Of a DNA stretch of 64,000 nt, positions 1 to 64,000 are shown piece after piece. The position numbers were made by a program, and so were the translations under genes. The notes beneath the pieces are model-generated. The model was not told the DNA's origin, made no database searches, and saw only the letters and a program-made list of their open reading frames with translations. Positions within the stretch are counted from its first letter, which is position 1; every line of letters starts with the position of its first letter. Source of the stretch: Planctomycetota bacterium (GTDB lineage Bacteria > Planctomycetota > JAJSAM01 > JAJVHW01); contig CBDFJG010000002.1 in NCBI GenBank assembly GCA_965248445.1, positions 704,001 through 768,000 of the forward strand, written 5' to 3'.

Positions 1-1805
1 AACTTGAATCCCCAGCAGCACGCCACGTCGAGCAGATCGCGTTCTTCTTCGCTGAGATCCGCAACACGCGCGTTCACCAAGTCCAGCACCGACGAGGGGA
101 TCTGGATGTCGCCGATGACCGCGGTCGAGGACCATGCGCCGTCGTCGTTCTGCGTGATGAACTGCCCCTCGCGCAGGCCGCGCAGGATCTCGAAGACGAA
201 GAACGGATTGCCGTCGGACTTGACGGCGATCTGGTTGCCCAGGTCGCGTGCCAGTTGCTCGGACCGCAGAGTGTCCTCGAGCAGCCGCACCAGATCCCTC
301 GGGCCCAGCCGCGGTAGCGAGAGTTGACGCGCCTGGTCGAGGCGCGTCAGGCCGGCGAGCCAGTCTTCCGAGACGCCCGGCCTCGTCGTCCCGATCAAGA
401 GCACTCTGTGCCCCGGCACGGCCATCGCGAGCGACGTGAAGAGTGCGCGGCCGTCGTCGGGAGCGAAGTGCAGATCGTCGATCAGGACGACGGTCGGGCG
501 CTCGGCCCCGAGTGCGCGGGTGGCGTTGACGAAGCAAGTCTGGAGCGAGTTCTTCGTCAGCGGCTCCTCGCCCTTCGGCGTGGTCTCGCCGCGGAGCAGC
601 GCGTCGAAAGCCGGGACCAGCACCGGCGTCGCGGTCAGGTGATCCGCGCAGCCGCCCTCGCCGAACTGCTCACGGTACGCCGTCGAGAAGCCGCCGGCCG
701 CAGTCGCTGCGCCGCCGGGCGGGTAGGAGCCGAAGAGGAAGTTGATGTCCTCGCCGTCGCGCTGCATCCGCCCGATGAGTTCGTCGATCAGGCGGGACTT
801 GCCGATGCCCGCCTCGCCCTCGATCAGGACGACGTTGCCCTCGCCGGACTTCGCGACGTCGTACAGCGCGCGCAGCTTCATGAGTTCGTCCTCACGTCCG
901 TAGACGGCCGTCTCGCGCGGGATGCGTACACGGCGAAGTGGGCGCTTCGTAAGCGTGCGGATCATCGACGCGCGGTGGCGCCACCACGCGGAGGCCTCGC
1001 TGTCGGCCAGCACCTTCGCGAGTTCGTCCGCCGACGCGAACCGCTCCTCGCGGTCCTTCGCGAGCAGGCAGTGCACCAGCTCCTCGAAGAACGCGGAGAG
1101 CTGGGGGTTGATCTCCCCGAGCCTGCGCGGCTCCTCGTGCAACACGCGCCGCACGACCTGCGGGATCTCTTCGGCGTAGTAGGGATTGATGCCCGATGCG
1201 AGTTCGTAGAGGACCAGTCCGAGCGTGTGCAGGTCCGCGCGACCGTCGAGTCCCTTGCCGCCCTCGCGGAACTGCTCGGGTGCTGCGTAGTGCAGCGACC
1301 CCACGAACATCCCCGTCTGCGAGAGCCGCAGCGCGTCGTCCGTCGAGCGCGCGACGCCGAGGTCCATGATCTTGACGACGTGGTCGGGCGTGATGAGCAC
1401 GTTCTCGGGCTTCATGTCGCGGTGGATCGCGCCCGCCGCGTGGATCGCCGCCAGGCCGTTGCTCACCTCGTGCCCGATGTGGCGGCACAACTCCTCGGGC
1501 ACCCGCCCGAGTTCGACGAGCAGCTCCGCGAGCGTCTGCCCCACGACGTACTCCATCGCCAAGTAGTGCTGCCCGTCGATCTCCCCGCCGTCGAACGTGC
1601 TGACGACGTTGGGATGCCGGACCGTCTTGCCGATCTCGATCTCGCGCGTGAACCGCTCCGTTGCGTCCGCGCCCTCGAGCAGGCGCGCGTGCACGACCTT
1701 GAGCGCGACGACACCGCCGGGACCGGTGGCGCGATAGACGGTCCCCATCCCGCCCGAGCCAAGCTCGCGGTCGATGCGGTACGGGCCGAGGGTCTCGCCG
1801 ATCAT
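1..1805 (-). CDS. Ser/Thr protein kinase fused to AAA/STAND ATPase (3' end runs off window)
   Basis: Not in ORF track; manual translation from ATG at 1805: MIGETLGPYRIDRELGSGGMGTVY...VALKV...HRDMKPEN...DLGVA...APE, then YGREDE and Walker A GEAGIGKS. Confidence 0.92.
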   Translation of the reverse strand, partial: MIGETLGPYRIDRELGSGGMGTVYRATGPGGVVALKVVHARLLEGADATERFTREIEIGKTVRHPNVVSTFDGGEIDGQHYLAMEYVVGQTLAELLVELGRVPEELCRHIGHEVSNGLAAIHAAGAIHRDMKPENVLITPDHVVKIMDLGVARSTDDALRLSQTGMFVGSLHYAAPEQFREGGKGLDGRADLHTLGLVLYELASGINPYYAEEIPQVVRRVLHEEPRRLGEINPQLSAFFEELVHCLLAKDREERFASADELAKVLADSEASAWWRHRASMIRTLTKRPLRRVRIPRETAVYGREDELMKLRALYDVAKSGEGNVVLIEGEAGIGKSRLIDELIGRMQRDGEDINFLFGSYPPGGAATAAGGFSTAYREQFGEGGCADHLTATPVLVPAFDALLRGETTPKGEEPLTKNSLQTCFVNATRALGAERPTVVLIDDLHFAPDDGRALFTSLAMAVPGHRVLLIGTTRPGVSEDWLAGLTRLDQARQLSLPRLGPRDLVRLLEDTLRSEQLARDLGNQIAVKSDGNPFFVFEILRGLREGQFITQNDDGAWSSTAVIGDIQIPSSVLDLVNARVADLSEEERDLLDVACCWGFK

Positions 1806-1963
1806 GGCGGGGAGCGTAGCAAGGAGCTGTAGCCGGAGTCACAGGGGGGCCGAAGGGCGGAGTCCCCCCGGGCCGGGGCACTCTGCCTCGCGCTAGGAGT
1901 CCCGGGTTTCATGCGCGGCCACCCGTCGCTCGAGATGCCGCGGTAACCGGATCGCATCTCCCC

Positions 1964-2089
1964 ATGCAGCCGCCCCGCCGTCCGCGCCGCTGGGGCCGTC
2001 TCACGGTGTGCGCGGTTGTCGCTGCCGCCATCGCCCTCCCGTTCCTGCTCTGGCTCGCGGGCTTCATCGCTGGCTACCCGCACGACTGA
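1964..2089 (+). CDS. 41-aa small membrane protein with PRRPRRW leader
   Basis: MQPPRRPRRWGRLTVCAVVAAAIALPFLLWLAGFIAGYPHD*; shares N-terminal motif with the two downstream genes. Confidence 0.55.
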   Translation: MQPPRRPRRWGRLTVCAVVAAAIALPFLLWLAGFIAGYPHD

Positions 2090-2321
2090 CCCGGGGCATC
2101 CATCGGTGCAAGCGCCCCGGCCCGACGCGACGGGCGACCGGCAGGGGGGCGGGTGGGGGCCGGATAGTCCCCGGGGCGCCGGCCCCCCTGCTCGATAGGG
2201 AGTTCCAGCCGTCGCAGCCGCGAGGAGTTCGCCCCCCGGGCGGATGCCCCTTCCGCTGCACGAACCCGTGGAGAGAGCCGCGCCGCCGGGAAGGCCCATC
2301 TCCATCATCTAGACTCCCCTC

Positions 2322-2738
2322 ATGGAGACCCCTCCGCGGCGTCCGCGACGGTGGAGCCTTCGCGCGTTCGGTGTCTTGCCGCGCGTCGTGTTGGTGTTCG
2401 CCCTTGTGGCGCTGGTTGGGTGGCCGGAGAGCCACGAGTTCGTGCGCGGGACGCTCACCACCTTTCCGGAGGGCTCGTTGCTGACCCTTCACCGCCGCGT
2501 GCCGCCTCGTCAAAGATGGCGCAGCCGCCCCATCAGTATCAGGACACCCAACGAACGCCTGACGCACGCGGGAGCGAGTGCGTCCTTGATCGGGGACGGC
2601 TCGCTGGTCGTGTGGGCGCCAAGCGACTCGCGGGGTTGGACGCGGTATCTGGTGCGTGACTCGACGGTCCGATTGATCTCGGGCGGCACGGATGACACGC
2701 TGTGGACGACGCGCGCGAGCGCGCATGCCTATCGCTGA
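2322..2738 (+). CDS. hypothetical membrane-anchored protein with PRRPRRW leader
   Basis: METPPRRPRRWSLRAFGV + hydrophobic helix + WPESHEF; TAGACT 6 nt upstream of ATG. Confidence 0.65.
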   Translation: METPPRRPRRWSLRAFGVLPRVVLVFALVALVGWPESHEFVRGTLTTFPEGSLLTLHRRVPPRQRWRSRPISIRTPNERLTHAGASASLIGDGSLVVWAPSDSRGWTRYLVRDSTVRLISGGTDDTLWTTRASAHAYR

Positions 2739-2752
2739 AGGATGATCCGCGA

Positions 2753-3058
2753 GTGGCGCTGACTCCCGCTCCCCGCCGTCCGCGCCGCTGGAGTCATCGC
2801 GCGTTCGGGGTCGTCGTCCGCGTCTTCCTGGTCCTCGGCCTGATGGCGATGGTGGCGTGGCCGGAGTGGCACGAGTTTGGGACGGAGTTCTTCGAGCCAC
2901 TCTTCGGGGGGCACTCGTCGTCGGTTGACGGCTACTGGGCGTACGGGACGCGCGGCAAGGACGTGCGGTACGTGCGCGTCGGCTGCGTGCCGACAGACGA
3001 CGGCAGGCTCCGACTACTCCTCCGCGACTCCTCCCTCGGCGTGATCGCTGGGCGCTAG
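2753..3058 (+). CDS. hypothetical membrane-anchored protein, paralog of 2322-2738
   Basis: GTG start; PAPRRPRRWSHRAFGV + helix + WPEWHEF. Confidence 0.6.
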   Translation: MALTPAPRRPRRWSHRAFGVVVRVFLVLGLMAMVAWPEWHEFGTEFFEPLFGGHSSSVDGYWAYGTRGKDVRYVRVGCVPTDDGRLRLLLRDSSLGVIAGR

Positions 3059-3545
3059 CTCCTGTCGCGTGGGCGGCTGAGGACGTAGAGGCCAGCGAGG
3101 AGAGCCATGAGGGAGTGCGGCCCCCTGACGAGCATGTACGCGGTGGACAGCGACGATTCGCCCGCCGTCGTCTTCGATGGCGCCATCAGCGTCCATACCG
3201 CCGGGAAGTACACGAGCGTCCACAGGACGCAGCAGGCCATCGCGACGACGAGCGCACCGCCGCTCGCCGCTCCGCGGAAGAAGTTGTGGCTGCGCGTCTG
3301 TTCCGCCAGGTCACCGTCGCGCCACCGTCGGCTGAGCACGTACAGGCCGAGTAGCAGGGGGACCAGACCGGAGTTCAGTTCGCTCGCACCGATCAGCAGC
3401 AGATCGGTGGGTCTTCCCTCGAAGGGCACCAGTTCGGCAATCGAACGCGCGCCGCGCAGGATGTCCATCGCGCCGAGCAGGCAGCAGGACGAACAGCCCG
3501 ACCTGGCCCAGACTGGTGAAGCGGAGGAGGAACGTCCGGGCGCAT
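3055..3545 (-). pseudogene. membrane protein, probably frameshifted near its 5' end
   Basis: Hydrophobic ORF with internal repeat LLxGLYVLSR; the likely ATG (3545, TAGAGT 6 nt upstream) is out of frame with the body, and the ORF-track start lies inside the IS. Confidence 0.45.
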
Positions 3546-3558
3546 GCGCCGACTCTAG

Positions 3559-5227
3559 CCGCATCTGTTCACGAGACGTCGCGATGACGGTGCTTTCGGA
3601 GTCCACAGGGTCAGATCTTGGCCAGGCGAGGGCGGATGCTGTCGTCGTTGCCACAAGGGCAACGCGAGTGAGCGGCCGAAACGGCGCGGATTCTGCGGTG
3701 TGGGCAGACCGTAGGCCGGGCGGTGGTGTGGCGGACGGCGCGGCGGGACGTCAGGTCGGCTTCGGGGATGCCAGCAGTCGTTGCGCGCAGCGCTCGAAGA
3801 CGTGCTGCCAGGGCCACGACGAGGACATCGAGACCCAGATCCGGCGCGTCGTGATCCGCACGAGCGCGCCGATCTTGAGCAGCCGCAGGCGGATCGTGCC
3901 GGCTTGCGCACGCGCCATCTCGGTGCCGGCGAGACCGATGCGTCGCAGCGCACAGGTCAGGACGTAGGCCATGGCCGACATGGCCATCCGCACGGCGTTG
4001 CCCTGCATCGTGTGCACCGACAGACGGGTGCCGAAGAGCTCGAGCTGCTGCTCCTTGATGCGATTCTCCGCCTCGCCCCGGGCGCAGTAGAGCTGCTCGT
4101 AGAGACGCTTGCTGCTCCAGCTACGAGGCGGCAGATTGGTCACCACGAAGCGGGGATTGCGCTTGCCGCCCGGCAGGTGCTCGGCCTTGGCGACCACGCG
4201 ACGCCTCTGGCTCCAGCTCCCCAGCGTGGTCCAGGCAAAGTCGCGAAAGACCCGGGCTGCTCGGCCGGTCTGCACGGCACGGGCTGCGGCCTCATCGAGC
4301 GCGTCTTCGACGTGTCGCTCAAGGCGCTCATTGCGCGCCATGCCCAGCAGGTAGAAGTGGCCGGCGGCCTCGCACCAGGCCATCAGCTCCTCGCGGCAAA
4401 AGCCCGAGTCTGCGCGCACGAGCACCTTGGCCCGGGGCCAGCGGCGCCGCAGACGTAAGACCAGCGCACGGAGCTCGTCCACGACTCCGCGCGCGGGATC
4501 TCTGTCAGCGGTCTGGAGCCGAGCGAGCAAGAGGTGCTCGCCGCAGAAGACGTACAGCGGCAGGTAGCAGTAGTGCCCGTAGTAGCCGTGGAAGAAGCGG
4601 CCCTCCTGCCGGCCGTGCAGCCGCACGTCGGAGTGGTCCAGGTCCAGCACGAGCAGGCCCGGATCCTCCGGCCCCATGGCCTCGCAGAAGACGTCGCTGA
4701 GCACGCTGTCCACGCGCTCCTGGTCCATCTCGATCTTGGCGTAGCGCGTCTGTGCCGTGGCGCCGAGCTGCGTGGTCTCGAGCCGCGAGAGCGTCGGGTG
4801 CGTGGCCAGAGCACCCTCGCGCTTGCCGCACGCCGCGGCAAACAGCGGGTCCTTGCCGACATGGTCGTGGTCCACCAGATCCTCGTAGCCCGCGCACAGC
4901 CCGAAGACCCGCTGACGCAGCATCTGGCCGACCGTGTGCTCGACCCGACGCGGGTCCCGGTGGTCCCCGAAGCAGCGCGCAAACCGCGAGAGCAGATCGA
5001 TGCGACGATCGACCCGCTCGAGCAGCAGCACGCCCCCGTCGCTCGTCACGGTACCGGCGTCGAAGCGCGTCACCGCGGTGCGTCCACAGATGCCCGCGAA
5101 GAGGGTCCCCTGCGGGCTACAGTCTGTCGTCATCGGGCCGGCGCTCCTGTCGGTGCAAGTACTAGCGAGTACGAGCACTTAGACAGACGACGGCCCGCTC
5201 AGATTCCCGGCTGGTGAACGATTCGGG
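3559..5227 (-). mobile_element. IS1380-family insertion sequence (1669 bp)
   Basis: CTAG direct repeats at 3555-3558 and 5228-5231; imperfect terminal IRs CCGCATCTGTTCACGAGACG vs CCCGAATCGTTCACCAGCCG (13/20); transposase inside. Confidence 0.88.
3751..5133 (-). CDS. IS1380-family DDE transposase
   Basis: TSDGGVLLL, D.RDPRRVEH, LDLDHSD..LHGRQEG.FFHGYY..YCYLPL, RADSGF, Y.ARGEAENRIKEQQ motifs; start taken at MTTDC. Confidence 0.95.
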   Translation of the reverse strand: MTTDCSPQGTLFAGICGRTAVTRFDAGTVTSDGGVLLLERVDRRIDLLSRFARCFGDHRDPRRVEHTVGQMLRQRVFGLCAGYEDLVDHDHVGKDPLFAAACGKREGALATHPTLSRLETTQLGATAQTRYAKIEMDQERVDSVLSDVFCEAMGPEDPGLLVLDLDHSDVRLHGRQEGRFFHGYYGHYCYLPLYVFCGEHLLLARLQTADRDPARGVVDELRALVLRLRRRWPRAKVLVRADSGFCREELMAWCEAAGHFYLLGMARNERLERHVEDALDEAAARAVQTGRAARVFRDFAWTTLGSWSQRRRVVAKAEHLPGGKRNPRFVVTNLPPRSWSSKRLYEQLYCARGEAENRIKEQQLELFGTRLSVHTMQGNAVRMAMSAMAYVLTCALRRIGLAGTEMARAQAGTIRLRLLKIGALVRITTRRIWVSMSSSWPWQHVFERCAQRLLASPKPT

Positions 5228-5283
5228 CTAGGGCACACACGCCGGAGTTGATCGGGTGCGAATGCCCGCCGGTCTCGGCCCCG

Positions 5284-6129
5284 CTACCCCCGCCGGCGGC
5301 CGTGCCACGCCTCGTCGTACTCGCGCTCTTCCTTCAAGTTCGCCGGCGCGCCCACCACGTCGGTGATCGTCGGCAGCGCGGTGCATCCGAAGTGCGCGAG
5401 CATGCGCTCGACCTCGCGGGGGTCGTTCAGGGCCTCCACGGTCGTCTCGAAGTAGCGGACGCCCGGGAAGCGCTCCTGATAGGCCCGAGCTCGCGCCAGG
5501 ACCTCGTCCACGTACCACTCGAGGCAGTCGAGTTCGTACCTCACGATGAAGTCGGCGACGCGCGGCTTGGGCAGCCCCAGGCGCGCGTAGACACGTCCCC
5601 CACGGAACGGCAGCTTGAGCAGCCGGAAGAGCGAGTACGTGAGCCGCGCCGGCAGAAGGCGCCGCGGCGGTGCGACCAACGGCCCCGCCGCGTCGGGAGT
5701 GATGACCAGGCGCCGACCGCTCGACATGAGCGGGAATACGCCGAGCCGGAAGAGGCTCGCGGCGACCTTCGCCTTGTCGCGCGTGAGGATGATCACCCCC
5801 ATCTTGCTCTCCGACAGGTGCTCCGGAAGGAGCCAGCCGAAGCCCTTGATGAAGTGGTGGCTCGTCTCGACGTAGAGGTCGTGCTCGCGCCGCACGTCGT
5901 GGATCTTCGCGACCTTCTCACGCACCGGCTCCCGCATCGGTTCGGGGTTGCCGAGCAGATACGCGCGCATGGCCGGCCCGTCGCAACGGGGACTCGGCTC
6001 GTGGAGCGCGCGGCACCCGGCGACGTGCTTGAACAACGTCGTCAGATAGCCCGATCCGGACCGTCCCGCGTTGATGCAGAAGATGGACTCGACCGCATCG
6101 CCGGTCGCCGCCGCGTCGCCGTGCTCCAC
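5284..6129 (-). CDS. sulfotransferase-like P-loop protein
   Basis: IFCINAGRSGS...HEP motif typical of the PAPS-binding loop; start uncertain. Confidence 0.7.
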   Translation of the reverse strand: MEHGDAAATGDAVESIFCINAGRSGSGYLTTLFKHVAGCRALHEPSPRCDGPAMRAYLLGNPEPMREPVREKVAKIHDVRREHDLYVETSHHFIKGFGWLLPEHLSESKMGVIILTRDKAKVAASLFRLGVFPLMSSGRRLVITPDAAGPLVAPPRRLLPARLTYSLFRLLKLPFRGGRVYARLGLPKPRVADFIVRYELDCLEWYVDEVLARARAYQERFPGVRYFETTVEALNDPREVERMLAHFGCTALPTITDVVGAPANLKEEREYDEAWHGRRRG

Positions 6130-6262
6130 CTGTTCGGAAGCCCTCCAGCCGGCACGATCGCCGAGCGCGTCAGCTTGGCAGCCCGCCACACACTGCACTC
6201 AGAAGAAGTCATCCCCTGCCGCGGCGAGGCTGACTGCCCCGTCGCGGGCTAGACTGCCGCGC

Positions 6263-7756
6263 GTGGCGACCCGCGTACGACTGCTGATCCTCGTCGCGCT
6301 GCTGCTGCTCACGGGGGCACCAGCAGTCGCCGGAGAGGGCCGTTCGTTCGAGACGCTCACCCTCGCGCAGGGCACGCCGTTCGAAACCCCCGTGTACATC
6401 CAGGACTCGGGGCACAACGGACCGACGGTCGTCATCATCGCCGGCCTGCACGGCGACGAGCCGGCGCCGCCGTACGCCGCCGAGCAGATCCGTCATTGGC
6501 CCCTCCGCCAGGGACGGCTGGTCGTGGTCCCGCGCGCGAACCAGCCAGCGCTCGGCAAGCGGACGCGCTCGACTCCCGGTGTGCCGAGGGACGTGGCGAA
6601 CGCGAACCGCAATTTCCCACGTACCGAAGAGCCCAAAGGTGCCGCGCCGCGGGGCGAACTCGCCGCAGCACTCTGGTCGCTTCTGCGCCACGAGCGGCCC
6701 AAGTGGGTGCTCGATCTGCACGAGGGAACCGACGTCCACAAGCGCAACCCGAAGAGCGTCGGCCGCACGATCATCATGGCACGCGAGAAGCGGGCCGACG
6801 AGGTCTGCGATCGCATGCTCGCCGCTGTGAACAGCACCATCTCCGACGAGACGGTGCACTTCGTACGGCTGACCAGTCCGGTCGATGGAGGCGTCGCGCG
6901 GGCCGCAGCCGATCGCCTCGGCGCGCGCGCGATGATCGTCGAAACGGCCGTGAAGGGGCTCGCGGTCTCCACGCGAGCGATGCAGCAGCGAGTGCTCGTG
7001 CACCGGTTCCTGCTCGACCAGAAGATGCTGGCCCGCGGTGTGGAACCAGCCGACGTCGGATTCAGAGACGGCGAACGACTGGACACGGTGATCGGCGTCT
7101 ACGACGGCGGCGGCACCGGGGGCGCGGGAGCCCCAAGTCTGCTGCGTCAGTTGCCCGAACTGCCGGGCGTCGCGGTCGCTCGAGTCGGACCGACCGAGAT
7201 CCGCGCCGGAGCCCTCGACGGCTTCGACGTGGTCGTCTTCTCCGGGGGGATGGGCGGCAGCCAGTCGCGATGGCTCGCAGACGGAGGGCGCGAGAACGTG
7301 CGCCAGTTCGTGGAGAACGGAGGCGGGTACGTCGGCATCTGCGCCGGGTCGTACCTGGCGTGCACGGGCTTCTCGTGGGGGCTCGGCATCCTGGACGCAC
7401 GCACCAAGTCGCCGAAGTGGCGCCGCGGCAAGGGCACCGTGCGCATGCAGTTGACCGAGGACGGCCGAGAGTTGCTCGGAGACCGGGCCGATCCGTTCGG
7501 CGTCAAGTACGCAAACGGACCGATCCTGGCGCCCGCCGGCAACGACGACGTGCCGGACTTCGAGACGCTCGCCTTGTTCCGCACCGAGGTCGCGAAGAAC
7601 GGCGCACCGAAGGGCATCATGGTCGACTCCCCCGCCGTGGTGCGCGGCCGGTTCGGCAAGGGCCGCGTCGTCTGCTTCAGTCCACATCCGGAGCAGACCA
7701 AGGGACTGCACGATCTCGTGCGACGCGCGGTGAGCTGGCTCGCCGCGGACGACTGA
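6263..7756 (+). CDS. secreted M14 (succinylglutamate desuccinylase/aspartoacylase-like) peptidase fused to BPL_N GATase-like domain
   Basis: Signal peptide; GLHGDE, NRNFP, DLHEG; C-terminal GGYVGICAG and SPHPE. Confidence 0.85.
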   Translation: MATRVRLLILVALLLLTGAPAVAGEGRSFETLTLAQGTPFETPVYIQDSGHNGPTVVIIAGLHGDEPAPPYAAEQIRHWPLRQGRLVVVPRANQPALGKRTRSTPGVPRDVANANRNFPRTEEPKGAAPRGELAAALWSLLRHERPKWVLDLHEGTDVHKRNPKSVGRTIIMAREKRADEVCDRMLAAVNSTISDETVHFVRLTSPVDGGVARAAADRLGARAMIVETAVKGLAVSTRAMQQRVLVHRFLLDQKMLARGVEPADVGFRDGERLDTVIGVYDGGGTGGAGAPSLLRQLPELPGVAVARVGPTEIRAGALDGFDVVVFSGGMGGSQSRWLADGGRENVRQFVENGGGYVGICAGSYLACTGFSWGLGILDARTKSPKWRRGKGTVRMQLTEDGRELLGDRADPFGVKYANGPILAPAGNDDVPDFETLALFRTEVAKNGAPKGIMVDSPAVVRGRFGKGRVVCFSPHPEQTKGLHDLVRRAVSWLAADD

Positions 7757-7828
7757 CCGCACTCTGCCCGGTCCGTCGCCGCTCCGAGAGTTGCAGCTTC
7801 GCGCGAGGCGTGATCGTCTCGGTGCTCC

Positions 7829-9613
7829 ATGGCGCTTCTGGTCCTCGACGACATCCACAAGGCGTACCCCGAGCAGGAACTCCTGCGCGGTGTGTCACTC
7901 GTCATCGAGGCCGACACCCGCATCGGCATCGTCGGGCGCAACGGCACGGGGAAGTCCACGTTGATGCGCATATTCGCCGGAGTCGAGGAACCGGACTCGG
8001 GGCAGCGCACGTTGAAGAGCGGTCTGCGGGTGGGACACCTCATCCAGGAGGCACCGGAGTACGCGGGGCGCGTGCGCGATGCGGTGCGAGGAGACGGCCA
8101 CGCGCCCGATCATCGCGTCGAGGAGTTTGTCTCGCGCGTGGGCCTGCCGGACCCGGATGTGCTCGTCTCCACCCTGTCCGGTGGAGAGCGGCGACGGGTG
8201 TCGCTCGCGCGCGTGCTCGTCGAGGCGCCGGATCTGCTGCTCCTCGACGAGCCGACCAATCACCTCGACGCGTTCGTGATCGACTGGCTCGAGGACCATC
8301 TGCTCAAGAGCCGGCTACCTGTCGTGATGGTCACGCACGACCGTTACTTCCTCGATCGCGTCGTGGACCGCGTGATCGAGATCGACCGCGGCGCACTCCA
8401 CTCCTACGACGGCGGCTACGCGGGCTACCTCCGGGGCAAGGCCGCGCGCGCGGAGACCGATCGCAAGGGCGAGGTCGCGCGACAGGGCCTGCTGCGCCGC
8501 GAGACCGACTGGATGCGGCGGGGTCCGCCCGCGCGCAGCACCAAGGCGAAGGCGCGGATCGCGCGCTATCACCACCTGCTCGACGACGCGCCCGAGGCGC
8601 CGCCCGGTGAACTGGCGTTCGCGATCCCGCCGGGACCGCGGCTGGGCACGCGCGTGGTCCGCGCCCGCGACCTCGCCCTGCGCGTCGCCGATCGAACGCT
8701 GGTCGAGGGACTCGACCTCGACGTCGGCCAGGGTGAGCGGCTCGGTATCGTCGGGCCGAACGGCGCGGGCAAGACGACCCTGCTGCGCGCGATCACGGGA
8801 CAGCGCCCTCCGGACGCGGGCACCGTGGACGTCGGCGAGACGGTGCGGCTGGCCGCGATCGACCAGCAGCGCGCGGACCTCGACCCGAAGAAGACGGTCG
8901 TTGAGGAGATCGGCGCTGCCGGCGACCACGTGAAGATCGGCGAGCGCTCGGTTCGACTCGAGAGCTTCCTCGACGGGTTCCTCTTCCCGGGGGACCGAAA
9001 GCATACGCGGGTCGAGCGTCTGTCGGGCGGCGAACGCAATCGCGTGCTGCTCGCGAAGCTCCTCCTAAAGGGCGGCAACGTCCTGGTGCTCGACGAGCCT
9101 ACGAATGACCTCGACCTGCCGACGCTCCGCGCACTCGAGGAAGCACTGATCGCATTCGAGGGGTCGGTCGTGGTCGTCAGCCACGACCGCTGGTTCCTTG
9201 ACCGGGTGGCGACGGAGATCCTGCACCTCGACGGACTCGGACGCGCAACGCGGTACGGCGGCGGCGTCAGTGACCTCCTCGAGCGCTTGTCCGCGGAACG
9301 CAGGGAGAGCGAGACCGCCTCAGCGAGATCGGAGCGCGCCCGCCGCACCACGAAGAAGCCGGAGCCGCGCGCGCGCAGCCGCCGGCTGAGCACATGGGAG
9401 ACGCGAGAGCTCGAGGCCCTCCCCGCGCAGATCGAGACCGCTGACGCGCGTCTCGAGGGCTTGTCCGCGCAACTCGCCGACCCAGCCCTCTACAAGGGCC
9501 CCGCCGCCGAGCGCGAACGCGTGCAGGCAGAACATGGAGTAGCGGCCGCCGAGAACGAACGCCTGTACGCCCGCTGGGAGGAGCTCGAAGCCCTCCGCGA
9601 CGCGCGCTCCTGA
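7829..9613 (+). CDS. uup: ABC-F family ATPase (Uup-like)
   Basis: Two ABC cassettes (GRNGTGKS, LSGGE, DEPTNHLD; GPNGAGKT, DEPTNDLD), no TM segments, C-terminal YARWEELE. Confidence 0.9.
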   Translation: MALLVLDDIHKAYPEQELLRGVSLVIEADTRIGIVGRNGTGKSTLMRIFAGVEEPDSGQRTLKSGLRVGHLIQEAPEYAGRVRDAVRGDGHAPDHRVEEFVSRVGLPDPDVLVSTLSGGERRRVSLARVLVEAPDLLLLDEPTNHLDAFVIDWLEDHLLKSRLPVVMVTHDRYFLDRVVDRVIEIDRGALHSYDGGYAGYLRGKAARAETDRKGEVARQGLLRRETDWMRRGPPARSTKAKARIARYHHLLDDAPEAPPGELAFAIPPGPRLGTRVVRARDLALRVADRTLVEGLDLDVGQGERLGIVGPNGAGKTTLLRAITGQRPPDAGTVDVGETVRLAAIDQQRADLDPKKTVVEEIGAAGDHVKIGERSVRLESFLDGFLFPGDRKHTRVERLSGGERNRVLLAKLLLKGGNVLVLDEPTNDLDLPTLRALEEALIAFEGSVVVVSHDRWFLDRVATEILHLDGLGRATRYGGGVSDLLERLSAERRESETASARSERARRTTKKPEPRARSRRLSTWETRELEALPAQIETADARLEGLSAQLADPALYKGPAAERERVQAEHGVAAAENERLYARWEELEALRDARS

Positions 9614-9660
9614 TCGCCGCCGGCCCAGCACGCCCCCTGCCTCACTCCGTCGCCGCAGTG

Positions 9661-9687
9661 ATGCAAAGTCCTTTGCATTGCAAAGTC
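9661..9687. promoter_or_regulatory. palindromic operator candidate
   Basis: ATGCAAAG-TC-CTTTGCAT perfect inverted repeat plus an adjacent third half-site TGCAAAGTC; AT-rich patch upstream of AAGGAGG RBS. Confidence 0.65.
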
Positions 9688-9721
9688 AATCGGTCAGAGT
9701 GCCCCCACCAAGGAGGCACGC

Positions 9722-10390
9722 ATGCACCCCGAAATCGCCGGTCGCGACGCCGAGACGCCCCCACCCGAGAGACGCGCGCCCGACGAGCCGCTGTCCTCAA
9801 GTGAACTCGCACGCTCGCTGGCGCGGCCGGACCTGGCGGCGGTGCACGTCCTCGGGTCGCCGGAGCGCATTGCGAGGACGGCGACGGGTGACGGGACACT
9901 CTGGCCGCTGATCGCCTTGCTTTCGGTCGTCAGTCTCGTGATGGCGCTGCCCTACGGCGCGCTCACGACTCCGAACGAATTCTGGAACATCGCGGTGCTG
10001 TTCACGGGCTCGTTGCTGATCTGTGTGCCGTCGCTGCTGGTGTTCCTGCAGTTCCTGGGCAGCAACGGGAGCCTTCTGCGAGACGTGTCGTTCGCGTTCA
10101 TGATCTCGGCCACGGCCGGGTTCTTCACGCTCGGGTTCGCCCCCATCATCTGGTTCATCGATCTCACGACGAACACGGGCGACGGGTCGCTCGTCACGCC
10201 GAGACGACTCTCGGCCTTCTTGCTGGCGTTGTCGCTGGCGCTCGGCATCGTCCAGATGACCCGGTGTCTTCGCTCGAGCTCGGCCCGGGAGCGTCTGGGC
10301 GGGCGCTTCCTGGTCCTGATCTTCGTCTGGATCGGCCTGCTGGTGTTCATCGTGTGGCGGATGGCCGGAGAACTCGGCCTCCGCGGATGA
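9722..10390 (+). CDS. multi-pass membrane protein
   Basis: Strong RBS, about 5 TM helices, LICVPSL and FAPIIWF motifs. Confidence 0.8.
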   Translation: MHPEIAGRDAETPPPERRAPDEPLSSSELARSLARPDLAAVHVLGSPERIARTATGDGTLWPLIALLSVVSLVMALPYGALTTPNEFWNIAVLFTGSLLICVPSLLVFLQFLGSNGSLLRDVSFAFMISATAGFFTLGFAPIIWFIDLTTNTGDGSLVTPRRLSAFLLALSLALGIVQMTRCLRSSSARERLGGRFLVLIFVWIGLLVFIVWRMAGELGLRG

Positions 10391-11172
10391 TCAGAGCGCT
10401 CCTGACGATCCTGTGCGCATCGGCGGTCTACGGCTACGCGATCGGCTCGGTCCATAGTCCCCGGATCGCGTCCTGGAGCCTTGCCAAGTTCCCGATGCTG
10501 GTGTTCGTGACGTGCTCCATCTGCGCTCTCGCCTACTTCGCGTTCACGCTGCTCGTGACGCGGGAGCTGACGCTACGGGACGTCACCCGCGTCTCGCTCC
10601 GGACGTTCGCGGACATGTCCGTTCTGCTCGCTGCGCTGGCGCCGGTCTCGTTCTTCTTGGCACTGACTGTCGACCAGCCGACCTCTGCGTCGCTCGAGGA
10701 GTACCCGTTGTTCGTGGGGATCAACGTCATCCTCATCGCGTGCGCCGGCTCGGTGGCGCTGCTACGCCACACGCTGCGGCTTGCGCGTGAGTACGAGCTC
10801 GGCATGCGGAAGTCTGTGCTCGTCGTCACGGCCTGGCTGGCCATCAGCCTGTTCGCCGGTGGCCAGTGTGCCTGGGCAATGCGCCCGTTCTTCGGGGCGC
10901 GGACCGTGCAGATGAAGAGGTTCATGGAGTGGACCGATCCCGACTGGCGCGGCGCCACGAGCTTCTACGAGGCGGTCTGGCATCTTCTCGCGCCCCCCCC
11001 TCCTCCGCGGCGCTGGGCGACGCCGCGAAGTAGTCGGGCATTCGGCTTGTCGGCGAGCCTGGAATCAGCCGCCGCGGCTGTAGCTCGGCTCCTCATCCGC
11101 CGATGGAGAGTTAGTGCTTCCCCGACCGGGAGGCTAGTCATCCCTTTCACCACCACTGATCCGCCGCGCTGA
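10387..11172 (+). CDS. multi-pass membrane protein, distant paralog of upstream gene; C-terminus uncertain
   Basis: ATGA overlap; ICALAY, LAPVSFF, QCAWAMRPFFG motifs; C8 tract at 10993-11000. Confidence 0.75.
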   Translation: MIRALLTILCASAVYGYAIGSVHSPRIASWSLAKFPMLVFVTCSICALAYFAFTLLVTRELTLRDVTRVSLRTFADMSVLLAALAPVSFFLALTVDQPTSASLEEYPLFVGINVILIACAGSVALLRHTLRLAREYELGMRKSVLVVTAWLAISLFAGGQCAWAMRPFFGARTVQMKRFMEWTDPDWRGATSFYEAVWHLLAPPPPPRRWATPRSSRAFGLSASLESAAAAVARLLIRRWRVSASPTGRLVIPFTTTDPPR

Positions 11173-11330
11173 ATGTGCGTGGCGGGCGATGCGGCGAACA
11201 ACAGGGCCTCTCGCAATGCCTCTCGCAATGCGATCGAGGTCACGCCGCCCACACTTGTCTTTCCCGTGCCTGTTGTCTGGGTCAGATCACAAAGCCGCGT
11301 GGCGCATCGTCACGGCGGCGGAGAATATGA

Positions 11331-12626
11331 TTGTCCAGTACACAGATACAGCCGCGGGCTGAGGGCGGGTTCGGCCGCTTCCGGCTCGACTCCGCGCTCA
11401 TGCGCGGCATCCGGGACGCTGGGTTCGACGAGCCCCGTCCCATTCAGAACGAGACCATTCCGGCCTGCCTCGAAGGGCAGGACGTCATGGGACTCGCACA
11501 GACGGGCACCGGTAAGACGGCGGCATTCGCGCTGCCGATCCTGCAACGCCTGATCGAAGAACCGGGCGCGGGACCACTGGTCCTCATCCTGGCCCCCACC
11601 CGCGAACTCGCGCTTCAGATCGACACCGAGATCCGCGCGCTCGCGAAGTTCACGAAGATCAAGACGGTCACCATCTTCGGCGGACGTTCCGCCGTCACGC
11701 AGGTGCAGGCGTTGCGGCGCCGCCCCGAGATCGTGGTCGGGTGCCCCGGTCGAGTGCTCGACCTGCTGCAGCAGCGGAAGCTCGATCTCTCCGAGGTCGA
11801 GACGCTCGTCCTCGATGAGGCGGACCACATGTTCGACATGGGGTTCCTGCCCGACATCAAGCGCATCCTCGCCGCGTTGCCGGACGACCGTCAGAACCTG
11901 CTCTTCTCGGCCACGATGCCGAAGGAGATCAGGTCGCTCGCAGACAGCATCCTCTACCAGCCGCACGTCGTCGAACTCGCGCACTCGCGTCCGGTCGACG
12001 CGATCGAGCACTTCCTCTGCCCCGTCCGCAATGACGACAAGCGAGAGCTCCTCGAGTGCGTGCTCGACCGGGACGACTGCGAGACGGCGATCGTGTTCAC
12101 CCGGACCAAGCACCGGGCGAAGCGCATGGCAGTCCAGCTTCAGAAGCGGGGTCTGCGCGCGATCGGTTTGCAGGGCAACATGTCCCAGCCCCAGCGGGAC
12201 CGCGCCATGGGCGGCTTCCGTGACGGCACGTACGACATCCTCGTGGCCACCGACATTGCTGCACGCGGACTCGACATCGCCGGCGTCTCGTACGTGATCA
12301 ACTTCGATCCGCCGAACACGACCGACGCGTACACCCATCGCATCGGACGCACCGGCCGCTCCGGACTGAGCGGGAGAGCGGTCACCTTCGTGACCAGCGA
12401 GGACGTCGCTTGGATCCGCGACATGGAACGCGCTCTCGGGGAGACGATCGAACGCCGCCCGTTCCCGGGCTTCGCGCCGGAGAACATCGACGCGGCGGCC
12501 GGCCGCCCGAAGTCGACGAGAGGCGGGCCGCAACGGGCATCGCACGGGCAGAGAGGCTCGACCGGTGGCCGGCGTCGCTCGCGTAGGCGCAGCTCGGCCG
12601 GTTCGGTCTCCCGCCGCAGGCGCTGA
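11331..12626 (+). CDS. rhlE: DEAD-box RNA helicase (RhlE-like)
   Basis: AQTGTGKT, PTRELA, DEAD, SAT, HRIGRTGR; Arg-rich tail; TTG start. Confidence 0.93.
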   Translation: MSSTQIQPRAEGGFGRFRLDSALMRGIRDAGFDEPRPIQNETIPACLEGQDVMGLAQTGTGKTAAFALPILQRLIEEPGAGPLVLILAPTRELALQIDTEIRALAKFTKIKTVTIFGGRSAVTQVQALRRRPEIVVGCPGRVLDLLQQRKLDLSEVETLVLDEADHMFDMGFLPDIKRILAALPDDRQNLLFSATMPKEIRSLADSILYQPHVVELAHSRPVDAIEHFLCPVRNDDKRELLECVLDRDDCETAIVFTRTKHRAKRMAVQLQKRGLRAIGLQGNMSQPQRDRAMGGFRDGTYDILVATDIAARGLDIAGVSYVINFDPPNTTDAYTHRIGRTGRSGLSGRAVTFVTSEDVAWIRDMERALGETIERRPFPGFAPENIDAAAGRPKSTRGGPQRASHGQRGSTGGRRRSRRRSSAGSVSRRRR

Positions 12627-12708
12627 CACCGCGTCGCAGCCGACACGGCGTCTCATCGGGGGGCTCAGCCAACCGGCCCACGGACGCCGATGAGGGGCTA
12701 CGGCCCCG

Positions 12709-13452
12709 ATGTCCCTCCGCACCTTCAGCCGCCCCGCCACGGAATGCGCCACTCGCCTGCACGACGGCCACCGCGCGTGGCTGATCGGCGCCGGCCTGGC
12801 CGTGCTGGCGCACCTGTTCTGGCTCGGCGGCTACATCACTTGGTTCCTGGGTGCGCTCTGTCACGAGATGGGCCACACGTTCGCCGCGCTCGCGACGGGT
12901 TGCCCCGCGTTCCCGGCGATACGGCTCGACGGTCACGCGGTCACGATGCTGAACGACCAGATACTGCCGCTCGCGCTGTTGATGATCGGCGGTGTCGCGT
13001 GGTGGTGCTGGAACGCGCGGGACAACCGCACACTACTCGTGCTGCGCGCGCTGCTGCTCGTCCCGTTGCTGATCGCGCTCATGTCGAAGAACGCGCGCGA
13101 CATGCTGATCCTGTACGCCGGGCAGGGCGGTGAACTCGCGTTCGCGGGCGTGTTCCTCTGGCGCGCGTACACCGGCGGCTTCACGCAGACGAACGGAGAG
13201 CGCCCGCTGTACGCGATGCTCGGTTGGGTCTTCGTGTTCGAGAACCTGATGCTCGCCGGCGGCCTGATGTTCTCGTCCGCCGCGCGGAACGAGTACCTCG
13301 GAAACGGCTCGTTCGGAGTCCAGAACGACCTGGTCCGGATCGCGAACGATCACCTCGGCACCGGGCTTCCGGGCGCCGCCGTACCGCTGCTGTTTCTCGC
13401 CATCGCGACGCCGCTCGCCGCCTGGAAGCTCGGGCGACTCGCACGCGATTGA
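12709..13452 (+). CDS. membrane protein, M50-like metalloprotease
   Basis: HEMGH within a TM context, YAGQGGE and ND motifs. Confidence 0.65.
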   Translation: MSLRTFSRPATECATRLHDGHRAWLIGAGLAVLAHLFWLGGYITWFLGALCHEMGHTFAALATGCPAFPAIRLDGHAVTMLNDQILPLALLMIGGVAWWCWNARDNRTLLVLRALLLVPLLIALMSKNARDMLILYAGQGGELAFAGVFLWRAYTGGFTQTNGERPLYAMLGWVFVFENLMLAGGLMFSSAARNEYLGNGSFGVQNDLVRIANDHLGTGLPGAAVPLLFLAIATPLAAWKLGRLARD

Positions 13453-13479
13453 GTAGCCTCCGCCGCGGAGGACCTGCTC

Positions 13480-15021
13480 ATGCGATCGCGTCTGACTCAC
13501 TGGGCGGCCGTGCTGACTGTCGCCGCCGTCACGTCACTGACTCACGCCGACACGCAGCAGTCGGGCGAGATCCCGATGCTGACGCCGACGGCGGGGTTCT
13601 CGGCTACGTCCCTGTTCACCGTCGGTGAGGCCGTCGGCGCCTACCGGCCGCCCGGCATCCTCGACGGGCTGGGAGCGTACGTGCACGACGCGAACACGAT
13701 CCGCGTGCTCGCCAATCACGAGCTGTCCGACGACGACGGATACGCGTACGCGCTCCGAAATGGCACCCAACTCACCGGCGCACGGATCAGCTACTTCGAT
13801 ATCGACCGCCGCACACGGCAGATCTGCGCCGCCGGCCTCGCCTACGGCCGCGTTTACGACCGCAGCGGCAAAGAGGTGACCGCCGCGACGCAGATCAATG
13901 AGGCGAGTCAGACCGGTGACGGCCTGGCCCGCTTCTGCTCCGGCCGCCTCGTGAACGCCGGCGAGCGCGGGTTCGTGGACACCGTGTATTTCGCGGGTGA
14001 AGAGGTCTCCGACTCGTCACACGCACACGGCGGCGGCGAGTGGGCCCTCGATGTCGCGAACGGCGACCTGTGGGCGTGCCCGGAACTCGGACGCGCGAAG
14101 TGGGAGAACGTCGCGCCGCTCGACGCCGGTAGCAGCAAGCACGTCGCTCTGCTGATGTGCGACGACACAGCGGGTGCACCGCTCTTCCTGTGGGTCGGCA
14201 AGAAGTCGAAGAAGGGGAACTTCCTGCAGCGCAACGGGCTCGCCAAGGGCAAGCTGTACGCCTGGATCGCAGACGGGTCGGCGCGCGACGCGGGAGACTT
14301 CAACGGCACAGGCGCGACGCTCGCCGGGTCGTTCGTACGCGTCAAGGCGCGCAACCCGCGTCAGGCGCGCCGTGGCGGGTACGACAACCGCGGATACCTG
14401 GACACCTCCACCCTTCGGCGCGAGGTCGCGAAGCTGCGCGCGTTCGAGTTCGCGCGCCCCGAAGACGTGCACGACAACCCGTTCGACGGCACGCAGGCCG
14501 TGTTCGCGACGACGGGCTCGAGCGACTACCCGGACGACCGGTGGGGCCAGGTGATCCGCGCCGAAGTGGACTTCACCAAGCTGAGGAAGCCGCGTGCGAC
14601 GCTGACGATCCTCTACGACGGCGACGAGTTGCCGGAGCCCGACGAGGGAATCCGAAACCCGGACAACCTGGTCTGGTCCGAGGACGGGTTCATCTACGTG
14701 CAGGAGGACGCGTCGCGGAGCGCGTTCGGGACCGTGTCGGACATCGAGGCATCGGTGTGGGCCCTGGATCCCGTGTTTCGGACCGCAACGCGGATCGCCG
14801 AGATGAACCGGTCCGCCGTACCGTCCGGCCAGACCGACGACGACGCCGGAGAGTTCGGGAACTGGGAGTCGTCCGGCGTGCTCGACGTGACGAGGCTGTT
14901 CGAGACAGTCCCCGGCGAGCGGCTGCTCATGCTCGACGTGCAGGCGCATGGCATCGACCTCGACAGCGCCGACCTCGACCAGGGCGGTCAACTGCTGCTG
15001 CTCTCGATCGGCGCGCCCTGA
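13480..15021 (+). CDS. PhoX-like (DUF839) alkaline phosphatase
   Basis: Signal peptide; DGLGA, NHEL, RFCSG, GEE, LGRAKWEN, FARPED, NPDNL, QED, WESSG, DVQAH. Confidence 0.85.
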   Translation: MRSRLTHWAAVLTVAAVTSLTHADTQQSGEIPMLTPTAGFSATSLFTVGEAVGAYRPPGILDGLGAYVHDANTIRVLANHELSDDDGYAYALRNGTQLTGARISYFDIDRRTRQICAAGLAYGRVYDRSGKEVTAATQINEASQTGDGLARFCSGRLVNAGERGFVDTVYFAGEEVSDSSHAHGGGEWALDVANGDLWACPELGRAKWENVAPLDAGSSKHVALLMCDDTAGAPLFLWVGKKSKKGNFLQRNGLAKGKLYAWIADGSARDAGDFNGTGATLAGSFVRVKARNPRQARRGGYDNRGYLDTSTLRREVAKLRAFEFARPEDVHDNPFDGTQAVFATTGSSDYPDDRWGQVIRAEVDFTKLRKPRATLTILYDGDELPEPDEGIRNPDNLVWSEDGFIYVQEDASRSAFGTVSDIEASVWALDPVFRTATRIAEMNRSAVPSGQTDDDAGEFGNWESSGVLDVTRLFETVPGERLLMLDVQAHGIDLDSADLDQGGQLLLLSIGAP

Positions 15022-15076
15022 CGCGGAGGGGAACCCGATAGCCTCTGCTCCGCGTCGAACGTTGGGAGACCACGGC

Positions 15077-16117
15077 ATGCGGACCTCGACCTGGATCAGT
15101 CTTCTCGCCTGCACCGCGCTCGTCAGCGCACTCCCCCTGGCCTCCGCGCAGGAGAAGCCGGCGCCGCTCTGGCCGCAGGAGGGTTACGGGGCGCTTCGCT
15201 CGGCTGCCGCAAAGGCCAAGACGAGCGGGAGCCGCCTGCTGCTCGGCCTCTCCGGCGGCGACCACTGATGACCCTCGTTCAAGTTCGAGAGCGGTTCGCT
15301 CTCGCCCATGCTCGAGGACGCTCGCGTCGTCAAGGCCGCTGAGCCGTACACGCGCCTGTTGATCCGCGTCCCCGAGGCGTACCTGCTGCTGCAGCATTTC
15401 GAGGACGCCACGCGTCCGGGCCTGTTCGTGCTCGATGCGGACGGCAACCCCGTGGACTCGATCTCGTTCACCGGGCTGAGCGGCGAGGACGGCGCGAAGC
15501 AGATCGCCGAGTGGCTCGACGAGACCCGCGAGACGCCTGCGCTCGCAACCATCCGGCTGAAGATCGAAGCCAAGGACATGGACGTGATTGCGGACGCCGT
15601 CGAGGAACTCGAGGGCGTCGAATGGGCCGCGGAGACGGACGAGTCGTTCGACGTGGCCGTCACCGCCGGCACGGCGACACCCACGCACGTGGTCGCAGCC
15701 GTCAAGAAGGCGGGCGGCAGTGCGACCGTCATCGAGCCCGTCGCGGTCACGTTCACAGCGCGACGCAAGGGCGCCGAGTGGAACGCGGGCGACGTCTCCG
15801 CGCTGCCCGGCGTGCAGGCGGTCACGACCGGCGAGCGGCCGGTCGCCTGGTGCGCGCCGTTCTTGCTCGACGGCAAGGCACTCACCGCGGCAGCGCCCGG
15901 GTGGGTGGCCGACGTCGAGGAGACGGTCCATCGCCTGAAGGACTATCCATCGACACCGAGCGGCGCCCGCGTCGCGCGCTACGCGCTCGCGGTGAACGGC
16001 GTCCTGGCGGTGTTCCCCGACATCGCGAAGAGCAGGATCACGGTCGTTGCGCGCCCCGCCGTCACTAAGAAGAGGGTCGCGGACGCCCTCGTCAGCGCCG
16101 GAGTGAAGCCCAGGTAG
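15077..16117 (+). CDS. exported thioredoxin-fold + HMA-like protein with two consecutive in-frame UGA codons (candidate di-selenocysteine protein, 346 aa)
   Basis: Signal peptide ORF and the 15308 ORF are in frame across TGA TGA (15266-15271); LSGGDH**PS aligns to FTGSDWCxxC; RPGLFVLDADG cis-Pro region. Confidence 0.75.
15286..15304 (+). promoter_or_regulatory. SECIS-like hairpin
   Basis: CGAGAGCG-GTT-CGCTCTCG perfect stem; G-initiated apical loop 22 nt after the second UGA. Confidence 0.65.
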
Positions 16118-16247
16118 CCACGCTCGTTTGCGAGGGACCTGGATCCCGGCGATGCTCGCTCAGGAGCCCGTGCTCGGGCAGTCGGCGCATCGCCAACGGG
16201 TGGCATTCGCGCCTCGGCCGCCCCCTCGGGCCGGGGAGGGAGTTCGG

Positions 16248-17231
16248 ATGCGTACCTACCAAGCGGCGGCGTTCGCCATCATCGCAGGCTGTGCCGTGCT
16301 GTTCGGCGGAGCCACGGAGACCTCACGCGCCTCGACCGGCGACCTGAGCAAGCAGCAGGTCAAGCAGCTCGAGAAGGAGTTCAACCAGATCGTGAAGCAG
16401 CACAAGCAGTCGGGGAACAACAATTTCAAGGTGTTCAAACAGGGCATCGGGAACATCAACAAGGACGTCAAGTCGGGGACTGCGGATCCGTTCCAGATCT
16501 TCTTCGACACGACGAACGACCTGGACTTCATCTTCGACGGCAGCCTGTCGTCCACGCGCAACGCGATCGCGGGGATCGAGGGCGTGTCGTCGAGCTTCTA
16601 CGCCGCGAACACCGGCGTGCCGGACTCGATCCCCGAACTCAGTGGCGCTCCCGGGAGTCTCATCGACGACGCCGTCGGGAGCCTGAACGCAAACAACGGC
16701 AAGCTGCTCACCAAGATCCGCAAGCTCATCTCGAAGCTCGAGAAGGCTGCGTGCAAGGAGGACATTCCGCCCTTCACCGGACTGCGCGGCATCCCGGAGT
16801 TCCAGGCCCCGCACGTGGAGCGCACCGGCTTCTTCGGCAGCGGCATGACCGAGAACCGCGCGAATATCATCTTCACGACCTCCGGTGGGCAGACCTCGAG
16901 CCGCGTTTTCTCCGTGCTGGGCTACTTCGACTTCGATCCCCTCGACAACGACGAGACGTGGACCGGACTGTTCGATCCGGACGGCACCGAGCTCGACAGG
17001 CAAGAGCTGACGCCGTCGACGAACGGGGTGTTCCGCGGAGGCTTCTCCACAAGCAGTTCCGGGACCAAGAACATCGGGGTGGACATCTTCGATCCCGACG
17101 ACGACAGCCTGATCTTCGCGGACGGCTTCGAGTCCGGGGACACCTCGGCCTGGACCAACGAGCAGGGGCCGATCAGACCCGTTCAGGCTCGATCTCGTCC
17201 TGCCCCGTGTGGGCTGCGCAGACTGGGCTAG
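16248..17231 (+). CDS. secreted hypothetical protein with near-terminal IFADGFESGDTSAW motif
   Basis: MRTYQAAAFAII signal peptide, GGAG RBS. Confidence 0.75.
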   Translation: MRTYQAAAFAIIAGCAVLFGGATETSRASTGDLSKQQVKQLEKEFNQIVKQHKQSGNNNFKVFKQGIGNINKDVKSGTADPFQIFFDTTNDLDFIFDGSLSSTRNAIAGIEGVSSSFYAANTGVPDSIPELSGAPGSLIDDAVGSLNANNGKLLTKIRKLISKLEKAACKEDIPPFTGLRGIPEFQAPHVERTGFFGSGMTENRANIIFTTSGGQTSSRVFSVLGYFDFDPLDNDETWTGLFDPDGTELDRQELTPSTNGVFRGGFSTSSSGTKNIGVDIFDPDDDSLIFADGFESGDTSAWTNEQGPIRPVQARSRPAPCGLRRLG

Positions 17232-17298
17232 CATTCTTGGACGAGGAAGGGCCTCCGATCCGGGGACGCACGCTGCGTGGGATAGGGAGGATGGACCG

Positions 17299-18954
17299 AT
17301 GAAGGTCGTCAAGTCGCTCACAGGATTCGTCCTGTCAACCGGGCTCGTGCTGCTGCTGTCTGCGCCGGGCCTCTCGCATGGTGAAGAAGAGCACCGGTGC
17401 ATCGAGGACGCCTCGCTGCATCGACCGGAGGTCGGGGCGCCGCTGCCAGAAGCGGAGGGTGGCGTCGTCGTCAGCATCTCGGAGACCTGCGAGTTCGTGA
17501 AGGTGATCGTTCACGAGGTCAGCAATGAGGTCGCGCTGAACGTGACGCTTCAGCGCGAGGATCAGGTGTTCGAGATGGGCGCCGTGCCCGGGTCCGAGGA
17601 AGGCCCGCGCGTGCTGGTGCGCTACAGCTGCGAAGGCGACACGCTGCCAGGCGAGGTCGAGTCCGTCGAGGCGTTCTTCGGTTTCGCGGTCCTCGTCAAG
17701 AATGCGGAGGGCCAGGTCGTCCTGCGCGGCGAGGTGCCGACCCTCGAGTGCGAAGAAGAAGAAGAGGGCGATGGCGAGGGTGACGGCGAAGGCGACGGCG
17801 AGGATGAAGGTGACGGCGAGCACGAGGAGCCCGAGACCGAGATGGGCCACTTCGAACTCGAGCGCCCCGAAGGCGGACTCGAGCCGGAGGCCAACGGCGG
17901 CATCGCGATCTGGAAGCGCGGCGACCGCGAGAAGTTCGTGCTCGAACTCTGCGGCTTCGAACCGGAGTCCCGCGTCCTGATCTACATCAGCGACGGTGAA
18001 GAGGAGTTCGCCCTGGTAGACGACCTCGGCATCGACGGCGAAGGATGTGCACGCTTCTTCCGCGACACCGGCGAAGAGCAAGAGCTCCCGCTCGGACTGT
18101 CGCTCGAGCAGTTGGAAGAGCGCCGCCTGCAGATCCGTGACGGCGAGGGCAACGTGCTGCTGGTCGGCCGAGTGCCGGAACTCGAGGACGAGAAGCACGA
18201 GGAGACCGAGAAGTCCCGCGGGCCGCTCACGCGTCCGGAGAACGCTCCGAACCGCGAGGCCGAAGGCGCCGTCGGCGTTTGGCGCCGCGGCGAGCGCGAA
18301 AAGTTCGACGTCGAGGTGGGCGGTTTCGCCCCCGAGACGGGACTGCTTCTCTTCATCGCGAACGCCGAGAGCGAGTTCGTCTTGGTGGACGACCTGCGCA
18401 CCGGCGAGCGCGGCGGCGCTGAGATCTTCCGCATGAACTTCGAGGGCGGCGAGTTGCCGCTCGGCGTGGACTCGCTCGATGAACTGGCCGGCCGCGACAT
18501 CCAGATCCGCAATCTGGATGAGCAGGTCGTGCTGGTCGGCGAGGTCCCCGCGTTCCGCGCGGATGACGACGGTGATGTGCGCGAGCGTGAGACCCACCGC
18601 GACGAGGTCACCGGCGCCAAGATCGGAGTGCGGGTGCTCATCAAGGTCTCCAAGGGCCGCGAGAAGCTCTCGTTCGAGATGAAGCACCTGCCCAAGGGCT
18701 TCTCGATCAACAAGCGCCGCCGCGGCGGCAGCAGGGAACAGGTCAGCCTGTTTATCGCGGACGAGCTGGGCACGATGACGGAGGTCGGCAGCACGAGAGT
18801 CCGCCGCCGCCGCACGGCGAAGCTCCGCTGGAACAGCAGGAAGGGCCACACGCTGCCCCTCGGCGTGACATCGATCCGCGACCTCTCGGGTCGCGCATAC
18901 GAAGTGAGAATCGGCGACACCGCCGTTGCCGAGGGGTTCATCCCATTCTTCTAG
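17299..18954 (+). CDS. secreted acidic repeat protein
   Basis: GGAGG RBS, signal peptide, 3-4 repeats of about 100 aa (REKF...LPLG...G.VP), Glu/Gly/Asp low-complexity linker. Confidence 0.85.
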   Translation: MKVVKSLTGFVLSTGLVLLLSAPGLSHGEEEHRCIEDASLHRPEVGAPLPEAEGGVVVSISETCEFVKVIVHEVSNEVALNVTLQREDQVFEMGAVPGSEEGPRVLVRYSCEGDTLPGEVESVEAFFGFAVLVKNAEGQVVLRGEVPTLECEEEEEGDGEGDGEGDGEDEGDGEHEEPETEMGHFELERPEGGLEPEANGGIAIWKRGDREKFVLELCGFEPESRVLIYISDGEEEFALVDDLGIDGEGCARFFRDTGEEQELPLGLSLEQLEERRLQIRDGEGNVLLVGRVPELEDEKHEETEKSRGPLTRPENAPNREAEGAVGVWRRGEREKFDVEVGGFAPETGLLLFIANAESEFVLVDDLRTGERGGAEIFRMNFEGGELPLGVDSLDELAGRDIQIRNLDEQVVLVGEVPAFRADDDGDVRERETHRDEVTGAKIGVRVLIKVSKGREKLSFEMKHLPKGFSINKRRRGGSREQVSLFIADELGTMTEVGSTRVRRRRTAKLRWNSRKGHTLPLGVTSIRDLSGRAYEVRIGDTAVAEGFIPFF

Positions 18955-19196
18955 GCCGCTGTCACGACACGCAACCCGGGCAGGGCGTCAACGGACGCCC
19001 GGCCCGCTCCCATTCCGCGCAGCACGCCCCGGAGACCGGGCCGCGCTGCCGGTGCGCGCGTTGTGCTAGGCTGAGATGCGGGAGGCAACACGCGCGCTCC
19101 ACCGGCGAAGCTGCGCCGGGTTCGGGGAGGCGTGCGGCGTGTTGCGGAAGTGTGCGTCCGCGTTCCGTTGAACAGCGCGGACGGTAGGAGGAAGCG

Positions 19197-21545
19197 ATGC
19201 GCCGAATCTTGATCGCCGGTGTGCTGGGTCTGTCCGCTCTGCTCGGTCTCGAACGCGACGCGTTCGCGTGAGGACCGGTCCCCGCACCACCGTGCTCAGT
19301 GGTGATCTGGTGGACGCCTGTCCTCGCGAAGTCCTTCGTCAACAAGAAGAGCGGCGACCTCACGCTGAAGATCGACTACGCGTCGTTCATCGGGTGGAAC
19401 GAGGTGTGCCCCCTCCCGGACTTCGCAGCGATCCGGGTCAACGTGACGGCGACCCCGGTCGGAGGCGGGACGCCGTTCGTAGTCGGGGAGCAGACGTTCT
19501 CACCCACACCGCCGTCGACGCCGGGTCGCCAGCCCGACGCATCGGTCGACTACGTGATCGCCGCAGGAACGCTCTCGTTCGGGGTGGACTACGTGATCGA
19601 GATCATCGGTACGTGCGAGGTGCGGTTCCCAGGCACCGGCCCGGGGACCGGCCTGTACGCCGACACGGCGACGGTCGAGAGCTGCATCGTGCAGCCGACG
19701 CCGCTGGACGAGAACACGCCCCGCCTGGGCATCTGCTGCCTCACGAAGGAAGACGGGCTGGTGTCGATCGCGGAGCGCGGTGACCAGCGCGCGACGTACT
19801 ACCTCATCAGCAACAACGATCCGAAGCACGCGGTCACCATCGATCTCGGGAGCAGCGGTTTCCAGGTAGCGAATCTGCCGGACGGCTTCTCGGTCGCGGA
19901 CGTCCAGGCCGCGTACGACGCGGGTGCGGCGTCGATCTCGAGTCCGGTCGAGGGCGCCGACACCTTCGTCGGCTTCTTCGAGGGAGACGTCCCGGCAAAC
20001 GGCATCGTGCCGAACCCGGCGGATCCAGGGGCCGTCGATCCGCTCACGATCACGCAGGAGGGCCTCGTCCTCGCACCGTTCGAGTGCCGCATGATCTGCA
20101 TCGTCACCCGCAGCAACGGCATGTGCGCCGACGGCTCGTGCTCTCGACGCAACCTCAAGGTCACCGGTGAGTTCGCAGACGGCTCGTCGGCTCTCGCGTG
20201 CGCGATCTCGGCGCACGCCGTCGAGGCCGGCGCGCCGCGACAGGCGCCGCGCTGCCTCTACACAGACACGATCAAGGTCGGTCCGGACGATCAGGTGCTG
20301 TTCTCCCGGGGTCACTTCGGCAACCGGTCGGGGCCGATCCCGTTCGCCGAGACTCACTTCGGCGGGAACGTCACGCCGGCGTTCCAGCCGTTCCCCGGTG
20401 AAAGCTCCACCGAGCTGCGAGGCGCCAACTTCCCCTCGCCGGAGCCGTTCCCTGATCAGGCGTCGGACACGATCGCCGAGGAGCCGTTCCTGGTGGACTC
20501 GTTCTTCGACATCTCGTACGAGATCGAATTCTTCGGTGGCGGCCTCGTCGGCCCGCCGACGCGAAATCGCACGACGGTCTTTGGGATCGGTCAGCTCCAG
20601 CAGGGCGTGCCGGTCGACGTCCCGGTGGTGCTTGTTCAACCCGCGGTGCCTGTGGGGCCGCAGTTCATCGTCGACTCGTTCTTCGACGTCGGGACGGGCA
20701 ACGTCCTGATCCTCGATGCCAGCACCCCCGAGCCGCAGCAGGTCTACAACGGTCCAATCAGCGAGCTCCAGCAGTTCGCAAACGAGTCTTCGCTGGTCAA
20801 CATCCCGCCCGGCACGTGCCGGACGATCTCGAAGTCCGGCAACACGGCTCAGAAGTACAGCGTGCTCGCGCCACACAACCGCACGTTCGTCCTGGGCAAG
20901 AAGGACCGACCGAGCTTCTTCGACGGAGGCATCCCGGTCGTGAATGGGCAGGACACCCAGCCATCGCCGTGGGACGCCGTTCGTGAGGGGATCGGTGTGC
21001 AGCCGCGGTCCCCGAGCGGCACGGACACAGTTCCGATCGAACTCGTCGCACTCGATCTGCAGAGCGTCGATCCGATCGACGTGGACATCTTCGGCAAGAA
21101 GAACAGGGTGCGGGACTTCCACTCGTGGGTCTGCGTCTCGTGTCCCGGCGGCCTCAACATCGCCGACTCGCCGTTCCTCGTACGCGTCGTGAACCTGCCC
21201 GGTAAGCCGGGCATCAAGAAGGACTTCAAGAAGGCGAAGTCGTTCAAGAAGGTCCCGGTCGGCAACACGACGACCGGCATGATCACACTCCGGAACAAGG
21301 GCAAGGGACCGGTGTCGTTCCGACCGCCGGCCACCCTTCCGGCGCCGTTCAGCTGGGTCAGCGACGTCTCGGGGTTCCACACCGTCTACCCCAAGGGCCA
21401 GCTCCAGCTCGAGATCGCCTACACGCCCGTTGGCGAAGACGGAAAAACCAAGGGCAAGGACAAGGTCACCGCCGAGGTGCTGCGGAGCGACAAGGAGAAG
21501 CCTCTCAAGCTGAAGCTGAAGGGCGACTGGATCGACGCTCCCTAG
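19197..21545 (+). CDS. secreted Cys-rich surface protein with in-frame UGA at codon 25 (candidate selenoprotein, 782 aa), C-terminal Ig-like ASH/choice-of-anchor-D-like domain
   Basis: AGGAGG-5nt-ATG; MRRILIAGVLGLSALLGLERDAFA*GPVPAPPCSVVIWW continues in frame into ORF 19299-21545. Confidence 0.75.
19285..19304 (+). promoter_or_regulatory. SECIS-like hairpin
   Basis: CACCAC-CGTGCTCA-GTGGTG; loop starts 19 nt after UGA with G at the second loop position. Confidence 0.55.
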
Positions 21546-21561
21546 ACGATCGAAGCAACGC

Positions 21562-21591
21562 GACGGCCGCGCGCTCCGGTGCGCGGCCGTC
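21562..21591. terminator. hairpin between convergent genes
   Basis: GACGGCCGCGC...GCGCGGCCGTC 11-bp stem; no clear U-tract. Confidence 0.5.
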
Positions 21592-21613
21592 TCGATTCCC
21601 TCAAGCGCCGAGA

Positions 21614-22816
21614 TCAGGCGCCGAACACGCTCTCGGGTGTCTCGGCGAATCCGTCGAGCAGCGCTGCCATGACGTGTTCGGTGACCTCGTCGACCGCCGT
21701 CTCGAGGTCGTCGTTCACGACGACCGGCACGTCGAGCCGGTCGGCTTCCGACATGAGGAACGTCTGCACGCCCCAGATCTCGTCGAAGTGGTCGAGGTAG
21801 CGCTTTGCGCGGCGATCGGGCGTCTCCTTGCCGCGGCCCTTGATGCGGCGGCGCAGTTCCTTCGGGCTGAGCACACCGAGCAACGCGCGGACGACAATCG
21901 GATCGTCCGCACCGCCGGTCTGCAAGTCCGCGAGCAACTCGCTCTGCAACGCCGGGTGTAGGTGCACACCCTCGAGGATCACACTGACCCGTTCCCGTGC
22001 CGCACGCCCGACAATCGCCTCGGCAGCGACGGAGATCAGTCGGGACTGAGTCAGGTACCCCTCGATCAACAACTCGGAACCGGACTGTGCACCGGGTTGT
22101 GGCAACGCGGTGTGCGCCTCGAACGAGGACACGTGCAACGCGGGCGCGAGCCGGTCGGGGACGATCGTCCGCATCACCTCCCGCAGCATGTCCGTGGACT
22201 GTGTGCGGACGACGTCCATGCGGTGCGCAATTCGTGTGGCGACCGTGCTCTTGCCCGTGCCCGTCGAGCCGCCGATCACGAGAACGAGCGGGCGGTCACC
22301 GTGCCGGAACGCCTCCCACGCGAGGTAGCGCCGTGCGGCGGCGGCACCGAGCCGTTCCTCGAGGAGACCGTGTGTGCGGCTCTTGATGTGCGCGAGGTCG
22401 ACTTCGTTCACGCCCTCGCGGACCAGGCGATCCCGAAGCTCGGTGGCCAGGTCCTCGGACTGCTCGGCACCGATTCCGCACGCGATCAGGCTCTCCCGGT
22501 GGCGTCCGCGTGAGTAACGCTGCGTCGATGCGTCGGACAGCCGGATCTCGAGGCTCCGGATGGGCTGGGCCTTCCGGTAGCTCTCGACGACGTCCGATGC
22601 GACGTCCTGAGCCTCCTCTAGGCGCCCGGCCACCAGCTCCCTGAGGGCGCCCGAATCGATCTCCGTGCGATCCGTCAGCTCCTCGCGCACCTCCGACGCG
22701 ACGCGGTACGCCACCTCGAAGGGCAGCCCGGCCGCCTGTAGAGAGCGGGTCAGGATGCCACGCAGAAACGGCACGCGCGCACCGGTCCCCAGGTCGATGA
22801 CGGCGGCTCTAGCCAC
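21614..22816 (-). CDS. ATP-cone domain 2-phosphoglycerate kinase-like protein
   Basis: PFLRGILTRSL and YSRGRH cone-like repeats; GGSTGTGKS, STDMLREVMR, EGVH. Confidence 0.85.
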   Translation of the reverse strand: MARAAVIDLGTGARVPFLRGILTRSLQAAGLPFEVAYRVASEVREELTDRTEIDSGALRELVAGRLEEAQDVASDVVESYRKAQPIRSLEIRLSDASTQRYSRGRHRESLIACGIGAEQSEDLATELRDRLVREGVNEVDLAHIKSRTHGLLEERLGAAAARRYLAWEAFRHGDRPLVLVIGGSTGTGKSTVATRIAHRMDVVRTQSTDMLREVMRTIVPDRLAPALHVSSFEAHTALPQPGAQSGSELLIEGYLTQSRLISVAAEAIVGRAARERVSVILEGVHLHPALQSELLADLQTGGADDPIVVRALLGVLSPKELRRRIKGRGKETPDRRAKRYLDHFDEIWGVQTFLMSEADRLDVPVVVNDDLETAVDEVTEHVMAALLDGFAETPESVFGA

Positions 22817-22966
22817 CGCACCCCCTCAACTCGCTGCGCGGTCCCCGCGTCCTCGCCATCCGGAGACTATAGTGGCCGCCGCCCCGAGTGCGGCGGTGGC
22901 GCGCGACCCGGCGACGGGCGGGTCGAATTTCGGTCATGCCCGAGCTACGCGGCCTAGATTCCCGCC

Positions 22967-24169
22967 ATGGGACCAGAAGGGGCCTCAGGACGCGGCGAGC
23001 GAAACCTCCACCCGCTCGTGCGTTTCGTCATTTTCCTGTGCCTTCTGTTCCTGTTCCTCGTCTCGATCAAGTTGCTCGGCGGCACGATCAAGGCGCTTGG
23101 CGCGGAGACGGCTTCAGGTCTCTTCGACGGCGTGAGCAGTCCCTTTGCCGCACTCGCGGTGGGCATCCTCGCGACGGTGCTCGTGCAGTCATCCTCCGTG
23201 ACGACGGCGACCATCGTCACGGCCGTCGGGTCCGGCGAGCTCTCCGTGGCTACCGCCGTTCCCATGATCATGGGCGCGAACATCGGCACGTCGGTCACGA
23301 ACACGATCGTCGCCCTCGGGCATGTCAGGCAATCACGCGAGTTCGAGCTCGCGTTCGCCGGCGCCACCATGCACGACTTCTTCAACCTGATCGCGGTCAC
23401 GATCTTCCTGCCCATCGAGATCTTCACGTCCGGCGGGTTCTCACTTCACGACGGTGGGATTCTGACCGAGGCGGCCGTGCACCTCGCCCAGGTGCTCGAT
23501 CCGGACATCAATCTCGTCGGGCCCGTGGTGGCCGAGGTGGCGTCGAGCGGCTGGAAGAGCCCCATCCAGGTGTCGGTGAAGTGGCTCACGAAGCTCGTGC
23601 AGGGCATTCTGGCAACCGATCCGAAGAGCCCGACGCACTTCGAGATCGGCATGTTGTTCGTGGTCGCTCTCGGCGGCATCATCGCGACGCTGACCTACAT
23701 CACGCGCAACATGAAGAAGCTCATCGCCGACCGCGCCGAGCGGGCGCTCAACGCGGCCCTCGAGAAGAGCGGCCTGATCGGCATCGTCGTCGGCATCGGC
23801 ATGACCGTGGCGGTGCAGAGCTCGAGCATCACGACATCGCTGCTGATACCCATGATCGCCGCAGGCGTACTGTCGCTGCGCAATGCGTTCCCGATCACGC
23901 TGGGGGCGAACATCGGGACGACGGTGACCGCCCTGATCACCGCGATCGTGGCCGGTTCGTGGGGTCTCGTCATCGCGCTGGTGCACCTGATATTCAATCT
24001 GGCGGCCACATCGCTGGTCTATCCGGTGCCGGCGGTCCGGTTCCTGCCGGTCCGCATGGCAGAGTGGCTCGCGCGGCTGACGCTGAAGAACCGGCTGTAC
24101 GCTGCGCTCTACATCGTGATCACCTTCGTCGTCATCCCGATCTGCGGGATGCTGATCTTCAAGGACTGA
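22967..24169 (+). CDS. Na+/phosphate cotransporter (NptA/PNaS family)
   Basis: Two QSSS and GANIGT repeats, FAGATMHDFFN. Confidence 0.92.
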   Translation: MGPEGASGRGERNLHPLVRFVIFLCLLFLFLVSIKLLGGTIKALGAETASGLFDGVSSPFAALAVGILATVLVQSSSVTTATIVTAVGSGELSVATAVPMIMGANIGTSVTNTIVALGHVRQSREFELAFAGATMHDFFNLIAVTIFLPIEIFTSGGFSLHDGGILTEAAVHLAQVLDPDINLVGPVVAEVASSGWKSPIQVSVKWLTKLVQGILATDPKSPTHFEIGMLFVVALGGIIATLTYITRNMKKLIADRAERALNAALEKSGLIGIVVGIGMTVAVQSSSITTSLLIPMIAAGVLSLRNAFPITLGANIGTTVTALITAIVAGSWGLVIALVHLIFNLAATSLVYPVPAVRFLPVRMAEWLARLTLKNRLYAALYIVITFVVIPICGMLIFKD

Positions 24170-24172
24170 ACC

Positions 24173-24853
24173 ATGTTCGAGTGGCTGAAACGGATGACAG
24201 GCCGCGGGCCCTCCGGCCTGCAGAAGATGGCGCACGATCTGGAACGCATGATCCAGGAGGGCCGGCACGAGTTCGACGCCGCGTGCAGCGTTCTGCTCGG
24301 CGGAGCCGATCCGTCCACGGTCCGCGACGACCTGCTCACGACGGACAAGCGCATCGACGCGCTCGAACAGTCGATCCGCCGGCAGATCGTCGTGCACGGC
24401 TCGGTGACGGGTTCCGCCAACCTGCCGGAACTGCTGATCCTCATGTCGGTCGCGAAAGACGCCGAACGTGTCGGCGACTACGCGAAGAGTCTGTTCGCGC
24501 TCGCGGCGCACCGCACGTTTCCTCGTGGAGCGGAGCACCACGAGGACTTGCAGGCGCTGCGGCTCGCGGCATCGGCGCTACTGGCCGAGGCACCGCAACT
24601 CTGGGAGACGCAGGACCGCGAGGCCGCGGTCGCGTTCATCGCGCGCGCGCAGGTGTGTGTGGACACGTGCCAGGAACGGATGATCTCCGTCTTCAAGACG
24701 GAGAGCTGCTCCGGCGCCGACGCGGCGGCCGTCATGGCGTACCGGTACCTGCGCCGCGTGGCGGGCCACATCCAGAACGTCGTCTCCGGCATCGTCAATC
24801 CGGTCGATCGGCTGGACTTCACTGACGAGCCGGCCGTTCCGGACCCGGAGTGA
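24173..24853 (+). CDS. PhoU-domain protein
   Basis: D..ID.LE..IRR, DAERVGDYAK, RYLRRVAGH motifs. Confidence 0.85.
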   Translation: MFEWLKRMTGRGPSGLQKMAHDLERMIQEGRHEFDAACSVLLGGADPSTVRDDLLTTDKRIDALEQSIRRQIVVHGSVTGSANLPELLILMSVAKDAERVGDYAKSLFALAAHRTFPRGAEHHEDLQALRLAASALLAEAPQLWETQDREAAVAFIARAQVCVDTCQERMISVFKTESCSGADAAAVMAYRYLRRVAGHIQNVVSGIVNPVDRLDFTDEPAVPDPE

Positions 24854-24915
24854 ACGCCGCACCCCAACCCGGTGGCTTGGCGGAACCCACACGACCCGCT
24901 TGCGTCCAAGTCGGT

Positions 24916-26277
24916 ATGCGACTCCCCCGCCCCGTTCTTGGCGCTCTGGCTCTGCTCGCGGTTGTCGCCGCCGGCGCCCTGGCGGATAGCTGGAGGCCGT
25001 TCGGGCGCCAGCGCACATCGGACGCCAATGGCGAGTACTACGTCGTCATCGACGGCAGCTACTCGGACGGGTCGTTCGTCTACGCGCGCCGGGCCGAGGG
25101 TGCCACCCGCGTCGAGGCGGAACGGGATCGCAACAACAGCGACGCACACAAGGCCGGGCGACTGCGGCCGGGCGACGCCGTGCTCGCCCGAGGGCAGCTG
25201 CGGCAGTTGCCGTTGCACGTACACGTCTCGAGCCGCGGGAACGGCTTCGTGTGCATCGAGAAGTACGGAAACGTCGGCTACGGGAAGTCGGTGGTCATCG
25301 TGTCGCCGAAGGGCGAGATCCACCACGAGCTCAAGCTGTCGGATCTCTTCGACACGGCGACGATCGAGACCTTCCAGGCGAGCGTGTCCAGTATCTGGTG
25401 GCACGACGCGTCCTGGATCGACGAGGAATCCGAAGCGGTCGTGCTGAGCAGCGGCAAGCTACTGCGCGTCGTCTCCATGAAGAACGGTTCCGTGCGCAAC
25501 GGAACACATGACGATGTGCGGAAGGCGATCGATCACGACGACCCGGCGGTTGTGAACTCGGCGATCGACATCGCCGCGAAACTCGGCGTGAAGGGGCTGG
25601 ACAGCGTGTACGGCGCTCTGGTCCTCGACGCATCGCGTCCGCTCGGTGCCCGCCTGCGCGCAGGCGCAACGTTCGGTACGCCGAGCGACGTCGTAAAGGA
25701 CCTGTTCCGTGACGCGGCCGAACGCCCGCTGCGCAACGGCGTCACGAAAGAAGACCGCGCCTTCGCGCTGGAGCGGCTGGGCGACGTGCTCGGCGAGGAT
25801 GCGCTGCCCATCCTCCGGGACGCGATGCGCGGCGAAGCGGGCGACGGATGGCACAACGCGCAGACCGGTCTGGCACGCATGGGCACCGCCGCTGTTCCGA
25901 CGCTGATCGCAATTCTCGGCGACGAGGGCACGTCCGACTACCGAGGCGGCGCCGCCCACGTCCTTCGGAAGATGGCCCCCGGCGTCGCCCGCCCGGCCCT
26001 CGATGCGTTGCTCGACACGATCTCGGACCCCGCGAAGTACGTCGCCAACGCTGCGGCGAACGCTGCGATCTCGATCGACAACGAGGGGATCGCCGGCCGC
26101 CTGGCCGAGATCCTCGCAAAGGGCTCGACGCAGGACGGGCGCATCGCGAACTACTTCGAAGGCGTGCGGCACGAACACGCGATCCCTGCGCTCGAGAAAG
26201 CACTCCCCCGCCACAACAAGGACTCGTACGTCGCCGGGCGGATCCACGAGGCGCTCGCATTCCAGCGCGGGCGCTGA
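24916..26277 (+). CDS. secreted HEAT-repeat protein
   Basis: Signal peptide; AVPTLIAIL, AIPALEKAL HEAT-like repeats. Confidence 0.75.
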   Translation: MRLPRPVLGALALLAVVAAGALADSWRPFGRQRTSDANGEYYVVIDGSYSDGSFVYARRAEGATRVEAERDRNNSDAHKAGRLRPGDAVLARGQLRQLPLHVHVSSRGNGFVCIEKYGNVGYGKSVVIVSPKGEIHHELKLSDLFDTATIETFQASVSSIWWHDASWIDEESEAVVLSSGKLLRVVSMKNGSVRNGTHDDVRKAIDHDDPAVVNSAIDIAAKLGVKGLDSVYGALVLDASRPLGARLRAGATFGTPSDVVKDLFRDAAERPLRNGVTKEDRAFALERLGDVLGEDALPILRDAMRGEAGDGWHNAQTGLARMGTAAVPTLIAILGDEGTSDYRGGAAHVLRKMAPGVARPALDALLDTISDPAKYVANAAANAAISIDNEGIAGRLAEILAKGSTQDGRIANYFEGVRHEHAIPALEKALPRHNKDSYVAGRIHEALAFQRGR

Positions 26278-26280
26278 CGG

Positions 26281-26871
26281 TCAACCCTCAACCCCGAGCG
26301 TGGCGCGCAGCACCTTGCGCGCGCGAAACAGCCTTGTCTTGACGCACGACTGACTGACGCCGAGCCGGTCCGCGATCTCCGCACAGGAGAGGCCGTGTTC
26401 GTAACGGTGGCGCAGCGTCTCGCGAACAGCGGACGGCATCTCGTCGAGCGCCGCGGAGAAGAGAGCCGCCGAGCGCGGACACGGTGGCTGCGATCCGGAC
26501 CGGCGGATGACGCGCGGCATGCCCGGCGCCCCGTCCATCGACTCGTCGTGCGCGCGCAGCGACGGGCGCTCCCGCGCCGCCCTACGCAATGAGTCGATGG
26601 CGGCGTTCCTCGCGATCCGGAGCATCCCGCCGTCGAACGCACCGACGTCGGCGAGCCTCGGGAGCGCGCGGAACACGGCGAGGAACGTCTCCTGCGCCGC
26701 ATCCTCGGCGCCCTGGGAGTCGCGGACGACGCGTCGGACGGCGCTGCGCACGCGCGGCTGGGTCAACCCGTACAAGGCGGTGAACGCACCGGGCGCGCCA
26801 GCCCGTGCCGCCGCCACGACCGTTGGATCCGTGCGAGTCGCCCGCGATGAACCGTTCAAGCGCTCCGTCAT
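26281..26871 (-). CDS. ECF sigma-70 factor
   Basis: AEDAAQETF, RIARNAAID, LS.AEIA..LG...VKTRLFRAR. Confidence 0.88.
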   Translation of the reverse strand: MTERLNGSSRATRTDPTVVAAARAGAPGAFTALYGLTQPRVRSAVRRVVRDSQGAEDAAQETFLAVFRALPRLADVGAFDGGMLRIARNAAIDSLRRAARERPSLRAHDESMDGAPGMPRVIRRSGSQPPCPRSAALFSAALDEMPSAVRETLRHRYEHGLSCAEIADRLGVSQSCVKTRLFRARKVLRATLGVEG

Positions 26872-27023
26872 GCCCGTTGCCCTCCGTCGAGTGACGCGGA
26901 GGGAAGAGCTGCCGGGAACCGCCCGATCCGCACTCATCAGGACGGCGGAACGCACGGCGATGATCGCGCCGGTTCTCGCTAGACGCGGACCGCGCGATTC
27001 GCGCCTCGCGTCGGGAGCGTGTG

Positions 27024-27926
27024 CTAGAGCAGGTCGAGGCCGACGAGGACCTCGCGGAGCCGCGCTTCGGTCTCCGGCAGCGCGGGCAGGAGCGGGCGCC
27101 GCACGAGTCCGGTGCCGCGCCCCATCAGACGCCGGGCGCACTTGACGGGCACGGGGTTCGGCTCGTCGAACAGTGCGCGGAACAGCGGGAGAAGCCGGTG
27201 GTGCGCGGCCGTCGCCCGTTCGAGATCACCGGCCAACGCGGCACGGACCATTCCGCCGACAGCATCCGGCGCGACGTTGGCTGCGACCGAGATCACGCCA
27301 CGCGCTCCGACGGAGATCATGGGCAGAGTCAGCGCGTCGTCGCCCGACAGAACCTCGATGTCGCAGAGCCCACGAATAGACCCGACGCGATCGGCGGAAC
27401 CGGACGCCGCCTTGATGGCGCGAATGACGGGATACGCCTCGCGCAGCCGGGCAACCGTCTCTGGCAGCAGGTCGATGCCGGTGCGGCTCGGGACGTTGTA
27501 GAGGACGATCGGAACGGTGGTCGCTTCGGCGAGTTGCGCGAAGTGGCCGAACAGCATGCGCTGGCTCGGGCGGTTGTAGTAGGGGCAGACGAGCAGGACG
27601 CCGGCCGCACCCGCCTCTGCCGCCGCGCGGGTCAGGCGCACGGCTTCGCGCGTGGAGTTCGAGCCCGCGCCGGCGACGACCGGCACGCGTCCGGCCGCGC
27701 GGGCGACGACGCGCGCCACCACAGAATCGTGCTCGGCGTGGGAGAGCGTCGGCGACTCCCCGGTCGTGCCGCAGGGGACCAGCACGTCCACGCCGCCGTC
27801 GATCTGCTCGTCTACGAGGCGGTCGAGCGCGTCGAGGTCGACGTCGGAGTGACCCTCCCCGCCCCCCGACATCGGCGTCACGAGCGCGGTCCAGAGTCCG
27901 CTCATCGAGAGGCGGCCGTCACTCAC
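27024..27926 (-). CDS. dapA: 4-hydroxy-tetrahydrodipicolinate synthase
   Basis: [31 protein letters not shown]. Confidence 0.93.
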
Positions 27927-28702
27927 CGGGAGCTCTCTCCTCGCGGGGTGCCGCCGACCGCGCGGCGCATCGCCACTGCCATCTCCCGGACGGCGCGCTC
28001 GAACCCGACGACCAGCGCGCGCGCGACGATCGAATGACCGATGTTCAGTTCCTCGACGCCCGCGATGCGCGCGACGGGACCGACGTTCTTGTAGTCGAGA
28101 CCGTGACCCGCGTGGACGATCAGGCCGATCTCACGGCCCGCCGCGGCCGCCATGGTCAGCTCGGCCAGCGCCTGTTCGCGATCGCGCCCGTGCGGCGCGT
28201 CGGCGTACCGGCCCGTGTGCAGTTCCACGGCGGCGGCGCCTGCCTCCCGCACCGCCTGCAACTGTTTCACGTCGGGATCGATGAACACCGAGACGACGGC
28301 GCCGCCCTCGGCAAGCCGTTCTACGACGGCCGCGACGCGCGCAGGATCCGCTGTGCAATCCAGCCCGCCCTCCGTCGTCACCTCCTCGCGCCGCTCCGGC
28401 ACGAGGCAGATCGCGTGCGGTCGGATGTCCTCCGCAATGCGCACGACTTCCGGCTCGCACGCGATCTCGAGATTGAGATGGCGCACGACGCTGCGTAGCA
28501 CGCGGACGTCGCGCTCCTGGATGTGCCGCCGGTCCTCGCGTAGGTGGACCGTGATCCCGTCGGCTCCGGCGGACTCGGCGAGCAACGCGCACTCGACCGG
28601 ATCCGGCCGGTCGCCGCGACGCGCCTGGCGCACCGTCGCCACGTGGTCCACGTTGACGCCGAGGCACGGCACGCCGGTCGGGGAGAGTGGTGTGACGAGC
28701 AT
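27923..28702 (-). CDS. pdxJ: pyridoxine 5'-phosphate synthase
   Basis: [42 protein letters not shown]. Confidence 0.96.
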
Positions 28703-28791
28703 GCAGGGAGAGTAGCGGACCCGGGCTCCCGTCACCGCCTTCCCGGTGGGCGATCGGCCACGCTCGGGACACTGCGGAGTAGACTGGCCGG

Positions 28792-29256
28792 GTGCGCCTC
28801 CGACTCCCGCTCTGCCTCGCCCTCGCCGCCGTCGCCGGCCTGGTCACCCTGACCCTGCACGGGCAGGCGCAGGAGGAGACCGCGACGCTCTACGTGTCCG
28901 GTCTGACTGTGGGCAAGAAGCAGACGGCGCTCGTGCGCATCCACAACGCTTCCCCCAGTGCGGCGGACATCATCTCGGTCGAGTACCGCATCCGTCACAC
29001 CGATGCAGGCCAGACGCTGTTCCTCGCCCCTGCGGGTGCACCCGTCCGGTCGGGGGAGACGCTGGAACTCGACCTCGGGGCGATCGTGAACGCGCATCGC
29101 GCTTCGATCGACCTGGGCGAGTTCGAAGGTCCGGTTCAGTTCGTAGCGTTCGGGACAGGCGGGGTCTTCCGCTCGTTCGGCCCCGAGACGATGGTCGTCG
29201 AGGCGCAGCAGAAAGAGGGCCGGGCGACGTTCGCTCCCGTCGTGGAATGGAGATGA
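28792..29256 (+). CDS. secreted beta-rich hypothetical protein
   Basis: Signal peptide, high-GC3 codon usage. Confidence 0.7.
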
Positions 29257-29260
29257 GCCG

Positions 29261-29785
29261 ATGAAGAGCCCAATCTGGAGAAGCCCAATCTGGAGCAGCA
29301 CTGGCCGGAGCAGCACTGGCCGACGTATCGCAGGCATCATCCCGCTGCTCGCCGTGGCCGCAGTGCTCGCGTTCTCGTTCGCACCGCGACACTCCGCGCA
29401 CGCCGACGGTGCGTCGTGCACGGCCGTTCTCGCCGGGATGGAGTCGGGGAAAAAGACGCCGGTCGAGATCCTCGTGATGAACCTGTCGCCGGGCACGGCG
29501 ACCCTCGACTTGCTCGTACGAGGTCCGGACGGCGCCGTGCTGCTGGATCAGGCGGGGTCGGTCGTCGTCACCGCGCGCGGCACGCGTTCGGTCTCGATCA
29601 GCGACCTGCTCGCCGAGGGCGTCAGGCCGAAGGACGTCTACAAGGGCCTCGTCTCCGTGGAACTGACGGGCGACGCTCCGTTCGGTGATGAGTTCTTCAT
29701 CGTTCACGCGACGCAGTATTTCGGGAAGCGCAAGAACCCGAAGGGTGCCGTGGTCTTCCGGGCGCTCTTCCTGACCGACGAGTAG
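29261..29785 (+). CDS. secreted beta-rich hypothetical protein, probable paralog of upstream gene
   Basis: Signal peptide; N.SP, V.A.Q and F.P/A motifs shared with upstream gene. Confidence 0.7.
   Translation: MKSPIWRSPIWSSTGRSSTGRRIAGIIPLLAVAAVLAFSFAPRHSAHADGASCTAVLAGMESGKKTPVEILVMNLSPGTATLDLLVRGPDGAVLLDQAGSVVVTARGTRSVSISDLLAEGVRPKDVYKGLVSVELTGDAPFGDEFFIVHATQYFGKRKNPKGAVVFRALFLTDE
29267..29322 (+). repeat. two back-to-back 15-nt-period tandem duplications
   Basis: AGCCCAATCTGGAG x2 then AGCACTGGCCG x2 (SPIWR SPIWS STGRS STGRR). Confidence 0.8.
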
Positions 29786-29896
29786 CAGGCTGCTGGCCGA
29801 CGCACAACCGGCTGCTCGTAGACGAAGGGCCGGCCGCCACGATCACGGGCGGCGATTCGCTACGCGCGCACCGATCCCTACGTCCGCACCGACTCC

Positions 29897-30469
29897 CTAC
29901 GCCCGCACGAGGATGAGAAACACCGTGCGGCCGAAGGTCTTCTCCCGCTCGACCGAGTAGCCGGTCGCGTTCGCAGGCGCGAAGTCGCCCTTCTCGCACT
30001 GCACGACGACGCAGCCGCCGCCGGCCAGCACGGGCTCTTCGCCCTCGAGCAGCCACGCGAGCAGCTTCGAGACGTCGGCCCGCCGCTCCTTGAAGTGCGG
30101 GTACGGCGGCGCTACGAAAACGAGGTCGTGCTCCGCCCCGACGGGTGGCCGTCGGTAGGAGTCCGAGGAGACCACGCGTACCGCGGCATCCGCACCGAGC
30201 ACGTCGTGCACGTTCTGCCGCAGCGTGCCGAGCGCGGCCCTTGCGCGCTCCACGACCACCGCGCGGTCGGCGCCGCGGGAGATCGCCTCCACCACGAACG
30301 CGCCCGTGCCGCCGAACAGGTCGAGGACGGCGGCGCCGGGGAGTCGAGGCGCCAGGATGGCGAACAGCGACTCGCGGTGAGCGTCCATCGACGGCCGGGT
30401 TCCCTTGCCGGGCACGGACCGCAGGCGCCGGCCGCCGTGCTCCCCTCCGGTGATCCTCAGTCCGCTCAC
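29897..30469 (-). CDS. rsmD: 16S rRNA m2G966 methyltransferase
   Basis: LRITGG..GGRRL, TRPS, RESLF, LDLFGGTG, PPY. Confidence 0.88.
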   Translation of the reverse strand: MSGLRITGGEHGGRRLRSVPGKGTRPSMDAHRESLFAILAPRLPGAAVLDLFGGTGAFVVEAISRGADRAVVVERARAALGTLRQNVHDVLGADAAVRVVSSDSYRRPPVGAEHDLVFVAPPYPHFKERRADVSKLLAWLLEGEEPVLAGGGCVVVQCEKGDFAPANATGYSVEREKTFGRTVFLILVRA

Positions 30470-30666
30470 GACGCGAGGTTGCGGGCAACTCCGGGACCAG
30501 TGAACTATTCGCCCTGCCCGGCAGGGGGTCTGGGTGCCGCTCTCTGCCGGCGGTATCCGCTCGGCGGCGGCTACCGATACTGATAGAGCTTCAAAGGAGG
30601 GTCGGCAGGCTGTGCCGGCGACGGATGAGCCTATATCTACTCGACCGCTCGAGGGACGCCCTGCGG

Positions 30667-30924
30667 ATGAACAGTGAGCAGGACCACGACCGGACCGGAG
30701 ATTCTCCGGAGTCGGCAGAGACCGAAGCGACCGAGCCCACGGTCCATGCGGAGTTCGCAGAAGGGGAAGACCTGGCCGGGATTCTCAAGATGCTGACCCG
30801 CTCGCCCGATGCAAGAGGTGACCTCGTAGACGACATCCGCGCGCAGCTGAGCGCGGGTTCGTACCTCTCCGAGGAGAGGCTCAACCTCGCGATCTACAAG
30901 CTCCTCAAGGACTTTCTGGACTGA
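30667..30924 (+). CDS. flgM: FlgM-like anti-sigma factor
   Basis: PDARGDLVDDIRAQLSAGSY...L..A..KLL C-terminal pattern. Confidence 0.6.
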   Translation: MNSEQDHDRTGDSPESAETEATEPTVHAEFAEGEDLAGILKMLTRSPDARGDLVDDIRAQLSAGSYLSEERLNLAIYKLLKDFLD

Positions 30925-30931
30925 TCCCACG

Positions 30932-32215
30932 ATGACTGGCGCCGGGCTGATTGGCATTGGTAACCGGCCCGATCGGCCGGGAGGCGGCAGCGCATCACGC
31001 CTCATCGCCGCCCTGCTGGCCGCGGTGCTCGTCTCTTCCGTCGCGCTGCCGGCGCGCGCGGGATGGTGGGACACCGCCGGCGGCGCGAAGGCCGCGACTC
31101 TGGAAGAGGTGCGAGCCACGCCTGACACGTGGCGTGACGTCCCCGTGGTTCTTCGCGTTCGCTTCGACGCTCTGGTCGAAGGCGTCAACCCGTTCTTCAC
31201 CCAGTTCACGGCCAAGGAGTGGCAGCCCATCGCGGTCCTGCCCCGCGGTGACAAGTCACCAGCGTCTCCCGTCCCGCGGATCGGTGAGACCACACAGGCG
31301 GCCCGCTTCAGCAAGGTGTTCGTCCGGCGCGGCGGCGCGGACGACCTGCGGCTCGCTCGACTGCGCCGCGGCCAGCCGCTGCTCGTGCGCGCCGTCGTGC
31401 GCGACACGACCGGCGGTGACCCGTGGCTCGAGGTTCTCTCGATCACGGCCGGCGGCGACGATCCGACGCCCGAGGAGAGCGCGACGATCCAGCAGGCCGA
31501 GCACTTCCTCTCGCGTGACAACCCCGGCGCCGCCGCGGTCCTGCTGAAGCAAGTCCTCGGCGGCCGCGAGTTGTCGACGGAACTCGAGCAACAGGTCCGC
31601 GGCCGTCTCGGCATCGCGCTCTACGAGATGCGACGGCACGACGAGGCGTTCCCGCACCTCGCCGCCGGGCTGCTCGCCGAACCGACCAACCGTGAGTTGC
31701 GCCGACGCGCTGCGGCAGTGGAAGACCACCTGGCAAGGGTCAAGTCCGGCGAGCGCGATCCGCTGAGCGCACGTGACCTCCCCGAGACGGCACGCCCGGC
31801 GAGGCCGGCGCCCGTGACACCGCCGCGAGACCCGTCGCTGGATGACGAGCCCGCGCCGCTGTCTCTCCCGGGCGCCCGTCCGCGTCTGGCGGGACCCGCG
31901 GGACTCGCCGCCCCGGTCACGCCGACGGGCGCCCCGCCGCAGCCCGCGACGGCCGGGGACGCTCCGACACGCCCTGCGGTGCGTCTGCCGCCCGCTCGCA
32001 AGCCTCTCGCCCCGCAGAAGGGACTCCCGCCCGCGCGGATCCCGGTGCAGCCATCGGTAGCCCCTGCGGTCCCGCCGACCGTCCGGCGTCCTCCGCCGCC
32101 GAAGCCTCCCGTCATCCTGCCCCCCGTCAAGACGGGTGACGAGAGCGAGGACGACGAGGAGGAGACCCCTCCGGCCCCCGTCCCCAAGCGCCCGCAACTC
32201 TCCGGCCCGCGCTAG
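30932..32215 (+). CDS. exported protein: OB-fold-like + TPR + Pro-rich tail
   Basis: Signal-like helix, LGIALY...EA..HL...L..EP TPR, Pro-rich C-terminus. Confidence 0.7.
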   Translation: MTGAGLIGIGNRPDRPGGGSASRLIAALLAAVLVSSVALPARAGWWDTAGGAKAATLEEVRATPDTWRDVPVVLRVRFDALVEGVNPFFTQFTAKEWQPIAVLPRGDKSPASPVPRIGETTQAARFSKVFVRRGGADDLRLARLRRGQPLLVRAVVRDTTGGDPWLEVLSITAGGDDPTPEESATIQQAEHFLSRDNPGAAAVLLKQVLGGRELSTELEQQVRGRLGIALYEMRRHDEAFPHLAAGLLAEPTNRELRRRAAAVEDHLARVKSGERDPLSARDLPETARPARPAPVTPPRDPSLDDEPAPLSLPGARPRLAGPAGLAAPVTPTGAPPQPATAGDAPTRPAVRLPPARKPLAPQKGLPPARIPVQPSVAPAVPPTVRRPPPPKPPVILPPVKTGDESEDDEEETPPAPVPKRPQLSGPR

Positions 32216-32328
32216 CCGACGCGCCCTTCTGGCACTCTCCCTTCGCCGGCGCTCCCTCCGACTGCGCTCCCTTCGTCTGGCAGGCCGACTTCTCCCGTGC
32301 GCTGATACCCTCCGCGTCGGAGGCCCCG

Positions 32329-32649
32329 ATGATCACGTTCGACGACTTCATGAAGGTCGATCTGCGCACTGCGGAGGTCGTGTCGGCCGAGAACCACCCC
32401 GACGCGGACCGGCTGCTCGTGCTGCGCATCAAGGTCGGCGACGAGGAGCGTCAGATCGTCGCCGGCATCCGCGAGCACTACGCGCCGGCGGAGCTGGTCG
32501 GCAAGACGATCGTGGTCGTCGCCAACCTAGAGCCGGTCAAGCTGCGCGGCGTCGAGAGCCAGGGGATGCTGCTCGCCGTGCGGGACAACGAAGCGGTGCG
32601 CGTCCTCACGCCGGACGCCCCCGCCGCCTCCGGACTTCGCGTCTCCTGA
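32329..32649 (+). CDS. stand-alone tRNA-binding domain (MetG C-terminal/Trbp111/CsaA family)
   Basis: ITFDDF.KVDLR, HPDADRL, RQIVAGI, NL.P.KLRGVESQGMLL. Confidence 0.9.
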   Translation: MITFDDFMKVDLRTAEVVSAENHPDADRLLVLRIKVGDEERQIVAGIREHYAPAELVGKTIVVVANLEPVKLRGVESQGMLLAVRDNEAVRVLTPDAPAASGLRVS

Positions 32650-32655
32650 CCCGCG

Positions 32656-34356
32656 ATGCTGCTCGAACTGCGCGTCCGCAACCTTGCGCTGATCGAGGAT
32701 GCGCGCGTGCGCTTCGCACCGGGCCTCAACGTGCTGACCGGGGAAACCGGCGCGGGAAAGAGCCTCATCCTCTCCGCGCTCGTGTTGCTTCTCGGCGGAC
32801 GCTGGTCGCGTGAGATGCTCCGCACCGGGGCGTCGTCCGCATCCGTGCGGGGCGTCTTCGAGATCTCCGACGACGACGTCGCCCGAGGCGTGTTCGCGGC
32901 GATCGACGAAGAACCGCCGCGGACACCGGTAGAGATCGTCGTCACACGCCGCGTGGATGCGTCGGGCCGCAATCGCTGCGAGGTCGCGGGCAACCTCGTC
33001 CCCGTTGCGACTCTCCGCGCGCTCGCCGAAGTGATCGCGGAGGTCCACGTACAGGGCGAGCACCGCGCGCTCCTCGATCCGTTGCGGCAGACCGCACTGC
33101 TGGATCGGGCCGCCGGGCTGGGCCCGCAGCGCGCCGCGTTCGCAAACGCACTCCACGCGTGGCGGGAAGTCCGCACCCGCCTCGAAGTGCTGCGCCGCGG
33201 CGGGAATGCGCGGGAACGGCGCCTGGATGAACTGCGTGCGATCGTCGCAGAGGTCGCCGCCGTCGCGCTCGAGCCCGGCGAAGCCGACGCCTTGCGGCGG
33301 GAACGCGAACTGCTGGCAGCAGCAGAGCGCCACGCGGGGTCGGTCGAGGCCGCGAAGCGCGGAGTCTCCGACGGCGACGCGCAGGGCGCGTCCGCGGAGG
33401 ACCGCGTCGGTGCCGCGCTCCGGTCGATCGAAGAGGCAGCGGAACTGTCTCCTCAGGTCGGGGCTGCCGCCGAGGCGCTGGAGCGCGCGGCGGATGCGAT
33501 TGCAGAAGCGGGCCGGCACCTGGACGACGCGTTGTCGCGGCTCGAAGCTGACCCCGAGCGCCTCGAGACCGTGCAGGACCGCATCGAGGCGATCGGCGCT
33601 GTGCTGCGGAGACACGGACCCACCGAGGAGGCCGCACTCGCGAAAGCGGCAGACGCCGCGGAGGAAGCTGCGTCCCTCGCGGGAGACGACCGCGACGCGT
33701 CGGAACTGGAGGCGGCGGTCGCCGACGCGGCGAACGCGGCGCTCGCTGCCGGTCGGGCGCTCGACGACGCGCGCGTCACGGCCGGGAGCGGGTTCGCCGC
33801 CGACGTGCGCGCGGCACTCGGCGAGCTCGACATGGCGCGTACGCGCTTCGAGGTCGCGCTGCCTTCCCGCGGCGACGCCCCCCTCGGCGCCGCATCGGAG
33901 ATCGGACTGGGCCCTATCGAGTTCGTGGCGTCGCCCAACCCGGGCGAGGAACTCAAGCCCCTCGCCCGGATCGCGTCCGGCGGCGAGTTGGCCCGCACCG
34001 CGCTTGCTATTCGCGGACGGCTCGCCGGCGCCGACGGTCTGGGGATCCTCGCGTTCGACGAGGTGGACGCCGACGTCGGACCGCGGCTCGGCGACGTCAT
34101 CGGCAGGCGGTTGGCGGCACTTGCTGCGGAGCGGCAGGTTCTCGCAGTCACCCACCTGCCGCAGGTCGCGGCGCACGGCGCGCACCACCTGCGGGTGCGC
34201 AAGACCGTCGAGGCGGGACGCACACACGTGGGGGTGGACGCGCTCGAAGGCGATGAACGAACGCTCGAGATCGCCGAGATGATCCGCGGCGCCGCGCGTG
34301 CCCACGAGGCGCTCGATCAGGCCCGCGCGATGCTCACCGAAGCGGCGTCGCGCTGA
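32656..34356 (+). CDS. recN: DNA repair protein RecN
   Basis: LTGETGAGKS, ASGGELAR, FDEVD, VTHLPQVAA. Confidence 0.96.
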   Translation: MLLELRVRNLALIEDARVRFAPGLNVLTGETGAGKSLILSALVLLLGGRWSREMLRTGASSASVRGVFEISDDDVARGVFAAIDEEPPRTPVEIVVTRRVDASGRNRCEVAGNLVPVATLRALAEVIAEVHVQGEHRALLDPLRQTALLDRAAGLGPQRAAFANALHAWREVRTRLEVLRRGGNARERRLDELRAIVAEVAAVALEPGEADALRRERELLAAAERHAGSVEAAKRGVSDGDAQGASAEDRVGAALRSIEEAAELSPQVGAAAEALERAADAIAEAGRHLDDALSRLEADPERLETVQDRIEAIGAVLRRHGPTEEAALAKAADAAEEAASLAGDDRDASELEAAVADAANAALAAGRALDDARVTAGSGFAADVRAALGELDMARTRFEVALPSRGDAPLGAASEIGLGPIEFVASPNPGEELKPLARIASGGELARTALAIRGRLAGADGLGILAFDEVDADVGPRLGDVIGRRLAALAAERQVLAVTHLPQVAAHGAHHLRVRKTVEAGRTHVGVDALEGDERTLEIAEMIRGAARAHEALDQARAMLTEAASR

Positions 34357-34468
34357 GCCTGCGCCAGCGATCCGATGGGCGGCACTTCCGTCGGCGAGCC
34401 GCGCCGGTCGATGTAGAACCGTGACGTCACAGAACTCTCATCTGAAGGCTCCCGCCGCTCCCGTCGTT

Positions 34469-35431
34469 ATGCCCGATCTCCCACACGCCGTGAAGTTGCT
34501 GCCCCGCTTCCTCCCGAAGCCGTGGGGCGGCCGGCGCATGGCGCAGGCGCTCGGGATGGAACTGCCGGGCCGCGACCCGATCGGCGAGTGCTGGCTCGTG
34601 CACGACCGGGACGGCCGATCCAGCGAGATTGCCGACGGCCCGCTCGCCGGGCGGACGATCGGCGAGTTCCGCGGCGACGACCCGTTCCCGCTGCTCGTGA
34701 AGATCCTCGACGCATCGCAGCCGCTGTCGGTGCAGGTACACCCCGGTCCGGAGGCCGCCGAGCGTCTCGGGGCGGAGCAGAAGAGCGAGTGCTGGTTCGT
34801 GCTCCACGCGGAGCTGGACGCCAAGGTGTACCGAGGCCTGCGGGACGGCGTGACGCGCGAAGACGTCGCGCGCGCCGCCGACGACGGGTCGTTCGCCGAC
34901 TTGCTGCACCCGGTCCCGGTCAGCGCGGGCGACACCATCTATGTTCCCGCCGGCACGGTCCACACGATCGGCGCCGGCGTGCTTCTCGCCGAGGTCCAGC
35001 AGAACAGCGACACGACCTATCGTCTCCACGACTGGGGGCGGGTCGGCCTCGCCGGCCGTCCGCGCGACCTGCACGTCGAGAGCGCGTTGGAGTCGATCGA
35101 GTTCGGACCCCGGGGCGAGGACACAATCCCGATGCAGCTGATCGAGGACGACGGCCCGGTCCGCCGCCTGCTGCTCGTCCGCTCGACTCACTTCACCGTC
35201 GAGCACGTCACGGCAATGGGCACGTTCACGCTGACGGCTCCCGCATCCGACGACGGAACGTGGCGGGTGCTGCACGTGCTCGCCGGCGCCGGCAACCTGC
35301 GCCCGTTCGACCGCAAATCCCCCGCGATCGAGTTCGCTACCGGCGAAACACTCCTCCTGCCATCGCGCTTCGAGGAGTACGAGGTCGAACTCGGCGCAAC
35401 GGTCCTGCGCGCAATGCTCTTCCGGCGTTAG
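34469..35431 (+). CDS. manA: type I mannose-6-phosphate isomerase
   Basis: FPLLVKILDA, LSVQVHP, KSECW, PAGTVH, EVQQNSDTTYR. Confidence 0.9.
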   Translation: MPDLPHAVKLLPRFLPKPWGGRRMAQALGMELPGRDPIGECWLVHDRDGRSSEIADGPLAGRTIGEFRGDDPFPLLVKILDASQPLSVQVHPGPEAAERLGAEQKSECWFVLHAELDAKVYRGLRDGVTREDVARAADDGSFADLLHPVPVSAGDTIYVPAGTVHTIGAGVLLAEVQQNSDTTYRLHDWGRVGLAGRPRDLHVESALESIEFGPRGEDTIPMQLIEDDGPVRRLLLVRSTHFTVEHVTAMGTFTLTAPASDDGTWRVLHVLAGAGNLRPFDRKSPAIEFATGETLLLPSRFEEYEVELGATVLRAMLFRR

Positions 35432-35625
35432 CCGAGCCGCGCACGGTCCACGTCACCTCACGAGCGCGGGCGGGCGCGGCGGCCCGCCCCCTGAGATCAT
35501 GGCGCCTTGGAGGCGCCACAGACCGAACGCCCGCGACGCGAGTCCGCGTGTCAGCGGACTCGGGGGCAAACGACGTAAACAACGTCGTTTGCAACGGGAG
35601 CAGCGCGAGCGGTGGAACGCGAACC

Positions 35626-36744
35626 CTACCGCCCGGTGCCGGTGACGACTCGCGGCGGCGCGTCCCAGACGATCAGCTTCCCTGGGTACACGTGATCGGT
35701 CACGGCCCAGACCTTGGCGCCGGTGCTATCTAGCGCGAATGCGTCGTGGCCCTCCGGGAAGGGCTCGAGCTCGCGAACGGTGGCCCCCGTGAGCGGGTCG
35801 AGGAAGACAGCGGAGCCGTGCTTGCCGACGAGCAGGCCGTTCCCGTTCGGAGCGAGCAAGAGACCGTTGTGGGCGTTGTTGCGCTCGAAGTTCCACAGCC
35901 ACCGTTGTTCTGCCACATCCCAGCCGCGCAACACGCACCGCCTGGGTGGCGCGGAGCGGCCGGAGCCGGAGACGTGAGCCCCGGCAGCGAACACGGTCTT
36001 TCCGTCATCGGCCACGGCCACGTAGCTCCACACCTGGACGGGCCGCTTCGCAAGCGCGTCGGCGTCGGCGGGCGGCGTGTCCACGAACGACGCCTCGAGG
36101 GACCATCCGGTCTTCTCCTCGCCGCGCGCGTAGACGTTCACTTGTGTCTTGTGCTCGGCCGAGCTGAGCACGAGGGCGAGCCGTTCACCCTCGGGCGAGA
36201 ACGCGATCGCGTGCGGGAACTTGCCGTCGCCGAACGAGATCTCCTGCGGCCTGGTCGGTCTCCGCAGGTTCACGATCTGCAGCATCCCCCCCCAGTGTGC
36301 GAGCGCGACCTCGGGGCGCATCGACGACGCGGCGAAGATCCTCACGCCGACGTGTGCGCTCCGGTCCTTCTTGTTCCATGTCGGCGCGAGCTTCGTCCGC
36401 AGAGCGCCCGTTGAGGTCGTCCAGACGCGGACGAAGTCGCGCTCGTGCCAGGACACGAGCAGCTTCCCGTCCGGTCCCGCAAACGCGATCCTCGGGGCAC
36501 CGATTGCGTCCTTGCCCGGGAGCTTGGTGAAGCGCAGGAACTTGCCGCGTCTCGGATCCGCGATACCGATGCCCATTCCCATCGCGAACGCGGCGACCTT
36601 CCCGTTTCCCGAGATCGCCAGGTCGGCGAACGAGTAGCCCTGCTTCGGTTCGAGGACGAGCCGCGGCTCCGGCCGCTTGCCGGCGGCGATCGCGGCGCCG
36701 ACGAGGGCGAGACCGAGGACCGCGGCGAGAACGGTGTTGCGCAC
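35626..36744 (-). CDS. secreted WD40/beta-propeller protein
   Basis: Signal peptide from GTG 36744; IAFSPEG, VRVW, IVWD repeats. Confidence 0.75.
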   Translation of the reverse strand: MRNTVLAAVLGLALVGAAIAAGKRPEPRLVLEPKQGYSFADLAISGNGKVAAFAMGMGIGIADPRRGKFLRFTKLPGKDAIGAPRIAFAGPDGKLLVSWHERDFVRVWTTSTGALRTKLAPTWNKKDRSAHVGVRIFAASSMRPEVALAHWGGMLQIVNLRRPTRPQEISFGDGKFPHAIAFSPEGERLALVLSSAEHKTQVNVYARGEEKTGWSLEASFVDTPPADADALAKRPVQVWSYVAVADDGKTVFAAGAHVSGSGRSAPPRRCVLRGWDVAEQRWLWNFERNNAHNGLLLAPNGNGLLVGKHGSAVFLDPLTGATVRELEPFPEGHDAFALDSTGAKVWAVTDHVYPGKLIVWDAPPRVVTGTGR

Positions 36745-36799
36745 GATCCAGAGGTTACCGGAAGCGGAGCTGCCCAACCGACGCGCGTGAAAGGCCGAC

Positions 36800-38173
36800 C
36801 TAGTCCAACCAGCCGGACTTGTTGATCTGGACCAGCCCGGCCTCGAGTTCGCCGGCCCGCATGCGCGCCAGTCCCTGACCGAGGGCAAGCAGCCGGTCGT
36901 CCGGATTGGCCTCCCGCGCGGACGTGTAGGCATCGAGCGCTGCGTCGACCTCGCCGTTCTCGAGCAGCGCCCACGCCAGGTGGCGCCTTGGCACAGTCGT
37001 CGCCGGCGCCTTCCCCACTGCGGCGAGCAGCAGTTCGACGGCCCGCTTACGCTGCCCGGAGAGCAGGAAGGCGGCACCGGCGTCCGCGAGCACGTCGGCC
37101 GGCGGATCCGTCTCCGCAGCGAGCAGTAGATCGTAGTGCTCGAGCGCCTCGGACAGGTCGTCCCGTACGTGCAGCAGGCGTGCGAGGCGCGTGCGCTTCG
37201 CGGCGTCGCTCGGCTCGTCGACGAGCTGGTCACGCAGCTCCCGGATGGCCTGGTCGCGTTCCCTTCCGGTCACGCGCATCGCCGGACGCGAACCCGTCAG
37301 CTGACGCCCCGAGTGGAGGGTAAGTACGCGTCTGAAGTGCGCGTCCGCCGCGTTGCGAGCGGCGTCGTCGCCCTGCTCGGCGGCGATGCTGAGCAGGCGA
37401 TACAGGTACACGTGATTGTGGATGTCGCCTCCGTTGAGGTCGACGGCGGTACGCATCGCGTCGATGGCCTCACTCAGCCGCGCTTGATCACGCGCATAGA
37501 TGAGATTGCCGAGCCGCAGCCATGCCGTGGCGCAACGCGGATCGCGTTCGGTCGCCTCGCGCTGCTTCGCCTCCGCTTCATCCAGCTTGCCGAGCGCCTG
37601 GAGCGCCAGCCCCAGTTCGCTCCGCCACATCGCTTCGCTCTGGCGCTGCTTCGAAGCCTGGCGCAACTCGCGCACGGCGTCCCGGAACCGACCCTGCCGG
37701 TAGAGGACGGTGCCGAGCAGGAAGCGCGCGTCCGCGTCGCCCTTCTCGATCTCGAGCCAGCCGCGATAGGTCGCCTCGGCCTCGCCCAGCTGACCGAGCC
37801 GATCGAGAGAGTCCGCGAGCCCGTGTCGCGGTGACGGGTCCCGCGGCGCAAACTCGACGGCCCGCCGCAGCACGACCACGGCTTCGTCGTGCTGGCCGAG
37901 TTCACGCAGCACGTGACCGAGGAGCACGTGCGCGTCGGCGTTCTTCGGATCGACGTCGACGACGCTGCGCAAGAGGGGTTCCGCATCCGTTTCGCCGCCT
38001 GCCGCGATCAGGCGACGCGCCGTCGCAAGATCCTCCGCGGCGCGCAGCACGTTCTCAGCGGGAACCACCAGTTCGGGCACTGCGTCATCCGAAATCTCCT
38101 CGGGAGAGCATCCGCCAGTGAACGCGAGCGTCATCGCGATGCACAAGACGGTCGAGCGGCAGCTTGCGCGCAT
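36800..38173 (-). CDS. TPR-repeat lipoprotein
   Basis: AFTGGC lipobox-like signal; multiple TPR motifs. Confidence 0.8.
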   Translation of the reverse strand: MRASCRSTVLCIAMTLAFTGGCSPEEISDDAVPELVVPAENVLRAAEDLATARRLIAAGGETDAEPLLRSVVDVDPKNADAHVLLGHVLRELGQHDEAVVVLRRAVEFAPRDPSPRHGLADSLDRLGQLGEAEATYRGWLEIEKGDADARFLLGTVLYRQGRFRDAVRELRQASKQRQSEAMWRSELGLALQALGKLDEAEAKQREATERDPRCATAWLRLGNLIYARDQARLSEAIDAMRTAVDLNGGDIHNHVYLYRLLSIAAEQGDDAARNAADAHFRRVLTLHSGRQLTGSRPAMRVTGRERDQAIRELRDQLVDEPSDAAKRTRLARLLHVRDDLSEALEHYDLLLAAETDPPADVLADAGAAFLLSGQRKRAVELLLAAVGKAPATTVPRRHLAWALLENGEVDAALDAYTSAREANPDDRLLALGQGLARMRAGELEAGLVQINKSGWLD

Positions 38174-38178
38174 CGGGT

Positions 38179-38832
38179 TCACTCTCTCTCGAGAACCAGT
38201 GCGAGGCGCGTGACGGCAACGCGATCGGCCGAGACGAGTCCCCCGCCGTCCACGTCGGCCGCGAAGTGGCGGAGCGATTCCTCGGTGTCGCCGCGGGCGG
38301 CGGTCAACGGCACGCTCTCGGCCCAGAGCACCTCGTCGCCACGCGCGAATCCACTGGCTGTCGGGAACGCGCGCACCTGCCGCCGGGTGGGCGTCCAGGT
38401 GTGCTCCACGTTCCGGAGGCGGCCGAGGACGTTCCAGTCGGCCCGCGCCGCCGCGTCGTCGGGCGCAACGGCCTGAACGAGGAGCGCGCGCCCGCCGCGG
38501 CCGAGTGCGTCGGCCACGGTGCGGAACGCCCATGCGGGGTCGAGCACGCGGTCCACGACGTCGATGAGGACGATCAGGGCCCAACCTCCGTCGTTGGCCG
38601 GCAGCGGTTGCGTCTCTCCGTCACGAAACGGCAATCCGTCGGCGCGCGACTGCCGCAGCAGGGTCGCGCCGGGGAACAGCGCAGCGATCCACTCGCAGTC
38701 GGGCGGAACGGAACCGTCGACGATGAGCACGTTGCCGTCCTCGCCGCTGAGCTGGCCGCCGAGAAGAGCCGCGAGATCCGGACGGTCCTCCGCGACGGGC
38801 TTCTGGAAGAGTGCGCGCAGCGCCTGGATCAC
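38179..38832 (-). CDS. hypothetical protein, degenerate class I methyltransferase-like fold
   Basis: GTGA overlap with nth stop; LPF, DP...F....AL..GG.ALLV; no GxGxG. Confidence 0.55.
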   Translation of the reverse strand: MIQALRALFQKPVAEDRPDLAALLGGQLSGEDGNVLIVDGSVPPDCEWIAALFPGATLLRQSRADGLPFRDGETQPLPANDGGWALIVLIDVVDRVLDPAWAFRTVADALGRGGRALLVQAVAPDDAAARADWNVLGRLRNVEHTWTPTRRQVRAFPTASGFARGDEVLWAESVPLTAARGDTEESLRHFAADVDGGGLVSADRVAVTRLALVLERE

Positions 38833-39608
38833 GATGGCCTCCGCGCACGCGTGGCCTTGGCCCTCTTCTTCTCCCGGCCATTCTTCGCACGCGCCCTCTT
38901 CTTCCCCCGGGGGCTGGTCCGCTCGCGGCGATCGGGCAGGCGACGCGGCTTCGCGACGTCTTGCCGCGACGGACAGACGTCGGCCAGCGTGCACACAGTG
39001 CACCGCGGCGTGCGCGCGACGCACACCCGCCGTCCGTGGTGGATCACCCTGTGACTGAAGTCCGTCCACTCGGCACGCTCGAGGATCTGCATGAGATCCT
39101 GTTCGACCTTCTTCGGGTCGTGCTGACGCGACAGCGCGAGCCGATGCACGATCCGGTGCACGTGGGTGTCGACCACGACCCCTGCGTTCTGTCCGAACGC
39201 CGTGCCGAGCACGACGTTTGCGGTCTTGCGCGCCACGCCGGGTAGCGCGACCAGCGCGTCGATGTCGGCCGGCACCTCGCCTCCGTGCAGTTCGACCAGC
39301 CCCCGCGCCATCCCGATCAGGTTCTTCGCCTTGTTGCGGAAGAAGCCCGTGCTGCGGACGACCTCCTCGACCTCCTCCTGCTCCGCGCCGGCCAGCGTCC
39401 CGGCGTCCGGCCACCGGCTGAACAGCTCGGGCGTGACCATGTTCACGCGGACGTCGGTGCACTGCGCGGACAGGATCGTCGCTGCGAGGAGCTGGAACGG
39501 CCCCCGGTGCACGAGGGCGCACTCCGCCTCGGGGTACTCTTCGGCGAGGCGGGAGACGACCTCGGCCGCGTGCTCGCGACGACGTGCCTTGGATGCGATT
39601 CGGACCAA
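38829..39608 (-). CDS. nth: endonuclease III
   Basis: ILSAQCTD, LPGVARKTAN HhH, VDTHV, C-x6-C-x2-C-x5-C. Confidence 0.95.
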   Translation of the reverse strand: MVRIASKARRREHAAEVVSRLAEEYPEAECALVHRGPFQLLAATILSAQCTDVRVNMVTPELFSRWPDAGTLAGAEQEEVEEVVRSTGFFRNKAKNLIGMARGLVELHGGEVPADIDALVALPGVARKTANVVLGTAFGQNAGVVVDTHVHRIVHRLALSRQHDPKKVEQDLMQILERAEWTDFSHRVIHHGRRVCVARTPRCTVCTLADVCPSRQDVAKPRRLPDRRERTSPRGKKRARAKNGREKKRAKATRARRPS

Positions 39609-39811
39609 CTGGGAGGCTCTCCTGAAGCCAGAGCGGCGCCCGCTCCGCCTCGCCGGCGCTGGAAAGCGAGGCGGGCCTCGGGGCGGGGGTATCGTAGCCG
39701 TTCGCTCGCCCGCCCCTCAGTACGGCGGCGGGGTGACGGCGCTCCGATTGCCGGCGCCGACTGGACACCAGACACGCTCACTCACACGCTCACTTCCATG
39801 GGGACTTCGCG

Positions 39812-40714
39812 GTGGAGATTCGGCTCCAGAAGCTGATCGCACAGGCCGGCGTCGCAAGCCGCCGGGAGGCCGAGCGTCTGATTGACGCCGGCCGCGTCCA
39901 GGTCAACGACCGCGTGATCCGCGAACAGGGCGTCAAAGTCGACCCGGCGACCGACGAGGTGCGCGTCGACACCGTGCCCCTGCCCAGGCAGCCGCGGCGG
40001 CACACGTACATCCTCCTCAACAAGCCGAAGGGCACGCTCTGCACGGTGCGCGATCCGCACGGCCGCAGAACGGTTCTCGATCTCGTCCCGCCCCTGCCGG
40101 GCAAGCGCCTGTTCCCGGTCGGGCGTCTCGACGAGAACAGCACAGGACTCGTGCTCCTCACCAACGACGGAGAGATGACCGAACGTCTGACGCACCCCCG
40201 CTACCGCGTCCCGAAGGTCTACGACGTCCGTGTACGCGGCCGGTTGACGCCCGCCGACGCCAAGAAGTTCGAGGCAGGCGTCTGGCTCTCCGACGGCAAG
40301 ACCGGACGCTCGCGCGTGCAGATCAGGCGATCGGGCCCGAAGGTCACACACATTGCCGTGACGCTGAACGAAGGGCGCAACCGTGAGATCCGCCGTGCGC
40401 TCGCCAAACTCGGGTTCCCGGCCCTCTCGCTGCGGCGCATGCAGATCGGTCCCATCGTTGCGCGCGGGCTGAAGGTCGGGCAGTACCGGCCGCTCGACGC
40501 GGGAGAGGTCGCGGCGCTGCGCCGGACGGCGGAAGAGGGCGGCGACGTGCGCCCGCTGCGCCGCCGCACCAACTCCGGATCGAGCCGTCAACGCGGGAAG
40601 CCGGATCCGGCACGGCGCGGCCGCTCGCCGGCGAAGCGCTCGTCCTCACGCGGACGTGGCCGCACGACCTCACGCAAGGGGCCGGCCGCGGGACGCGCGA
40701 GGCCGCAGCGTTGA
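39812..40714 (+). CDS. rluB: rRNA pseudouridine synthase (RsuA/RluB family)
   Basis: S4 domain RLQK..A.AG..SRR, GRLD, EGRNREIRR. Confidence 0.88.
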   Translation: MEIRLQKLIAQAGVASRREAERLIDAGRVQVNDRVIREQGVKVDPATDEVRVDTVPLPRQPRRHTYILLNKPKGTLCTVRDPHGRRTVLDLVPPLPGKRLFPVGRLDENSTGLVLLTNDGEMTERLTHPRYRVPKVYDVRVRGRLTPADAKKFEAGVWLSDGKTGRSRVQIRRSGPKVTHIAVTLNEGRNREIRRALAKLGFPALSLRRMQIGPIVARGLKVGQYRPLDAGEVAALRRTAEEGGDVRPLRRRTNSGSSRQRGKPDPARRGRSPAKRSSSRGRGRTTSRKGPAAGRARPQR

Positions 40715-43353
40715 CGGCGACGCGGGAGACCGCGACCACCCGCAGGCGAGACGAGGAGAGCGGAGTCCTCGAGGTACGCCTGCCGAACGGCTTGCTGGCG
40801 CTGATCGCCGAGCGGCGCCGGGCGCCCGTCGTGTCAGTGCAGACGTGGTACCGAGTGGGCTCGCGCGAAGAAGACAAGGGACGGACCGGCCTCGCGCACT
40901 TCCTCGAACACCTGATGTTCAAGGGCACGCAGACCCTGCGCCGCGGTGACATCGACCGCGTGACGATGCGCAACGGCGGGTCGAACAACGCCGACACAAC
41001 CGTGGATCGCACGCGGTACTACTTCACCTTCGCGTCCGATCGGTGGGAGCGCGCGCTCGAGATCGAGGCCGACCGCATGCGCGGATCGACCTTCGACGAA
41101 CACGAGTTCCAGCTCGAGCGCGGCCCGGTGATCGAGGAGCTGCGGCGGGACCGCGACGACCCGTGGTGGGCGCTGCACGAGGTCGTTGAGGCAACCGCGT
41201 ACCAGGTGCACCCCTACCGCAATCCGGTGATTGGCTGGCCGGAGGAGATCGTGAAGGTGCCGCGCGAGGACGTCCTGGCGTTCTACGAGCGTTGGTACCA
41301 GCCCTGGAACTGCACGCTGGTCGTCGTCGGCGACATCGACGCCGATCGCGCCGCAGACCGCATCATCGAACTGTTCGGGGAGATCCCGTCGTCCGAGCCG
41401 CCCGTTCACTTCGTTCCGGAGGAGCCGGCACAGGAGGGCGAGCGACGCTTCGAGTTGCTGATGGACGTCACCATCCCGCGCCTGATGGTCTCGTACCACG
41501 GCGTGCGCGTGCGCGACCCCGAAGACACGGAGCTGGACGTGCTCCAGGTGGTCCTCACCGGTGGCAAGAGCGGACGGCTGTACGACCGCCTGGTGCGGCG
41601 CGAGGGCCTCGTCACCGGCGTCTCTGCGGGGAACGACTCGCGCCGGGACACGGGTCTGTTCACGATCTCGACCGAGCTGACGGAGAACTCAGCGCCCGCC
41701 GACGTCGAGCGCGCCCTGTTCGACGAGCTGGATCGCGTCGTCTCGGACGGCCCGACCGACGCCGAGTTCGAGCGGGCCTGCGCCCTCATCCGTTCCGGGC
41801 GCCGTTTCCGCCACGAGACGGCGGCGGGCACGGCCGACGTCATCGGCACCATGCAGGTCCTCGCCGGGGACCACCGCCTCCTGGCCGCCCAGGCGCGACG
41901 ACTCGACGAGCTCACGCCCGCCGACGTGCAGCGCGTCGCCGCGCGCGTCCTGCAACGCCGCAACAGGACGGTGGGCTGGCTCCTCCCGCGGCCGGAGGGC
42001 GCCCCCGCGCGGCCGCCTATCCCGGAGGGAGGCCACGAGGATCCGGGCGCCCCGGAGGACGAGACCCGGCCGGCGCCCGCCGTCGTGACCACGCTGCCGA
42101 CGGGGCGGCCGACGCTGCGGCTGGACGCAACGCGTCACCAACTCGACAACGGGCTGCGCGTGGTCGTGCTCCCCCGCCACGACGTCGACACGATCGCTGT
42201 GCGGGCATTCGTGCGCGGCGGCCGGCTGCACGAGCGCAAGCCGGGACAGGCCGCGTGGACGGGCACCTGCCTCGACGAAGGAGCCGGCGGTCGCGACGGT
42301 GCAGAGATCGCCCGCCTGTTTGCCGACCGCGGGGCGCACTTCACCGCAGGGGCGGGCGGCTTCTCGCTCCGCTGCATGATCGCGGACACGGATGCGCTGC
42401 TGCCGGTCGCGTGCGAAGTCCTGCGAGCGCCGGAGTTCCCGGCAGAGGCGATCGAGCGCAAGCGACGGGAACTGTTCGCCGCCATTGCCGCGGAGGACGA
42501 ATCGGCAGCCGGCATCGCGGTCCGTCGGTTGATGCTCGAGCTGTATGGGCAGCACCCGCTTGCCCGCCGCGACAAGGGCGGGACCGAGGAGCTCGCGTCA
42601 CTCTCGCGCGAGGATCTCGTCGCGCACCACCACGCGCTGTTCGTCCCGGAGAACGCGATCGTGGCGGTGGTCGGAGACCTCGGCACGGACGAGGCACTCG
42701 CGCTGGTGGAGCGCCGCCTCGGCGACTGGGCCAGCCGTCCCGCGTCGCGCGAGCCGGTGACGCCGCCGCCGGAGCGAGTACCGGTGCAGACGATCCACCT
42801 ACCCGAGGACCGCGACCAGACGCACGTCGCGCTCGGCCACATGGGCATCCGCCGCGCCGATCCCGACTTCCCCGCGCTGGTGCTCTCCGACAACGTGCTC
42901 GGCGTGGGGCCAGGCTTCACCAACCGGCTCTCCCGGAGCATCCGCGACGAACAGGGACTTGCGTATTCGGTGTGGGCGCACATCTCACGCAGCGCGGACC
43001 TCGAGCCCGGCCTCTTCCGGGCGTACGTCGGCACGTCACCGGCACTGCGCGAGCGGGCAACCGTAGGAATCCTCGACGAGATCCGCCGATTCGTCGGGGA
43101 CTCGCCTGCGACGGACGAGGAGATCGAGGACGCACGCCGCTACGTCGTGGGCAGCCACGTGTTCGGGTTCGAGACGAACGCCGACGCGGCGGATCAGCTC
43201 GTCGGGATCGAGCGCCTGGGACTGCCGCTCGACTACCCGGAGCGCTTCATCGAGGCGATCGAGTCGACGTCCGCGGACGAAGTACGGGCCGCGGCGCAGC
43301 GCCACATCGACCCGGATGCGCTCGTCACGGTGTGGGTCGGCCGCGACGAGTGA
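40711..43353 (+). CDS. M16 zinc peptidase (two-module)
   Basis: GLAHFLEHLMFKG inverted HxxEH; RDEQGLAY. Confidence 0.92.
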   Translation: MTATRETATTRRRDEESGVLEVRLPNGLLALIAERRRAPVVSVQTWYRVGSREEDKGRTGLAHFLEHLMFKGTQTLRRGDIDRVTMRNGGSNNADTTVDRTRYYFTFASDRWERALEIEADRMRGSTFDEHEFQLERGPVIEELRRDRDDPWWALHEVVEATAYQVHPYRNPVIGWPEEIVKVPREDVLAFYERWYQPWNCTLVVVGDIDADRAADRIIELFGEIPSSEPPVHFVPEEPAQEGERRFELLMDVTIPRLMVSYHGVRVRDPEDTELDVLQVVLTGGKSGRLYDRLVRREGLVTGVSAGNDSRRDTGLFTISTELTENSAPADVERALFDELDRVVSDGPTDAEFERACALIRSGRRFRHETAAGTADVIGTMQVLAGDHRLLAAQARRLDELTPADVQRVAARVLQRRNRTVGWLLPRPEGAPARPPIPEGGHEDPGAPEDETRPAPAVVTTLPTGRPTLRLDATRHQLDNGLRVVVLPRHDVDTIAVRAFVRGGRLHERKPGQAAWTGTCLDEGAGGRDGAEIARLFADRGAHFTAGAGGFSLRCMIADTDALLPVACEVLRAPEFPAEAIERKRRELFAAIAAEDESAAGIAVRRLMLELYGQHPLARRDKGGTEELASLSREDLVAHHHALFVPENAIVAVVGDLGTDEALALVERRLGDWASRPASREPVTPPPERVPVQTIHLPEDRDQTHVALGHMGIRRADPDFPALVLSDNVLGVGPGFTNRLSRSIRDEQGLAYSVWAHISRSADLEPGLFRAYVGTSPALRERATVGILDEIRRFVGDSPATDEEIEDARRYVVGSHVFGFETNADAADQLVGIERLGLPLDYPERFIEAIESTSADEVRAAAQRHIDPDALVTVWVGRDE

Positions 43354-44470
43354 GCACTTCGTCGTAGAGGCTCTCGTACCCGCCCGTCGTCGCCTCCTGC
43401 GAGAAAGCCCGCGCCCGCTCCCGCGCACGGCGTCCGAACTCGGTGCGCCGGCGCGGCTGGGCGATGAGCGTCCGCAACGCGTCCGCCAGCGCCTCGATGT
43501 CGTCGGGCGGCACGAGCAGCGCCGCGTTGTTGTCCCCCACGACCTCCGGGATCCCGTCGACGCGCGACGCGATCACGGCCTTGCCGGCGGCGAACCCCTC
43601 GAGCAGCACGAGACCGAACGGCTCCTTGCGCGAGGGCACCACCTGCACGGCCGCTGCGTCGATCTCATGCAGCAACTGGTTTCGATCCACGAACCCGACC
43701 AGTTCCACACGCTTGCCCACACCGTGCCGCTGAATCAGAGCCTCGAGGTCGGCGCGGGCGGGTCCCTCCCCCAGCACGCGCAGCCGGAGCTCCGGAACGG
43801 CCGAGACGGCCCGAATCAGAACGTCCATGCCCTTCTTGGGGTGCAGTTCACCGATGGCCACGACGCGGCCGGGCTCGCCGGCGGCCACGGGTGAGCGAAG
43901 CCGAGCCACGACGTCGCGCGGCAATGCGTTGTGGACGACGCGGAACGTCCCACGTGCTTCAGGGACCAGGTCGTGCGCCACCCGCAGTGTGGCCTCCGAC
44001 GGAGCTGTCACGGCATCCGCGCGTCGCAGCATGCGACGCACGACGGCGCGGCCCACGGCGTCGTTCTCGATCATGTCGCCCACGTCCCTGCCGTGCACCG
44101 TTCCGATCAGCGCTGCTCCGGCGCGGCGGGCCGCACCCGGAAGCAGGTACGCCAGTGGTGACTGCAGGAAGTGCAGGTGCACGACGTCCGGCTGCAACTC
44201 CGCGGCCAGCTTGCCCACGGCCCGTCGCGCAGGGCCGATCCGGCGGGCGAACCCGAGCACGGCCCGGGGCCGCAGCGCCGGGCGCCCCAGGCGGACGCGG
44301 GTGACCGGCACCCCTTGGAGGTTCTCCGAGAGTACGGTGCCGGCCATCCAAGGCGTGACCACATGGACCGTGTGCCCGCCATCCGCGAGGCCATGCGCGA
44401 GATCGTGGGCGACTCGCTGCACACCCCCGACAGCGGGATCGAACGAATCGGAGGCCAGGAGGATCTTCAT
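43325..44470 (-). CDS. glycosyltransferase family 4
   Basis: GGVQR, KKG, EPFGLVLLE, GIPEVV. Confidence 0.92.
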   Translation of the reverse strand: MKILLASDSFDPAVGGVQRVAHDLAHGLADGGHTVHVVTPWMAGTVLSENLQGVPVTRVRLGRPALRPRAVLGFARRIGPARRAVGKLAAELQPDVVHLHFLQSPLAYLLPGAARRAGAALIGTVHGRDVGDMIENDAVGRAVVRRMLRRADAVTAPSEATLRVAHDLVPEARGTFRVVHNALPRDVVARLRSPVAAGEPGRVVAIGELHPKKGMDVLIRAVSAVPELRLRVLGEGPARADLEALIQRHGVGKRVELVGFVDRNQLLHEIDAAAVQVVPSRKEPFGLVLLEGFAAGKAVIASRVDGIPEVVGDNNAALLVPPDDIEALADALRTLIAQPRRRTEFGRRARERARAFSQEATTGGYESLYDEVLTRRGRPTP

Positions 44471-44551
44471 GAGGAACGAATTCTTCACTCAGGCCGTGCT
44501 GCGACGCCTACGATTCCCGGCCCGCTGCGCCAACTGGTGCGCGCGGACGGT

Positions 44552-44626
44552 GCCCCTATAGCTCAACGGATAGAGTACCGCCCTCCGAAGGCGGTGGTTC
44601 AGGTTCGAATCCTGATGGGGGTACCA
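44552..44626 (+). tRNA. tRNA-Arg(CCG)
   Basis: Acceptor GCCCCTA/TGGGGGT, D-arm GCTC/GAGT, anticodon arm CCGCC-CTCCGAA-GGCGG, GTTCGAATC, encoded CCA. Confidence 0.96.
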
Positions 44627-44660
44627 CGCTGCGCCCCACGGCATCACGCCGAGCGCGACG

Positions 44661-45497
44661 TCAGACGAGACTCGTCAGGCCCGGGAGTTCGGAGCACGCG
44701 GTGCGCGACTCCCCGGCGTAGCCCAGCCGCTCCATCAGCCGCGCAGCCGCAGGGTTCGCTCTCCATGCGTCGGCTAGTACGCGTTGTTCGCCCTCGAGGT
44801 CGAGCCACTTCCCCACCGACGCGGCGCTCACGCGCCGTTGCTGGTGCACGCGCGGGTCCTCGCGTCCGGGGCGGCTCAGCGCTTCGATCTGCGTGTCGTA
44901 CTCGTCGGTGATCTCGAATCGCCCGACGACGCCGAGCCACGCCACGAACGCCGACTTGACCGCAACCGGGCCCGTCGTCATGTCCTCGTAGCGGACGATC
45001 GCGAAGCGCGCCCCGTGGGGAGACCGCCGAGCCGCAAGATCAAACAGCGTCGTGTAGCGGTCGGCCCAGAGCGCCCAGAACGACGGGTCGCGCGGAATCT
45101 CAGGGTGGAAGTGCGCGCCGGCGAACAACGAGGCCAGCTGATCCCGTGGATCGCGCACGACACCGAGGTACCACGCGGTGTTACCGAGTTCTCGGTAGAG
45201 CTCGTCGAGCAGGAAGAAGTTCCGCGTGCGTTTGTCGAGAAGGACCTGTCCCGGCTCGAGCGACTCCGCGTGCTGACGGGCCTTGTGATAGCCGCCGTAC
45301 TCCGCGACCACGAGGCCCGGGTAGTCACCCAGGAACCGCTTCGCCAGCGTGGATCCCGTGCGCGGCATTCCGACGATCTCGACCAGGCGCGGCGGAGCGT
45401 GGACGCGTCTGTACTTGGCCTGGAACGGGAAGTACCGCGGCCGCACGAACCAGAGCCGGCGGGCCAGAGGACGCAGAAGTGGGCGGAGCCCGGACAT
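44661..45497 (-). CDS. sulfotransferase
   Basis: GMPRTGST, VRDPRD, VRYED, SVGKW. Confidence 0.85.
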   Translation of the reverse strand: MSGLRPLLRPLARRLWFVRPRYFPFQAKYRRVHAPPRLVEIVGMPRTGSTLAKRFLGDYPGLVVAEYGGYHKARQHAESLEPGQVLLDKRTRNFFLLDELYRELGNTAWYLGVVRDPRDQLASLFAGAHFHPEIPRDPSFWALWADRYTTLFDLAARRSPHGARFAIVRYEDMTTGPVAVKSAFVAWLGVVGRFEITDEYDTQIEALSRPGREDPRVHQQRRVSAASVGKWLDLEGEQRVLADAWRANPAAARLMERLGYAGESRTACSELPGLTSLV

Positions 45498-45597
45498 GCC
45501 CGGACTCTATCTCCGTGTCGGGCTCGCGGCCCGTCACGCCTGGGCAAGGGATCGGATAGCCTGCTCGATCGCTTCCCGGGAGGGGCCCAGACACGCG

Positions 45598-46608
45598 ATG
45601 AAACTCAACGGCAAGAGACTGCTCGTCACCGGAGCCGACGGCTTCATCGGCTCGCACCTCACCGAGGAACTGGTGCGGACCGGGCACGACGTACGGGCGT
45701 TCGTCTACTACAACTCGTTCAACTCGAACGGGTGGCTCGACCGGTCCCCGCCTGCCGTGCTGGAGAACGTCGAGATCGTGGCCGGCGACATCCGCGATCC
45801 GCACGGCGTGCGGGACGCTGTCGATGGCTGTGACGTGGTCCTGCACTTGGCGGCGCTCATCGCCATCCCGTTCTCGTACCGGTCGCCGGACGCCTACGTG
45901 GACACGAACGTGAGGGGCACGCTGAACGTGCTCCAGGCCGCCCGCGACCTGGGGTGTGAACGGGTCGTCTGCACTTCGACGAGCGAGGTCTACGGCACGG
46001 CGCAGTACGTCCCCATCGACGAGAAGCACCCTCTGGTCGGTCAATCGCCCTACGCCGCAACCAAGATCGGCGCGGACCAGCTCGCACTGTCGTTCCAGAG
46101 GTCCTTCGGGACGCCGGTCTCCGTGATCCGCCCGTTCAATACGTACGGGCCCCGCCAATCGGCGCGCGCGGTCATCCCTACGATCATCACGCAGATCGCA
46201 GCGGGCGCCGACGCCATCCGGCTCGGTGCGACCACTCCGACGCGCGACTTCACGTACGTCCGCGATGCGGCGCGAGGGTTCGTCGCGGTCGCGGCCTGCG
46301 ACGAGGCCATCGGCCGGGTGCTCAACGTCGGCAGCGACTTCGAGATCTCAATCGGCGATCTCGCTGCCGTCATCGCCGAGACCATGGAGCGCGAGGTCGA
46401 GGTGACGCTCGATGAGCAGCGGCTGCGGCCGGCGGACAGCGAGGTGGACCGGCTCTACTGCGACAGTTCACTGGCGCGCGAGCTGACCGGATGGCAACCC
46501 GAGTTCGGGGGGCTGGACGGCTTCCGGCGTGGAATCGCGGAGACGGCGGCGTGGTTCGCCGACCCCGCGAACCTCTCCGGGTACAAGCCGCACGCTTACA
46601 ACCTGTGA
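45598..46608 (+). CDS. legB: NDP-GlcNAc 4,6-dehydratase (LegB-like)
   Basis: VTGADGFIGSHL, YYNSFN, HLAALIAIPFSY, YAATK, RP..SEV.RL. Confidence 0.88.
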   Translation: MKLNGKRLLVTGADGFIGSHLTEELVRTGHDVRAFVYYNSFNSNGWLDRSPPAVLENVEIVAGDIRDPHGVRDAVDGCDVVLHLAALIAIPFSYRSPDAYVDTNVRGTLNVLQAARDLGCERVVCTSTSEVYGTAQYVPIDEKHPLVGQSPYAATKIGADQLALSFQRSFGTPVSVIRPFNTYGPRQSARAVIPTIITQIAAGADAIRLGATTPTRDFTYVRDAARGFVAVAACDEAIGRVLNVGSDFEISIGDLAAVIAETMEREVEVTLDEQRLRPADSEVDRLYCDSSLARELTGWQPEFGGLDGFRRGIAETAAWFADPANLSGYKPHAYNL

Positions 46609-47789
46609 CCACAGGACTCACGCCCCGCGTCGTGGTCGACGCAATCCTGTCCGCGCTACCGGCGCGCGACGCGCACCCGCTCCACGTGCCGCTGTTCGAG
46701 GGGAACGAGCGGGCGTACGTCGACGAGTGCATCGACACAGGCTGGGTATCGTCCGTCGGCAAGTACGTCGACCGGTTCGAGGCGGACCTGGCGGCATACA
46801 CCGGACATGCGCGAGCGGTGGCGGTGGTCAACGGCACAGCAGCGCTGCACCTGTCCCTGCTCCTGGCGGGCGTGCAGCCGGGCGACGAAGTGCTCGTTCC
46901 GGCTCTGACGTTCGTCGCCACGGCGAATGCCGTGGCGCACGCCGGCGCGGTGGCGCATTTCGTGGACAGCGAAGCGGGCACGCTCGGCCTGGATCCGGCG
47001 GCACTCGACGCCCACCTCGACCACGTGGCCGAGCACGGCACGGACGGCTGCACGAACCGCGAGACCGGACGCGCCATCCGCGCCGTCGTTCCGATGCACG
47101 CGTTCGGACACCCCGCCCGCATGGACGCGCTCGCCGACGTCTCCGCGCGCTGGTCCCTGGCGATCGTCGAGGACTGCGCCGAGTCGCTCGGCTCGTTCCA
47201 TCCAGGCGAGCACCGGGGCCAGACCGGCACGCACACGGGACACCACGGCCTGCTCGCCGCGCTCAGTTTCAACGGCAACAAGATCGTCACGACGGGCGGC
47301 GGCGGCGCCATCCTGACGAACGACGAAGAGCTAGGCCGGCGGGCCAAGCACCTGAGCACGACCGCGAAGATCCCCCACCGCTGGGAGTACGTCCACGACG
47401 CCGTGGGCTTCAACTACAGGCTGCCCAACCTGAACGCCGCGCTCGGCTGCGCGCAACTGGAGCGGCTGCCGCTGCTGCTGGAACGCAAGCGCGCTCAGGC
47501 CGCACGGTACGAGACGGCACTCTCCGGGATCGACGGAGTGACTCTGTTTCGTGAACCGGAGGGAGCCACGAGCAACCACTGGCTGCACACACTCCTGCTC
47601 GACCGTGATCATGCGCACCTGCGCGACGCCGTCCTGGCCGAGGGTCATGAGCGCGGCGTCCTCTTGCGCCCCGCGTGGGAGCCGCTGCACCGTCTGACGA
47701 TGTATCGTGACGCACCGCGCGCAGACCTCCGGACGGCCGAGGACTTGCACGCTCGGATCATCAACCTGCCGTCGACGCCACTGCCTTGA
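46605..47789 (+). CDS. legC: LegC-family PLP aminotransferase
   Basis: GWVSSVG.YVDRFE, SFNGNKIVTTGGGG, NYRLPNLNAALG. Confidence 0.9.
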   Translation: MTTGLTPRVVVDAILSALPARDAHPLHVPLFEGNERAYVDECIDTGWVSSVGKYVDRFEADLAAYTGHARAVAVVNGTAALHLSLLLAGVQPGDEVLVPALTFVATANAVAHAGAVAHFVDSEAGTLGLDPAALDAHLDHVAEHGTDGCTNRETGRAIRAVVPMHAFGHPARMDALADVSARWSLAIVEDCAESLGSFHPGEHRGQTGTHTGHHGLLAALSFNGNKIVTTGGGGAILTNDEELGRRAKHLSTTAKIPHRWEYVHDAVGFNYRLPNLNAALGCAQLERLPLLLERKRAQAARYETALSGIDGVTLFREPEGATSNHWLHTLLLDRDHAHLRDAVLAEGHERGVLLRPAWEPLHRLTMYRDAPRADLRTAEDLHARIINLPSTPLP

Positions 47790-47802
47790 CCGAGACGCCA
47801 GC

Positions 47803-48984
47803 TTGACCGAGACCCCAACCCGACGGATCTGCATCGTGACCGGCACCCGTGCCGAGTACGGCCTCCTGCAGTGGATCATGCGCGACGTCGCCGCGCATCC
47901 GGGTCTCGCGCTCTCGGTGATCGCAACGGGAGCCCACCTCGAGGACGCGTTCGGCCGCACGGTGGACTTGATCCGCGAGGACGGCATCCCGGTCGACGCC
48001 AGCGTGAACATGCAACTGGACGACGACTCGCCGCCGGGGATCGCGCGGAGCATGGGACTCTGCGTGACCGGGATGGCCGAGGCGTTCGCGCGAATCGAAC
48101 CCGATGTCGTCGTGTTGCTGGGCGACCGGTACGAGACGTTGGCCGCCGCGACCGCCGCGCTCGTGTCGCGCATCCCGATCGCGCACTTGCACGGAGGTGA
48201 GGTCACGTCCGGCGCACTGGACGACTCCATGCGCCACGCCATCACCAAGCTCTCGGCGCTGCACTACGTCGCGTGTGCCGAGTACGAGCGGCGCGTGATC
48301 CAGATGGGCGAGGACCCGGCGCGCGTGCACGACGTCGGCGCCGTCGGGATCGACAGCCTGAACCGCCTGGAACTCCTGGACTCCGACGCGGTGCTGAAGG
48401 AGACCGGCCTCTCCGCCGGACGGCCGCTGCTGCTCGCGACGTACCACCCCGTCACCACCCGGCCCGGCGGCGGCGTCGAACACGTCGGCGCGCTCCTCGA
48501 CGCTTTCGATCGCGTGGACGCGAACGTGATCCTGACGAAGTCCAACGCCGACGAGGGCGGACAGGCGATCAACGCGCGTCTCGACGCATGGGCGGCACAG
48601 CACGCGGACCGGGCGCGCGTCTACACGACGATGGGACACAGTCTCTACCTGAGCGCCTTGCGTGCGGCCGACGTCGTTGTCGGCAACTCGTCGAGTGGTC
48701 TGCTCGAGGTCCCGGCCACAGAGACCGCGACCGTAAACGTCGGACCGCGGCAGGACGGCCGGGTGCGCGCTCCGTCGGTGCTGGACTGCACCGAGGACGC
48801 GGACGCCATCGCCGAGGCCATCGGGACTGCGTTGGATCCTGCATGGCGCGCGAAGCACGTCGCTGGCGAGCACCCGTTCGGGGACGGTCACGCGACAGAG
48901 CGGATCGTGGAGGACCTCGCCAGGGTCGATCTGACCGAACTGGTCGTAAAGCGATTCGTCGACCGGCCGGGAGGTACCTCGTGA
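47803..48984 (+). CDS. neuC: hydrolysing NDP-diacetamido-sugar 2-epimerase (NeuC/LegG)
   Basis: TGTRAEYGLL, LGDRYE, HGGE, GNSSSG. Confidence 0.92.
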   Translation: MTETPTRRICIVTGTRAEYGLLQWIMRDVAAHPGLALSVIATGAHLEDAFGRTVDLIREDGIPVDASVNMQLDDDSPPGIARSMGLCVTGMAEAFARIEPDVVVLLGDRYETLAAATAALVSRIPIAHLHGGEVTSGALDDSMRHAITKLSALHYVACAEYERRVIQMGEDPARVHDVGAVGIDSLNRLELLDSDAVLKETGLSAGRPLLLATYHPVTTRPGGGVEHVGALLDAFDRVDANVILTKSNADEGGQAINARLDAWAAQHADRARVYTTMGHSLYLSALRAADVVVGNSSSGLLEVPATETATVNVGPRQDGRVRAPSVLDCTEDADAIAEAIGTALDPAWRAKHVAGEHPFGDGHATERIVEDLARVDLTELVVKRFVDRPGGTS

Positions 48985-50072
48985 GCAAAGCGCCGACGTT
49001 CGTCATCGCTGAGGCCGGTGTCAACCACAACGGCGACCGCGACATCGCGTTCAAGCTCGTCGAGGTGGCGGTGGCCGCCGGCGCGGACGCGGTGAAGTTC
49101 CAGACGTTCAAGGCGGACCGGCTGGCGTCGCGACGCGCGCCGAAAGCCGCGTACCAGGAGGAGACGACCGGCACCGCGGAGACGCAACTGGAGATGCTCC
49201 GGCGACTCGAGCTGTCGCACGCGATGCACCTGGCGCTCCGCGACCACTGCAACGACCTCGGTATCGAGTTCATGTCGACGCCGTTCGATGAGGCGAGCGC
49301 CGACTTCCTGGCGAACGACGTCGGCGTGCGTCGTCTGAAGATCCCCTCCGGCGAGATCACGAACGGCCCTTTCCTGCTGCACGTCGCGCGCCTGGGACTG
49401 CCGCTCATCATGTCGACGGGGATGTCCACCCTGTACGAGGTGCGCGAAGCGCTCGGCGTCATCGCCTTCGGTTCGTCGGGCTCCGCGGACACGCCGTCCC
49501 GGGAGGCGTTCGCCGCCGCACTCGCGTTGCCGACCGACCTCTCGGACCGCGTGACGCTCCTCCACTGCACGACCCAGTACCCCACTCCCCACGAAGACGT
49601 GAACCTGCGTGCGATGGACACGCTTCGCGATGCGTTCGGCGTACCCGTCGGGTTCAGCGACCACACGCCCGGCATCAGCGCGCCCCTGGCCGCCGTCGCC
49701 CGCCGCGCGGTCGTCGTCGAGAAGCACTTCACGCTGGGCCGGGAGATGCCGGGTCCGGATCACCGTGCATCCCTCGAGCCGGATGAGCTCGAGGCGATGG
49801 TGCGCGGCATACGCGAGGTAGAGGCCGCTCTCGGAAGCCGCGAGAAGGCGCCCGCGCCGTCGGAGCAGGCCAACATCGAGATCGCCCGGAAGAGCGTGAT
49901 CGCGGCACGCCACATCGCCGCTGGCGAGACGCTCGACGGGGCGGCCCTCACGACAAAGCGGCCCGCCACGGGAGCGAGCCCCATGACCTGGTGGTCGCTG
50001 CTCGGGACCGAGGCGACGCGCGACTACGAGGCCGACGAGCCGATCGATCCTCCGGCAGACGACGGGGCCTAG
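48981..50072 (+). CDS. neuB: nonulosonate synthase (NeuB/LegI)
   Basis: IAEAGVNHNG, KFQTF, SDHT, EKHFTL, GPDH, SAF domain. Confidence 0.93.
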   Translation: MSKAPTFVIAEAGVNHNGDRDIAFKLVEVAVAAGADAVKFQTFKADRLASRRAPKAAYQEETTGTAETQLEMLRRLELSHAMHLALRDHCNDLGIEFMSTPFDEASADFLANDVGVRRLKIPSGEITNGPFLLHVARLGLPLIMSTGMSTLYEVREALGVIAFGSSGSADTPSREAFAAALALPTDLSDRVTLLHCTTQYPTPHEDVNLRAMDTLRDAFGVPVGFSDHTPGISAPLAAVARRAVVVEKHFTLGREMPGPDHRASLEPDELEAMVRGIREVEAALGSREKAPAPSEQANIEIARKSVIAARHIAAGETLDGAALTTKRPATGASPMTWWSLLGTEATRDYEADEPIDPPADDGA

Positions 50073-50839
50073 GAGCCGTCCCGCGAGTCGGGCAGCCCGT
50101 TCAGGATCTCGGGAGTCACCACCGTGTACTCCGAGTCGCCGTGCTTCACGACGGCGCCCCCGAACGGCGGATACCAGAACGCGCGCGCCTTGCGCGCAAC
50201 CAGCGCCGCTGGATCATCGGGGCCGACGGTCCGCATGCGCTCGAACTCGTCCCGCGAGACGTAGCGACCCTCTCCCTGGGGAGTGCGCGGAAGTTCGTCG
50301 CCGCGAACGAGTGCGTCCACCACGTCGCGGAACAACGCGAGCAGGCGCGGGCGCGTCCTCGCTGCAAGTGACGCCGCGGTCTCGTTCTGCGCGTCGATCG
50401 GGAACCGGCGCACCTCCACGAGGTCGCCCTCGTCGATCGCGGGCGCCACGTGGTGCGCAGACACACCGAACTCGTCGAAGCCCTCGAGGATCGCGACGTT
50501 GAAACCGCCGAGTCCGCGCAGTTCCGGCAGCGGTGCCGGGTGGAAGTTCAGGCACGCCGTGCGGGCGAGCGCGATCACCGCCGGCGGAATGCGACGGCGA
50601 TACAGGTAGGAGAGCACCAGATCGACGCTCCCCGGCGCCTGGCCGGCAAGCGCGCTCAGCGTGGCCCCCACCACGCCGTGCGTGGCCGCGTGCGCCGCAA
50701 GCGAGCCGCCCTCCCCGGTTTGAGATTGCGGGGGTCCCACCACACCCGTGACCCGTACACCGGCCGCCAGAAGGTGGTCGAGCGCGAGCCTGGAGTTGGC
50801 GCTGTCCTTGCCGAGGAGGACCGCTGTGAGAGGGGGCAT
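50069..50839 (-). CDS. formyltransferase
   Basis: NFHPAPLP..RG, GVSAH, IDEGD. Confidence 0.85.
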   Translation of the reverse strand: MPPLTAVLLGKDSANSRLALDHLLAAGVRVTGVVGPPQSQTGEGGSLAAHAATHGVVGATLSALAGQAPGSVDLVLSYLYRRRIPPAVIALARTACLNFHPAPLPELRGLGGFNVAILEGFDEFGVSAHHVAPAIDEGDLVEVRRFPIDAQNETAASLAARTRPRLLALFRDVVDALVRGDELPRTPQGEGRYVSRDEFERMRTVGPDDPAALVARKARAFWYPPFGGAVVKHGDSEYTVVTPEILNGLPDSRDGS

Positions 50840-50930
50840 CGGCGGAGTCTACCGGGATGGACTTTGCCCCCGGGCAGCAGCGCCGCGGTAGGCTGCCGGG
50901 CTCGCTCGGCAGCCCGGGCGGAATTCGCCC

Positions 50931-52007
50931 ATGACACCCCTCGGACCGACCCGTGGACCCGCTCTCGAGCGGATCACCGTGAGCCCCCATGCGAGCCTCG
51001 CGGACACCGTCGCATGCATCGATGCGGGCGCGGCGCAGGTGGCGCTCGTCGTGGACACCGACGGCCGGCTCGTGGGCACGGTCACCGACGGGGACGTGCG
51101 TCGCGGCATCCTGGCGGGCGTGACCCTGGACACGCCGATCGAGAACGTCATGAACCGACGGCCGGTCACCGCACCCGAGGCAACGCCGGGCAGCGACGTG
51201 CTCGCCACCATGCGGCGCCGCCGCATCCACCAGATCCCACTCGTGGACGACGCCGGGCGTCTCGTGGGCCTGCGGATCATCGACGACCTGCTGGAGCGTA
51301 CGCCTCGGCACAATCGAGTCGTGATCTTGGCGGGCGGGCGCGGCACGCGACTGATGCCTCTGACCAACGAAGTGCCCAAGCCCCTCCTGCCGGTCGGGGA
51401 CCGCCCCATCGTCGAGCGCATCATCGAGACCTGCCGCGACGCGGGGTTCCAACGCGTGACTCTGGCTCTCAACTACCGTGCAGACCTGTTCCGCGACCAC
51501 TTCGGGGACGGATCCCGGCTGGGGATCGACGTCGACTACCTGGTGGAGGACGAGCCACGGGGGACCGCCGGCGCGCTCTCGCTCCTGGACGATCTGCCCG
51601 ATCAGCCGATCCTGGTCATGAACGGGGACGTGCTGACCTCGCTCAGCTTCTCGCACCTGTTCGACTACCACACCGACCACGGCGCGGACGCCACGATGTG
51701 CGTGCGCGAGTACGAGCATATCGTCCCCTTCGGCGTCGTTTCCGTGGACGGACACGAGCTCACCGGTCTCGACGAGAAGCCCTCGCTGCGGTTCTTCGTC
51801 AACGCCGGCATCTACGTGATCGCGCCGTCGGTCCTGAAGCTCGTTCCGCGATCCGGGCGGTACGACATGCCGGAGCTGTTCGCGAAGCTGCGCGCAGACG
51901 GACGTCCGACGTCCGCCTTCCCGATCCGCGAGTACTGGCTGGACGTGGGCCGGCACCCGGACCTGGAGCGCGCGCGCGCCGACGCGAACGACGTGTTCGG
52001 GAAGTAG
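50931..52007 (+). CDS. CBS-domain sugar-phosphate nucleotidyltransferase (PtmE/LegX-like)
   Basis: TDGDVRR CBS pair; LAGGRGTRL.PLT...PKP; NGD; YWLDVG. Confidence 0.9.
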   Translation: MTPLGPTRGPALERITVSPHASLADTVACIDAGAAQVALVVDTDGRLVGTVTDGDVRRGILAGVTLDTPIENVMNRRPVTAPEATPGSDVLATMRRRRIHQIPLVDDAGRLVGLRIIDDLLERTPRHNRVVILAGGRGTRLMPLTNEVPKPLLPVGDRPIVERIIETCRDAGFQRVTLALNYRADLFRDHFGDGSRLGIDVDYLVEDEPRGTAGALSLLDDLPDQPILVMNGDVLTSLSFSHLFDYHTDHGADATMCVREYEHIVPFGVVSVDGHELTGLDEKPSLRFFVNAGIYVIAPSVLKLVPRSGRYDMPELFAKLRADGRPTSAFPIREYWLDVGRHPDLERARADANDVFGK

Positions 52008-52013
52008 CCTCCC

Positions 52014-53471
52014 GTGACTCCCGCGCGCCCCACGGTCGTGTTCCTGCCGGGCCAAGCGGCGGCACTCGGACAGCAAATGCGCGTGGCCCGCGCGATGGCC
52101 GCGGCGAACGAGATGCGCCCCGTGGTGCTGCTCTCGAAGCCCTGGCCGAACGAGCCCGAAGACGGCGCAGACGGCGTGCGCGTCGTCCGCCTGCACGCCG
52201 GCGGCGCGCCGGGACGAGCTGGGCGTGAGAATCACGAGTCGGCGACCGCTGCCGGGACCCGCTCGTGGCTCGGATGGCTCACGAAGGAGACCCTGCCGGC
52301 CGTTCGCTGGCGCGCACGGGGTCGCGCAGCGGCGCTCCGCGCTGTCGCGGCACAGATGGCGGAACGGCTTGCGACGGAGGGAGCCGCAGCGCTCGTCGTC
52401 TCCAGCGATCGGCGGTCAGGGCCGGTGCTCGCAACATTGCGTGCCGCACGCGACCGAGGCATCCGCTCGGTACTCGTCCCGTACGCGTACTCCCACCCGG
52501 TCGGGTCGGCGACGATCCGCATGGACCGGCCCATCCACAACGTGGACGGTCCGCCGCTGCGATCCGCGAAGCGCTACGTCGCCGACCGCTTCCCGCGCCA
52601 GGTCTACGAGAGCACCGGACGGCGCCTGCTGTTCTACGGGCCGCTCGGAACGTTGGCGCTCCACGCCGCGGGTCAACTGCCGCAGAGTCCCTGGTGGGCC
52701 GGAGGCGGCATGACCGACCGCGTGTGTGTGTTCTCCGAGGCGGTTGCCGACGAGCGCGTCGCAGCCGGGATCGCCCGCGAGCGCATCGTGATCACCGGTG
52801 ACGTGGCGCTCGACGAGTTGCACGCTGCGCAACGCGCGCGCGACGACATCCGAGCCGGGATCGCCCGTGACCACGGCTTGGATCTCGACCGACCGCTCGT
52901 CGTGTTCGCGGTACCGCAGATGGCCGAGCAGGGCATCGTGCCTTGGCCGAGACATCGCAAGGCGATCGGGGATCTCGCGCGGCAGACCGCGGACGCCAAC
53001 GCATCGGTAGCCGTCTCTCTGCACCCCAAGTCACGACGCGAGGACTATGCGTTCCTCGACGACGTGCCGAACCTGCGCATCCTCGATATTCCGCTCTCAC
53101 GCGCGATGGCCGCGGCAGACGTCTCGGTCGCCGGCCGCTCGTCGACGGTCCTCTGGAGCATCGCACTCGGAGTGCCGTCCATCGTCGTCGACTTCGGCTG
53201 GTTCGGACACGACACGTGGGATGACACCGACGGAGTCCTCGTCGCGACAGACGAAGAGGCGTTCGAGGAGCATCTGCGCGGCGTCCTCGGAGATCCCACC
53301 GTGCGCGAGGAGTGCCGGCGGGGGCTCGCCCGCGAGGCCGGACGGCTCACGCGCTTCGACGGCCGGGCCACCGAACGCACGCTCGCGGTGATCGCCGAGG
53401 CCGCCGCACAGACTTTCCGAGCCCCCACCGGCGCCGCTAGCGTTCCGGGGATGACGCGGGACATGCCATGA
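52014..53471 (+). CDS. putative GT-B glycosyltransferase (candidate nonulosonate transferase)
   Basis: TG, LHPK, SSTV...ALGVP, DGRATER motifs; position in locus. Confidence 0.55.
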   Translation: MTPARPTVVFLPGQAAALGQQMRVARAMAAANEMRPVVLLSKPWPNEPEDGADGVRVVRLHAGGAPGRAGRENHESATAAGTRSWLGWLTKETLPAVRWRARGRAAALRAVAAQMAERLATEGAAALVVSSDRRSGPVLATLRAARDRGIRSVLVPYAYSHPVGSATIRMDRPIHNVDGPPLRSAKRYVADRFPRQVYESTGRRLLFYGPLGTLALHAAGQLPQSPWWAGGGMTDRVCVFSEAVADERVAAGIARERIVITGDVALDELHAAQRARDDIRAGIARDHGLDLDRPLVVFAVPQMAEQGIVPWPRHRKAIGDLARQTADANASVAVSLHPKSRREDYAFLDDVPNLRILDIPLSRAMAAADVSVAGRSSTVLWSIALGVPSIVVDFGWFGHDTWDDTDGVLVATDEEAFEEHLRGVLGDPTVREECRRGLAREAGRLTRFDGRATERTLAVIAEAAAQTFRAPTGAASVPGMTRDMP

Positions 53472-54448
53472 CACTCGACACGGCAACGGCCGGCGTCTCC
53501 GTCATGTACCACTACGTGCGTGCCGACGGCAGCGACGTCCCGCGCGGGATCCGCCCGTTCATGACGAGCGAGTTCGAGGCGCAACTCGACTGGCTGGCCG
53601 AGCGCTGGGACATCGTCGGCGCGGACGAGTTCTCGGCCTGGCTCGCCGGGGACACGAAACGCGCCCGCCCGCCGTGCCTGCTCACCTTCGACGACGGTGT
53701 GCGCGACCAGCACGAGGTCATCCTCCCGATCCTGCGCCGCCGCGGACTCTCGGGCGTGTTCTTCGTGCTGAACTGGCCGCTGCGCGACGGTCGCATGCCG
53801 CTGACTCATCTGATGCACTGGGTGCTCGGTCACGACGAGGAGACAGTCTGGGCGACGTTCGTGGATCATGCGGAGCGCCACTTGGGCGGACGCGGGGTGC
53901 TCGGCGACGACGCCGCCGTTCAGACGGTCTATCCACTGGACTCGCTCGTGCGCGCCCGCATCAAGTACGCGGCGAACATCGCCCTGGCACCCGAGGTCGT
54001 GGAGCAGATCGTCGCGGGCACGCTGGCGGCCGAGGGACTCACTGCCGACGCGCTCACGCGCGAGTGGTTCGCCACCGCGGACGACGTGCGCGCGCTCCAC
54101 GAAGCGGGGATGACGATCGGCATGCACGGCGCGTCCCATCGCAGCCTGCAGCAGCTCGGTCCGGACGCCATCCGGGCGGAGATCGCCGACAATCATGCGT
54201 ACCTCGCCGATCTGCTCGGTGAGCCGCCCACATGGTGGGCCTGTCCGTTCGGCGGCGTGAGCGCATCGCCGGACCTCGTGAGCACGATGTACGGCGCCCT
54301 GGCGAGGCACGGCATCGGGTCGGCGATGACCATCGAGAAGGGCCTCATCACACCCGGAAGCGATCGTATGGCGATCCCGCGCTTCGATGCGATCGACCTG
54401 CCGCCGCGGCGCGACTACGATCCCCGAACCACTGGAGACGCGAGATGA
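53468..54448 (+). CDS. polysaccharide deacetylase family protein
   Basis: MYHYVR, LTFDDG, IGMHGASH, PFG. Confidence 0.88.
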   Translation: MTLDTATAGVSVMYHYVRADGSDVPRGIRPFMTSEFEAQLDWLAERWDIVGADEFSAWLAGDTKRARPPCLLTFDDGVRDQHEVILPILRRRGLSGVFFVLNWPLRDGRMPLTHLMHWVLGHDEETVWATFVDHAERHLGGRGVLGDDAAVQTVYPLDSLVRARIKYAANIALAPEVVEQIVAGTLAAEGLTADALTREWFATADDVRALHEAGMTIGMHGASHRSLQQLGPDAIRAEIADNHAYLADLLGEPPTWWACPFGGVSASPDLVSTMYGALARHGIGSAMTIEKGLITPGSDRMAIPRFDAIDLPPRRDYDPRTTGDAR

Positions 54449-55356
54449 GCGGGCACCTGGATCGTGTGCGCGACCACTTTCACGACATCGCCGGACGCTA
54501 CGCCGGGCTGTTCGACGATGCCGCCGGTGCGGTCGACTACCCGAGCGGCCCCGCGCGCATGCGCACGGCGATCGAGACGCTGGAGAGACACCTGCCCGCC
54601 GGACGTGTGCTCGATCTGGGCTGCGGCACCGGACACACCGCGTTGGCGCTCTGCGAACTCGGCTACGACGTCATCGGTGTGGACATCGCAGACGGCATGG
54701 TCGAGACCTCTCGCGCTCTGCTCGACGAGTCGCCACACGCGGACCGAGCGGAGTTCCGCGTCGCCGACGCCGAGTCGCTCCCGCTCGACGCAAGCAGCGT
54801 GGACGCCGTGCTCGCGCTGGGCGTCACCGAGTGGCTCGAGGGCGATGCGGGGATAGCGGCCGAGGCGGCGCGGGTTCTGCGGCCGGGCGGCGTAGCGGTC
54901 GTCTCGTTCCGCAACCGGCTGTTCAACCTGTTCAGCATGAACGACTACACGAGTGCCGAGATCGACGACGGCGAGATCGCGCGGCTGGTGACGGAGTGCC
55001 GCGCGGAGTTCGCACGCGGAATGAACGCCGGCGCCGGGGACGAGGCGGCGGGAGCGCTGCACGAAGCGACCGCGCGACTCGCGACGCCGTCTTCCGGCAA
55101 GCGCGTCGATCCGCTCCCCCGCCGCCCCGTCGATCTGCGCCAACACACTCCCTCCGAAGCCGCGACCGCATACGCCGTGGGCGGGCTGGTGCACGAGGAG
55201 ACGGTGTTCACGCACTTCCACCCGTTCCCGCCGTCGTTCGAGTCTGCGAACCCGCGCGCGTTCAACCACCTGGCGCTCGCGATGGAGAGCCTCGCGCGCA
55301 CACCCGTCGGCGCACTGATGGCGTCGGGCTTCCTGACCGTCCTGCGCAAGCCGTAG
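54445..55356 (+). CDS. class I SAM methyltransferase
   Basis: VLDLGCGTG, DAESLP, RVLRPGG. Confidence 0.88.
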   Translation: MSGHLDRVRDHFHDIAGRYAGLFDDAAGAVDYPSGPARMRTAIETLERHLPAGRVLDLGCGTGHTALALCELGYDVIGVDIADGMVETSRALLDESPHADRAEFRVADAESLPLDASSVDAVLALGVTEWLEGDAGIAAEAARVLRPGGVAVVSFRNRLFNLFSMNDYTSAEIDDGEIARLVTECRAEFARGMNAGAGDEAAGALHEATARLATPSSGKRVDPLPRRPVDLRQHTPSEAATAYAVGGLVHEETVFTHFHPFPPSFESANPRAFNHLALAMESLARTPVGALMASGFLTVLRKP

Positions 55357-55401
55357 CCTCGTCGGACGACGCCGCGGGCGCCGACTCCTGGAGGACGCGG
55401 A

Positions 55402-55881
55402 ATGACACAGCGGGCGCCGTTCCAGATCCTCGTCATGCCGTTCAAGCTGCGCGACGGCGCTGACCCGGAGTTCGCGGCGCTCAGGCGACGCGATCTCGGT
55501 GTTTGGCAGGGCTTCGCTGGCGGAGGAGAGTCCGGAGAGTCCCCCGATCAGGCGGCCAGGCGTGAGACCCACGAGGAAGGCGGGCTGCCGCGCACGATGC
55601 GGATCTACGCGCTGGACGCGCACGCCACGATCCCGACCAGCCACTTCTCCGCCGCGGCGAAGTGGGGTCCGGAGGTGTTCGTCATCTTGGAACACGCCTT
55701 CGCGGTGGACTGCACTGCCGCGACGATCCGTCTCTCGAGCGAGCACACCGCGATCCGCTGGGGCGACTACTCCACCATCCACGCGCTCCTGGAATGGGAT
55801 TCGAACCGCACCGCGCTGTGGGAGCTGTCGGAACGTCTGCGCAACGACCAACTCGCAGGCCGCCTGATTCCCGCCGGCTAG
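55402..55881 (+). CDS. NUDIX hydrolase (NudB-like)
   Basis: WQ..AGGGE.GESP.QAARRE..EE; LSSEH. Confidence 0.85.
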   Translation: MTQRAPFQILVMPFKLRDGADPEFAALRRRDLGVWQGFAGGGESGESPDQAARRETHEEGGLPRTMRIYALDAHATIPTSHFSAAAKWGPEVFVILEHAFAVDCTAATIRLSSEHTAIRWGDYSTIHALLEWDSNRTALWELSERLRNDQLAGRLIPAG

Positions 55882-56990
55882 CGGGGCCGGCGAGCGACGA
55901 CGAGGGAGAACGCCGGACGGCCGGTGGCCGGTCGCGTCGCCTCGTGCTGCACGTACGCGCGGACGAACTCCACGATCGCCGGTTTCGCGGCCCCGAGCGT
56001 CCCGCCGTCGCGCAGCGCGGCGCGCAGCTTCACCGTCCAGGGGAACAGCGGGCGCCACCCGACGTCCCAGAACCGCATGTGCGACTCGTCGAGCGTCGTC
56101 TCGTGGGCGACCGGTTCGAGCCCGGCCTCGGCGAGAAGCCCGCGCCACGTCCCCTCGTCGCGCGGCACCCAGGAGGACCGCCCGCGGTCCATCGCGCGGA
56201 ATCGGTCCGCGTCCGCCGTGTCGCCGCGAGCCAGTGCCGCGTCGGCACGGCCGTGATAGACCAGCGCGTCGCGAAACGCTTCGTCGGGGCTGACGATCAG
56301 GCCGTGGCCGCCCGGGCGCAGCACTCGGTGCATCTCGCGCAGAGCTTCACACAGCCCGTCAGGCGGGAGGTCGTCGAACATGTTCGTGACAGCCGACGCC
56401 ACGCTCCCGTCGGCGAGCGGCAGCCGCCGCACGTCCGCGTGATGCACTGCGTCGTACACGCCCAGCTCGCGTGACCGCTCGACCATGCTCTCGCGGAGAT
56501 CCACGCCGATCCCGATCTTGCGCGGCGGCGTCGCGATGCGCGGCCCGCTCCCGGTCTCGTGGACGTCGTACGCGTCCGCCCGAGTGAGATCGATCGCACC
56601 GTAGCTATCGTCCGCGACGTGGAAGCGTCCACCGAACAGCATGGTCGTGAACGCGCCCGTCCCGCAGCCCAGATCGACGGACGGATGCACCAGCACCTCG
56701 GCGTGCCGTTGGAGTGCCCGGATGTTCCGGTAGTTGAAGATCACCGACTCAGGGCGCAGCCAGTCCATCGCCACGCAGGCCCCGAGCAGATCGTCGCGGA
56801 GATCGTCGGCGGGGTCCGACGTCCCGCCGCGCATGCCGGCAGAGAGCTCGCCGAGATCCTCGATGTAGAGAGACAGGTCATCCGGACCGAAGTCCGCGAG
56901 CGGCCGCACGTTGACCGGATAGCGGCAGTTCGGGCACATCAGCGCGTCGCCGACGTGCGCGTCACACAGCGGGCACCCGCCCTCCGACAT
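55878..56990 (-). CDS. class I SAM methyltransferase with N-terminal zinc ribbon
   Basis: CPLC...CPNC; DLGCGTG; EMHRVLRPGG. Confidence 0.82.
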   Translation of the reverse strand: MSEGGCPLCDAHVGDALMCPNCRYPVNVRPLADFGPDDLSLYIEDLGELSAGMRGGTSDPADDLRDDLLGACVAMDWLRPESVIFNYRNIRALQRHAEVLVHPSVDLGCGTGAFTTMLFGGRFHVADDSYGAIDLTRADAYDVHETGSGPRIATPPRKIGIGVDLRESMVERSRELGVYDAVHHADVRRLPLADGSVASAVTNMFDDLPPDGLCEALREMHRVLRPGGHGLIVSPDEAFRDALVYHGRADAALARGDTADADRFRAMDRGRSSWVPRDEGTWRGLLAEAGLEPVAHETTLDESHMRFWDVGWRPLFPWTVKLRAALRDGGTLGAAKPAIVEFVRAYVQHEATRPATGRPAFSLVVARRPR

Positions 56991-57132
56991 TCGGTCTCCT
57001 CTCCGCTTTTCGGGCCGCCGAGGAGTCTCACACCCCCCGCGAACGCGGTCCACCAAATGGCGCTGAATCGACTCCGGCGGCGCGGGTACCCTTGCACACC
57101 CGCTGCGGAGGGCCGCGGCGGGCTGTGGTGCT

Positions 57133-58161
57133 GTGGAGACGGATGTGATCCTCGAGCCGGTTCGTTATCAGCGCTTCGTCCTGCTCGGCGGCGGGCGGCC
57201 GCTGCTTGCGTTCGCTGAGGGAGCGATCGCCCAGGGCCGCGCAGTACAGGTGATCTCGTCTCCGGCGCAGCTCGCAGCGGAGTTCGCTCACGGCACGCTC
57301 GAGTCGGAGCTCACGGACCGCAACATCCCGTTCGAATCCCGCGTCGATCTGCCCCCGCAGCGTCTCGTCAAGCACGTCGACAACGAGACGCTGGGGCTGT
57401 CGGTGTCGTCACCTTGGATCTTCCGCCGGGAGCACATCGACGTGTTCCGCGGCGCGCTACTCAACCTGCACGGCGCGGCGCTTCCACGCCACCGCGGTGC
57501 GGGCGGCGACACATGGCAGATCCTGCAGGGGCGACAGAAGGGCGGCTTCACACTGCACGCCGTGAACGAGGGCATCGACACGGGGGCGATCATCCTGCAG
57601 GAGTTGTTCGACTACCCCTCCGCGTGTCGCACCCCGTCGGATCGCCAACGCTTCGCGATGTCTCGGGAGGCTGTCTTCGTACATCGCGTGATCGATGCGC
57701 TCTGCGGACGGGAGCCACTCCCCGCGCGGAAGCAGAACCACGACGAGAGCACGTACTGGCCGCGTCTGGACACGCGCGTGAACGGGTTCGTCGACTGGTC
57801 GTGGAGCGCCGGCGAGATCCGGACGTTCGTCGACGCGTTCGACAGTCCGTACGCCGGGGCCGGCACGTACCTCGGGGATCGGCTGATCCGCTTGAGCGGC
57901 TGCGAGAAAGCGGCGGAAGGGCCGTTCCACGCGTTCCAGGCGGGGCTCGTCTACCGGGCGAACGACGGGCGCATCCATGTGGCCGCCCGTGGAAGCGGCC
58001 TCTCTGTCGCCCGGGTGGTCGACGGCGAGACGGGTGAGCCGTTCCGCGGACTCAGGGTCGGGGACCGGCTGCACACGCCCCGGGCCGTCCTCGAGCAGGC
58101 GCTGACCTACCGGCCGCGATACACGGCGAACGGCATGCCGCCGCCGCCCGCGCTCGACTGA
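57133..58161 (+). CDS. formyltransferase (Fmt-like)
   Basis: NLHGAALP.HRG, IDTGAI, DWSW, PYAGA. Confidence 0.85.
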   Translation: METDVILEPVRYQRFVLLGGGRPLLAFAEGAIAQGRAVQVISSPAQLAAEFAHGTLESELTDRNIPFESRVDLPPQRLVKHVDNETLGLSVSSPWIFRREHIDVFRGALLNLHGAALPRHRGAGGDTWQILQGRQKGGFTLHAVNEGIDTGAIILQELFDYPSACRTPSDRQRFAMSREAVFVHRVIDALCGREPLPARKQNHDESTYWPRLDTRVNGFVDWSWSAGEIRTFVDAFDSPYAGAGTYLGDRLIRLSGCEKAAEGPFHAFQAGLVYRANDGRIHVAARGSGLSVARVVDGETGEPFRGLRVGDRLHTPRAVLEQALTYRPRYTANGMPPPPALD

Positions 58162-58176
58162 GCGCGCAGCCGCGCT

Positions 58177-59502
58177 TCAGGCGGGATCCTCGTTGTACTT
58201 CCGGAACACCGGACGCACGACCGGACCCTGAACGTACGCGTCCGGCCCATCCGTCAGCGCGCGCGCGTAGACGTCGAACGCCTTGCGAGCGGCCGCCACG
58301 GCGAGATCGATCTCCGCCTCGCCGTGTGCCCAGCTGATCGCGATGTACGGGATCAAGACGCGCTCCCGCGCCATCTCCTGCAGGAACAGGGTGCGGAACG
58401 CGGTGGACCGCTTGCGCTCCTGGTCCCGACAGAGGATCACGGGGCTCTGGTCGTAGCCGATCACCTCGACGAACCCCGCAATGCCCGCCTCCTGCGCCGC
58501 GGCGTGCATGCCGTCTTTGAGGCGCCGACCCAGCTTTGTGATGTGCCCGGGAACGTCGTTGTCGCGCACGAAGCGGATCGTGGCCAGCGCCGCCGCAAGG
58601 GCGTGGGTCTCTCCGCCGTGTGTCGCCGAGAGCAGGAACACGCGCTCGCGATCGTGGTGCAGGCCGCCGAGCTCCATGATCTCGCGCTTCCCGCAGAGCG
58701 CGGCGACGGAGAAGCCGTTCGCGACCGCCTTCCCGTAGGTGGCGAGGTCCGGCGTGACCCCGTAGAGCCCCTGTGCACCCTGCAGGTGGTAACGGAAGCC
58801 GCTGATCATCTCGTCGAACACGACCACCGCGCCGTGCTCGTGCGCGACGTCGATCACGCGCTGCAGGAAGTCGTCCTTCGGCTTGTCGAACGCGACGGGT
58901 TCGAGCATGACACACGCGATCTCGCCGGGATGCTCTGCGAACAGCCGCTCGAGCGACGCGATGTCGTTGTAGTCGAAGGTCAGGGTGAGCTCGCGGACGC
59001 GCTGCGGGATGCCGGAGTTCGTGACCGTGGCCCCGATCCACCAGTCATGGAAGCTGTAGAAGGGGTTCGCTCGGCAGGCCGCGACGAGCTCGCGTCCGGT
59101 GTATGCACGCGCCAGACGCGTCGCAGCCGACGTCGTGTCCGAACCGTTCTTCGCGAACTTCACCATCTCGGCGCAGGGCACGATCTCGGTGAGCAACTCG
59201 GCCAGTTCGCCTTCGATCGGAGCGGGTCGCGTGAAGTTGCTGCCCTTCACCAGCTCCGCGCGCACCGCGTCGAGCACCGGCTCGAATGCGTGTCCGAGGA
59301 TGACCGAACGCAGGCCCATAGCGAAGTCGAGCCACTTGCCGCCGTCCGGATCCCAGCACCACGCACCCTCGCCGCGCTCGATCAGAGTGGCGGCATTGGC
59401 GGGGAACTGGTCGTCGCCCTTGCTGTACGTGTGGCCGCCGGCCGGGATCAGGCGATCCGACCGCTCGTGCAGCCGTTCCATCTCGGAGCCACCCTCGCTC
59501 AT
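58177..59502 (-). CDS. class III PLP aminotransferase (GSA aminomutase-like, glycan-locus type)
   Basis: HTYSKGDDQFP, KNGSD, FDEMISGFR, GKAVANG. Confidence 0.88.
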   Translation of the reverse strand: MSEGGSEMERLHERSDRLIPAGGHTYSKGDDQFPANAATLIERGEGAWCWDPDGGKWLDFAMGLRSVILGHAFEPVLDAVRAELVKGSNFTRPAPIEGELAELLTEIVPCAEMVKFAKNGSDTTSAATRLARAYTGRELVAACRANPFYSFHDWWIGATVTNSGIPQRVRELTLTFDYNDIASLERLFAEHPGEIACVMLEPVAFDKPKDDFLQRVIDVAHEHGAVVVFDEMISGFRYHLQGAQGLYGVTPDLATYGKAVANGFSVAALCGKREIMELGGLHHDRERVFLLSATHGGETHALAAALATIRFVRDNDVPGHITKLGRRLKDGMHAAAQEAGIAGFVEVIGYDQSPVILCRDQERKRSTAFRTLFLQEMARERVLIPYIAISWAHGEAEIDLAVAAARKAFDVYARALTDGPDAYVQGPVVRPVFRKYNEDPA

Positions 59503-60500
59503 GCATCCACCTCGGCGACGGTGACGCGTTGTCCGGTCTCATGGCTGCGCTCGCAGGCGAGGAGGATGCGGCCGAGTTCCTTGTCGTGCCCGAAGTGGTG
59601 TTCCCACTCCGCCTCGCCGCGGCAGGCGGCGAGCCACGCGCCGATCTCGGCGACGTACATGTTTTCGAAGTCGAAGCCGCGGCCCTGCGCCTTGTGGTGG
59701 AACCACGCCCCGCTCTCGGCATCGAAGTGGTTCAAGCGGTTGGTGTCGAGGTTCCAGTCGATGGACCCGGTCTGCGAGATGACCTTGCCCTCGCGGATCG
59801 GGTAGCGCGCCACGACCTCGATCAGGATCGTCGCGATCAGCCCGCTCTCGAACGTCGCGAGGATCGCGTACGTGTCGTCGATGTCGGTGGGCAGGTCGAG
59901 CTGGCGGCCGTAGGTGCACTGCACCGACACGACTTCGCCAAACACCCAGCGCATCCATTCGAACTCGAACGGCACCATCTCGCGGCCGGCGCCCGTCGCC
60001 TTGCGCCCGGCGTAGAAGTCGAGTCCCTCCCACGGATGCCAGTCGAGGATGTAGTTGCCGAGGTGGAACGTCAGCGCGAGCGGGCGGCCGAGCACCTTCT
60101 TCTCGGCGACCATGGCGTGCAGTCGCTGGTAGAGCGGGTGGAACCGCATCGTGGCCGACGGTGCGGCGACGAGGCCCTTCTCCTTCGCGAGCGCCAGGAA
60201 CTCGTCGGCGCCCTCGCTGATCACGCCCGCCTCACAGAAGCTGTGCAGACCGTGGTCGAGCGCGCCCTTCACGTACGGGTAGTGCAGATCGGGAGGGGTC
60301 GCGACGAGCACGGCATCGAGCCCCGGGATCTGCCAGGCCTGGTCGATGTCCGCCGCGGTCTCGACACCGTAGAGACGGGCGGCCTCTTCACGCCGATCCT
60401 CGCGCGGATCGAATGCGACGATGTCGCGTTCGCCGAGCGCCTGCAGGCAGCGGATGCGCCGCTTGCCCATCGAACCGAGACCCACCTGTAGGAACTTCAT
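59499..60500 (-). CDS. Gfo/Idh/MocA oxidoreductase
   Basis: GLGSMGKR, ATPPDLH, RFHP, DWHPWE. Confidence 0.88.
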   Translation of the reverse strand: MKFLQVGLGSMGKRRIRCLQALGERDIVAFDPREDRREEAARLYGVETAADIDQAWQIPGLDAVLVATPPDLHYPYVKGALDHGLHSFCEAGVISEGADEFLALAKEKGLVAAPSATMRFHPLYQRLHAMVAEKKVLGRPLALTFHLGNYILDWHPWEGLDFYAGRKATGAGREMVPFEFEWMRWVFGEVVSVQCTYGRQLDLPTDIDDTYAILATFESGLIATILIEVVARYPIREGKVISQTGSIDWNLDTNRLNHFDAESGAWFHHKAQGRGFDFENMYVAEIGAWLAACRGEAEWEHHFGHDKELGRILLACERSHETGQRVTVAEVDA

Positions 60501-61297
60501 CACTCGTCCTCCTTCGCGCCCAGCCCCATGTCGGCCAGCCCGGCGTCGAAGTGCTCCTTGTAGCGATCTTCCAGCCCACTGTTGATCGCAACCAGCTCGG
60601 GTCGTCGGCGCAGGAGTGCGACCACGTCGGTCAGGCCCCAATCCCGGCCGAGCGCGTCGAGTTCGGTGTACACGGCGTCGAAGAACGCGAGATCCTCCGG
60701 GTAGTCCAGCGTCATGCGCACCTCGTCGTGCCGGTGGGCATCGCCCATGGCCTCCGGTTCGATGACGCTGAAGAGACCGCTCTCGCGGATGAAACGGAAG
60801 AACCCGGTCTGCGTATCCGAGTAGTCCTTCGTGTCCACCGCGCGCCGGAGCGCGGATGTGCGCAGTACGCTCGGGGTCGCTCCGAGCGGCAACCCTCGGA
60901 ACGAGACCATGTCGACGCCCTCGATCATGGCGAGCTTCACCCCGGCGTCCATGTACGCCGTCGCGCAGAGGAGGTCATCGCCGTCTACCTCGACGACGAT
61001 GTCGAATCCGAACTGCTCTGCGGCCTCGGTGATCCGGAGCAGCACGTCCTCTGTCGAGCCGCGGTACACGCCCAGACCGAGTTGGTCCGCAAGCTCGACG
61101 ATTGCGTCGTCCTCGGCGCCCTCGGTCGTCGCGATTACGACTCGCCCGACTGAGTCTGCCGCGCGTGCGCGGTCGGCCACGCGCGCAAGAGCGGGCTTCC
61201 CCGCGACGTCGCGAAGCGCCTTGCCGGGCAGCCTGCTGGCGGCCATCCGATACGGGATGACGGCACCGGTCATTTGAGGCTCGGGCAGATCGCTCAT
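60500..61297 (-). CDS. spsF: SpsF-like cytidylyltransferase
   Basis: RM.ASRLPGK, RGS.EDVL.R, DGDD, RMTLDYPED. Confidence 0.85.
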   Translation of the reverse strand: MSDLPEPQMTGAVIPYRMAASRLPGKALRDVAGKPALARVADRARAADSVGRVVIATTEGAEDDAIVELADQLGLGVYRGSTEDVLLRITEAAEQFGFDIVVEVDGDDLLCATAYMDAGVKLAMIEGVDMVSFRGLPLGATPSVLRTSALRRAVDTKDYSDTQTGFFRFIRESGLFSVIEPEAMGDAHRHDEVRMTLDYPEDLAFFDAVYTELDALGRDWGLTDVVALLRRRPELVAINSGLEDRYKEHFDAGLADMGLGAKEDE

Positions 61298-61353
61298 GGG
61301 CGCGGTTCCTTATACCCGCACGCCCGGCTCGCGACGGCGGCCTGGCGGCGGGT

Positions 61354-61728
61354 TCAGCGAATGACCGCGCTCCGGTACTTGGAGCGGATCCCGTCGATCC
61401 CCTCAACGGGATCGACGAACTCGTACAAGTGCAAGTCGAACACAGGCAGCGAGCGCGCGCGCGCCAGACGGCGCGCCTCTGCCTCGACCGCCACGGACTC
61501 GTCGTGCACGACTTCGGCGACGTAGAACTGGACCCTCCCATGGGCGACACGCGTCCAGGTCGACGCGCCATCGGGCACGATGCCGCTCTGGTCGAGGGCC
61601 GCCTCGAGTTCCTCGAACTCCGGCGGCACTGACGTGTATCGCGTCATCCCGGGGTACAGGGAGCAGTTCGCCGCGAGGAGAAACACGAGTCCGAGGCCGC
61701 AGAGCGCCAGAGCCGCCAGGCGATTTAT
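61354..61728 (-). CDS. small exported protein/lipoprotein candidate with ATA at the expected start
   Basis: (I)NRLAALALCGLGLVFLLAANC signal; ATAA overlap with the upstream stop. Confidence 0.5.
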   Translation of the reverse strand: MNRLAALALCGLGLVFLLAANCSLYPGMTRYTSVPPEFEELEAALDQSGIVPDGASTWTRVAHGRVQFYVAEVVHDESVAVEAEARRLARARSLPVFDLHLYEFVDPVEGIDGIRSKYRSAVIR

Positions 61729-63608
61729 GCCGCTTCCCCCGCCTGGCGGCGCCAGAGCATGGCGTAGATGCCGTCCTTCCGTAGCAGGTCGTCGTGCGTC
61801 CCGCGCTCCGCGACGGACCCGTGATCCAGCACGACGATCTCGTCTGCCATCGCGATCGTCGAGAGCCGGTGAGCGATGGCCACGATCGTCATGTCCGAAC
61901 GCAGTTCCTCGAAAGCCTCCTGGACGATGCGTTCGGACTCGCTGTCGAGTGCGCTGGTCGCTTCGTCGAGCACCAGGATCGAGGGTTCGCGCACGAGCGC
62001 GCGGGCGATCGCGAGCCGCTGCCGCTCGCCGCCGGACAGCCGCGTGCCGCGCTCCCCCACGATGGTGTCGTAACGGTTCGGCAGGCCGTCGATCACGTCG
62101 GCGACGTGCGCGGCGCTCGTCGCGCGCTGGATCTCGTCCGGCGTCGCATCGAGCTTGCCGAAGCGAATGTTCTCCGCCACCGACGCGTTGAACACGAACG
62201 CGTCCTGGTCCACGAGTCCGACGGCGCCCCGCCAGTCCTTGAGCTTCAGGTCCGCGAGCGGAGTGCCGTCGGCGCGGATCTCGCCGGAGGTCGGTTCGTA
62301 GAGGCGGAGCAGCAGGTTGACGATCGACGACTTGCCCGCCCCGGACGGCCCGACAAACGCCACCATCTTGCCCCGCGGGACCTTGAACGACACGCCGGAC
62401 AGCGCCGTCGTCCCGTCGTCGTACTTCATCTCGACGTTCTCGAACTCGAGCGCGTCCTTCAGTTCGGGGAACGCGTTCCGTCCCGACTCGACGTAGGCCT
62501 TGTCGTCCCGTCGCAGCATCGCCGCGACGCGCTCGCTCGGCGGCCATTTGTGTTGGATGGTGGCCACCATCGTGCCGATCCCGTTCACCAGGCTGAGGAT
62601 GCGCTGCAGTGCGAGTACGTACATCACGACGGTGCCGAGGTCTTCGTTGAACCAGACGTACCCGCCGCAGAGCACCAGGCCGACGGCGAGCGCGCCGATC
62701 ACACGCTGGAGCGGCGAGGCCACGGCACGCAGGAAGAGCCCGCGGCGCTTGATGGACACGCTCTCGTCGATCTCCGCGTCCACGACGTCGACGGCGTAGT
62801 CCTTGCGCGCATACGTGTGGACCTGCCGCAGCCCGCCGAGGAACTCGAGCGTGTGCTCGTTCAGCTTCTTGCTGGCCCGCACGTGCGCCGTCGCTTCGCG
62901 GCGGATCGAGATCATGAGACGGCGGAGCGGCCACGCCAGGAGCAGAAGCAGCGCGAGCACACCGAGCGCCATGCGCCACGAGCCCCAGATCATGCTCATC
63001 GCGACGAAGGCGACAGTGATCACGTGGCCGATCAGCGCCGAGTAGTGCGTCACCTGCGCCGACGCGGGGTTCAGCTCGTTCAAGTACTGGACGAGATCAC
63101 CCGTCCGGTAGCGCGTCATGTGGCCGTAGCGCATGCCGACGAACTGCCGGAACATCTTGCGCCGCATGTCGCGGTACGCCGACATGCTGACGTGGATCGA
63201 GATCCACTTCGACCCGAGCTGGATCAGCGGCTGGAGGATCCGCAGCGCCACCAGGATGCCGATGAGCGCCAGCGTGAAGTTGCGTTTGGAGAGCTCCGCG
63301 CGGAGGTCGCTCAGGTATCCACCGACCCAGCCCAGTGCGTTCAGCGTCTTCGTGAGGCTGTCCCCGCCGGACGCGACCTCGAACGCATCGACGACCAGCT
63401 TGTAGGTCATCAGCTCGGCGGCCACGAGCATGCCCAGGACGATCGAGAGCCCGATCGTTACGATCGCGGCGCTCCGGTGCCGCCAGAGGTGCCCGCGCAG
63501 GAACGCCGCCGTGTACGAGCCCCCACCCGTCAAGGCGCGGATCACCTTGTGGATGCCGCCCTTCTGGGGTCCGGGCGGGAGGTCGTCGGGCGGGGTCTGG
63601 TCGCTCAT
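61725..63608 (-). CDS. ABC exporter (MsbA/PglK-like TMD+NBD)
   Basis: TM helices, GPSGAGKS, LSGGERQR, LDEATSALD. Confidence 0.92.
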   Translation of the reverse strand: MSDQTPPDDLPPGPQKGGIHKVIRALTGGGSYTAAFLRGHLWRHRSAAIVTIGLSIVLGMLVAAELMTYKLVVDAFEVASGGDSLTKTLNALGWVGGYLSDLRAELSKRNFTLALIGILVALRILQPLIQLGSKWISIHVSMSAYRDMRRKMFRQFVGMRYGHMTRYRTGDLVQYLNELNPASAQVTHYSALIGHVITVAFVAMSMIWGSWRMALGVLALLLLLAWPLRRLMISIRREATAHVRASKKLNEHTLEFLGGLRQVHTYARKDYAVDVVDAEIDESVSIKRRGLFLRAVASPLQRVIGALAVGLVLCGGYVWFNEDLGTVVMYVLALQRILSLVNGIGTMVATIQHKWPPSERVAAMLRRDDKAYVESGRNAFPELKDALEFENVEMKYDDGTTALSGVSFKVPRGKMVAFVGPSGAGKSSIVNLLLRLYEPTSGEIRADGTPLADLKLKDWRGAVGLVDQDAFVFNASVAENIRFGKLDATPDEIQRATSAAHVADVIDGLPNRYDTIVGERGTRLSGGERQRLAIARALVREPSILVLDEATSALDSESERIVQEAFEELRSDMTIVAIAHRLSTIAMADEIVVLDHGSVAERGTHDDLLRKDGIYAMLWRRQAGEAA

Positions 63609-63705
63609 CAAGGCGCCGTGTGCGCGGGGGCAGAGTCTCCCAGAGCCCGCCGCCTCGGAGCAGAAACCGGTTCCGGCCGAGCATGCCTCCGTATCATCCG
63701 AGCCC

Positions 63706-64000
63706 ATGGCCCCTGAATCCGCGGCACAGCCCCTCCCCCCACCCGTGTTCGTGTGCGGCTTCCCCAAGTCGGGCACGACGCTGCTGACGTCGCTCCTGGA
63801 CGGACATCCAGAGCTGCTGGTCTTCCCGGTCGAGGCGCGCCTGTTCCGGACGCTCAAGAACGCGGAGCCACCCGAGTGGCTCACCTACACGCTCGAGTGG
63901 TCGGGCGTGCGCAAGCTGGTGGACCTCTCGACGTACTCGGACGACGTGGCGGCGCCGTTCCGCGACGTGGACCAGGCGCGCTTCCGCGAACTCGTCTCGG
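63706..64000 (+). CDS. sulfotransferase (partial, runs off window)
   Basis: Manual translation MAPESAAQPLPPPVFVCGFPKSGTTLLTSLLDGHPEL. Confidence 0.85.
   Translation, partial: MAPESAAQPLPPPVFVCGFPKSGTTLLTSLLDGHPELLVFPVEARLFRTLKNAEPPEWLTYTLEWSGVRKLVDLSTYSDDVAAPFRDVDQARFRELVS

Follow-up and report, generated by a model that had tools for sequence, protein, structure and literature searches.

The window analysed here is a 64,000-nucleotide stretch of contig CBDFJG010000002.1 from a planctomycete genome. On its forward strand lies a gene in which two adjacent in-frame TGA codons (the UU site) fall within a predicted thioredoxin-fold domain. The features of the locus are as follows.

15064–15069, + strand: Shine-Dalgarno-like GGGAGA, 7 nt 5' of the ATG (sequence reading)
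15077–16117, + strand: complete gene of 346 codons, two of them in-frame TGA (frame and translation)
15077–15148, + strand: probable signal peptide, residues 1–24, with a hydrophobic core and an A-x-A end (hydropathy)
15158–15523, + strand: thioredoxin-fold domain, residues 28–149, Thioredoxin_7/DsbH/DsbD-gamma-like (model and structure match)
15266–15271, + strand: TGA TGA, predicted Sec64-Sec65, occupying CxxC positions one and two (alignment and conservation)
15273–15317, + strand: predicted bacterial SECIS, conserved upper stem 15286–15304, apex G at 15294
15416–15418, + strand: Pro114, invariant, just before strand beta-3 at the thioredoxin cis-proline position (alignment and model position)
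15542–15742, + strand: HMA-like domain 1, about residues 156–222, without CxxC (profile similarity)
15737–15919, + strand: degenerate HMA-like repeat 2, about residues 221–281 (profile and alignment)
15917–16114, + strand: HMA-like domain 3, about residues 281–346 (profile match)

The readthrough frame extends from the ATG at 15077 to a TAG at 16115–16117. Translation confirms the original prediction that codons 64 and 65 of this frame are TGA TGA, placed between a signal-peptide ORF and an ORF of 269 amino acids. The latter, starting at 15308, is the downstream portion of the 346-codon gene and the sole part of it present in databases. Leader hydropathy is 1.5–2.3 across about residues 4–24, and homologs have comparable leaders; anchoring as a lipoprotein via Cys12 was considered and dropped, most homologs having no Cys12. 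No promoter or terminator consensus was found for the gene, and tblastn of the UU protein against its own genome gave no paralog. Upstream in the window (13480–15021) is a PhoX-like exported protein and downstream (16128–21545) are large, exported-looking proteins without a family match. These neighbours are not common to the homologous loci, and comparison of 34 loci over flanks of 1.5–5 kb, some on short contigs, showed no conserved neighbourhood.

Contigs from four sequencing runs carry identical letters across the TGA-TGA stretch. All four runs derive from one sample, possibly the source of the assembly itself, so the read support sought for the tandem codons is exact but not independent. 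That shared sample is the point in favour of a pseudogene or an assembly error. Against it, the same two TGA codons recur across 25 genomes and nine metagenome loci that share about 30–80% identity; this conservation refutes the explanation, to which we attach virtually no weight. Two of our tests of conservation do not select on the feature. The first used a profile of the residues that follow the site: among the loci collected at that stage, all related ones that include upstream DNA had UU there, the remaining rows being two that start at the locus edge and two that are weak and unrelated. For the second, we searched 401 genomes of the phylum with a domain profile carrying Cys at the site, which matched 40 places. 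Exactly two TGA were present in 27 of the top 28, from 25 genomes, and the 28th strong match starts at a contig end beyond the site; the 12 weaker places had one TGA or none, and the four of these that were inspected are ordinary UxxC or CxxC thioredoxins. In metagenome contigs an alignment scan recovered 12 loci (nine UU, one cut before the site and two unrelated), and a single-sequence scan recovered nothing. In UU loci both codons are TGA, never TAA or TAG. A set of 37 distinct UU loci was gathered with a pattern requiring UU; the set served to compile codon and hairpin statistics and does not test UU conservation. The family is patchy, with none of seven genomes of the host's own family matched, and the site is not found in all homologs: the proteins P0023 and P0026 lack it and keep the rest. 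The UU gene is real, intact and mis-annotated.

A true double stop, or a stop-start overlap (TG-ATG-A) coupling two genes, would make use of the ATG inside the hexamer and would match the two separate pieces called in databases. However, the ORF opened by the internal ATG is 24 aa long here (median 17 aa over the 37 loci) and has non-coding GC3, and coupling was rejected on these grounds. Moreover, the original frame goes on with coding-like GC3, in-frame restarts lie at scattered positions, and the sequences on either side of the hexamer make up a single thioredoxin domain, which Cys-Cys homologs carry uninterrupted. We regard this explanation as highly improbable. The host genome contains 1779 TGATGA hexamers; a GT apex on a stem of at least 6 bp follows at offset 28 or 31 in four of them, and one of those four, the locus at 15266–15271, has long open frames on both sides.

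Bacterial selenocysteine insertion needs a hairpin within a limited distance of the UGA. The perfect hairpin claimed for this locus was found as described, an 8-bp stem (arms 15286–15293 and 15297–15304) closed by a GTT loop (15294–15296), with the loop G 25 nt after the first UGA and 22 nt after the second. For both codons it fits the bacterial model given in a recent survey, namely G(U/G) at the start of the loop and a stem of 4–16 bp located 16–37 nt after the UGA (PMC13188914). Taken alone, its fold has only a moderate advantage over shuffles (z -1.5 to -2.6), and Rfam held no family for it (best E 1.5). The stem core is at an identical offset in 36 of the 37 UU loci, one of the 36 having been read by eye after the pattern missed it, and is 3 nt later in the other. 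The apex codon tolerates Gly, Arg, Ser and Val, with T kept at the third position and G nearly always at the second. All 25 apex Gly codons are GGT, whereas the Gly four codons upstream of the site uses GGC in 34 of 36; the Ser preceding the apex is AGC or AGT (30/30) and the Leu following it, in the 3' arm, is CTC (35/36). Across 32 sequences 94% of stem cells pair, compared with 29–59% for slid structures, and two-sided changes occur in 10 stem cells, where shuffles give 2.5; this test is inflated by sequence relatedness. Covariation is absent from the four inner stem pairs, which hardly vary and never change on both sides. Nine of 11 Cys-Cys proteins replace the apex-encoded Gly, Arg or Ser with a residue that the apex codon pattern cannot encode, and hence the constraint disappears together with the UGAs. 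On this codon and pairing evidence the hairpin is constrained at the RNA level.

The original prediction also depended on the host being able to make selenocysteine, and its genome does encode the full machinery: selA, selB, selD and a tRNA-Sec (selC) with a TCA anticodon. The selD gene carries a TGA of its own (C3, about 1081689, - strand), for which our scan found no GU-apex hairpin at the usual range; its SECIS may be of another type. A codon-usage scan of the host genome identified 62 TGA sites flanked on both sides by coding-like sequence, many of them at UxxC, CxxU or similar motifs. Among 21 hand-picked single-UGA candidates, 18 have a GU apex, 17 of them at offsets 21–29 counted from the T of the UGA; the corresponding offsets for the UU gene are 28 and 25. 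Offset 25 is seen in five candidates and offset 28 in three; a scan demanding these offsets supplied three of the eight, so the unbiased counts are four and one, respectively. Besides selD, two of 20 other single-UGA candidates lacked the GU-apex hairpin in our scan. Six of eight candidates checked match known redox families. The host's approximately 20 single-UGA selenoprotein candidates (for example at C1:315009, C1:172965, C1:331183, C3:1771889, C4:454098, C4:548911 and C4:1210341) are mainly exported thioredoxin-like proteins, and include AhpD-like and deiodinase-like proteins and a Cys-Sec protein without a family match. Separately, three near-identical coding-like stretches with a TGA between (C1:9086, C2:872616 and C4:899877) have no SECIS-like apex and are probably a repeated element with overlapping genes. 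Use of Sec is very common in the 401-genome sample of the host's phylum, where the SelB C-terminal domain was found in 283 genomes (71%). A SelB match is present in 24 of the 25 UU genomes and the 25th (G292, 85% complete) carries selA and tRNA-Sec; given this background and the kinship among the genomes, the support from co-occurrence is modest.

Relatives were also sought at the protein level. A profile run against 1.84 billion representatives yielded 265 matches, of which 150 were listed. Among those listed, 113 match solely downstream of the site, nine end at the site and 28 span it; gene callers thus split UU genes, 122 of the 150 covering one side only. The 28 spanning proteins comprise 11 with Cys-Cys, two that are site-less and 15 more distant sequences (13 CxxC thioredoxins, one without Cys and one unrelated). 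Three of the nine that end at the site stop after a single Cys, as a truncated Cys-Sec form would, although they are on contigs of 571–1217 bp and may be cut ends. The check proposed originally was whether homologs carry UU or Cys variants; they do, with UU and a conserved hairpin in genomes and Cys-Cys in protein databases. The Cys-Cys and Cys-stop forms are known only from protein records, one Cys-Cys cluster including an NCBI record from candidate division KSB1 (MCI0691191.1), and no Cys-Cys locus was found in the genome DNA searched. A tree of 53 domains, arbitrarily rooted and with weak support on 21 of its 50 inner branches, groups four Cys-Cys proteins as a clade within a supported UU group (97/85). 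Because this clade is nested among UU sequences, the tree suggests at least one Sec-to-Cys reversion. A DsbH-like thioredoxin, P0129, has a C-C-x-C active site, and a vicinal pair might have arisen from CxxC by way of such a form. Word-indexed searches with the domain profile returned further fragments only, and the ESM Atlas, queried with a Cys-Cys homolog, returned leads under 0.9 only (Trx7/PDZ and redoxin/PDZ clusters).

Considered together, the sequences make it very likely that both UGA codons are decoded as Sec in an exported thioredoxin-fold selenoprotein gene. Alternatively, one UGA alone might encode Sec, the other being read by a near-cognate tRNA, being skipped, or mostly causing termination with a mixed product. 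One-codon skipping at a Sec site has been described in an engineered RF1-less E. coli strain, and the authors term it non-natural (PMC8326192). The literature searched also shows no natural double decoding by one bacterial SECIS. On the other hand, homologs carry two Cys, not one Cys with another residue, and the three proteins that stop after the first Cys do so as expected of Cys-Sec forms. A UGA read as a common residue should moreover revert to a sense codon, but both TGA are retained in all 27 complete genomic matches. Decoding of a single Sec accordingly seems improbable to us. For double decoding, the spacing and conservation make it likely that one SECIS serves both codons. A SelB-GTP-Sec-tRNA complex would bind the single in-ORF hairpin at its GU apex, placing Sec at UGA64; the ribosome would then advance one codon with the upper stem still outside it, and a second SelB complex on the same apex would place Sec at UGA65.

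The thioredoxin domain was modelled over residues 28–149 with Cys in place of Sec, using 32 sequences (pLDDT 94.5). Structure searches, which included Foldseek, match the model to DsbH, a Bacteroides exported domain and DsbD-gamma at Z 11.0–11.2 (for DsbH 2JU5, Z 11.2 and rmsd 2.5 over 110 aligned residues). In the model the helix after the site is interrupted, unlike that of canonical thioredoxin. W32, G57, G60, L75, P99 and P114 are invariant residues of the domain. A profile search reproduces the proposed placement of the first UGA at the attacking Cys of thioredoxins, aligning Sec64 with this residue in DsbH and DsbD and Sec65 with the next, at weak E-values (0.057 and 0.092). Thioredoxin_7 (PF13899) matches 15 of 32 family members at E<=0.1 (best 5.3e-6), and the window protein has no Pfam match. 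It was also correctly predicted that the thioredoxin domain has no other Cys; in the whole protein Cys occurs only at positions 12 (within the signal peptide) and 259. The U-U-x-S motif, by contrast, does not hold for the family. The fourth, resolving position is Ser in just 21 of the 37 UU loci, with Thr in six and Phe in four; Cys is not among its commonest residues there, and is found at this position in none of the 11 Cys-Cys proteins. On the aligned sequences the family motif is instead G-x-x-G-x2-UU.

Three architectures are seen: a signal peptide and Trx(UU) domain followed by HMA-like repeats, as in the window gene; a signal peptide, PDZ and Trx(UU); and a signal peptide with Trx(UU) alone. 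Assignment of the C-terminal domains to an HMA-like fold rests on sequence profiles. Domain 3 matches the CopA metal-binding domains (profile E 3.4e-4), with Gly/Pro-rich residues in place of the metal-binding CxxC of CopA and CopZ. Domain 1 matches domain 3 (HHalign probability 90, E 1.5e-6) and has weak matches to HMA structures in the PDB. Repeat 2, which is shortened or absent in some homologs, matches domain 1 with probability 89 and domain 3 with probability 0.7. PF00403 matches seven of 46 family members. Two genomes, G235 (L041/L061) and G306 (L042/L055), each encode a pair of PDZ-Trx(UU) paralogs separated by about 1.5 kb, and both paralogs keep the TGA-TGA and the hairpin. In another locus (L081/L035, G073:C46) a large internal deletion fuses the start of the Trx domain of a UU gene to its last HMA-like domain; the apex codon is GTT, and this locus is a pseudogene or a misassembly. 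Finally, L096 (143–1624, - strand, on G245:C51) encodes a 494-aa exported protein with four in-frame TGA, consisting in order of a UxxU HMA domain, a CxxC thioredoxin, a PDZ and a UU domain, with hairpins after the UGAs.

Following export, Sec64 would act as the thioredoxin-type nucleophile and Sec65 would stand in for the missing resolving Cys. The site might then cycle between a bis-selenol and a vicinal diselenide, or form a mixed Se-S bond with its target, and the protein would serve as a reductase or isomerase acting on envelope proteins, with the partner chosen by the Cys-less HMA-like domains or, in the sister subfamily, by PDZ. The Cys-Sec tail of animal thioredoxin reductase and the Cys-Cys tail of MerA offer analogies for such a vicinal pair. 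Vicinal Cys-Cys pairs such as the MerA tail are also metal sites, and both UGAs could encode Sec in a pair that binds a soft metal or metalloid (Cu, Hg or As) and has no catalytic redox role, the HMA-like domains docking metal-handling partners. Consistent with this, HMA-like domains come after the site, one homolog has a UxxU HMA domain as well, and no form has a resolving Cys. However, the HMA-like domains have no CxxC, roughly half of the loci carry PDZ or lack any additional domain, recurring neighbour genes were not found, and the first Sec and Pro114 retain the thioredoxin catalytic positions. We therefore hold metal binding to be possible but doubtful and favour, by a judgement only somewhat better than even, a redox centre that uses the adjacent Sec in place of the resolving Cys. 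For the explanation as a whole, an intact gene with double Sec decoding that yields an exported redox protein, we estimate a probability of roughly 0.75. We lean, again only somewhat more than evenly, towards a single in-ORF SECIS that would be used twice and a vicinal-diselenide Trx-fold enzyme that would replace CxxC and switch in evolution between Sec-Sec, Cys-Sec and Cys-Cys.

Two adjacent UGAs provide a test of SelB reloading on one element, and the family supplies 37 natural SECIS variants together with Cys-Cys controls for reporter testing. Its small (about 120 aa) soluble domains are suited to the study of a vicinal Se-Se centre in a thioredoxin fold. Catalogues built by homology from known families would miss split UU genes; because callers split these genes and such catalogues miss them, planctomycete selenoproteomes are probably undercounted. 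If double use of one SECIS and the vicinal diselenide are true, bacteria would offer a natural template for inserting several Sec efficiently, and their thioredoxin superfamily would include a new redox centre.

In the fold comparison, DsbH (2JU5) and the DsbD C-terminal domain (1VRS) are tied, at Z 11.2 and 11.0. These proteins and PF13899 have in common with the window family an extracytoplasmic location, the position of the first active residue and that of the conserved Pro, but they have CxxC whereas the window family has UU or CC without a resolving Cys, at 17–22% identity; the window protein adds the HMA-like domains. The latter align with the metal-binding domains of CopA but, unlike PF00403 HMA domains of CopA and CopZ, have no CxxC, and because of this absence they probably do not bind metal alone.

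Eukaryotic SECIS elements are located in the 3'-UTR, whereas the hairpin of the window gene is within the ORF at a fixed distance; this sets it apart from the algal protein PDI_e. PDI_e is likewise PDI-like with two consecutive Sec predicted from sequence, and its GUGUU motif makes it, per its authors, the first Sec-Sec selenoprotein, with no bacterial homolog found (PMC7539508). The original view that the motif was unknown in a thioredoxin fold must be amended on this account, and it is the bacterial case, with an in-ORF SECIS, that is new. PDI_e is eukaryotic (haptophytes and SAR) and has three Sec in GUGUU, while the window protein has G-x-x-G-x2-UU.

Among bacterial families, NF041199, a Trx7/PDZ domain-containing (seleno)protein with CxxU and one Sec (PMC13188914, Table 1), combines Thioredoxin_7-like, PDZ and Sec as the PDZ subfamily of the UU family does, but in reversed domain order. 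Its matches to members of that subfamily score 26–40 bits against a cut-off of 300 and cover the PDZ part only, and an NCBIfam search with the window protein found no relevant family and no match to NF041199. Two close Sec are known from bacterial UxxU motifs, in a Prx-like thiol:disulfide oxidoreductase and the NF041115 metal-binding protein (PMC13188914, Table 1), and a vicinal pair containing Sec is known from the CU dipeptide of SaoL, SaoC, HgcA, KCU-star and MbdU (PMC13188914; 10.1101/2022.07.06.499078); in the parts of these sources available none is listed as UU, and folds or spacing differ. UU is absent from the motif column of a 2026 list of 119 prokaryotic families, some rows of which give no motif (PMC13188914), and there is no bacterial UU in the available portions of PMC13326102, PMC12013277, PMC2398784, PMC4807772, PMC10778597 and 10.1101/2022.07.06.499078. 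A report of a bacterial tandem UGA was not found in the literature searched, which includes few subscription journals. The gene described here, which appears in no catalogue checked and stands outside the CxxC/UxxC families and NF041199, very probably represents a new bacterial Sec-Sec family that behaves like a bacterial Trx-fold selenoprotein.

Follow-up and report, generated by a model that had tools for sequence, protein, structure and literature searches.

The window analysed here, a stretch of 64,000 nucleotides from a Planctomycetota bacterium (assembly GCA_965248445.1, contig CBDFJG010000002.1), contains on its forward strand a gene that carries an in-frame TGA at codon 25 and stays open beyond it for the remainder of its 782 codons. 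The features of the gene and of its predicted product (in window coordinates) are the following:

19186..19191 (+): Shine-Dalgarno AGGAGG, read from the sequence, 5 nt 5' of the ATG
19197..21545 (+): whole gene, 782 codons and TAG (21543-21545), open frame past the TGA
19197..19268 (+): signal peptide of 24 aa (MRR, a 15-residue hydrophobic core, ERDAFA)
19269..19271 (+): in-frame TGA, proposed Sec25 (codon 25, predicted first mature residue)
19269..20246 (+): conserved family core, two β-sandwich domains (approximately residues 25-170 and 171-345)
19270..19325 (+): SECIS-like stem-loop, upper stem 19285-19290/19299-19304, apical loop 19291-19298
19299..19304 (+): GTG GTG (Val35-Val36), 3' arm of the hairpin and internal start of the gene callers
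19959..19961 (+): Asp255, kept in 99% of the family rows with a +1 Cys and in 2/6 of those without
20118..20141 (+): GMCADGSC loop (residues 308-315, with Cys310 and Cys315), putative partner site of Sec25 by covariation
21222..21524 (+): C-terminal ASH/HYDIN-like Ig domain (residues 676-776), which replaces the variable anchoring tails of the homologues

Codons 1-24, counted from the ATG at 19197, read MRRILIAGVLGLSALLGLERDAFA and are directly followed by the TGA. The initial annotation had drawn attention to this arrangement (AGGAGG, ATG, a leader ending in A-F-A, TGA and a frame continuing to 21545), all elements of which are present, and was likewise right that without readthrough the large ORF is devoid of a signal peptide (the longest table-11 ORF begins at GTG 19299 and codes for 748 aa that include no leader) and that the mature chain contains 15 Cys (the number counted 3' of codon 25). 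Gene annotation truncates the gene at the TGA, and the called product (P0002) begins at GTG 19299. The host genome (G000) harbors no paralogue of the gene, the Rfam search of the window returned a tRNA as its sole match, and a promoter scan detected none. The gene is preceded (13480-18954, +) by a gene for a PhoX-like phosphatase and by three hypothetical ones that match no family (one of them with a paralogue on contig C1), and is followed (21614-22816, -) by a convergent gene resembling ATP-cone and 2-phosphoglycerate kinase proteins. As no neighbour recurs among 24 homologue loci, the genomic context gives no function.

Codes 4 and 25, in which TGA is reassigned, were considered and ruled out, given that TGA terminates 2186 of the 3536 modelled genes (being the main stop in the host genome) and that the anticodon of the host tRNA-Trp is CCA. 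Since TGA is the commonest host stop and the code is not reassigned, codon 25 is either a stop or selenocysteine (Sec). The Sec machinery, on the presence of which the initial annotation had made its reading depend, was found in the host genome (tRNA-SeC, SelA, SelB and SelD, the latter itself with an in-frame TGA), and SelA is encoded by 17/17 genomes of the order, which are all the genomes of the class. A coding-potential scan of the host genome yielded 164 TGA candidates, from which 50 were hand-picked by motif, 40 fetched, and the 23 with a domain spanning the TGA retained as a reference set (leaving out a phage-portal site and 16 sites without a spanning Pfam domain). At least 23 host TGA sites are thus situated inside thioredoxin, AhpC/TSA, CMD (AhpD), DUF3179, DUF1223, deiodinase, Rdx or SelD domains, which places the host selenoproteome near the top of the 1-31 range given in the consulted part of PMC1794560.

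The host selenoproteome consists mostly of exported thioredoxin-fold proteins, and motifs indicate further Sec sites (including an ArsC-like protein over the NF041106 cut-off and more UxxC proteins). One exported protein without family match (L066, G000:C4:680592, +) has a leader ending in S-A-E-A-G followed by U-C-P-R, so that its TGA lies at or near the mature N-terminus, and it passes the published SECIS model; two nearby genes for exported proteins (L065 and L064, G000:C1:334643 and 331183, -) have in-frame TGA codons and hairpins, the former (P-P-T-U-P-G-H) again without family match. Some reading frames of the genome are also interrupted for reasons other than Sec: TAG or TAA candidates number up to 20, and several of these fall within repeated elements. 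The TGA within a phage portal domain (L037, G000:C1:92080, +) has no SECIS-like hairpin and probably marks a broken prophage gene, and repeated elements (C2:566387, C2:600172, C3:1750470 and C4:33634; C1:9086, C2:872616 and C4:899877) show in all their copies an identical in-frame TAA or TGA that separates two coding stretches; they are either mobile elements present in several copies and interrupted by a stop, or pairs of tightly coupled genes.

Downstream of codon 25 we observed a hairpin composed of CACCAC (19285-19290), the loop CGTGCTCA (19291-19298) and GTGGTG (19299-19304). It is present in both the MFE and the centroid fold, and its apical loop (CGUGCUCA as RNA, 8 nt) lies 19 nt 3' of the UGA, where the initial annotation had located it. 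The UGA together with the following 59 nt folds at -27.5 kcal/mol (z -2.28, equalled by 4/200 shuffles), and the folding energy of 35-49 nt pieces alone is not significant (z -0.44 and -0.07). Our own hairpin rule was fixed after the target had been seen, and weight was placed instead on the published bSECIS model (PMC13188914, section 5, in the consulted part and as coded here), which asks for a loop of 3-9 nt, a stem of 4-16 bp, a G within the first two loop positions, a spacing of 16-37 nt and an MFE of at most -7.5. The hairpin conforms to this model (spacing 19, stem 6, loop CGUGCUCA, -27.5), as do 15/23 host reference sites, compared with 104/1500 TGA stops and 110/1500 Cys codons, i.e. 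a background of about 7% of ordinary stops or positions. Our own rule recognised 19/23 references and 106/1500 TGA stops at -6 kcal/mol or better, and since 14.6% of the synonymous recodings of the same peptide also pass it, codon choice alone is not significant. The 8-nt loop exceeds every host reference loop (3-6 nt), and its CGUG start is also seen in several of them. Over the SECIS set of the host the spacing is variable, and an alignment did not bring its hairpins into register. The two codons of the 3' arm encode Val35-Val36 at positions where the family has K/R/Q followed by S/T (Val occurs at 35 in 1/124 homologues and at 36 in 0/124), as though the protein sequence had yielded to the demands of the RNA; residues 39-42 are unusual as well, so that the two valines could also reflect general divergence. 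A stronger hairpin (-16.2 kcal/mol, loop at +20) was found in one Cys-encoding homologue (L012:4001 and L073, a single sequence), where it may be due to chance or be a vestige of a Sec form.

A search of 1.84 billion representatives recovered 190 relatives of the protein (E up to 0.001), nearly all of which, when full-length, have a signal peptide followed by a Cys and by a second Cys 7-9 residues further. In the alignment of the first 450 residues (excluding the query, P0003, P0005 and three cluster members) the TGA column is Cys in 117/123 homologues with a residue there. Named loci belong to Planctomycetota, Verrucomicrobia, Ignavibacteria, Bacteroidota, Calditrichaceae and Proteobacteria, and no model in Pfam or NCBIfam covers the core. 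The tails vary across the homologues (T9SS sorting domains, a weak dockerin match, thrombospondin-type repeats), which points to the N-terminal module as the shared functional part.

AlphaFold2 predicted for the core (with Cys at 25) two β-sandwiches (pLDDT 95.7, pTM 0.91), and for the whole protein a chain of β-domains (89.5) that is nearly all-β. A thioredoxin-fold selenoprotein was rejected as a candidate, on account of this nearly all-β model, the absence of thioredoxin matches in Pfam and NCBIfam, and the position of the next Cys, 8 residues on. Structure searches with the core returned generic Ig-like matches only (Z up to 9.9), among them the α2-macroglobulin domain of E. coli (Z 9.9, rmsd 3.0, 112 aligned) and RbmA (4be5: Z 9.2, rmsd 6.9, 198 aligned), both alike in their β-sandwiches. 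The likeness to Ig-like surface proteins (RbmA, macroglobulin domains, cohesins and ASH/HYDIN domains) is at 8-12% identity one of generic fold and conveys no function; a PDB sequence search gave no match at E up to 1. The C-terminal domain matches Pfam PF22544 (E 3.6e-5) just below its cut-off and aligns to 7ptb_A with a VIA-align Z of 9.9 (rmsd 2.8, 104 aligned). An Atlas search with the Cys homologue P0008 (best 0.88) returned hypothetical or CARDB/DUF11-type clusters, which serve as leads only.

The comparison of homologues at +1, which the initial annotation had suggested, was favourable in one part and indirect in the other: the position is the near-invariant Cys just described, and a second TGA copy was not seen as DNA among the 16 homologue loci. 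Searches over 17, 401, 42 and 59 genomes likewise gave no match with an internal stop except this gene. The +1 codon is TGC or TGT in 15/15 other loci where it was recovered (TGC at the matching position in G005, L003:960), all homologues with DNA either encode Cys at +1 or lack it, and in G004 and G005 SelA is present yet the Cys is retained. The indirect part concerns P0003 (69% identical, alone in its cluster and known from protein alone), the gene call of which begins at the same internal codon as that of P0002. P0003 has Val36 in common with the query, and the longest identical run between the two (residues 35-54) extends over the 3' side of the hairpin; both the start and the run are what a shared in-frame stop and an RNA constraint would give. 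In word-index protein searches only P0002 and P0003 were found, with no shorter fragments among 310 candidates; other N-terminally short homologues exist (P0082, P0117, P0121 and others). A quick ML tree of 40 rows joined the query and P0003 in a clade (support 100) that is sister to P0004 (97) and nested among Cys forms, a topology that fits a Cys-to-Sec change in the ancestor of the query and P0003.

The main rival to this reading, which we regard as improbable, is that a recent nonsense mutation of TGC or TGT to TGA has turned the gene into a pseudogene with a chance hairpin. Such a change requires one base only, the host has other in-frame breaks, the SECIS model lets about 7% of positions through, and this gene is the sole TGA copy seen as DNA, with TGC in the nearest homologues for which DNA is available. 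Against it, the mutation would need to have struck the near-invariant +1 codon (random single-base nonsense has 195 routes in the ORF, 16 of them from Cys codons and 1 at codon 25) and to have met a hairpin at the right offset, the remaining ORF is intact, and the truncation of P0003 at the same codon (at 69% identity) is left unexplained by a recent event. We consider it very probable that codon 25 encodes Sec.

A second family with a TGA at the predicted +1 position was observed in the same genome (G000:C4:226654-226902, -; L081:1399-1647 region). It is a small membrane protein (leader-A-F-A, TGA, P-N-C) with a single transmembrane segment and U-P-x-C; Pfam and NCBIfam contain no model for it, and its gene adjoins SCO1/SenC and DUF420 genes. 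When the 17 genomes were searched with it, 12 of them yielded matches, 15 in all, and 11 of these are clear orthologues (4 weak matches were not recovered). In 9/11 the TGA occupies the predicted +1 position (the host copy and L082-L085, L088-L090 and L093), each time with a GGUC-loop hairpin at +18; the other 2/11 have Cys and no hairpin. All 54 cells of the hairpin alignment pair, 4/6 pairs are changed on both sides, and the covariation score was reached by 0/500 shuffles (slid controls staying well below), the structure having been derived from the same sequences on which covariation was tested. This conservation indicates, independently of the present gene, that the class conserves the placement of Sec immediately behind an A-x-A leader. 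The UPxC protein likely represents an uncatalogued selenoprotein family, and its SCO neighbour suggests that it possibly has a role in copper handling.

As for the present protein, the leader has a clean n-h-c layout with small residues at -3 and -1, and the predicted signal peptidase I site after A-F-A was judged by eye. In the family the -1 position is a small residue (A/G/S) in 97/112 rows with a +1 Cys, and Ala in 86/112. Proline at -1, which is disfavoured by signal peptidase I, occurs in 12/112 of these rows, so the Cys will not be exactly +1 in all members, and some homologues have a long hydrophobic stretch that reaches up to the Cys. These two observations lend some weight to the alternative that UGA is read as Sec and the chain is cut elsewhere or keeps its leader as an anchor, with Sec near, not at, the N-terminus; given the clean leader of the query, the prevalence of Ala at -1 and the same A-x-A|U layout in the UPxC family, this alternative appears quite unlikely. 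Lipidation on Sec, which the initial annotation had kept as a lesser option, found little in its favour. The lipobox follows the pattern [LVI][ASTVI][GAS]C, and as it was found in only 7/112 homologue rows (the A-F-A-U of the query, after E-R-D, fails it) lipidation is unlikely; several homologues end, moreover, in T9SS sorting domains. The central proposal of that annotation, a mature chain that begins with Sec, gains support from the TGA on a near-invariant +1 Cys, the complete machinery, the fitting hairpin and the second family with a TGA at +1, and we hold it with good confidence.

Two further explanations of codon 25 are both very remote. An assembly or sequencing error is opposed by contigs of 4/4 run assemblies that are identical to the stretch (zero differing letters at a depth of 4.6-10.6; one sample, and possibly the source of the genome assembly itself) and by P0003, a separate record that is truncated alike. 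A true stop, followed by a cytoplasmic product of 748 aa from GTG 19299, is what the gene callers chose in both P0002 and P0003, but this start has no Shine-Dalgarno before it, lies inside the hairpin stem, and would cost the product three near-invariant features (signal peptide, +1 residue and Cys33).

Covariation within the family also bears on the partner of residue 25. Among 118 full rows (counting the query as Cys), the +1 Cys is absent in 6 and all 6 are without Cys310, while Cys310 is kept in 109/112 rows with a +1 Cys. The same 6 rows keep Cys33 and Cys71 in 6/6 cases, Cys315 and Asp255 in 2/6 each, and Cys163 and Cys335 in 1/6 each. The lackers are P0022, P0056, P0070, P0071, P0096 and P0141 (also L023, in G001); P0022 loses, of the core set, exactly the +1 Cys and Cys310 (besides Cys163-independent changes) and keeps Cys315 and Cys335. 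Five of the 6 were included in the tree, where they are scattered (some on long branches) and therefore look like repeated losses of one site. Members devoid of the +1 Cys and Cys310 are probably inactive or purely structural versions. This pattern suggests a contact of residue 25 with the GMCxDGSC loop and a pairing of Cys33 with Cys71. The U-x7-C pairing (Sec25 with Cys33) put forward in the initial annotation finds no support in the 6 rows, which keep Cys33 and Cys71 and lose Cys310, and its argument that Sec completes an even set of 16 does not hold, since the closest relative (P0003) has Ser for Cys297 and the number of Cys varies over the family.

We consider the gene, with good confidence, to encode one exported selenoprotein of 782 residues, with Sec25 as residue 1 and Cys310 as its likely partner. 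SelB and Sec-tRNA would decode UGA25 by means of the hairpin just 3' of it, the chain would be exported, and signal peptidase I would cut behind A-F-A, so that the mature chain starts with Sec and its free amine. Sec would replace the +1 Cys of the family, a change presumably made in the lineage of the gene and P0003. Most likely, Sec25 would pack onto the second β-sandwich at its GMCxDGSC loop, and a surface-exposed reactive site would comprise a Sec25-Cys310 selenosulfide with Cys315 and Asp255 close by. If Sec is granted, a redox-active selenosulfide is our tentative choice for its chemistry; a soft-metal (Cu/Zn) site formed by the amine, Se, Cys310 and Cys315 comes as a close second. A purely structural clasp is unlikely (and, according to the consulted part of PMC1794560, a bond of merely structural purpose would be an unusual use of Sec), and a role as N-terminal nucleophile is less likely still.

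Of four features that characterise a bacterial selenoprotein gene, three were observed (the Sec machinery, a UGA at a conserved Cys and a bSECIS hairpin), and with regard to the fourth, a UGA and hairpin shared by relatives, the analysis saw the truncation of P0003 at the same codon and no second copy as DNA. It resembles the SelB/bSECIS selenoproteins catalogued in PMC13188914 (119 families in Table 1) in its in-frame UGA at a conserved Cys, coding-region hairpin, G-U loop start and SelA/B/C/D. It differs from those described in the consulted part of that source in being neither a thioredoxin fold nor endowed with a UxxC/CxxU motif, in having Sec as predicted mature residue 1 and in a partner some 285 residues away. 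No match to this protein family was found among the 119 families of that table, and the text of PMC13188914, as far as consulted, contains no mention of signal peptides, secretion or planctomycetes. SaoB and SaoX (bioRxiv 10.1101/2022.07.06.499078, consulted in part), exported ABC substrate-binding selenoproteins likewise discovered via truncated gene calls, have internal Sec residues (72 and 192) that are proposed to form, with Cys, a metal-binding site; that study required at least ten examples per family, against one directly observed copy and a second that we infer here.

Bacterial lipoproteins and Ntn hydrolases also expose a functional Cys as residue 1 after leader removal. The present family differs from the former by the lack of a lipobox in 105/112 rows, and appears to differ from the latter in its predicted tandem Ig-like β-sandwiches (not αββα), no Ntn hydrolase being present among the fold matches listed. 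In a search over mostly open-access literature we found no paper that describes either this family or Sec at the mature +1 position.

What would be new, in our opinion, is a non-thioredoxin selenoprotein family based on one observed and one deduced copy, strengthened by a conserved second family of the same layout, and we regard such a family as probable. Most Cys-to-Sec conversions fall in thiol-redox families, and as Sec marks residues doing chemistry (PMC1794560, in the part consulted), a single Sec form indicates where the active site lies in an unannotated family of about 190 clusters. More tentatively, exported proteins of this class of Planctomycetota, belonging to two or more unrelated families, may repeatedly begin with Sec once signal peptidase has cut, which would unmask an α-amino-selenol; in the present protein this would be joined to a long-range GMCxDGSC site on an Ig-like scaffold, perhaps for an extracellular chemistry, redox or metal-capturing, that is new and distinct from that of thioredoxins, and the Cys form is present in many phyla and undescribed. 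Such genes would be systematically mis-called as fragments without a signal peptide, and the UPxC family offers a small, well-conserved test case. If this reading is true, selenoproteins would be extended to an Ig-like exported scaffold and to a free N-terminus at which amine and selenol occur together.
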